This document shows positions 1 through 32,000 of a stretch of 32,000 nucleotides of DNA, piece after piece; the stretch's first letter is position 1, and the number at the start of each line of letters is the position of its first letter. The stretch covers positions 82,604-114,603 of the forward strand of contig JAUWKS010000005.1 in assembly GCA_030614005.1 (NCBI GenBank), written 5' to 3'. The stretch comes from Candidatus Heimdallarchaeota archaeon. Its GTDB lineage: Archaea; Asgardarchaeota; Heimdallarchaeia; JABLTI01. The position numbers were made by a program, and so were the translations under genes. The notes below the pieces were generated by a model. That model did no database searches. It was given only the letters and a program-made list of their open reading frames with translations, and was not told the DNA's origin.

Positions 1-82
1 AAAAAATCTTCCCCAAAACTTATGATTTGTCAAATAGCTATTAACGGATGTCATTTAAATACCTCTCTGAATTAGATAGAAT

Positions 83-90
83 TTATAAAA
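83..90 (+). promoter_or_regulatory. Putative archaeal TATA box of the amidase gene
   Basis: TTTATAAA preceded by purine-rich GATAGAA (BRE-like), about 50 nt upstream of the ATG at 139. Confidence 0.4.
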
Positions 91-138
91 ATGAAAATAA
101 TACTATATTCCAATCTGTAACATTAAGAGTGAACAAAG

Positions 139-1638
139 ATGGACGAGTACAGCATTGATCAGATTCAAGAAAAAATGGAAAATGGGGAACTAACAGCAAG
201 GAAAATCATCGAGGTATTTCTAAATAGAATCCAAGAAGTAGACAAAAATGGACCAAAAGTAAATGCGATTATAGAGATTAATCCTGATGTACTAGATATT
301 GCAGATACTCTCGATAAGGAACGCAAAAACAAGAAAGTTCGTGGACCACTACACGGCATCCCAGTTGTTATTAAGGATAACATAGAAACGGCAGACAAAA
401 TGATGACTACTGCTGGATCTCTTGCTCTCGAAGGGCATATAGCTTCTCAAGATTCATTTATTGTTCAGAAACTCAGAGATGCAGGTGCAATCATATTGGC
501 GAAAGCAAACCTCAGTGAGTGGGCTAATTTTCGTTCAACACGTTCTTCCAGTGGTTGGAGTAGTCGTGGAGGTCAAACATTGAACCCCTATGTTCTTATT
601 AGAAGTCCTTGCGGTTCGAGTTCAGGTTCAGCAGTAGCTGTTGCAGCGAATTTATGCACGGTAGCAATTGGTACAGAAACAGATGGCTCCGTTATTTGTC
701 CAGCTCAAATAAACTCTGTTGTTGGAATAAAACCCACTGTCGGATTAGTAAGTCGTTCCGGAATTATTCCTATAAGTCATACTCAAGATACTGCCGGACC
801 AATGGGAAGAACTGTTCGTGATGCAGTTATACTACTAAATGCCCTTGTAGGTGAAGATACTCGAGATAGTGCTACAACAAAACATACAAAGAAACTTCCT
901 GAAGATTATACTGAATTTTTGGTGGGAAATGGATTAAAAGGTGCAAGAATAGGCGTTGCTCGAAATTACTTTGGCAAAAATGATAATGTGGATAAACTAA
1001 TGGAACAAGCAATTGAGACAATGAAAGATTTGAGTGCAGAGATTATTGATCCAATAGAAATTACTACTTTGAAAGATTTTGGAGATTCAGAATTCCAAGT
1101 CCTATTATTTGATTTTAAAAATGACTTGAATGCATTTTTAGCTACAACAAGTTCTGGTTGTAAAAATCGAACCTTGAAAGATATTATTGAATTCAACAAA
1201 GAACATAGTGAAGAAGTGATGCCTTATTTTGGGCAAGAGCTACTAATTAAAGCGGAAGAAAAAGGTCCATTAACAAGTAAGGATTATTTGGAAGCATTAG
1301 AGAAATGCGATAAATATGCTCGAAAAGAGGGTCTAGATAAAATTTTGGTTGAAAATAAACTTGATGCTATTATTGCTCCGAGTGGGGGAATAGCATGGCC
1401 AATAGATTGGGTAAATGGTGACCATTTCACTGGAGGAAGCTCTTCAATTGCTGCAGTAGCAGGGTACCCAAATATTACTGTTCCATTAGGATATGTTTGG
1501 GGTTTACCAGTAGGTATTTCATTCTTTAGTGGCGCATTTCAAGAACCTATTCTGATAAAATTAGCTTATGCATTCGAGCAAGCAACCAAAGTTAGGCAGC
1601 CACCGAAATTTTTGAAAGAAGTAAATTACGAGAAATAG
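139..1638 (+). CDS. Amidase signature family enzyme (peptide amidase/Pam-like)
   Basis: 499 aa; GPLHGIPVVIKDN (catalytic Lys), GSSSGS (cis-Ser), GTETDGSVICPA (nucleophile Ser, Pam-type variant of the motif). Confidence 0.92.
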   Translation: MDEYSIDQIQEKMENGELTARKIIEVFLNRIQEVDKNGPKVNAIIEINPDVLDIADTLDKERKNKKVRGPLHGIPVVIKDNIETADKMMTTAGSLALEGHIASQDSFIVQKLRDAGAIILAKANLSEWANFRSTRSSSGWSSRGGQTLNPYVLIRSPCGSSSGSAVAVAANLCTVAIGTETDGSVICPAQINSVVGIKPTVGLVSRSGIIPISHTQDTAGPMGRTVRDAVILLNALVGEDTRDSATTKHTKKLPEDYTEFLVGNGLKGARIGVARNYFGKNDNVDKLMEQAIETMKDLSAEIIDPIEITTLKDFGDSEFQVLLFDFKNDLNAFLATTSSGCKNRTLKDIIEFNKEHSEEVMPYFGQELLIKAEEKGPLTSKDYLEALEKCDKYARKEGLDKILVENKLDAIIAPSGGIAWPIDWVNGDHFTGGSSSIAAVAGYPNITVPLGYVWGLPVGISFFSGAFQEPILIKLAYAFEQATKVRQPPKFLKEVNYEK

Positions 1639-1656
1639 GTAAACAATTCATAGAAT

Positions 1657-1676
1657 GTATCCTTGGATACTTTTTT
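1657..1676 (+). terminator. Putative terminator after amidase
   Basis: GTATCC-TT-GGATAC inverted repeat followed directly by T6, 19 nt after the stop codon. Confidence 0.4.
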
Positions 1677-1722
1677 GAGGGAATGTATCCAAAATATACC
1701 ATAAAACACTCAACAACCAATT

Positions 1723-2037
1723 GTGAACAATATGACTGATAAAATATATCGTTCAATAAGTGAAAATATTATGAATAAAGAAATTACTCTTAGAGGCATT
1801 GCTATGGATGCAAAAGGTGGTGCAGTACTCATATTATTCGAGGGAGAAGTAATCTATTTGCAAAATATGGACAGTTGGGATGATGCTTTATTCAATAAGG
1901 GCGTTCTTGTAAAAGGGTTATTGGTTGAAAAAAAATTAATTCCTGATCCTATTGTTGCAAAAGATGGAGCGATAAGTGCAGGTGCTATTGGCACTCAATA
2001 TGTTTTAGAGAATGCAAAAGTAATACAGAAAGAATAA
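1723..2037 (+). CDS. Hypothetical protein, beta-rich (true start may be ATG at 1732)
   Basis: 104 aa ORF with protein-like composition (GIAMDAKGGAVL...W...V.VKG.L); no function recognised. Confidence 0.7.
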   Translation: MNNMTDKIYRSISENIMNKEITLRGIAMDAKGGAVLILFEGEVIYLQNMDSWDDALFNKGVLVKGLLVEKKLIPDPIVAKDGAISAGAIGTQYVLENAKVIQKE

Positions 2038-2106
2038 GAAACTCTTGACCTCAGAATTTCTTACAATTTCGTTTTATAGATTACTAGTTGACACTATATT
2101 TGTGTA

Positions 2107-2256
2107 TTAATCTTCGCTAGCTTTCATGTTATCCCAGAATTCTTTTGGTGGGTGTGCTAAATTCCAATCTACTCGAGTATCATGAATTACTCGAGAGCAA
2201 TATGGATCTCCTTGAGCAATAGTATGTTCCATTGTTAATATGAAATTTGTCTCATA
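2107..2256 (-). pseudogene. 3' remnant of an L-2-amino-thiazoline-4-carboxylic acid hydrolase-like (ATC_hydrolase/4VR-like) gene
   Basis: Open frame YETNFILTMEHTIAQGDPYCSRVIHDTRVDWNLAHPPKEFWDNMKASED*; T-x2-(Q/E)-G-D-x2-C C-terminal motif; in-frame TAG at 2257-2259, so the N-terminal part is absent. Confidence 0.55.
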
Positions 2257-2276
2257 CTATTTTTAATTCCTTATTT

Positions 2277-3526
2277 CTAATGATTATTTTTCTTTTTTTT
2301 GTAGACTGTTTTTACAACCTTTCTTTTCTTAGAGATATTTTTTCGAGTCTTCAAAGTGTCTCTTGATTTTGGATAGATGCCTGATGTATTTCTAACCTTA
2401 TTTTGTAATAACTGAAACGCAAAAGCTGATGTTGAAAAAGTAGTTGCATCAATTGTTTTTGCAATTTCTGCTAATTCCTCATCAAACATTCGGACAAATA
2501 ATTCTATTTGAGGATACTTTTTCTTAACTGCTACAGTTAAAATGATTGCATCTGAGAATAGTTCCTCTGTATTCCAGCAGATATACATCTGAGAAATTTT
2601 ATTCATATCACATCGTTCTTCTAAGTTCTCAACAAATTGCACTCGTTCCTCAAAAGATGAACATTCGGTAAATCTTTGTAGACTTCTGCATCAATTTCAG
2701 GATCGATTAGATAGACATTACTTTCTAAATGGTTGCCGAAATAATCAACCATACGAACAACAATACTATCATTTTCTAAAACTATTATACTGTTCTCTTT
2801 AGTAATCTTCTCACTCCATTTCACAACAGAATTCATCGTCCATTTGGATAAGGAAAAGGTGTATGCATTCCAAGGTTCGCTAGTTAAATACTCTCTAAAG
2901 TGATCATTGAAAACGCGCATATAAAGATCACAGGTACTATTTAGTTCCCTTACTTTTACCGCTGCAATTAAAGCTCTTCGAAGGTCACTAGTAACACAAA
3001 TAACTTCCTTACATTTTTTGACTCCAGCAAGTTCCATAATATCAATGTCAGTATAATCTCCTACAACAACTGGTTGATGAAAATTAATGAGATCTTCAAC
3101 TTTGGTCATATCTATTTCCACGACGGAATATGGTTGATTGTTCTCTCTAAGATATTCAACTACACGCTTCCCTAAATGGTTACATCCTAAAACTACTGTA
3201 TGATTAGATTTACGAGATGACATTTTCCTGGAACTTATTATTGGATTATATCCATAGAACTCTTGTAATGTTGTTAGAATAAATGTTAAGATAAGCAATT
3301 CAAACAATAAAGGCCATATGAATTGGTACAAATTGTTCAAGGTTTCACTTGCTTCACTTGGCTTAACACAAATTGATATCAGTAAAATCTCCCAAAACTT
3401 TGCGTCCTTTTCAATGATAAGAAAAGTAATTATCCCTGCTATCCAGAATAATAGAAAAATAAGAAATGGTACTCTAAAATTTTTTAATTGATCCCCGAAT
3501 GTCCTCATTCTGCTACGTGGTTTCAT
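2277..3526 (-). pseudogene. Frameshifted membrane protein with two RCK/TrkA-N domains (K-channel-like architecture); ORFs 2621..3526 and 2277..2642 are one gene
   Basis: Two N-terminal TM helices, HTVVLGCNHLGKRVVEYL Rossmann-like RCK motif, VVVGDYTD, and RMFND/RMFDEE repeated at the end of each RCK. Adding one base to the run at 2652-2655 gives a continuous ...NVHLFEERVQFVENLEERC... (~416 aa). Confidence 0.75.
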
Positions 3527-3760
3527 ACTCTAGTATTAAACTGTAGAAATATAATAAAGCTTGTGAAAAAAACCTTTGAAAATATGTATTCATTATACTA
3601 TGATGTGACTATTATAACCAAAGTTATTCATTGAATGTTTCAAATTTTCATTACATTTCCAGTCGTTTTTTCTCAATCTGATGAGAATGTTTTTTTAGGT
3701 AAATGAAAAATATTCTATTTATACAGATTATTTTAGAGATGAATAAAAGTAGTTGATTAA

Positions 3761-4720
3761 ATGACTTCCTCAATTGATGATTCTGAAGAAAAAAATTACT
3801 CCTTCAATTTTAAAAACACTAAATTCAAATATACTGTAGTTTCCGTCAAATTTTTCGACGAGCTTCAAAAGGACTTGGATAAATTATATCAAAATGAGAA
3901 TCTTAGTACGCACAAAAATTTCCGTGTCTATATCGACAAGATGAAATTTGTTCTACCGGAAGATTTTCCCTCAGCAAAGTATGTTATATTATTAGCACGA
4001 GAAACTAAGCTTGGGTTAATTGATCTCAATTATGAAGGTAAAAAACACCAGATAATGATCTCTCCTGGTTATTTTGGTAAATCGAATTATGATCAAAATG
4101 AACTAATCGATTACATAAAGACGAATATAACAAAGAGTTCTGATTATAGAATTGAACCTGTGACAGGCAATTTGCACATAAAATCAATAACTGTTAGAAG
4201 TGGGTTGGGTCGATATGGCAGAAACAATTTATGCTATATTGATGAAATGGGTAGTTTCATTGCATTACGTGCATACCTCACAGATTTTGATTTTAAAGAA
4301 GAAAAATTCTTTGATATGAGATTAATGGATGCTTGCGAGAATTGTCGAATATGTGTTACAAAATGTCCAACTCAAGCTATTTCTGAAGATAATTCGCCTA
4401 TAGATGTTGATAGATGTATCACCCTTTATAATGAAAATCCCGGTGAATTGCCAGATTGGATAGAACAGCCGTTACATAACGCCTTGTTTGGATGTATGAG
4501 TTGTCAAATGTTTTGTCCTGCAAATAAAGACGTAATGAAGAATCCACTTCATTTAGGTGAACTCACAGAGGAAGAAACGATGTTACTGTTAAAAGGTACA
4601 AAAGACAGTCCTTTGCTTGCTTCAATAAGTGAGAAGCTACAAATTCCAATTGCTAAACATCAGGATTATTATCTATCGGTAATTCAAAGAAACCTTAAAG
4701 TTCTGTTAGAAAAAAGTTGA
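3761..4720 (+). CDS. Epoxyqueuosine reductase (QueG)-like / reductive-dehalogenase-type 2x[4Fe-4S] protein
   Basis: SGLGRYGRNNL, CENCRICVTKCPTQAI, DVDRCIT, GCMSCQMFCP: cobalamin-binding fold region plus double-cluster motif. Confidence 0.8.
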   Translation: MTSSIDDSEEKNYSFNFKNTKFKYTVVSVKFFDELQKDLDKLYQNENLSTHKNFRVYIDKMKFVLPEDFPSAKYVILLARETKLGLIDLNYEGKKHQIMISPGYFGKSNYDQNELIDYIKTNITKSSDYRIEPVTGNLHIKSITVRSGLGRYGRNNLCYIDEMGSFIALRAYLTDFDFKEEKFFDMRLMDACENCRICVTKCPTQAISEDNSPIDVDRCITLYNENPGELPDWIEQPLHNALFGCMSCQMFCPANKDVMKNPLHLGELTEEETMLLLKGTKDSPLLASISEKLQIPIAKHQDYYLSVIQRNLKVLLEKS

Positions 4721-4759
4721 TAATAGATTTTCCTGAGCTAAATCAATTATTTGGATACC

Positions 4760-4791
4760 TTTATTTACATAAAACTGTAATACAATTACAG
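4760..4791 (+). promoter_or_regulatory. TATA-like box plus palindromic operator-like site
   Basis: TTTATTTA at 4760-4767; perfect 7-bp inverted repeat CTGTAAT-ACA-ATTACAG at 4775-4791. Confidence 0.5.
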
Positions 4792-4800
4792 ACAATCAGT

Positions 4801-4923
4801 CGAGATTAGCGGTAACGATATTTCAGATACTTACCTCTCTGATACAATCGTACTAATAATCGCAAAGGAAGGCATTCGTACTTCTGCAAGGTTGATTTGT
4901 CAATTTACAAAGAGGTATAGCTG
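4801..4923 (+). ncRNA. Candidate structured 5' leader (cis-regulatory RNA) of the repeat-protein gene
   Basis: Nested stems 4805-09/4853-57, 4815-19/4847-51, 4823-27/4838-42; loop UACUUACCUC complementary to GAGGUA (4912-4917); further hairpins 4867-71/4881-85 and 4896-4900/4907-11. Pairing found by eye. Confidence 0.4.
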
Positions 4924-6534
4924 ATGAACAATAATACTCGCAAAGAGATATTAGAACAAATTGCAGAAGGAATAATTTCTGCAGATGAAGGTTTTAGACT
5001 TCTTCAAAAATTTGAACGAGCAGATGCTGAAATTTCACATCTGGTTAACATCAATTCTCATACGCCCGTTTCAACAGATGTTTTTAATGAAATATCTACA
5101 AACATTGCACCTTATATTAAACCAGAATTTTTGCTTGCATTACGCGAATTTAATTTCGAAGAAGGTATCACTCACTATGAGTTAAAAGAATTCATTTTGA
5201 AAGAGCTCAATAACGATTATCAGAAAGCTATAGCCAAATATGGTTATAAGAAACTCTCCAAGGATGACCTCTACAGTTTTCTAACAAATGGCATCACCCC
5301 AGAATATTTGTATGAGTTAAAAAGACGTGGCTATTCCGATATTCCAATATCTCAATTGATCAAGATGGGCATTCACAATGTCGAAGTAGATTTTATTGAT
5401 GATTTGAAGGACCAAGGTTATGATGGTTTATCTCCAAATCAATTAGTAAAAATGTCTCTACGAGATGTCACACCCGACTTTATTTCTACATTAAAAGAAC
5501 TCGGTTATCAAAATCTTTCTGTTAATCAATTAGTGAAACTTCAAAGTGCAGGGATAACTGCCAAATATATTATTGAACTTGAAAAGGCAGGATTTAGTGA
5601 ACTTGCCCCCAGTATTTTGTTAAGTTTAATCACTGCAGGTGTAGATAAGGAATTTATCAAAAAAGCACGAAAGGAATTTGGAAAAGATATTCCATTAAAC
5701 CAAATCCTGAAAATGAAAAAATATAGTGTAACAGATTCTTTCGTAAAAGAAATGAAAAGTTTGGGTTATGATAATCTCTCACCAAACCGTTTTGTTGAAT
5801 TGAAAAAGAGTGGTGTAGATACCGGTCCAATAACAAATTTGGAATCTCTAGGCTACTCCAATATTTCAGTCGATACTTTGTTGGAACTACAAAAACATGA
5901 TGTTTCTATGAACTATATCAATAAAGTTCTTGATGCTGGGTTGAAAGTTAAGGATATTGAAGATTTTATCGAACTTTCAAATCATGATGTTTCACCACGG
6001 TTTATTGAACATGTAATGAAATTAGATCTAAATATCAAGGATATTGATGACCTAATCGAACTCTCAAGTCATGATGTTTCTATTGAATATATTCAGAAAT
6101 TGAAAGATAGAAATATCCAAATAAAAAATATCGATGAATTGGTAGAATTTGCAAGTCATGGCGTTACTCCAGAATATATTAGCAAACTTCAAAATGCGGG
6201 TTTGAAAATCAAAGATTTAGATGAATTGGTTGAATTAGCTAGTCATGATGTATCTCCACAATTTATCATTGATTTACAACAATCTGGTTATGGAAAATTT
6301 GACATCGATGATATTATAGAATTACATGATAATGGAATAGATGTTAAATTCATGACAAAAATAGCTGAACTCGGGTATTCTAAACTTGATGTTGACCAAC
6401 TGATCGAGTTCCATAATCATGATATCGATGCAGCATTCATTCAAGCGCTTAAGAATAAAGGAATAAAAAAACTTACTCCTGATAAACTCATTGAAGCAAA
6501 AGAAAATGATTTATTGAATTTCTTTGATGATTGA
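4924..6534 (+). CDS. SHOCT-like N-terminal domain plus 29-aa alpha-helical tandem-repeat protein
   Basis: N-terminus RKEILEQIAEGIISADEGFRLL resembles the YvlB/LiaX/DUF2089-type SHOCT-like motif; 14 full 29-aa repeats and one partial from aa 107. Confidence 0.8.
   Translation: MNNNTRKEILEQIAEGIISADEGFRLLQKFERADAEISHLVNINSHTPVSTDVFNEISTNIAPYIKPEFLLALREFNFEEGITHYELKEFILKELNNDYQKAIAKYGYKKLSKDDLYSFLTNGITPEYLYELKRRGYSDIPISQLIKMGIHNVEVDFIDDLKDQGYDGLSPNQLVKMSLRDVTPDFISTLKELGYQNLSVNQLVKLQSAGITAKYIIELEKAGFSELAPSILLSLITAGVDKEFIKKARKEFGKDIPLNQILKMKKYSVTDSFVKEMKSLGYDNLSPNRFVELKKSGVDTGPITNLESLGYSNISVDTLLELQKHDVSMNYINKVLDAGLKVKDIEDFIELSNHDVSPRFIEHVMKLDLNIKDIDDLIELSSHDVSIEYIQKLKDRNIQIKNIDELVEFASHGVTPEYISKLQNAGLKIKDLDELVELASHDVSPQFIIDLQQSGYGKFDIDDIIELHDNGIDVKFMTKIAELGYSKLDVDQLIEFHNHDIDAAFIQALKNKGIKKLTPDKLIEAKENDLLNFFDD
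5242..6531 (+). repeat. Intragenic 87-nt (29-aa) tandem repeat array
   Basis: Consensus G(Y/L)xxLxxxQLxEL/MxxH(D/G)V(S/T)xEFIxxLxxx in strict 29-aa register; CATGATGT recurs at DNA level in units 8-10 and 12. Confidence 0.9.
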
Positions 6535-6549
6535 ATGATACTGTAAATG

Positions 6550-6597
6550 AAAAAGGGTTATTAAATTGACTAATCCTTTTTTTACTTTCTTTTTTCC
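6550..6597 (+). terminator. Hairpin plus T-tract terminator, possibly bidirectional
   Basis: 11-bp stem AAAAAGGGTTA (6550-60) / TAATCCTTTTT (6571-81) followed by further T runs. Confidence 0.6.
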
Positions 6598-6678
6598 ACC
6601 AAAAGCAATCTTAAAAAAAGTTAATCCTCCCATTATATTAGCTTAATTCCACATTTATGGTATTTCTGCAGATTTCAT

Positions 6679-6832
6679 TCACTCTCTGTTTGAAAATCCT
6701 AAAATTCTATTACAATGTGGACAAGTATACATAAACACACTATATCTAGTATGTTTTATTAATGGAGTTTCCACATGTTTTTCCCAATAAGGACAAAGCA
6801 GGTGGTTTTTGTTCTGATAGTTTCTTAGACAT
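6679..6832 (-). pseudogene. Disrupted small zinc-finger protein (~50 aa)
   Basis: ATG at 6832 reads MSKKLSEQ; removing one A from the A5 run continues as NHLLCPYWEKHVETPLIKHTRYSVFMYTCPHCNRILGFSNRE*; first CxxC reads CPYW, second CPHC is intact. Confidence 0.45.
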
Positions 6833-6913
6833 ATTTATCAAGAAATTGACTATTTTCTAATTGCATTGTTGATTTGCAGTAATTAAAGGTTTTTTACAAA
6901 ACAACAAACAATT

Positions 6914-8113
6914 TTACTTCTGTAAATCTTCAATAGAATCTATTGTAATTTTCTGTAAACATATAGGGCATTTACCTTGTGTTTTTAACCATTCGAAGAG
7001 ATGGGTAAGATGGGCTTTGGATTCACAGAGAGGACATTGACCAATTTCTTGATTTTGTGAAATAGGTAATTTGCAAACAGAACATTTGAGGGTTTCCTTG
7101 TTGCAATTTGAGCAAATTTTCTGAGTTTTAGAAATCGGGCTCATGCAATAATAACATACAAGTCCATTTCTTGCTTCTTTAAAGTTAAATATATTATCAA
7201 TTTCAGCTCTAAATTGAGAATCGCCCAATAACATATTTTGAAGATCTTTCTCTTGTCGTCCTCTTTCGTTTATGATTAAATGTCTCGAGCCACTCTTACT
7301 ATCAAATCGAGCTATCCAAAATAAATGGTAAAAAGTATCAACATTTTCAAATTTGGTTATTTTGAAATCCTTTTTAATTTTCAAAGCATTTCTCATACCA
7401 AGAAACCATTGCCTTTTGAATTTCTCCACAATGCTATTCTGTATAGCAATCTTACCATTTGCTTCTTTTCTTAATTTTCTCGTTTGGTTTTTGAAATCAG
7501 TAGCTTGTTGTCTGTATTCTTTGTATTCAGGCGATGATTTATTAGAGGAGTACATTTCAGCATTTTTTTGAGCAATGTCTGCTTTTTGTTGAAGAGTGTC
7601 AGCTTCTGTAAATAATGGTTGCACTTCTTCTCTAGTTTTTTCTAAATCCAATACTAACTCATCATGACGGTGAATATATATTTCAAATAAGCTAGTATAA
7701 ACAATGCTAGGATCTAAAAACTGAATCACGGGTACATTAATAGTATACGAACCTAAAAGGTGCAAAAGCCTTTTTTCCTCTTTTGAATAAATCAATGTTA
7801 ATGCTTTTCTTCCTCCTTTATCCAGTAAAAGTTTCTGAACAAAAGGAAATGAAAATTTACCCAACATAAAATTACTTCTTGTATGAATTTTAGTTGAAGT
7901 ATCAATAGGAGAATTCTGTTTTGTGTAGCTAATCTCAAATTGCCGTACTGGCCATAACACTGGTTTGAGATAGGTTAATTTTTCAATTATTTTTCTCTGT
8001 AAGAGCCCCCCTTTCTTCCGATGCCTTTCGACTATTTCTTTGATTTTACTTTTCTCTAAATTATTCTGAATAACGCGATAACTCACACGGGAAGGCTCCT
8101 GGAGAAAATTCAT
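6914..8113 (-). CDS. Coiled-coil protein with C-terminal double zinc ribbon and RING-like (C4H2C2) domain
   Basis: CYYC-x10-CSNC then CSVC-x12-CPLC-x4-H-x2-H-LFEW-x6-CPIC; charged helical central segment. Confidence 0.8.
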   Translation of the reverse strand: MNFLQEPSRVSYRVIQNNLEKSKIKEIVERHRKKGGLLQRKIIEKLTYLKPVLWPVRQFEISYTKQNSPIDTSTKIHTRSNFMLGKFSFPFVQKLLLDKGGRKALTLIYSKEEKRLLHLLGSYTINVPVIQFLDPSIVYTSLFEIYIHRHDELVLDLEKTREEVQPLFTEADTLQQKADIAQKNAEMYSSNKSSPEYKEYRQQATDFKNQTRKLRKEANGKIAIQNSIVEKFKRQWFLGMRNALKIKKDFKITKFENVDTFYHLFWIARFDSKSGSRHLIINERGRQEKDLQNMLLGDSQFRAEIDNIFNFKEARNGLVCYYCMSPISKTQKICSNCNKETLKCSVCKLPISQNQEIGQCPLCESKAHLTHLFEWLKTQGKCPICLQKITIDSIEDLQK

Positions 8114-8277
8114 CTTAATATTTTACTTCAGATTGATTTTCAAGTAGAATTAAATGGATATTCATGTTATTTAAACATGATAATACCTCTATTTTGAAGA
8201 AAAAGTGATTTCTTCATTTACTAACTCTTTGTTTAATTACCAACTGTTTTTAAAGCTAATTTGCACTTAATTTCAAT

Positions 8278-9024
8278 ATGGTAAGGATTGATTATTGTTC
8301 GATTTGTGGGAAAATGCTGCATGGGATTGTACGTAATTGTAGTTATTGTGCTAGAACATTGTGTAGGAAACATTGTGTAAATGGATTGTGTCCAGATCAT
8401 CAACATACGATGACAGCTAAACAATCAAAACAACTTGGACAACAAACTAATTCATCAATTTGGTTAATTATATGTGTATGTCCTATTGGATTATTTTCAC
8501 TTATGTTTGGTATATTTGGTTTGATTTGGGGGGATGGCTTAATTTTTGGGCTTGTTAGTATGTCAATTTTTGTTGTTGTTATTATTGTAACAGTTCTAAT
8601 TCTTAGAAGGAATAGCAGACGTATTGATAACATTCATACTGAAATAAATCAAGATCGACAGCAATTAGTTAGCATTTGTCCAAATTGTGGCGGTCCAATT
8701 ATGGCTAGTAATTCTTCATGTTCGAATTGTGGTACACCTGTTGATTATTTAACATCTCAGCCATTACCCACTCCCCAAAAAATAAGTAATGATCAAGAAC
8801 ACCACATACCTCCACCTCCTCCTGGTTGGACACCGAATCCACAAATCGACAGAGGTTTACAAGAAATTGTTGATGCAAATCCTGGGTCCAAAATTGAAGT
8901 CACAGGATTTTATGATGAGGCAACAAATTCCGGATTTCATATTTGTAAGCATTGTAACATGAGATTTGAAACCAAAGGTAATACTCGAGAGTGTCCTTAT
9001 TGCCGAAAACCATTATATGGTTAA
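8278..9024 (+). CDS. Membrane protein with multiple zinc ribbons/fingers and a proline-rich linker
   Basis: N-terminal CSIC/CSYC/CRKHC/CPDH cluster, two TM segments, CPNC..CSNC double ribbon, PPPPPG, C-terminal CKHC..CPYC. Confidence 0.8.
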   Translation: MVRIDYCSICGKMLHGIVRNCSYCARTLCRKHCVNGLCPDHQHTMTAKQSKQLGQQTNSSIWLIICVCPIGLFSLMFGIFGLIWGDGLIFGLVSMSIFVVVIIVTVLILRRNSRRIDNIHTEINQDRQQLVSICPNCGGPIMASNSSCSNCGTPVDYLTSQPLPTPQKISNDQEHHIPPPPPGWTPNPQIDRGLQEIVDANPGSKIEVTGFYDEATNSGFHICKHCNMRFETKGNTRECPYCRKPLYG

Positions 9025-9029
9025 ATCAA

Positions 9030-9075
9030 ATTTCTTTTTCTGTTTTTCTCTCTATTTCTTCTCGTTTTCTCTTTT
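9030..9075 (+). terminator. Pyrimidine/oligo-T tract between convergent genes
   Basis: Long T/C-rich run directly after the stop at 9024. Confidence 0.4.
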
Positions 9076-9155
9076 AATAAATATACAACAAATTACAAAA
9101 AATAGTAAAGTTAATTGAATATGCACAATATCCTATATTCCTAATTTTAAGAAAT

Positions 9156-9707
9156 TCATTCTTTTTGATTTCCATTTTCTAAGAATTGATATATTTCATT
9201 TAATGGTAGATGATCGGCAATACTGTTTATTTAATATGCTCGTTTAATAACTAGATTTTCAATTAAGAAATCTGCAGGTACTAAGTTCACTTGCCCTTCC
9301 CTTTTGCCAGTTTTAAATCCCTTTTTAATTGCTTTATTCATAGTTTTAGTGAGACCACCCTTAACGTATTTTAGCCAAGATTTCTCTACACCAAATAATT
9401 TGTAAATTTTTCTTTCAGGATCAGGGATTAAAGGGAAAGGTACTTCTTGCTTACCAACATATTGTTCCATGCTTTCCATAGGAGATTGGAAGAAAGCAAT
9501 GATAACTAGTCCCTTCTTTTTTAGCGTATCATATTCTTGAATCAGTTGACTAATTCGTAGGTTACATAATGCACAAGAAGCATATCTAAAAAATGAGAGT
9601 AATATTTTTTTCTCTTTGTAATCTTCCAGTTTAATGTTATTTCCTTCAAAATCCGTTACAGAGAATAATTTTGCTTTATTTCCTTCTTTCAGTCTCATTT
9701 CAATCAA
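9156..9707 (-). pseudogene. AhpC/TSA (redoxin, peroxiredoxin-like) protein with a premature TAA at 9231-9233
   Basis: DFEGNNIKLEDY, FFRYASCALCNLRI (CxxC), FPLIPDPERKIYKLFGV; reading continues in frame past the TAA as INSIADHLPLNEIYQFLENGNQKE* to 9156, matching the family's AYY...DH.P C-terminus. Confidence 0.7.
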
Positions 9708-9842
9708 ATAGTGATTACTAAATATTTGAATTAAAGATGTTGGTTCAGAAAATACTGTGCTAGTTTCTAAAAAATGTTTTTTACTACTTCATTAATCAAT
9801 TTTATATTAAAAGTTTATAATTTGGAATAACAATCTAATTTT

Positions 9843-10586
9843 ATGCCTGATAAAAACAAAAATTCTTTACTTCTTGTAGAAATCTTATCCTCTCCATGGT
9901 CGACCACAGATTTCTCCAATGAGAAGGTGAAAATTAAAGGTGCAGTGAAGGCTGATTCACTTGAAATTGGTGTATCTGAAATTGACCTTATAGCTAGTTT
10001 GTTGGATCATAAAGATCCAAAAGTACAAATTGGTGCAACTAAGATACTTGGGTTATTTAAACAAAATGCAAATGCTTATGTCAAGAAAATATCAGAACTT
10101 TATAGCTTAACAGATGAAAAAGAACGCAACGAAATTATTGTTGCTCTTTCGAGTATTGGTACATTAGATGCGCTTAAAGCTCTAGGAGATATAGTAGCTA
10201 GTCAGCCGTCATATGACGAATTATTTGATATAATCTTCCATATTGGTTCCTTTTTTGTTGATTATCCAATTGAGAGTTTAGAAGCAATCCTTCAATGTCA
10301 TACCAATGAACCTATGTGGGGAGTCATTCAAGGAAGTTTTAGAAAACCTCTAGAGAAGAAAGTAGATAATAAAACAGATTCACTTAGGGAAGAAATAGAA
10401 TCCTTCGAGCGAATACCAATAGGTATTAGTCAAGAAATGGAACGTCAAAGGGTAACAAAGAATGCTGTGTTCTTTAGAATAAAACAAAATATGACACTAA
10501 TACTACAAATGGAGCAAAGTAAAAATAAAGATGAGAGTAAAGCAGCTAAAATTTTCATTAAGAAAATTAGGAAATTACTGAAATAG
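9843..10586 (+). CDS. HEAT/ARM-like repeat protein
   Basis: LLDHKDPKVQIGATKILG and ERNEIIVALSSIG...ALKALGD HEAT-like units. Confidence 0.65.
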   Translation: MPDKNKNSLLLVEILSSPWSTTDFSNEKVKIKGAVKADSLEIGVSEIDLIASLLDHKDPKVQIGATKILGLFKQNANAYVKKISELYSLTDEKERNEIIVALSSIGTLDALKALGDIVASQPSYDELFDIIFHIGSFFVDYPIESLEAILQCHTNEPMWGVIQGSFRKPLEKKVDNKTDSLREEIESFERIPIGISQEMERQRVTKNAVFFRIKQNMTLILQMEQSKNKDESKAAKIFIKKIRKLLK

Positions 10587-10597
10587 CAATCTCCTAA

Positions 10598-11320
10598 TTA
10601 TTTTGTTTTTTCATCCCAATAATCGTAACAACTACTGCAGAGTCCTCCTGGTGCATCCATCAGACCTCCACAATTCCAACAAAGATCAAGTTTTTCATAA
10701 TGTGAAACCTTTCCAAAGGATTCTCTATTTGCATCAGATAATCCAAAGTATTTTAGCGATTTATTCTTAATACCTTCAAATACACTCAGTAATGATTTTA
10801 CTTCAATTGATCGAAATAGTTTGATAAAAATTGCAAACCCTATAAGAAGTGTTTTGTCAATCTCAGACCAATCTTTCCACACTTCCTTGAAATGTTTATC
10901 TAGAATTTTATATCCTTTACCAAGTTCATCATAAGCTGAATCTTTCCCAAATATCACAAAGTGAAATACTCTGTCCATGTGATCCTTATACATGTAAATA
11001 TCATTAATAGTGTCAAAATACCAAAATATCAATTCTATGTTGGCAAAATATTCATTATCACATTTTTCTCCATGTAAATTTGTTACAATATATCTTTGCT
11101 GAAGGAATTTTTTCGGAATTGCATTTTGGTTTGAATTAAAGTCTTTATTTTTTGGAGCTCGAAAAAAAGTGAGATGTTCGTCCTCCTCTTTCGTAAAGAT
11201 AATATCCTCTTCCGTAATTTTATCTTTAAATCTAAATTTTATGTAGAGTTTTAACCAATCTAATTCTTCTTCTGAGAATCCCTCTTTTTTTATTGATCGT
11301 AACTTTAGCTTGTTCAGCAA
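10598..11320 (-). CDS. Hypothetical protein with C-terminal zinc ribbon
   Basis: 240 aa; TTG start with GAGGG upstream; CWNCGG-x7-CSSC at the C-terminus. Confidence 0.7.
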   Translation of the reverse strand: MLNKLKLRSIKKEGFSEEELDWLKLYIKFRFKDKITEEDIIFTKEEDEHLTFFRAPKNKDFNSNQNAIPKKFLQQRYIVTNLHGEKCDNEYFANIELIFWYFDTINDIYMYKDHMDRVFHFVIFGKDSAYDELGKGYKILDKHFKEVWKDWSEIDKTLLIGFAIFIKLFRSIEVKSLLSVFEGIKNKSLKYFGLSDANRESFGKVSHYEKLDLCWNCGGLMDAPGGLCSSCYDYWDEKTK

Positions 11321-11367
11321 ATAATTCCCTCATTAGATTTAGTTTTATATTATTAAATAATTAATAT

Positions 11368-11829
11368 TTATAAAAGTGATTCTTCTGCAGTAATAGCACT
11401 TTTCTTCTCTGAATAGTTTCGTCTAAATTCTTGTAATAATACCTTTCTTCTATGATTGAACCAAATAAAAGATCCAATTGCTACAACCAAAAAAAATACG
11501 AAAGGTAATGTAAGCGTGTATAGAAACAATAATGACACATCAAATATGTAATTGTGTGGTAAAGCGTAAAATGGATTTGAGTGATAATGAGTGAAATAAG
11601 TTATTACAGGTATTGAGAGGCAAGTAATGATTGAACTCAAATTTAGTGATAATGCGAGATTATATCTCAAATCATTGACTTTCTTACTCTTTTTTCTCAG
11701 ATTCAAAATAGTGAAACAGATAATTCCACAGAAAACTGTTAGAATGAGATAAATTATAGAATAAACTAGAACATATTGTTGTATTGTTCCATCTGGCTCA
11801 AGTAAAAAGAGAATATTCATATCATTCAC
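11368..11829 (-). CDS. Hypothetical membrane protein (3 TM)
   Basis: Three hydrophobic segments; no family recognised. Confidence 0.65.
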   Translation of the reverse strand: MNDMNILFLLEPDGTIQQYVLVYSIIYLILTVFCGIICFTILNLRKKSKKVNDLRYNLALSLNLSSIITCLSIPVITYFTHYHSNPFYALPHNYIFDVSLLFLYTLTLPFVFFLVVAIGSFIWFNHRRKVLLQEFRRNYSEKKSAITAEESLL

Positions 11830-11924
11830 TCAAAAATATTATAATTTAAATAATTAAAAATATTGTTGTTTTTTAGAAAGTTTTTTTAAAAAGAAGCAAC
11901 TATTTTCTAGCGAGACGATTTCAG

Positions 11925-12410
11925 ATGAAAATTGGTATAATTATTTGTGCTCGATACAAAGCTTGTGATGGTGGAAAGTGTTTTCGAGCAGTTAATAATC
12001 ATGAAGGAGCATTCCGAAGATATTCAAAAGATGAACCTTTAGAAGTTGTTGCTTACACTTCTTGTGGAGGTTGTCCAGGTGGCAACATAGAAGTTACTGC
12101 TGCTAATGGTTTTAAGAAATATGGTGCAGAAGCAATTCATCTTGCTACTGGACTTTTAGCTGGTTATCCACCTTGTAAATATTTGTCTACTCATATTAAA
12201 TTTCTAGAAGAACATACTGGATTACCTGTTATTGTTGGTACTCATCCTATGCCCACGAACTATATTGCAATGCACAAGAAAGTTGGTGATTGGTCAAAAT
12301 TCCATCTAGAATTAATGGAGAAATTTGATCTTCTTCATCCAGAAGAAACAGTAAAATACGATTCCACCCGTTCAGATTACGTTTCCATATTGCAGAAAGA
12401 AGTGAAGTAA
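11925..12410 (+). CDS. CGGC domain metal/Fe-S-binding protein
   Basis: MKIGIIIC..C.GGKCF, FRRY, SCGGCPG, IHLATG..GYPPC, VIVGTH. Confidence 0.9.
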   Translation: MKIGIIICARYKACDGGKCFRAVNNHEGAFRRYSKDEPLEVVAYTSCGGCPGGNIEVTAANGFKKYGAEAIHLATGLLAGYPPCKYLSTHIKFLEEHTGLPVIVGTHPMPTNYIAMHKKVGDWSKFHLELMEKFDLLHPEETVKYDSTRSDYVSILQKEVK

Positions 12411-12507
12411 ATTCACTTTTTCTCGATTTTTTTTAAAATTATTTACCCAAAGATTAAATTTGAACTTGATTAATGTTATAGTAGCTATGTATTGAAGATG
12501 ATTATTA

Positions 12508-13449
12508 TTGAAAAAAAGTTACAAATACATTTTTGGTCCTGTGCCATCAAGACGATTAGGTAAATCTCTTGGTGTAAGCCCCATCCCTCAAAAAACATGC
12601 AACTATTCTTGTGTATATTGTCAAATTGGACGAACAACTCATTTTACTAACACTCGAGAGGATTTTTTCCCCAGAAATGAAATTCTAGATGAAATAAAAG
12701 ATGCCGTAGAGCAATTGGATTTTGATTACGTTACTTTCGTTGGAGAAGGTGAACCCACTTTAAGTAAAAGCTTGGGCTGGTTGATAATTGAAACTAAAAA
12801 ATTAACTGATAAACCTGTTGCAGTAATTACTAATGGAGCATTGCTATATGATCCTCAAGTTAGAAACGAATTACTTACTGCAGATGTAATTCTACCAACG
12901 TTAGATGCAACTACTCAAGAATTATTTAAAAAAATAAACAGGCCAAAGAAAGAACTAGATATCGAGAAAATAATTAAAGGATTCCAAGATTTTCGCGAAA
13001 AATATACCGGACAAATTTGGATGGAAGTTATGGTAGTTGATGGATTGAATGATTCCGAAGAAGATATTGCTGCTATAAAGAAAGTATTGGATCGAATCAA
13101 ATGTGAACGAGTGTATGTCAATGTTCCAATACGGCCCCCTGCTGAAAAATGGGTAAAAATTCCAACCAAAGAGCGAGTAATTGAAATTTGTAAAATTCTG
13201 AATGCAGAAAATATCGATTCATATGAAGAAACGGAAGGATTCCACATTGATAAAGATAAAGACCTTAAAGAGCAAATTCTAAAAACAACGTTAAGACATC
13301 CTTTACGCGAATCACAAATATTGTCTATGTTAGATCTCCCAGAGGATGAGATACTGCAATTATTGCACGAAATGGAAGCAAATGGTGTAATTAGAAAAAA
13401 AATTTACAATGAAAAAACTTTCTGGGTTAGAACAAAACAAAAAGAATAG
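12508..13449 (+). CDS. Radical SAM protein (COG0731-like, Tyw1-related family)
   Basis: YIFGPVPSRRLGKSLG, CNYSCVYC (CxxxCxxC), FVGEGEPTL, VITNG, C-terminal RHP plus winged-helix-like tail. Confidence 0.9.
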   Translation: MKKSYKYIFGPVPSRRLGKSLGVSPIPQKTCNYSCVYCQIGRTTHFTNTREDFFPRNEILDEIKDAVEQLDFDYVTFVGEGEPTLSKSLGWLIIETKKLTDKPVAVITNGALLYDPQVRNELLTADVILPTLDATTQELFKKINRPKKELDIEKIIKGFQDFREKYTGQIWMEVMVVDGLNDSEEDIAAIKKVLDRIKCERVYVNVPIRPPAEKWVKIPTKERVIEICKILNAENIDSYEETEGFHIDKDKDLKEQILKTTLRHPLRESQILSMLDLPEDEILQLLHEMEANGVIRKKIYNEKTFWVRTKQKE

Positions 13450-13545
13450 AGAGATTGTTACTAATTAAAATATCATGCCAAAATCTTGTATAAGTGTCTA
13501 TCCAAAGAGAAAATTTTTACTTCATAATGTTACCTAATAGCTATT

Positions 13546-14526
13546 ATGAATCAAAATAACTCTATGTTAAAAGTTGCCGTTGTGCAAGAATCCTCGGTAA
13601 TAATGAACAAAGACGGATGTTTGAAAAAAGTAGCTGAAATAACTAAAAAAGCAGCGGATAATGGCGCAAAACTTGTTCTGTTCCCTGAAGCATTTATTCC
13701 TGCATATCCTAGAGGGTTATTATTCGGTACAAAAATAGGTAGTCGTTCAGAGGAAGGAAAAGATGATTTTGCTAGGTATAGACAGAACTCTATTGAAATT
13801 CCAAGCGAAGATATTTCTATTCTAGGCGAAATGGCGAAATCAAACAATGTTTACCTTATCGTTGGTATAATAGAACGTGATAATAGAAGTAAGGGTGGAA
13901 CACTTTATTGCTCAATGGTTTATTTTGATCCTGATGGAAACTATCTAGGCAAACACAGAAAATTAAAACCAACTGGTTCTGAAAGGTTAATCTGGGGTGA
14001 AGGTGATGGGAGCACTTTAACTGTTATTGAAACTCCATTTGGTAAAGTTGGTGGGCTAATTTGCTGGGAAAACTATATGCCTTTAGCTAGAACAGCTATT
14101 TATGGAAAAGGTGTAGACATCTATTTAGCCCCAACAGCAGATTCTCGAGAGCTCTGGCAATCAACTGTTAGGCATATTGCTTTAGAAGGACGGTGTTTTG
14201 TTCTCTCCTGCAACCAATTTGTAACTAAGGATATGTATCCTAAAGATTTGGCTTGTTATGATGAATTAAAGAGCTCTCCAGATATAATGTCTCGAGGTGG
14301 TAGTGCGATAATTGATCCAAATGGTAATTATTTGGCTGGACCGTTATTTGATTCAGCAGGAATACTTTATGCTAATCTTGATCTTTCCCTAATAGCAAAA
14401 AGTCGATTTGATTTTGATGTTATAGGTCATTATGCCCGACCAGATATTTTTCAATTAATTGTTAATGAAGAAAAACAGAAATCAGTTAACTTGAAAAAAA
14501 GAAAACGTAAATTGTTCGGTAAATGA
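13546..14526 (+). CDS. Nitrilase (carbon-nitrogen hydrolase family)
   Basis: Glu-Lys-Cys triad motifs FPEAF, HRKLKPT, ICWENYMPL; C-terminal DVIGHYARPD. Confidence 0.92.
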   Translation: MNQNNSMLKVAVVQESSVIMNKDGCLKKVAEITKKAADNGAKLVLFPEAFIPAYPRGLLFGTKIGSRSEEGKDDFARYRQNSIEIPSEDISILGEMAKSNNVYLIVGIIERDNRSKGGTLYCSMVYFDPDGNYLGKHRKLKPTGSERLIWGEGDGSTLTVIETPFGKVGGLICWENYMPLARTAIYGKGVDIYLAPTADSRELWQSTVRHIALEGRCFVLSCNQFVTKDMYPKDLACYDELKSSPDIMSRGGSAIIDPNGNYLAGPLFDSAGILYANLDLSLIAKSRFDFDVIGHYARPDIFQLIVNEEKQKSVNLKKRKRKLFGK

Positions 14527-14644
14527 TACGATATCATCGGATTTTTCTATTAAATAGTAGAGATGAAAAAAACTTGAGACTAATTACTTTTATTTGTCTA
14601 CATTTATATACTACACTTCTCCTTTTTTTAATTAGGGAATTGAA

Positions 14645-15610
14645 TTGAAAAGCAAATCGATACAATTTATTACTGGGATATCAGCAATTCTAATTATTCT
14701 TTTTTCAAGTTTCATTTTAGAACTGCAAATTGTGAAGAGTGAATTAGTCCATTCTGAGAGTGGTTATACTTCAACAAGTACCGAAGTTGAAATAAAAGAT
14801 TTTAGCGATTTTTCACTTTTTCAGGATATTGATACTGTTGAAAGTAGTATTAGTGATTCTAATATTAGTTTTAAAAGTACAGCTAGTACAATAACTCATG
14901 AGTACTATATACTCAATTTCAGTCAGTATCTTGAAAACTGTTCTAATATGGAGCTAACGATTGAGTTTAATTATAATTTTAGTAATTCTGATGCTTTAAT
15001 AGAATTTCAGTTAGGATCATATTATTATTCTAACGGAGAAAAAATGAACCCTGCATGGTGGGATGATTCTGATATAGGAACGGTAGCTATCAATGAGGAT
15101 AGATTTAGAGTTCGAACTGATTTCAAAAAAGATGGAACTAGTGATATAATCAAAAATTATGTTGGAATAGATCCAATCAATTCAGCAACAATTTATCTAA
15201 AGAAACAGAGAAATACCATGAAATGTTCAATGTCAGATAGCACCGGTAATATACTAATATCAAAAAAATGGTTCTCTATTAACTATTATATTCCAGCGAA
15301 TTTTCTTCTCATAGGCTTTTATACAAAAGTAAAAGGTAATTCAGTAAATATTACTGATATTGATGGCAATCTAACTTTTGAAAATATTGATTGGCAATCC
15401 AAAATTGCTACTGCTAAAATATTAACAATTCTAGCAGGTACTATAATACCAATTTTAGTTTTGGCTAATATGGTTTGGTTTGGCTTTCATGCCTTTAAAA
15501 AAGGTCGTAATAAAAGACGATATTCACGTAAAGAAAATATTATAAAATTGAATGAAGAAGGTTTATCAAACGAAGAGTATTTAGATAAATTAGATAGAGC
15601 TCTAAAATAA
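14645..15610 (+). CDS. Hypothetical secreted/membrane-anchored protein
   Basis: N-terminal hydrophobic segment, Ser/Thr/Asn-rich beta-rich body, C-terminal TM and basic tail. Confidence 0.7.
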   Translation: MKSKSIQFITGISAILIILFSSFILELQIVKSELVHSESGYTSTSTEVEIKDFSDFSLFQDIDTVESSISDSNISFKSTASTITHEYYILNFSQYLENCSNMELTIEFNYNFSNSDALIEFQLGSYYYSNGEKMNPAWWDDSDIGTVAINEDRFRVRTDFKKDGTSDIIKNYVGIDPINSATIYLKKQRNTMKCSMSDSTGNILISKKWFSINYYIPANFLLIGFYTKVKGNSVNITDIDGNLTFENIDWQSKIATAKILTILAGTIIPILVLANMVWFGFHAFKKGRNKRRYSRKENIIKLNEEGLSNEEYLDKLDRALK

Positions 15611-15882
15611 ATTAATACTCTTTGGATTTCTTTTTTTCTAAAAAGACTAATTTTTAGAAGTGAATTTATTGAGCAGAACGAAATTTCTGGTACTGCACTT
15701 TTTCCTATTCCTGATCATGATGGTGTTCAAGTAGACAAAAAAGACCTTCTATTTCAATTCTTTAATCATACACTTTATCACCGTGGGCAAATTATGTTAG
15801 CTCTAAATAAACTGGAAAAGAAACTGTTGGAACAGACTATATTAAGCACATTTTTAATAGAATGTTTACGAAGAATAAATGA
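15611..15882 (+). pseudogene. 3' remnant of a DinB/YfiT-family gene with an internal frameshift
   Basis: DLLFQFFNHTLYHRGQIMLALNKL carries the DinB NH-x3-HRGQ motif; restoring one G near 15814 yields GKETVGTDY..., the typical tail; no start codon after the upstream stop at 15610. Confidence 0.65.
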
Positions 15883-16055
15883 ATATTTTAATTAAAACAC
15901 GGAATCGGTTATTAACCAATTGCTTTAATTCTTTTACAATTAGTTAATTTCCTTTCAATTTTGAAATTGTTTCTCTCAAAAGTCCTCTTCTTCTTGTTGA
16001 GAAAAATTCTTAAACTTCTACTGACAATTATACTCTGAAAAGTGAGGTTAATATA

Positions 16056-17513
16056 GTGACGAGTTCAAGGTACAGACAGTTAGATCTTTCGGAAGAAGTA
16101 TCCGAATTCTTTGATGATTTTGAATTAGAGAAAGTTAGCTCAGGCATTTCTCTATTAGAGTTCTTTCAATTGAAAGGCATTCTTTTCAATCCAAATAAAA
16201 TTGAAGATAGTGAAGAAAAAATAGAGGAATTAAGGGTCACAGGAAATCCAAAACAAACGATTATTATGTCATTAGTTTGTGGCCTTGGTGTTATTGTATT
16301 AGGTATTATTATTGCCGCAGTAATAGCAATTGAGGATCTTGCTGTAGTTGCAGGCATTTTGGGGTTTTTGATAGGTGCTCCGATTATTTTCTTTGGAATT
16401 CGAAATGCTTTAACAAATGTTATTGTTTATAGTGACCGTTTAGTTTTTAGAAAACTATTAGGTGGTGCCAAAGTTTATTGGCATGAAATTAGAAGTATTG
16501 ATGTTAGATCTAAAGTTCAAATTACTAAACAGAAAAATTTCTGGGGGGTGTATAAAGAAACAGGTAGAAAAACAGTAGGTGTTATTTTAGATATTTATAT
16601 GGTTGATAAAAAAGTATCTCTAGACTTGGAAGCATATGGATTACAATCTGGTCAATATATTCTAAAGAAAATCTTTGATTATATGATTTATTTCAATCCA
16701 AAAATTCAATTTCCCAGTAGGGATGATAGAAATCAGATCCAACAAGCAATTACTAATGCATACGCCCAAATAAATAGCAACCCTAGCAAAGCATTTGAGC
16801 TTGCTATTGGTTTGTTAGTTTTAGACGATAGAGATCCTAACATTTGGAAAATTTTAGCACTCCTCATCACTAACATAATGCCTGAAGAAGCTTTTCCATT
16901 TATCGAAACAGCATTAAGTTTAGTGCCTAAAGATGCTGATCTTTGGAATGCTAAAGGGTTAGTATATGAACACTTGGGTGGAAATGATTTGGCTCTTGAA
17001 GCATACGGTCAAGCAATTGCAATTGAACCTAGACATACTTTTGCTGATAATAATCTCCGGAGACTCACTGGGCAAGATCCCATCCCAAACATTCAACCAA
17101 TTCAATTTGTTATGCCTACAAGTGAAGTTCACTCAATGGAAGCATTACCTGAAATTGAAATAAAGGTGACAGTAAAAGATATTAAACAAATTGAAAAAAT
17201 AATTGGCAAACAAGACAGAATTTCAGTTGCTCATTTAATTAAATTAACTGGTCTATATAAAAGCAAAATAATTAAAATTGCTACTGAACATTTACATTTC
17301 ATCTTAGAGGGTGATGTTTTAGTAAAGGATCCAGAAGCTCTGATTAAAGAACAAAAAGTAAAAGTGGAACGAGTAAAACATATTATTGAAAGTCAAAAAG
17401 ACGTTCCCTTGGGTTATCTGGAAATAGTTTTAAAATTACCTCAAGATGAAATTATTGATATCGTAAAAAATGAGCTTGGTTATAAAATAATTGATAATAA
17501 AGTAATCAAGTAA
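16056..17513 (+). CDS. Membrane protein with PH-like segment and TPR repeats
   Basis: GTG start with GTGAGGT RBS at 16042-48; two TM helices; VYSDRLVFRKLLGGAKVYWHEIRSI (bacterial PH-like); TPR units ADLWNAKGLVYEHLG..ALEAYGQAIAIEP. Confidence 0.8.
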   Translation: MTSSRYRQLDLSEEVSEFFDDFELEKVSSGISLLEFFQLKGILFNPNKIEDSEEKIEELRVTGNPKQTIIMSLVCGLGVIVLGIIIAAVIAIEDLAVVAGILGFLIGAPIIFFGIRNALTNVIVYSDRLVFRKLLGGAKVYWHEIRSIDVRSKVQITKQKNFWGVYKETGRKTVGVILDIYMVDKKVSLDLEAYGLQSGQYILKKIFDYMIYFNPKIQFPSRDDRNQIQQAITNAYAQINSNPSKAFELAIGLLVLDDRDPNIWKILALLITNIMPEEAFPFIETALSLVPKDADLWNAKGLVYEHLGGNDLALEAYGQAIAIEPRHTFADNNLRRLTGQDPIPNIQPIQFVMPTSEVHSMEALPEIEIKVTVKDIKQIEKIIGKQDRISVAHLIKLTGLYKSKIIKIATEHLHFILEGDVLVKDPEALIKEQKVKVERVKHIIESQKDVPLGYLEIVLKLPQDEIIDIVKNELGYKIIDNKVIK

Positions 17514-17612
17514 TTAGTATCTCGAAAAAGAGATACATTACTTTTTTCAATATTGGTTTTCTTATCTTTAGTAAATCAATCTTGATTCTAAAGCTAAATA
17601 AAAAAAATTAAA

Positions 17613-17843
17613 TCATGAAAGTGAATAGACACTTTTCATGATTGCTACATAATCTCTTTCGTTAAATTTCAAACCTAAAATATGATTTGTTTCGAAAATT
17701 TCGAAGCCATATTTGCTTAATAAATTGAGTTGGTTTTCATTCGATTTTCGTTCAATAACTATTGTATTGATTTTTAATTGAGAATTATTCTTTATATGCC
17801 TCAGAGCATAATTTATCATTTGATTAGCTATTTTTTCTCCATA
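17613..17843 (-). pseudogene. Probable 3' remnant of a GNAT acetyltransferase gene
   Basis: GEKIANQMINYALRHIK...N....LLSKYGFE resembles GNAT motifs A/B; the first ~45 aa of track ORF 17613..17984 are antisense to another remnant. Confidence 0.45.
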
Positions 17844-17844
17844 G

Positions 17845-18015
17845 GCTGGAGATAAAACAAGAGAAGTTTTGAGCAATCTTTCGCAGGAAGAATATTTAGA
17901 GATTATACTAAAAGAACAGAAAAATGCTAAGAAAATGAAAAATATTGGACACTTGATGAATATTGAAGACCCAGAAACATTCAATCAATATATCGAGGAA
18001 TTAGCAATGAAATGA
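17845..18015 (+). pseudogene. 3' remnant of an alpha/beta-hydrolase gene
   Basis: AGDKTREVLSNLSQEEYLEIILKEQKNAKKMKNIGHLMNIEDPETFNQYIEELAMK*: GH-x3-E-x-P-x2-FN catalytic-His motif; in-frame TAG at 17842-44 upstream. Confidence 0.65.
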
Positions 18016-18020
18016 CAGTT

Positions 18021-19355
18021 TCAATTTGTTTGAATTTTGATTTTTATTCCTAATTTCACCAATCTTCTAAAGAAGAATTTTTCTACATCGGGTTCTTCTA
18101 CTGTTCGGGAAAAATTAATAATAAATTTATCTTTAAAACTAACAATCGCGCAACCATTAGCGATCGTTGAGCTTGGTGCAAGAACAAAGTCGAAATTTTC
18201 TATTTCATTTGCAAAAGCTTCTGGCATGATCACTCTTCCAATATTACTCAATTTTCCTGAATTTTGTTTTTCACCCATTTTTTCAAAGATAATCTTACCA
18301 AATAATCTCTTAATAAAAAGTGGAATAAACCTTACATAAGGATAGTATTCTCCTCTCACATTTCGAGAAATAAATTGTTTGAGATCTCTTTTTGAAGTGT
18401 CTTTTCTTAACGTATGATGAACGATATTTACAATTTCTTCAAAACTATGTTTACCCAATTGAGGATTTATTCCAGGATTAACCATGAAACTGAAATTTCT
18501 CATTGTTTTTGAAGGGAATGGATTTCTGAGATTTACTGGAACAGCTATTCTGATTGGTTTAATATATTTCTTTCTTTTTTCTATTGGGATGTTAAACAGT
18601 GTTTCCTGAAGTGCTTCGATGTAAATGCTGGTTAACAATTCTGTTATTGAGACTTTTTTAGCTCGAGCTATCTGTAAAAGTTGCTTCACAGACATTATTG
18701 CAGAAACGATATGAAATACTCCTGTTTCTACTTTTGTAAAAGGCGCTTTATAACCAGGTCCATTTACTTGTGGATTCGGTAGTTCTTTACCGTAATTGCT
18801 TTTGTAAGAATCATCATATTCTTCTGGGTGAGGTGCTTGGTCAAATCTAAACACGTCCCCCCAATCGTTTGTTCTTACTCCTCGCAAGAAAAGGTAGTCT
18901 GCAATTAATGCTCGTAAGAAGGTTATTCCACCTAAACCATCAGTTAAACAATGATGAAATTCTACAGCAATCCTGTTGTAGTATGCTTTTACTCTAAAAG
19001 GAAAAGTACCTGTTTTGTGAACTGGCATGAATTGAGCAGGGAATTTTGTTTCTGCATGGATAGTTGGAGTATTCCGATTTTCTTCAAAGTAACTCCAAAA
19101 AAAGCCTGTTTTCAATGTTACATTGAAATAAGGAAATCGTTCCATTATTCTGTTTAGAGAAATTTGCAAGTCTGCTAAATTCACACGTTCTTTTAGTGTG
19201 CATGAGACTCGGAAGATATTTGTTGATCGTTCAGATTTCATTAAACTAAAAATAGTTGCTGCGTTATCTAGTCTGTACCACCGATTAGTAAATAATCTCT
19301 TCTGATGTATTTTTGTTACTTTCTTTTCAGAATACAGATGATTTACTTTCGACAA
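18021..19355 (-). CDS. Alcohol acetyltransferase / condensation-fold CoA-dependent acyltransferase
   Basis: WYRLDNAA N-terminus, HHxxxDG motif (FHHCLTDGLGG), VPVNLR..FPSKTMRNF, LSNIG. Confidence 0.85.
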   Translation of the reverse strand: MSKVNHLYSEKKVTKIHQKRLFTNRWYRLDNAATIFSLMKSERSTNIFRVSCTLKERVNLADLQISLNRIMERFPYFNVTLKTGFFWSYFEENRNTPTIHAETKFPAQFMPVHKTGTFPFRVKAYYNRIAVEFHHCLTDGLGGITFLRALIADYLFLRGVRTNDWGDVFRFDQAPHPEEYDDSYKSNYGKELPNPQVNGPGYKAPFTKVETGVFHIVSAIMSVKQLLQIARAKKVSITELLTSIYIEALQETLFNIPIEKRKKYIKPIRIAVPVNLRNPFPSKTMRNFSFMVNPGINPQLGKHSFEEIVNIVHHTLRKDTSKRDLKQFISRNVRGEYYPYVRFIPLFIKRLFGKIIFEKMGEKQNSGKLSNIGRVIMPEAFANEIENFDFVLAPSSTIANGCAIVSFKDKFIINFSRTVEEPDVEKFFFRRLVKLGIKIKIQTN

Positions 19356-19472
19356 TTAAGAGACTACCTATTAAGTTTAGGATATGCCCACTGGCATTTA
19401 GTATGTATTAAAGATTGTTGTTTATTACCTCATTGAAGAGGCAATTTTCAATAGAAAATGAAGTTTACAGTG

Positions 19473-21476
19473 CTATTTTGTAATCCAGATTTGCATTGAG
19501 GAAGGAGTTCGATTTGCCCATAAGTAATACGGGATGGCAATTAATGCTTCATTAGCTTTACTTTTTGCTTTCAATTTAAACACACCATCGAGAATATTTT
19601 CATCAAACTCAGGTACGATTCCTTTAGTAAGATCAATTGATTCATTAGGGATCTGTCTATCGGGATTGTCATTTGATTCAAAACAATAGACAAGTGGACC
19701 TCTGGATAAAGCAATTTTATTTCGATTATTTTTTACTTTTGGATGGGCATGATGAATATTTACTTTTATTGGAAATTCTAATTCAATGACAGATTTTTTA
19801 CTCCAATCTTGAGATATTGGATAGAACTGTGCGCTATTTGGTGAAATATTAGAACCGGTGTGCTGAATTTCCTTTGGATGATGAATAGAATGCACTTTAT
19901 CATTGATTACAATAGTTGGGTTTTGAGTCCAGCTTGGTATTCGAAAATTAATTGTAAATTCTTTGGATTCTGATGATACAACTTCTAATCGTATTTTTCC
20001 ATTATATGGTAATTCAGAATGGATCTTTATCTTAACTGATAGATCATTCTCCAAGCTAATCTTTGTTGAATTGCCAATAAATTGGTGAATCCAAATTTCA
20101 TTAGAACTATGTGAATAGATATACTGACCAATTGAAGCCCAAATTCTTGAAACATTGCTAGGACAACAAGGAGTTGCAAACCAAGCTTCTCGAGACAAAT
20201 TACCACTGGATTCTAGCAAATTACGATAAAGATAGGATGTACCGTTTAAACCAATACCTACTGATAACGCATTGTATACTTGCCATTCTAGAAGATCAGA
20301 ATATTTAGCTTCATTAGTGATTAATGCTAATTCCCAATTAAGAAGGATATTTGCTATCGCTGCACAAGTTTCACAATATGAGTAATCACTATATAATTCA
20401 TAATCTCGACCAAAACCTTCTACTGAACCAAGTGCTCCAATTCCACCTGTAATGAACATCTGCTTTTGAACTAGATGCTCCCAAGTTCGTTGTACTGCCT
20501 GTAAAAGCTCTTCATCACCTGTTTCTTGATAGAGCAGAGCCATGGCAGTAACTAGATATCCCCATCGAACTGCGTGCCCAAATGGACGTTTCATTTTCTT
20601 AATAGGAGCATTTTGTTGATGATACCTCCCAGTGAAAAATTGAAAGAAACTTCTCAAACCAAGAAAAGGTGCTTCTTTCTGATGTTTTGTTTCTCCACCA
20701 AAGAAACTCATTTTCCATTCATTTCTAATTTTCTTCTCTTGCATATCTTTCAAGATATGTTTAGTTCGTTTTTTTTGATCTCGCGCTTGACTAATTATTC
20801 GTAAACCAAAGAAATTTGTTCGACCTCGTTGATTGAGGAAATGAGTTGCTAAATCTAAATATTTCTTTTTCTGAGTTATTCGATATAAGCGTATCAATGC
20901 TATCTCTATTTCTTGGTGACCTGGAGTGAATTTTGGAGAAGCATCCCGAAAATCAGTTACAAGTAAATTTGCTGCTTTTAATGCTATCTCAAGGAATTCT
21001 TTTTTGTATTTTTCTGGTTCATTTGTTTCTATATAACTTACTGCTGCTTCTATCAAATGTCCTAAGCAATATAATTCATGCTCAATTTGTAGATTTGCCC
21101 ACCGTCTTTTTGGAAAGTGAAATTGATTGTAGGTGAAAAGATAGCCATCTTTTTCTTGAGCACTTTGTATTAAGTTAATATATTCTCGAATTATCTTGGA
21201 CAGATTATTATTTTCTTCTGTAATAAGAATTCGCGATGCTGCATCAGCCCACTTGTGAAGATCTGAATCACAATAGAAGAAACCAAAACGATAGCCATCT
21301 TTCAAACCGGCAAGAACCCGAAAATTATCTTGATTATGAGTTTTTTCTAATTGTTCCCATTGATAGAAAATAGCTGTTGAATTATTAATCTCAAAACGCT
21401 TTCTCCAGAAGGTATCGGTTATTTTTACCGATTTAATTTTCAGAGGTTTAGATTTCGAGAATTTTAAGAAATTCAT
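19473..21476 (-). CDS. Glycoside hydrolase family 127 (beta-L-arabinofuranosidase HypBA1-like)
   Basis: DSDLHKW, HELYCLGHLIEAA, GHQEIEIAL, GHAVR, YCETCAAIA and CCPSN Zn/Cys catalytic motifs. Confidence 0.9.
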   Translation of the reverse strand: MNFLKFSKSKPLKIKSVKITDTFWRKRFEINNSTAIFYQWEQLEKTHNQDNFRVLAGLKDGYRFGFFYCDSDLHKWADAASRILITEENNNLSKIIREYINLIQSAQEKDGYLFTYNQFHFPKRRWANLQIEHELYCLGHLIEAAVSYIETNEPEKYKKEFLEIALKAANLLVTDFRDASPKFTPGHQEIEIALIRLYRITQKKKYLDLATHFLNQRGRTNFFGLRIISQARDQKKRTKHILKDMQEKKIRNEWKMSFFGGETKHQKEAPFLGLRSFFQFFTGRYHQQNAPIKKMKRPFGHAVRWGYLVTAMALLYQETGDEELLQAVQRTWEHLVQKQMFITGGIGALGSVEGFGRDYELYSDYSYCETCAAIANILLNWELALITNEAKYSDLLEWQVYNALSVGIGLNGTSYLYRNLLESSGNLSREAWFATPCCPSNVSRIWASIGQYIYSHSSNEIWIHQFIGNSTKISLENDLSVKIKIHSELPYNGKIRLEVVSSESKEFTINFRIPSWTQNPTIVINDKVHSIHHPKEIQHTGSNISPNSAQFYPISQDWSKKSVIELEFPIKVNIHHAHPKVKNNRNKIALSRGPLVYCFESNDNPDRQIPNESIDLTKGIVPEFDENILDGVFKLKAKSKANEALIAIPYYLWANRTPSSMQIWITK

Positions 21477-21564
21477 CAGTTTTCGCCCAAGTTTCTACGT
21501 ATCTAAAGTAAAAATTGATTGACTGATAAGTTTTATTAGTATACTTTCTTACTACTAGTATATT

Positions 21565-22224
21565 ATGAATCGTAAATGGAAAATAGTGATCATTGTTTTT
21601 ACAACAATTGTAATCATAATTGGTAGCATAATGGGAATAATAGTCCTTTTGAATTTACCAGATGGAGATTTGCCACCATCACAAAATGATCCCCCTGAAG
21701 CACCAATTTTATTATTTCCTGTTGAAAACACGGATGTTTTGATAACATTAGATGCTTTCATCTGGGATAATGTATCGGGGTTTTTGCATAATGGCATTGA
21801 TTTTGGTATAAATGATACTGCAACAATAATTGCTTCTTGTAATATGACATGCAATGACAAGAATTTGTTTTATAATGAATTAGGAGGTCATTGGCAAGCT
21901 GGTGCATCGTTCACTATCAACGAGGATTATGAGTTGTTTGTTGCTTTCGAATCCTTTGCTGAGAATGAAACCTTCGGAAATATTCAGCTAGATGCTATTA
22001 TAGTTGAAATTGGACAAGTAGTTACTCAAGGAGAATTGATAGGTAATTTATTGTATCATCGAGCAGGAGCTCACATACACTTCATGTTACAAAAGAATAA
22101 CGAACCTGTTTGTCCCTATCAGTATTTTAGTGCAGATGCGAAATCAATTTTTGATAATCTTTGGGTACAAATAGGTACTAGTTCTATTCCTTGCAATAAT
22201 ACTTCGTTGATTTGTTCTCATTAA
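21565..22224 (+). CDS. Membrane-anchored M23-family metallopeptidase-like protein
   Basis: N-terminal TM, HNGID (HxxxD), VEIGQVVTQGELIG, HIH (HxH) zinc motifs. Confidence 0.75.
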   Translation: MNRKWKIVIIVFTTIVIIIGSIMGIIVLLNLPDGDLPPSQNDPPEAPILLFPVENTDVLITLDAFIWDNVSGFLHNGIDFGINDTATIIASCNMTCNDKNLFYNELGGHWQAGASFTINEDYELFVAFESFAENETFGNIQLDAIIVEIGQVVTQGELIGNLLYHRAGAHIHFMLQKNNEPVCPYQYFSADAKSIFDNLWVQIGTSSIPCNNTSLICSH

Positions 22225-22432
22225 GCTTTTTTTCTTTCTCTTATTGTTTTATCTTGTTCAAGCAACAACATATTTTATCTATGAATTGTCTAATAAATGA
22301 GTGAAAGAATCTTTGGCAAGAAATAGTTGATGATATTATCTCAGAAGAAATAATAGAGAGAATAATAAAGAAACAACTATTAAACTAACCACAAAGTAAA
22401 ATCAGTTAATATCCTTTGGAGTTTGTGTTCAT

Positions 22433-23038
22433 ATGCAAAGAGTAAAGTTCGGAAAGAAAGTTAGAAAATTCATTTCAGAAATAATACCAATTACATATAC
22501 TAAAGACATTTCAACATATTTTGAAGAGATAGAAGAATTTGGAAAATTAGCTAAAAAAATACCTGATCAAGAACAAGAGAAATATGAACAATACTTTGCT
22601 AAACATATGACTCATCAAATCAATTTAGTACAAATTAATTTTAGAAAAATAGAGATGAAATACAGAGATTGTGTTCATAGAACTAGCAAACAATCTGCGA
22701 AATTTAATTCGCTATTTGCAGATCCAAAACTAAAACAGCATATGCGGATATTTTATCAACAAGAATACTTGAAAATTTTGAATCCAATGTACTTCCTTGA
22801 ACAGCTAAAGGAAAATTATAGTAAATATCTTGAAGTTTTGGAAATAACTCAAGCTGAATTCAGTGAATGGTTTTTCTTAGGTAGACTTGATTATTTGAAG
22901 CAAGTATTGCAGCCATATATTGTTGAGAATAAGCATTCTGCAAAAGAAAAGGAAATTTGGATATATAGAAAACACACTCAAGAATTGACACCTGCACGAA
23001 AGAAAAAGATGTTTGAAAAAGCAGGGGTAATCCTCTGA
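22433..23038 (+). CDS. Hypothetical protein
   Basis: 201 aa ATG-started helical ORF; no family recognised. Confidence 0.65.
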   Translation: MQRVKFGKKVRKFISEIIPITYTKDISTYFEEIEEFGKLAKKIPDQEQEKYEQYFAKHMTHQINLVQINFRKIEMKYRDCVHRTSKQSAKFNSLFADPKLKQHMRIFYQQEYLKILNPMYFLEQLKENYSKYLEVLEITQAEFSEWFFLGRLDYLKQVLQPYIVENKHSAKEKEIWIYRKHTQELTPARKKKMFEKAGVIL

Positions 23039-23077
23039 AAACGTTTTTTTTTAACCTAAGATTGTCAGAGGGAACAT

Positions 23078-24388
23078 TTAAACATCTTTAGCAGGAGTCT
23101 CATTATTTGTAAGGCTATCTAAATCTTTTCCAAATACAATGAAATACACTATACCGATTACACCAAAAGCTCCTGCAACGAGGAAATTTACCAGTGGACC
23201 AGCTGTTGTTCCAATATTCCATAAAAATGCCCCACCAAAAGCAGCAATAGAAACAACCAAATCTCTTATGAGATAATATGTGCCAAAGGTGTTTGCTTTT
23301 GCATCTTCCGGAGCAAGATCCATAATCAGTGCTTTTCTTGTAGGTTCACCAAATTCCTTCAAACCCCTGATGACAAAAGCAATTACAAAAAACCAAAATG
23401 AATCGCAGAAAATAAGTATAAACGGAAAAGCAGTGAAGAAGATAAATGTTGTAGCAACAAATGGTTTCTTTCGATATTTATCTGCAAAATATGCAACTGG
23501 AATATAAATTAATACAGCAGTTATCATTTCAATTGTTGTTAGAATTCCAAATTCAACTGTTGTTAGTTTATGAGTATTTACAGCCCAGATAACTACAAAA
23601 GCATAAGGAATCTGTTCAGCAAAACGTATCAATATATCCGATATTAACAAGTTCCATAAACTCGCGGGAATGTTTCGAATAGATTGTATCAATTTTATTG
23701 GCTTTTTATCTTTTTTTTCTGGTTCCTTTACAAAAAACCATTGTAAAATAGTTGCAATAAAAGCCAATCCTATGGCAATTCCGAAAGCAATTCGTAAACC
23801 TGTTGTAGTTCCATAGTAATGAATTAGCAGTCCGCCAAAAATGGGTCCAAGCGCCATTGGCAATCGTCTGATGAGAGAATGCACTGTAACACCCATTGTT
23901 TGTTTTCTTTTCGGGATGATTTTTGAAATCATACTCATTATAGATGGCAAAGAGATAGCAGACCAAGAGATAAACAACAATGCACCAACAAGTACCGCCC
24001 ACCAATATGGAACAAATAGAACAATACTATAACCTATAATAGCCATAATATTGAACACAACTAGTGCTCTTTTATAGCCGATTTTATCACTGACGAATCC
24101 TCCGGGAAAAGAATAGAGTGATGATAAAAGGTTGTCCATACCATTAAGAAAACCAACTGAGAGTATTCCTCCTCCCATTGCTATTAGATAGAGAGGGAGA
24201 AAACGTTCTGCCATTTTTTCACCCATCCCAACTAGGATAACTACACCAAGTAGTGTAAGCATGCTTGGTTTAAAGAAAGAAGACCATCCTTTTTCTTTTG
24301 AAGGTTGAGGTGGTGGTGAATCAGAATTTTCCTCGTGTTCATTAGATTCTTCCATTATTAGTTTCTTGGAAAATTCTTGAGAGGCCAT
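23078..24388 (-). CDS. Major facilitator superfamily transporter
   Basis: About 12 TM; GGFVSDKIGYKRA and ADKYRKKP MFS motif-A loops. Confidence 0.9.
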   Translation of the reverse strand: MASQEFSKKLIMEESNEHEENSDSPPPQPSKEKGWSSFFKPSMLTLLGVVILVGMGEKMAERFLPLYLIAMGGGILSVGFLNGMDNLLSSLYSFPGGFVSDKIGYKRALVVFNIMAIIGYSIVLFVPYWWAVLVGALLFISWSAISLPSIMSMISKIIPKRKQTMGVTVHSLIRRLPMALGPIFGGLLIHYYGTTTGLRIAFGIAIGLAFIATILQWFFVKEPEKKDKKPIKLIQSIRNIPASLWNLLISDILIRFAEQIPYAFVVIWAVNTHKLTTVEFGILTTIEMITAVLIYIPVAYFADKYRKKPFVATTFIFFTAFPFILIFCDSFWFFVIAFVIRGLKEFGEPTRKALIMDLAPEDAKANTFGTYYLIRDLVVSIAAFGGAFLWNIGTTAGPLVNFLVAGAFGVIGIVYFIVFGKDLDSLTNNETPAKDV

Positions 24389-24430
24389 ACTAAATCAATT
24401 CTTAATTTATAATTCATTTCAGTATAAAAG

Positions 24431-24940
24431 TCACTCTTTTCTAACAATACGAATTCTGTCACTTAACTTTGGTCGCTCTTCGGGATAGTTTGATCGAGAA
24501 CGAAAATCCTCTCCAACAATTTTACCTATTGCCCAACAAGACCAATCACGAACTCGAGAGTTTTCATCTTTTGATGCCTGATGAAGATCAGGCATAGCTG
24601 TAATAGCTGTCTTTTCTAATTCACCTAACATTACAGCTGCATGGCTTCGAAATTCTTTACTATCATCTCGTTTCAATACATCAATTAATATTGGAACTAA
24701 TTGGCTATTCTTCTCGCCGATTTCACCTAAAGAAAGAGCAGCCCATTTTCTTACTTCCCAATTTTTGTCCTTCAAAGAATTTACAAGAGCTTTTCGTATA
24801 TTCTTGTTCTTTTTTCCCACAGTTCCAAGCATGTAAGCTGCAACAGCACGTGATTTAGTATCGCCAGTTTTCAAATCCTTTAGATACCCTTTGATTTCTT
24901 CACGGCTTACTTTTATGATAGCTTCTGCCATTTCTTTCAC
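24431..24940 (-). CDS. HEAT (PBS lyase-like) repeat protein
   Basis: LKDKNWEVRKWAALSLGEIG, SKEFRSHAAVMLGEL, SKDENSRVRDWSCWAIGKI. Confidence 0.85.
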   Translation of the reverse strand: MKEMAEAIIKVSREEIKGYLKDLKTGDTKSRAVAAYMLGTVGKKNKNIRKALVNSLKDKNWEVRKWAALSLGEIGEKNSQLVPILIDVLKRDDSKEFRSHAAVMLGELEKTAITAMPDLHQASKDENSRVRDWSCWAIGKIVGEDFRSRSNYPEERPKLSDRIRIVRKE

Positions 24941-25068
24941 CGTTCAATAATATTATAACATATCTATCCAATAATCTTTCTCTAAAGCAATTAAAAAAAT
25001 AGCGTTGCATATTTAAATGGCAAACATCTAAATAGTTGCTTGTTTTACAATAGTTTAGGGGATATGTT

Positions 25069-25284
25069 ATGAGTTTAACTGAAAAAATCAACAATTTAAG
25101 TAAAGGTAAAAAAATATTCTATGCCATTTCTTTAGTATTAGGACTAATTGCATTAATTGGTTTCATTCTTATTGCTGTAGGTTTATCTTATAGCTTCAGT
25201 ACTGTGAGTTTTATTGGATACTTGTTAATACTACCTTTTCTAATACTTTTAGCCGGTGTTTTGATAAGTTATGCTCGCATATAG
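25069..25284 (+). CDS. Small 2-TM membrane protein
   Basis: 71 aa with two hydrophobic helices; fills an otherwise empty gap. Confidence 0.6.
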   Translation: MSLTEKINNLSKGKKIFYAISLVLGLIALIGFILIAVGLSYSFSTVSFIGYLLILPFLILLAGVLISYARI

Positions 25285-25328
25285 CATCAGAATCTGATGT
25301 ATTTATTTTTTTCAAGATACATTATTCC

Positions 25329-26186
25329 TTAATATTTCAGCGGAACATCATACTCAATGGACTCTATTTTGAATTTAACATACTTGTAATCACCTGATTC
25401 GAGATTCCATTCCACCTCAACATCAAATGGGATCCTCATACCTTTGATTTCTCGATAATCTCTGTAATAACCAGTCCAATTCTCTAAAGTAGTTTCATAG
25501 TATCTTTTTGATTTGAATTGCGTAATTTGACCTTCTTCATTAAAAAAGAAAACACTTTCAACAGTAATATTGTGATCTGTTAGGATTGCTTTAGCTGAAT
25601 TGCTATCAATTGGTTCCCACCTAAGATTATCTGAGGGCAAAAGAGCAGTGGGAAACAAAGGTGCTTCCCCTAGCCAACGTAAGAGTTCACCTTGATTAAA
25701 TTCCTCGCCTTTTCCATCTACTATTTTAATCAGTGATAACAATTTCACTTTGAGATTGCCGATACCTCCAATATAGGAGTCTTTTGCTAAAAATAGCGCT
25801 GTTTTCCCAATCCAAATGAAACCTGGTTTTTGTGTGGTAAAATATTCCTCTCCTTTAATGTTAACCCAACTATCTTTTGGCCTAAACTCTCCTCTATGCA
25901 ATAATCTGACATAACTAATAAATGATTGATTTTCAGTTAAGGAATATCTAAAGTATCTTTGAACAGGTTCTGGCAGCTCTTCGATTAGCTTTGAGGTATA
26001 TTTTTGTTCAGAGATATTTGATAGTGAGAACAGCTTTTCAATTTCCTTTTTGAATTTTTTCTTTGTCAAAACATCACCAAGTAATTCTATTGGTTTCAAA
26101 TCAAATTCAATTCTTCTAGCACTTATAATTATGCTGATATTTTCAGTTTTTAGAATACTTAGCAAGCATAGCTTTGTATCGATCAC
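25329..26186 (-). CDS. DUF6544/DUF6920-like protein (true start probably downstream, e.g. TTG of LKPIEL)
   Basis: LPEPVQRYFRY, GFIW, QGELLRWLGEAPLFPTALL, LRWEPID, IPFDVEVEW. Confidence 0.75.
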   Translation of the reverse strand: MIDTKLCLLSILKTENISIIISARRIEFDLKPIELLGDVLTKKKFKKEIEKLFSLSNISEQKYTSKLIEELPEPVQRYFRYSLTENQSFISYVRLLHRGEFRPKDSWVNIKGEEYFTTQKPGFIWIGKTALFLAKDSYIGGIGNLKVKLLSLIKIVDGKGEEFNQGELLRWLGEAPLFPTALLPSDNLRWEPIDSNSAKAILTDHNITVESVFFFNEEGQITQFKSKRYYETTLENWTGYYRDYREIKGMRIPFDVEVEWNLESGDYKYVKFKIESIEYDVPLKY

Positions 26187-26610
26187 TGCTATCTTTAGAT
26201 ATGGAACTATCTTCTAACCATGATTTTATGTGAACTAATCGCGTTGCAATCCAAGAGAAATCTTTAGCATCGAAAGCAAGAGCTAATTCCCATTCAGTAG
26301 CTATTAAATGAGCTTGATCCACTTTTTCAGATTCTGAAAAAAGCAAGCTCGCACTTATTTTCAAACCCATTTTTTTCAGTTCATTTAACTCGATAATTTC
26401 ATGTATTAGCAACCATTTAGATTGTAGAACATCGTCAAGTGTGATAGTATCACCAGATGGTGCTTCACCTTCGAAATAGTCAATTAATTCTTGAGCATAG
26501 ATTTCTTTTATTGGATAACTATATTTCAATAAAAGTGTGTGAAAAACATCTATTTTTTTCTGAATGTTTACTAGAGCATTTTTATTGTTGGATTGATTTG
26601 TATCAGCCAT
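26143..26610 (-). CDS. Conserved hypothetical protein with HExxE motif
   Basis: LIHEIIELNELKKMG...AHLIATEWEL; ATG at 26610 (MADTNQ) preferred over the track start at 26640. Confidence 0.65.
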   Translation of the reverse strand: MADTNQSNNKNALVNIQKKIDVFHTLLLKYSYPIKEIYAQELIDYFEGEAPSGDTITLDDVLQSKWLLIHEIIELNELKKMGLKISASLLFSESEKVDQAHLIATEWELALAFDAKDFSWIATRLVHIKSWLEDSSISKDSSDRYKAMLAKYSKN

Positions 26611-26861
26611 TCTTAACAAAGAAGTAATGATATAATTCAATTGAAATAATTATTGGTGAATGAATCTGGTTGCTCATCTGGAAAAGAGCTGCAACATTAT
26701 TCGAGTCAGAAACATCATCTATTAAACACAAAACATTTTCCTGAATAATGATTTTTTTAGAAAAATGGTTTGAAAATATCTGTTATTCGCTTTGCAACAA
26801 CAGTAACATAAATAATAGAATGGTGAATGTTCAGAGTTAGCGAATTTAGGATAGAACAAAA

Positions 26862-27959
26862 TTGACTGATAAAAAACGATTTTCTTTACTATGTCCCCAT
26901 TGTAAGGATAATATTGCCTTTGAATTAAGTGTTGAAGATTTAGAAAATAGTTATTCCGGAGAAACAGCAAAAATAACTCTCGGTTCTCATGGAAACCCTG
27001 CACATACAGTAGATGTTTATATTGATCGTGATGGTCTCGTTCGTTCTGCATTTGCGAATTTTGCTTCCGTTGAATCCAAGGTTTCACTTCAGAATACCTA
27101 TATTACAGATGCTACCAGTGATCTCAATCCTCAAGAAGGACGAGCAATCGGAGTCAAAGTTGTTCCTTATACCGTTACTATTGATGATAGTCCACCAAAA
27201 AAATACAATGAAGAAATATTTTTTTCAGAAGTCTATGATGGCCTAAAAGCAGATAAAAGAGTTAAAAGTCAGCCTGTTTCTGTTGAGTTATTTTTAGAAG
27301 CTTTCAAAACGTCACCACGAGATAAACCAATAATTACTCTCACTGTTAGTCAAAAATACAGTGAAGGATATGATAACGCTATAAAGGCTAAGAAAATTCT
27401 TGCAAAGGAAGAACCCTCTTTTACCAGAAATATCCACATCATCGATTCGAAAACAACTGGTCCAATGATGAAATTAATGATAAACAAAGCCCTCGAAATG
27501 GATGAGGGAGGACAAAACCTCGATGATATAATCGAATATTTGAATTGGATGCGTGAAAAACATTTGACCTATATTTATGTTGATTCATTGAGTGCTCTCA
27601 GAAAAAGTGAACGAGTTGGTAGAGTAACATCATTTTTCGGTAATTTATTAGGTTTAAAACCTGTCATTATTGAAAATGAAAATAATAATGGTGAATTAAA
27701 ACCTTTCAAAACTGTTCGAAGCAAGAAAGCTGCTATCCAAGAAATTGTCAAAGCAATTAGAAAACAATTTGGTTACGTAGAACTTGTTGGAGTAATTATT
27801 TATGGTATCATTATCGATGATGCATTAGAGATGCAAGAGTTGCTAAAAAAAGATTCAAAAACTGAAGACAATGATTTCACCATGGATTTCATTGGTACAG
27901 GTGTAGCAATGCATCTAAGCTATGATGTGCTTGGTATCTCTCTCTATCCCAAATTGTGA
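26862..27959 (+). CDS. DegV/FakB-family fatty-acid-binding protein with N-terminal zinc-ribbon-like extension
   Basis: ITDATSDL, KSQPVS, IIDSKT, VDSLSALRKSERVG, LLGLKPVI, GVAMHL; N-terminal CPHC...SHGNPAH...VYIDRDGLVR. Confidence 0.85.
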   Translation: MTDKKRFSLLCPHCKDNIAFELSVEDLENSYSGETAKITLGSHGNPAHTVDVYIDRDGLVRSAFANFASVESKVSLQNTYITDATSDLNPQEGRAIGVKVVPYTVTIDDSPPKKYNEEIFFSEVYDGLKADKRVKSQPVSVELFLEAFKTSPRDKPIITLTVSQKYSEGYDNAIKAKKILAKEEPSFTRNIHIIDSKTTGPMMKLMINKALEMDEGGQNLDDIIEYLNWMREKHLTYIYVDSLSALRKSERVGRVTSFFGNLLGLKPVIIENENNNGELKPFKTVRSKKAAIQEIVKAIRKQFGYVELVGVIIYGIIIDDALEMQELLKKDSKTEDNDFTMDFIGTGVAMHLSYDVLGISLYPKL

Positions 27960-28521
27960 TTCTTCTTCTTCTTCGTTAATTCTTTCTACTCCTTATGCAA
28001 AATTCTTTTGGGGTGGAACTTTGTTAACTATCTTTGTTACTTTAGTAATCTTTTCGTTTTTCCTTCTCGGTTGGGAAAGGATAAAGTACATTGGTTCACT
28101 AGAATGGTTCATAAGAACTATTACGAATAATATCATTCCAGCACGGAAACAGACTTTTGATTCCACGGTAATATGGTGGCAGAGAGGAGAAAAAGATGTT
28201 GAAAATACCTTCACTAATCCTGATTGGATAGATTTAGTTGATCCTGTTAAAGAAAAAGAAGAAAATAAAGATGAATTTCTTTTAGAACAAAAAGATTCCA
28301 AACTAGCTCTAATACTATCTATTGTTGGTTTAGTTACACTAATCTTCAATGCAGCAAGTATCTTTGGATTATTCGTTACAATTAATGCTCGAAAAATCGA
28401 AGGAAAGAATAAGAAAAACACCGCAGCATTAGTATTATCAATAATTGGTTGTGTTTTTTTTGTTGCATTCTATGCAGTTTGTTTTAGTGTAAAAATTGGT
28501 TCACTTGGTCTCCCCATCTGA
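27960..28521 (+). pseudogene. Probable 3' remnant of a DUF418/DUF1624-like membrane protein gene
   Basis: WGGTLL...WERIKYIGSLEWFIR resembles the DUF418-type G-x-L-E-W C-terminal motif; the frame begins in low-complexity (TCT)n directly after the degV stop; the track start at 27922 lies inside degV. Confidence 0.45.
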
Positions 28522-28600
28522 ACAATTTTCTTTTTTGTGATTAAATGTTATTTTCTCTCAATAATTTTGTATTTTTTAAAAATCCAACAAGAAAATATTA

Positions 28601-28662
28601 GGGGGAGGGAGGCCTAACAACCGTGTAAAAGAGAAATAAACTTTCTATTTTGGTCGTTAGGC
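28601..28662 (-). ncRNA. Candidate hairpin RNA/element with CUCCCUCCCCC tail
   Basis: 11-bp stem GCCUAACGACC/GGUUGUUAGGC (one G-U on the minus strand), inner AAAA/UUUU and AGAAA/UUUCU stems, GC-rich island in an AT-rich intergenic region. Confidence 0.35.
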
Positions 28663-28795
28663 AAAAGATATTTTACAATCATATAATATAAAGCTTTTGT
28701 CTATTGCAAATAATCGCTTTTTACTTCACTAAACGTTAACATAAAAAAACAATTAATTAAATATTCTATTTACAATAATTTTTTTAGTATTATGT

Positions 28796-29959
28796 TTATA
28801 TTTTTCGTCGGGAGATTCGTGTAAACTCATCAGCATTACCGCAAACTGGGCATCCTTTTTCCTTCAGCACTTCAATATTTCTTATTTCCAAAGAAAACCC
28901 AACTTTTGTTACATGTCCATTTTTACATTGATATTCTCTAACTGTGGGATTTAATTCGCCAGTATAGATTTTTTCATTGTAGTCTGAAGTGAATAATGGT
29001 TTGGAACTATCGGTAGTTGATAAAATACTAATATTGGTAGTGTTTCCATGCATTTCTGCACCTTCGTACAAATTAAAACCTGGTATTAATTGTTGAATCG
29101 CTAACCCCAATTTTGTAATAGAGTTTTGAACTTCTAATTGTATTTTAGGAGGCCTATGGGCATAGGCTAAGTAGATTCTTCTTCCAGATTCGTCTTTTAG
29201 TGCTTGAATTGCTCTAGAAAGAAATAACTCTAATCCTGGAATAGTGTAGGGTGGATCTGTTAGAACCACATCAAATCTATTTATCAATTCTTCTGAAAAC
29301 GGTTTGCGTAAATCATGTGTTACACAACTAATATTGAATTTATTTTCTTTTGAGATTTCTTTTATGACATTTAACAATCTGTTATCAATATCTAAGACAG
29401 TAATCTTTACATTTGTTTTTAGCTGAGCTATTGCTAGGGAAGTAAAATCGTCATCACCAATTAACAGTATCTCCCTACCTTCTAGATCACCATTTTCTAA
29501 CATCAAATAAGCTCTACGTATAGCTGTAATTGGTCTGCCGAACGCTTGATCAATTTCTGTTTGAGGTTTGGGTCTTCTCTCAGAAAAGAGTCTTTGCTTG
29601 GCAATTAATTTTTCAGCTTCATGAGGAAGTGCAATTCCAGTGCTCTCACATTTTTTGCAGCTATGACTTTCGAGGTAAGTAATGCCTAATGCTTTATTAA
29701 CAAAAATTAATCCCTTTTCAGTTAAAATAGCTCCTTTTTTTTCACGACTAATTAAACCAATTTTTTCTAATTCTTTTCTTATTGCTGCTATTGTTGGGAT
29801 AGGCATTCTTAATTTTCTTGAAAGACTTTTTGTACCAATGGTGCCACTAAGAAAGATTTCACGTAAAATTGTTCTTACGGCTTCTTTTCCTTCAAATACA
29901 CTTGCCTTTTCTGCGATTTCATTTAATACTTTGTTAGGATTATTAATTATATTTGGCAT
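28796..29959 (-). CDS. bpsA: Branched-chain polyamine synthase (N4-bis(aminopropyl)spermidine synthase, DUF43) family
   Basis: RPKPQTEIDQ, GDLEGREILLIGDDDFTSLA (GDDD motif), VLDID, HDLR, DPPYT..GLELFLSR; N-terminal HTH-like region, CKKC site, C-terminal CKNGH..CPVC. Confidence 0.8.
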   Translation of the reverse strand: MPNIINNPNKVLNEIAEKASVFEGKEAVRTILREIFLSGTIGTKSLSRKLRMPIPTIAAIRKELEKIGLISREKKGAILTEKGLIFVNKALGITYLESHSCKKCESTGIALPHEAEKLIAKQRLFSERRPKPQTEIDQAFGRPITAIRRAYLMLENGDLEGREILLIGDDDFTSLAIAQLKTNVKITVLDIDNRLLNVIKEISKENKFNISCVTHDLRKPFSEELINRFDVVLTDPPYTIPGLELFLSRAIQALKDESGRRIYLAYAHRPPKIQLEVQNSITKLGLAIQQLIPGFNLYEGAEMHGNTTNISILSTTDSSKPLFTSDYNEKIYTGELNPTVREYQCKNGHVTKVGFSLEIRNIEVLKEKGCPVCGNADEFTRISRRKI

Positions 29960-29975
29960 TGAAAATTCCCATCTT

Positions 29976-30356
29976 TCATTTGATTTCTCTTGGTAATTCT
30001 TTCAATTCAAAAGATTCAGGTTTCAATTCTTCTTTAATATATTCCCAAGCAACATGGGGGTCCAAGGATTTTCCACAGAGAAATATATCTAGAGCAGCAA
30101 AACCAAATTCAGGCCAAGTATGCAGAGAAATATGTGTTTCTTTCAGAATGACAACAACACTGCAACCCAAAGGAGAAAATCTATGAACAGATGCTTGAAG
30201 AACGTGTGCTCCTGCTTTTTTTGCTGCTTCTGTTATCAGTGTTAAAATTGCTGTCTCGTTGTTTAAATCTGCTTGACATTTATATAAATCGATTATTAAT
30301 TCATTTACTTTCAAAGGTTCTTTTAATGGATATTTTTTTATTTCTTCTTTGGGCAT
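29976..30356 (-). CDS. speD: S-adenosylmethionine decarboxylase proenzyme (class I, SpeD/SpeH-type) with atypical E-T-H cleavage site
   Basis: IIDLYKC, HRFSPLGCS, LKETHISLHTWPE, ALDIFLCG; 16 nt upstream of bpsA on the same strand. Confidence 0.88.
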   Translation of the reverse strand: MPKEEIKKYPLKEPLKVNELIIDLYKCQADLNNETAILTLITEAAKKAGAHVLQASVHRFSPLGCSVVVILKETHISLHTWPEFGFAALDIFLCGKSLDPHVAWEYIKEELKPESFELKELPREIK

Positions 30357-30528
30357 TAGCTTCTTTCTCCTACTTGTCTAAGTTTGATAAAAATGACAAT
30401 ATTAATGTATGTTTCCTTCGATTATTTTGCTTTCAGAGACAAAAGCATATAAAAAATATAGCTTCTTGTTCTATTATATAATCAGAATAAAGAGATAATA
30501 TATCCAATTAAGGAGATTTGTACTATCT

Positions 30529-31284
30529 ATGAAACCTATTGAAAATGAAATAATAACCTTTGATGAAATTATTTCCACTCAAGAGTTGGCAATGAAATAT
30601 ATTAACGAACAAAAAGCAACTCATGGTTTAGTTTTAACTGCTCAAAAACAAACTGGTGGGCAAGGTCGATTAGAGAGAAGTTGGTCATCTCCTATTGGCG
30701 GTTTGTGGATGACTACAATATATCAGTGCAAACTTCCTTTAGCTCAATTTGAGGGTTTTTCAGTACGCTTAGGCTTGGAATTAATCGAAGATCTCGAGAG
30801 TTCATTTCCATTAGAAATTCAAATTAAATGGCCAAATGATTTGATAATCAATGGGAAAAAAGTTGGTGGGATTTTGATTAACACTAGAATAAAAGAAGAA
30901 TTACTAACAGAACTCGTTATTGGGATTGGCATTAACATAAACAATAAAACAGAAACATTGCCACCGGAAGTAGCATCGATCGCTACCTCGATGAGTGAAA
31001 ATCTAAAAGATAAAATTTCTATTGATTCAGTTCAAGATGTAGTTCTTGTTGCTCAGAATAGACTCTTCAATAAAGTAGTTAGAGATGAAATGGATGATAT
31101 AACCTTAATTTGGGCTAAAAAATCTTTCAGTTTTCAAAAAGAAATTCGAGTAGTTACTCAAGGAGAAACATTAATTGGATTAGAACAAGGAATAACAGAA
31201 AATTGTGAATTAATTCTGAAAACAAAGTCTAATGAAATAAAAACCATCTCTATTGGAGATATAGAATTGATGAGAATAAAATGA
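30529..31284 (+). CDS. birA: Biotin--protein ligase without N-terminal HTH
   Basis: STQ, QTGGQGR...W.SP.GG, IKWPND, KKVGGIL, IGIGINI; AGGAGA RBS at 30511-16. Confidence 0.9.
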   Translation: MKPIENEIITFDEIISTQELAMKYINEQKATHGLVLTAQKQTGGQGRLERSWSSPIGGLWMTTIYQCKLPLAQFEGFSVRLGLELIEDLESSFPLEIQIKWPNDLIINGKKVGGILINTRIKEELLTELVIGIGININNKTETLPPEVASIATSMSENLKDKISIDSVQDVVLVAQNRLFNKVVRDEMDDITLIWAKKSFSFQKEIRVVTQGETLIGLEQGITENCELILKTKSNEIKTISIGDIELMRIK

Positions 31285-31368
31285 AGAAAAGGTCAAATGA
31301 TAAATGTGGATTTGACTTATATTTATCAAAGCTATTAAATTTGTTTAGTTTAAAAGAGTCGATTAAAA

Positions 31369-32000
31369 ATGGTTGAAAAAGAAGATAGTATTAATGATAA
31401 AGCAGAAATTGCAATAAAGAAATTGAAATCACCAGATGTTGTGAAAAGGCAAGAAGGGGCTTGGAATCTTCTAGAGCTAGCAGAAAACGAGAGCGATAAA
31501 ATAAAATTAGCTATACCAGATTTAGTTGCTGTACTTAAAGATGAAGATTGGGCTGTAAGAAAACTTTCGTTACTTGCTTTAGGATACCTAGATGTCAAAG
31601 ATCAAATACCAACAATGATTGATTTTCTTAGAAATGATATTAACTCCGAAGCTCGTGTTGGAGCTGCTCAAGCACTTGGCGAAATGAAAGTTGAAAAAGC
31701 TGTTCCCCACTTAATTCAAGCACTAGATGATTCTGCTTTTATGGTTAGGCGAGCTTCTCTACATTCTCTTGGTTTAATAGGAATTCTTGCAAAAGAAGCA
31801 GTACCAAGAATAATTGAAATTTTAAACCAACCTGAAGATATGGAACTTTTACAAGTTAGAAATATAGCTGCTTGGGTTTTAGGTGAGATTGGAGACAAAT
31901 CCGCTATTGATTCACTCTCAAAAGCTTTAGATAGTGCTGTCTATTCTGAAAGAAAAGTTGAAATTGCTTGTGCGCTAACAAATCTAGAAGATGGTAAAGG
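31369..32000 (+). CDS. HEAT (PBS lyase-like) repeat protein, 3'-partial
   Basis: Open from ATG 31369 to the window end: LKDEDWAVRKLSLLALG, EARVGAAQALGEM, LDDSAFMVRRASLHSLG, VRNIAAWVLGEIG; absent from the track because no stop codon is in the window. Confidence 0.88.
   Translation, partial: MVEKEDSINDKAEIAIKKLKSPDVVKRQEGAWNLLELAENESDKIKLAIPDLVAVLKDEDWAVRKLSLLALGYLDVKDQIPTMIDFLRNDINSEARVGAAQALGEMKVEKAVPHLIQALDDSAFMVRRASLHSLGLIGILAKEAVPRIIEILNQPEDMELLQVRNIAAWVLGEIGDKSAIDSLSKALDSAVYSERKVEIACALTNLEDGK

Follow-up and report, generated by a model that had tools for sequence, protein, structure and literature searches.

Does the threonine that a Heimdallarchaeota genome encodes at the self-cleavage position of an AdoMetDC homolog reflect an error or a decaying gene, or does it belong to an enzyme with a cofactor other than pyruvoyl? 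Pyruvoyl enzymes are the textbook case of a protein-derived cofactor, and in the literature that we covered the precursor residue is always serine, or cysteine in two reductases. An internal serine is the source of the pyruvoyl group in all pyruvoyl decarboxylases, where its hydroxyl attacks the preceding carbonyl and the resulting ester intermediate undergoes E1cB elimination to dehydroalanine, followed by hydrolysis (Webb et al. 2014, PMC3975893). The two reductases, D-proline reductase PrdA and glycine reductase GrdE, carry a pyruvoyl group derived from cysteine (PMC3689656). We examined a stretch of 32,000 nucleotides (the window) in which a short speD-like gene has a threonine codon at the serine position and lies beside a gene for a BpsA-family aminopropyltransferase, and asked how the threonine is distributed, what accompanies it and what such a protein may do.

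A class 1b AdoMetDC homolog with threonine at the pyruvoyl-precursor position

The product of the speD-like gene (Table 1) matches the AdoMet_dc family PF02675 (119.8 bits against a cut-off of 25, E = 8.3e-35) as well as TIGR03330, the model for Bacillus-type class 1b AdoMetDC (121.3 bits against a cut-off of 75.65, E = 2.4e-35). A phmmer search against PDB sequences aligned it with the Thermotoga maritima AdoMetDC 1TLU (E = 5e-24), pairing Thr74 with Ser63, His79 with His68, Cys94 with Cys83, Ser66 with Ser55 and Asp23 with Glu11, and 1TLU was also the best PDB match of the AF2 model (pLDDT 93.2; E = 2e-14, TM 0.81/0.88, rmsd 0.8 A), which has the class 1b alpha/beta sandwich. The T. maritima enzyme (SpeD/SpeH; 1TLU, 1TMI, 3IWB) shares about 38% identity with the window protein and resembles it in fold, length, Glu-X-His frame and HTWPE motif; it differs in having Ser63 and G-R-H where the window protein has Thr74 and V-N-E, together with the clade-specific residues V67, L93 and W104.

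Read on the reverse complement, GAA-ACA-CAT at 30140-30132 encodes Glu73-Thr74-His75, and the motifs follow one another as VVVILKE-T74-HISLH79TWPE ... DIFLC94G. Translation and the 1TLU alignment thereby bear out the first-pass annotation, which had read threonine instead of serine at codon 74 and had seen that the downstream histidine of HTWPE and cysteine of DIFLCG are retained; these two residues, His79 and Cys94, are kept in 96% and 100% of the Thr clade described below. The same annotation had cautioned that the codon might be one substitution among several damaged genes, a concern that the locus dispels: the reading frames of speD, bpsA and the genes around them are intact, long ORFs fill the window densely, and the threonine is fixed clade-wide. 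Sequencing data agree on the base itself, as Logan contigs built from the runs of three separate studies span codon 74 with no difference listed. Ahead of the speD ATG, sequence reading shows a GGAG at a distance of about 12 nt.

Table 1. Features of the speD-bpsA locus in window coordinates
Feature	Position	Strand	Basis or content
bpsA-like gene, 387-residue BpsA-family aminopropyltransferase	28796..29959	-	PF01861; 5XNC match
Spacer of 16 nt, speD stop to bpsA start	29960..29975	-	Coordinates
speD-like gene, class 1b AdoMetDC-family proenzyme of Thr type, 126 residues	29976..30356	-	ORF; PF02675, TIGR03330, AF2 model, dN/dS
Remainder of predicted alpha chain, residues 75-126, and stop codon	29976..30134	-	His75, Pro82 and clade-specific Trp104 within
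Cys94 (T. maritima Cys83)	30075-30077	-	
His79 (T. maritima His68)	30120-30122	-	
Codon 74, ACA = Thr (TGT on plus strand), pyruvoyl-precursor Ser position (T. maritima Ser63)	30135..30137	-	Sequence; 1TLU alignment; contigs of three studies
Predicted cleavage point, between Glu73 and Thr74		-	
Predicted beta chain, residues 1-73, 8115.5 Da	30138..30356	-	Beta-strand 1 with V17/E19; conserved D23/Y25/C27; Ser66 (T. maritima Ser55)
Intergenic region between speD and divergent birA-like gene, presumed promoter and RBS of the speD-bpsA pair	30357..30528	.	Direct sequence reading

Threonine 74 is fixed in a clade that spans two archaeal phyla

E-T-H, within the motif [VI]ILKETH, is the reading in each of the 48 close homologs (identity 72-99%, chiefly Heimdallarchaeota/Asgard MAGs), and E-T-H is also found in all 10 genomes of the window's Heimdallarchaeial family, nine of its genus and one of a sister genus. 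AdoMet_dc is present in 159 of the 399 Asgard species genomes scanned, and among about 70 Asgard SpeD proteins translated, E-T-H is confined to the window's family, every other having serine. In the wider protein family, 138 of the best 150 representatives at 50% identity (of 5530 hits) read Glu-Ser and nearly all of the remaining ones also have serine; a single row among these 150, P0049 (48% identical), reads Glu-Thr. It leads to a second large subclade, 81 of whose 90%-identity clusters read LILAETH, and which a genome scan assigned to Bathyarchaeia. That scan yielded about 40 Thr-type genome loci, some 30 of them in Bathyarchaeia and the others in the Heimdallarchaeial family. The Thr DNA pattern occurred in 19 of 401 sampled genomes of the Bathyarchaeia class with zero control hits, a count that covers the Thr pattern only and carries no Ser-type denominator. 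A scan of IMG/VR found no viral Thr-type SpeD, its hits being Ser-type in 7 of 7 cases.

Threonine occupies the site in each of the 165 Thr-clade sequences compared, and over 44 distinct loci it is spelled by all four codons (ACC 16, ACA 13, ACT 8, ACG 7); orthologs within the window's family, compared in pairs, give dN/dS values of 0.03-0.1. Because the residue recurs throughout so wide a set of homologs, with four codons and a dN/dS this low, these comparisons place it well outside what chance would give and mark it as an old character that selection has kept in a large clade with members in two archaeal phyla. We give practically no chance to the idea that Thr74 stems from faulty sequencing or assembly, is a private mutation or marks a gene in decay. 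TCA becomes ACA by one base change only, which is what such a reading has in its favour; against it stand the same codon in contigs from three studies, over 130 protein clusters and over 40 genomes in which threonine is fixed while its codon has turned over synonymously, and the low dN/dS, and on these grounds we rejected an artefact or private mutation. The first-pass annotation had proposed looking for E-T-H among related archaeal SpeD proteins and had held that serine in reads or close homologs would overturn its case. We found threonine in both, in the contigs of the three studies and in 48 of 48 close homologs, and again in the 10 family genomes and the 81 clusters.

Catalytic residues are conserved and clade-specific substitutions accompany the threonine

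Comparison of 165 Thr-type with 217 Ser-type domains (window numbering) indicated that Glu73, His75, Ser/Thr66, His79, Thr80, Trp81, Pro82, Glu83, Asp90, Phe92, Cys94, Pro62, Gly64 and Arg123 are conserved in the Thr clade at least as strongly as in the Ser type, with E73, H75, S/T66, C94, P82 and D23 each at 100% and H79 at 96%. About 4% of the Thr clade has Gln at the His79 position (P0251, P0262, P0263, P0272, L077 and L078), and one divergent member, P0062, has Phe there. S63, H68 and C83 have been named as residues of pyruvoyl formation and catalysis (Li et al. 2023, PMC10407285), and Ser55 has been described as the counterpart of Ser229 in the human enzyme (Webb et al. 2014, PMC3975893). 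The window protein has the equivalents of Ser55, His68 and Cys83 in Ser66, His79 and Cys94, and has Thr74 where the pyruvoyl class has an internal serine at a Glu-Ser site. Since Thr74 cannot yield pyruvoyl, we file the protein as a homolog of the pyruvoyl enzymes and not as one of them, although it most likely functions in the same manner.

The Thr clade also differs from the Ser type at a set of further positions. On beta-strand 1 the N-terminal G-x-H motif is missing, the window protein reading V17-N18-E19: position 17 (T. maritima Gly5) is Gly in 92% of Ser-type domains and Ile/Val in 100% of the Thr clade, and position 19 (T. maritima His7) is His in 84% and Gln/Glu in 100%, respectively. 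Position 57 (T. maritima Phe46) changes from Phe in 55% of the Ser type to Val/Thr, position 67 (T. maritima Gly56) from Gly in 71% to Val/Ala/Ile, and position 93 (T. maritima Thr82) from Thr in 71% to Ile/Leu/Val. Position 104, which is variable in the Ser type, is Trp in 99% of the Thr clade, and Ser77 rises from 60% to 99%. Strand alternation in the model would put residues 17, 19, 23 and 25 on one face of strand 1, which includes the active-site Asp23, and would point residues 67 and 93 to the face opposite Ser66/Cys94, towards the Trp104 helix; no solved structure from the Thr clade is among the PDB sequences. Given the loss of G-x-H together with G67V, T93I/L/V and W104, the active site is not just that of the Ser type plus one methyl group, and its specificity could differ from that of Ser-type enzymes.

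The divergent SpeDA (arginine) and SpeDC (ornithine) decarboxylases are archaeal and bacterial class 1b homologs that have spread horizontally (PMC10407285). According to that source, one Pro is invariant among bona fide AdoMetDCs and missing from SpeDA; in the window protein P62, P82 and P100 are all kept (94-100% in the Thr clade). SpeDA and SpeDC keep the serine, with SpeDA losing the conserved Pro and SpeDC having four diagnostic residues, whereas the Thr clade keeps its prolines and is coupled to BpsA. We class the Thr-type SpeD as neither of the SpeDA nor of the SpeDC type, since it retains the prolines, departs from the canonical central motif only at the threonine and is coupled to BpsA.

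Thr-type SpeD and its BpsA partner behave as one evolutionary module

In an unrooted tree of 198 non-redundant SpeD domains, computed after masking the trait column, the 34 Thr-type rows fell into one set (SH-aLRT 96) that also took in a single Ser-type row, P0067. This row bears the Thr-clade signatures Gln19 and Trp104 and has the Thr-type P0062 as its sister. As P0067 is nested in the Thr clade, serine and threonine have been swapped at least once in this background, and its placement suggests that the two are functionally interchangeable at site 74. The BpsA partners of Thr-type SpeDs likewise form one clade (SH-aLRT 91). With the Thr-type SpeD rows in one set and the partner BpsA proteins in one clade, the speD-bpsA pair behaves as a single evolutionary module common to Bathyarchaeia and one Heimdallarchaeial family, and its presence in both lineages implies horizontal transfer, in a direction that we do not read because the trees are unrooted.

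The partner in the window has a winged-helix domain at its N-terminus, the motifs GDDDFTS and TDPP in its catalytic domain and, at its C-terminus, a Cys-rich tail that resembles a zinc ribbon. It scores 194.5 bits against PF01861 (BpsA / DUF43; cut-off 27, E = 2.3e-57) and matches Thermococcus kodakarensis BpsA 5XNC over residues 10-299 (E = 6e-37) with GDDDFTS and TDPPYT aligned, and C345, C370 and C373 are conserved in the alignment of its clade. The tight adjacency of speD and bpsA is repeated in all orthologous loci, and this conservation together with the 16-nt spacer indicates that the two genes are probably co-transcribed. More widely, where the flanking DNA of a Thr-type speD locus is long enough, a BpsA of the specific clade almost always adjoins it, in the gene order speD-bpsA in Heimdall versus bpsA-speD in Bathyarchaeia.

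In other Asgard families, a Ser-type SpeD adjoins BpsA or is fused to the BpsA C-terminus, producing proteins of 460-500 residues (fusion or adjacency loci L045-L048, L053-L056 and L069-L072). Fusion of two genes is a classic sign that they are functionally linked, and synteny, co-phylogeny and fusion in sister lineages together support a functional tie between the Thr-type SpeD and the adjacent BpsA. They lend weight to the earlier suggestion that this SpeD feeds the neighbouring BpsA, here as a natural Thr-type enzyme. Our search of the open-access literature found no report of BpsA-SpeD fusions. A prediction of the SpeD and BpsA complex returned a score of 0.00, which weighs neither for nor against binding.

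Genome content and a possible BpsA-based polyamine route

The window genome, which is 90% complete, holds a single AdoMet_dc gene and a single BpsA gene; SpeE and PdaD were not found in it, and neither was a eukaryote-type AdoMetDC (PF01536), a search for which the control genomes were uninformative. It encodes a SpeA-like PLP arginine decarboxylase (1.8e-102), four agmatinase-family genes, deoxyhypusine synthase (DHS) and TiaS. In five single-contig Bathyarchaeota chromosomes, the Thr-type SpeD is the sole SpeD in 5/5 and DHS is present in 5/5, and SpeE was not found in 3/5. Among five further Bathyarchaeia genomes the Thr-type copy stands alone in three, and in the other two, which have the Gln79 variant, it is accompanied by a Ser-type paralog, 'IIDKSHIAIHTFNE', that lacks the Pro. 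The Thr-type SpeD is the only AdoMet_dc gene in 8 of these 10 Bathyarchaeia genomes as well as in the window genome. This sole-copy status means that it is not a paralog and speaks against a regulatory-paralog role, an option that the first-pass annotation had left open.

The most economical pathway that this gene content allows, built as it is on absences in MAGs and on an own genome that is 90% complete, would run from arginine and agmatine through BpsA and agmatinase to DHS. The SpeA-like enzyme would convert arginine to agmatine, BpsA would carry out an aminopropylation that uses dcAdoMet, and an agmatinase-family ureohydrolase would follow to give a spermidine-type polyamine for DHS, with the Thr-type SpeD as the sole source of dcAdoMet. 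BpsA, the only recognisable aminopropyltransferase of the window genome, probably supplies the spermidine-like polyamine for deoxyhypusine synthase. The presence of a SpeA-like PLP enzyme means that the Thr-type protein need not be an arginine decarboxylase, and we rejected the notion that it must be one by necessity.

A threonine-derived 2-oxobutanoyl cofactor as the favoured reading

We rate as slightly better than an even chance that the window protein is a functional AdoMetDC of a distinct Thr-type clade, with the threonine giving a 2-oxobutanoyl (alpha-ketobutyryl) cofactor. The proenzyme would process itself between Glu73 and Thr74 by an N-to-O acyl shift, beta-elimination, tautomerisation and hydrolysis, and would leave the alpha chain with an N-terminal 2-oxobutanoyl instead of a pyruvoyl group, because the precursor residue is threonine. 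This group would act as the Schiff-base electron sink for decarboxylation of AdoMet, and the dcAdoMet would pass to the putatively co-transcribed BpsA-type aminopropyltransferase. Computed masses are 14337.6 Da for the proenzyme and 8115.5 Da for the beta chain; the alpha chain would have 6223.1 Da with 2-oxobutanoyl, 6240.1 Da with the N-terminal Thr left by hydrolytic cleavage, and 6209.0 Da with the pyruvoyl group of a T74S variant. Productive and hydrolytic cleavage are predicted to differ by 17 Da in the alpha chain, and the 2-oxobutanoyl chain and the pyruvoyl control by 14 Da.

The separate steps have counterparts elsewhere. Threonine performs N-to-O acyl shifts in the autoprocessing of Ntn hydrolases, and in Pep5 and other lanthipeptides hydrolysis turns an N-terminal dehydrobutyrine into 2-oxobutyryl. 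Pyruvoyl enzymes engineered from serine to threonine (PSD S254T and mutants of histidine and AdoMet decarboxylases) reportedly display slow processing, non-productive cleavage or low activity. The reported weakness of such mutants, the loss of G-x-H and the His79 variants call for caution with the reading given above.

At the level of the clade, we find it reasonably probable that Bathyarchaeia and one Heimdallarchaeial family naturally use a threonine-derived 2-oxobutanoyl cofactor, which would be the first of its kind and would have co-evolved with a dedicated BpsA that may aid activation or channel dcAdoMet. No description of a natural threonine-derived ketobutyryl or oxobutyryl cofactor was found in the open-access literature, which is not proof of novelty, and no study of AdoMetDC in Bathyarchaeota or Asgard archaea was found there either.

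Alternative readings

An unlikely alternative is that no keto cofactor arises, the protein remaining uncleaved or being cleaved hydrolytically to an N-terminal threonine, and that its role is not decarboxylation: it might scaffold or regulate BpsA, for instance, or be an enzyme that uses an N-terminal Thr as nucleophile. Such a role would fit with the fact that pyruvoyl is impossible from threonine, with the general impairment reported for engineered Ser-to-Thr mutants, with the few clade members that lack an equivalent of His79 and with the tight co-evolution with one BpsA clade, which could mean a structural partnership. The ester intermediate of pyruvoyl enzymes can, in addition, hydrolyse to an inactive chain (PMC3975893). 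However, Cys94, His79, Ser66, Glu73 and His75 are strongly constrained, most of the genomes have no catalytic SpeD that could be regulated or could give BpsA its dcAdoMet, and the protein lacks an Ntn-hydrolase fold. The clade also contrasts with the trypanosomatid prozyme (5TVM), an AdoMetDC fold without a functional cofactor precursor that has lost its catalytic residues and is always paired with a catalytic paralog, whereas the Thr clade conserves its catalytic residues and has no paralog in most genomes; with the single AdoMet_dc in the window genome and in 8/10 Bathyarchaeia genomes, we rejected a prozyme-like pseudoenzyme. It is very improbable that another serine, with Ser77 as the candidate, gives a true pyruvoyl group and that Thr74 merely lies beside a shifted cleavage site. 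The rise of Ser77 from 60% to 99% would agree with that, but Ser77 lies within beta-strand 4 of the model, outside the strained beta3-beta4 cleavage turn, the E-x-H frame that surrounds position 74 does not vary, and the clade member L096 has Ala at 77.

The protein might also be a threonine-derived keto-acyl decarboxylase that acts on L-arginine, L-ornithine or another amino acid instead of AdoMet, which we regard as distinctly improbable. The change on beta-strand 1 from G-x-H to I/V-x-Q/E, with the clade-specific changes elsewhere, is what such a switch of substrate might look like, and Giles and Graham are said to have concluded in 2008 that the N-terminal chain sets arginine versus AdoMet specificity in crenarchaeal enzymes. 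AdoMetDC homologs have, moreover, repeatedly switched to arginine or ornithine (PMC10407285). Several lines count against it: the partner enzyme needs dcAdoMet, the substrate of BpsA (PMC12979288), and there is no second AdoMet_dc gene in these genomes; a SpeA-like PLP arginine decarboxylase is already there; the AdoMetDC-type prolines are kept and the central region is canonical save for the Ser-to-Thr change; and in sister lineages it is a Ser-type SpeD that is fused to BpsA.

Relation to known systems

The 2-oxobutanoyl reading would set the Thr clade beside a few systems that each share part of it. Engineered enzymes with threonine at the self-cleavage site (E. coli PSD S254T, and changes at Ser82 of prohistidine decarboxylase and Ser68 of human AdoMetDC) are expected to form alpha-ketobutyryl; they are impaired laboratory mutants, whereas the threonine of the window's clade is natural, fixed and selected, with co-varying substitutions. 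PrdA and GrdE resemble the Thr clade in that a residue other than serine is the precursor of a self-made keto-acyl cofactor, but their cysteine still ends as pyruvoyl, in another fold and for another reaction, whereas the threonine would give a cofactor one carbon longer. The 2-oxobutyryl of lanthipeptides (Pep5) is the same threonine-derived group as we propose for the Thr-type SpeD; there it is a by-product of leader removal made with dedicated dehydratases and is not a catalytic cofactor.

A selected threonine in the sole AdoMetDC of many archaea points either to a new natural cofactor or to an unexpected role of the AdoMetDC fold, and if the favoured reading is true, 2-oxobutanoyl would be a new natural protein-derived cofactor. 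The result also bears on how Asgard archaea and Bathyarchaeia make the polyamine for hypusine without SpeE. For enzyme engineering, nature appears to have overcome the poor processing of Ser-to-Thr variants through co-varying substitutions. The Thr-type proteins are at present annotated plainly as 'adenosylmethionine decarboxylase'.

Thr-type SpeD variants and their paralogs

We found that the Thr-type SpeD proteins of two Bathyarchaeota genomes (loci L077 and L078) carry Gln in place of His79, reading ETHISIQTWPE, and that both genomes encode an additional Ser-type SpeD paralog reading IIDKSHIAIHTFNE. This paralog lacks the Pro and, because of this, resembles an arginine decarboxylase. The Gln79 SpeD and its Ser-type paralog may form a heteromer or divide labour between them; eight other Thr-type genomes encode one SpeD copy only. 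Two metagenomic proteins, P0062 and P0067, form a divergent sister pair within the Thr clade. P0062 is Thr-type, but Phe takes the place of His79 in it and His that of Arg123; P0067 is Ser-type yet carries the Thr-clade signatures Gln19 and Trp104. Ser and Thr have thus interchanged naturally within this pair.

BpsA partners and fusions

The aminopropyltransferases encoded beside Thr-type SpeD conserve a C-terminal, Cys-rich, zinc-ribbon-like tail (CxxG...CPxCG, alignment A4), to which solved BpsA structures do not align. Some Bathyarchaeia partners reach ~545 aa, versus ~390 aa.

Other Asgard genomes encode single ORFs of ~460-500 aa in which BpsA forms the N-terminal part and a Ser-type SpeD domain the C-terminal part, with E-S-H, T-S-H or S-S-H at the cleavage sites of the fused SpeD domains. 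We found no description of these fusions in the searchable open-access literature.

Polyamine genes and gene neighbourhood

The window's own genome (G000) encodes a SpeA-like PLP arginine decarboxylase that scores slightly below the NCBIfam cut-off, four agmatinase-family genes, DHS and TiaS, and neither SpeE nor PdaD was found in it. This gene complement suggests an unusual, BpsA-dependent spermidine route.

Near speD, the window encodes a biotin protein ligase that is BirA-like but lacks the HTH domain at its N-terminus; beyond the ligase gene lies another whose product appears HEAT-repeat-like from its sequence. A 199-aa ORF of the window has no match in Pfam and looks like a membrane protein; its start is overlapped by the gene for a DegV-family protein, which has an additional N-terminal segment of ~80 aa with a CPHC motif.

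Locations of the features described (positions without a locus handle are those of the window)
Feature	Location	Strand	Remark
Ser-type SpeD paralog	L181:1441-1788	+	reads IIDKSHIAIHTFNE
Ser-type SpeD paralog	L182:678-1022	-	reads IIDKSHIAIHTFNE
BpsA-SpeD fusion ORFs	L045-L048, L053-L056, L069-L072		other Asgard genomes
Cys-rich tail of window BpsA	residues ~340-387 of gene 28796-29959	-	
SpeA-like decarboxylase	G000 contig C26, L163:4568-6391		607 aa
LysA-like decarboxylase	G000 contig C26, L163:6585-8027		adjoins SpeA-like gene
DegV-family protein	26862-27959	+	
199-aa ORF	27922-28521	+	membrane-protein-like
BirA-like ligase	30529-31284	+	divergent from speD
HEAT-repeat-like protein	31369-31998	+	3' of BirA-like gene; extends past window end
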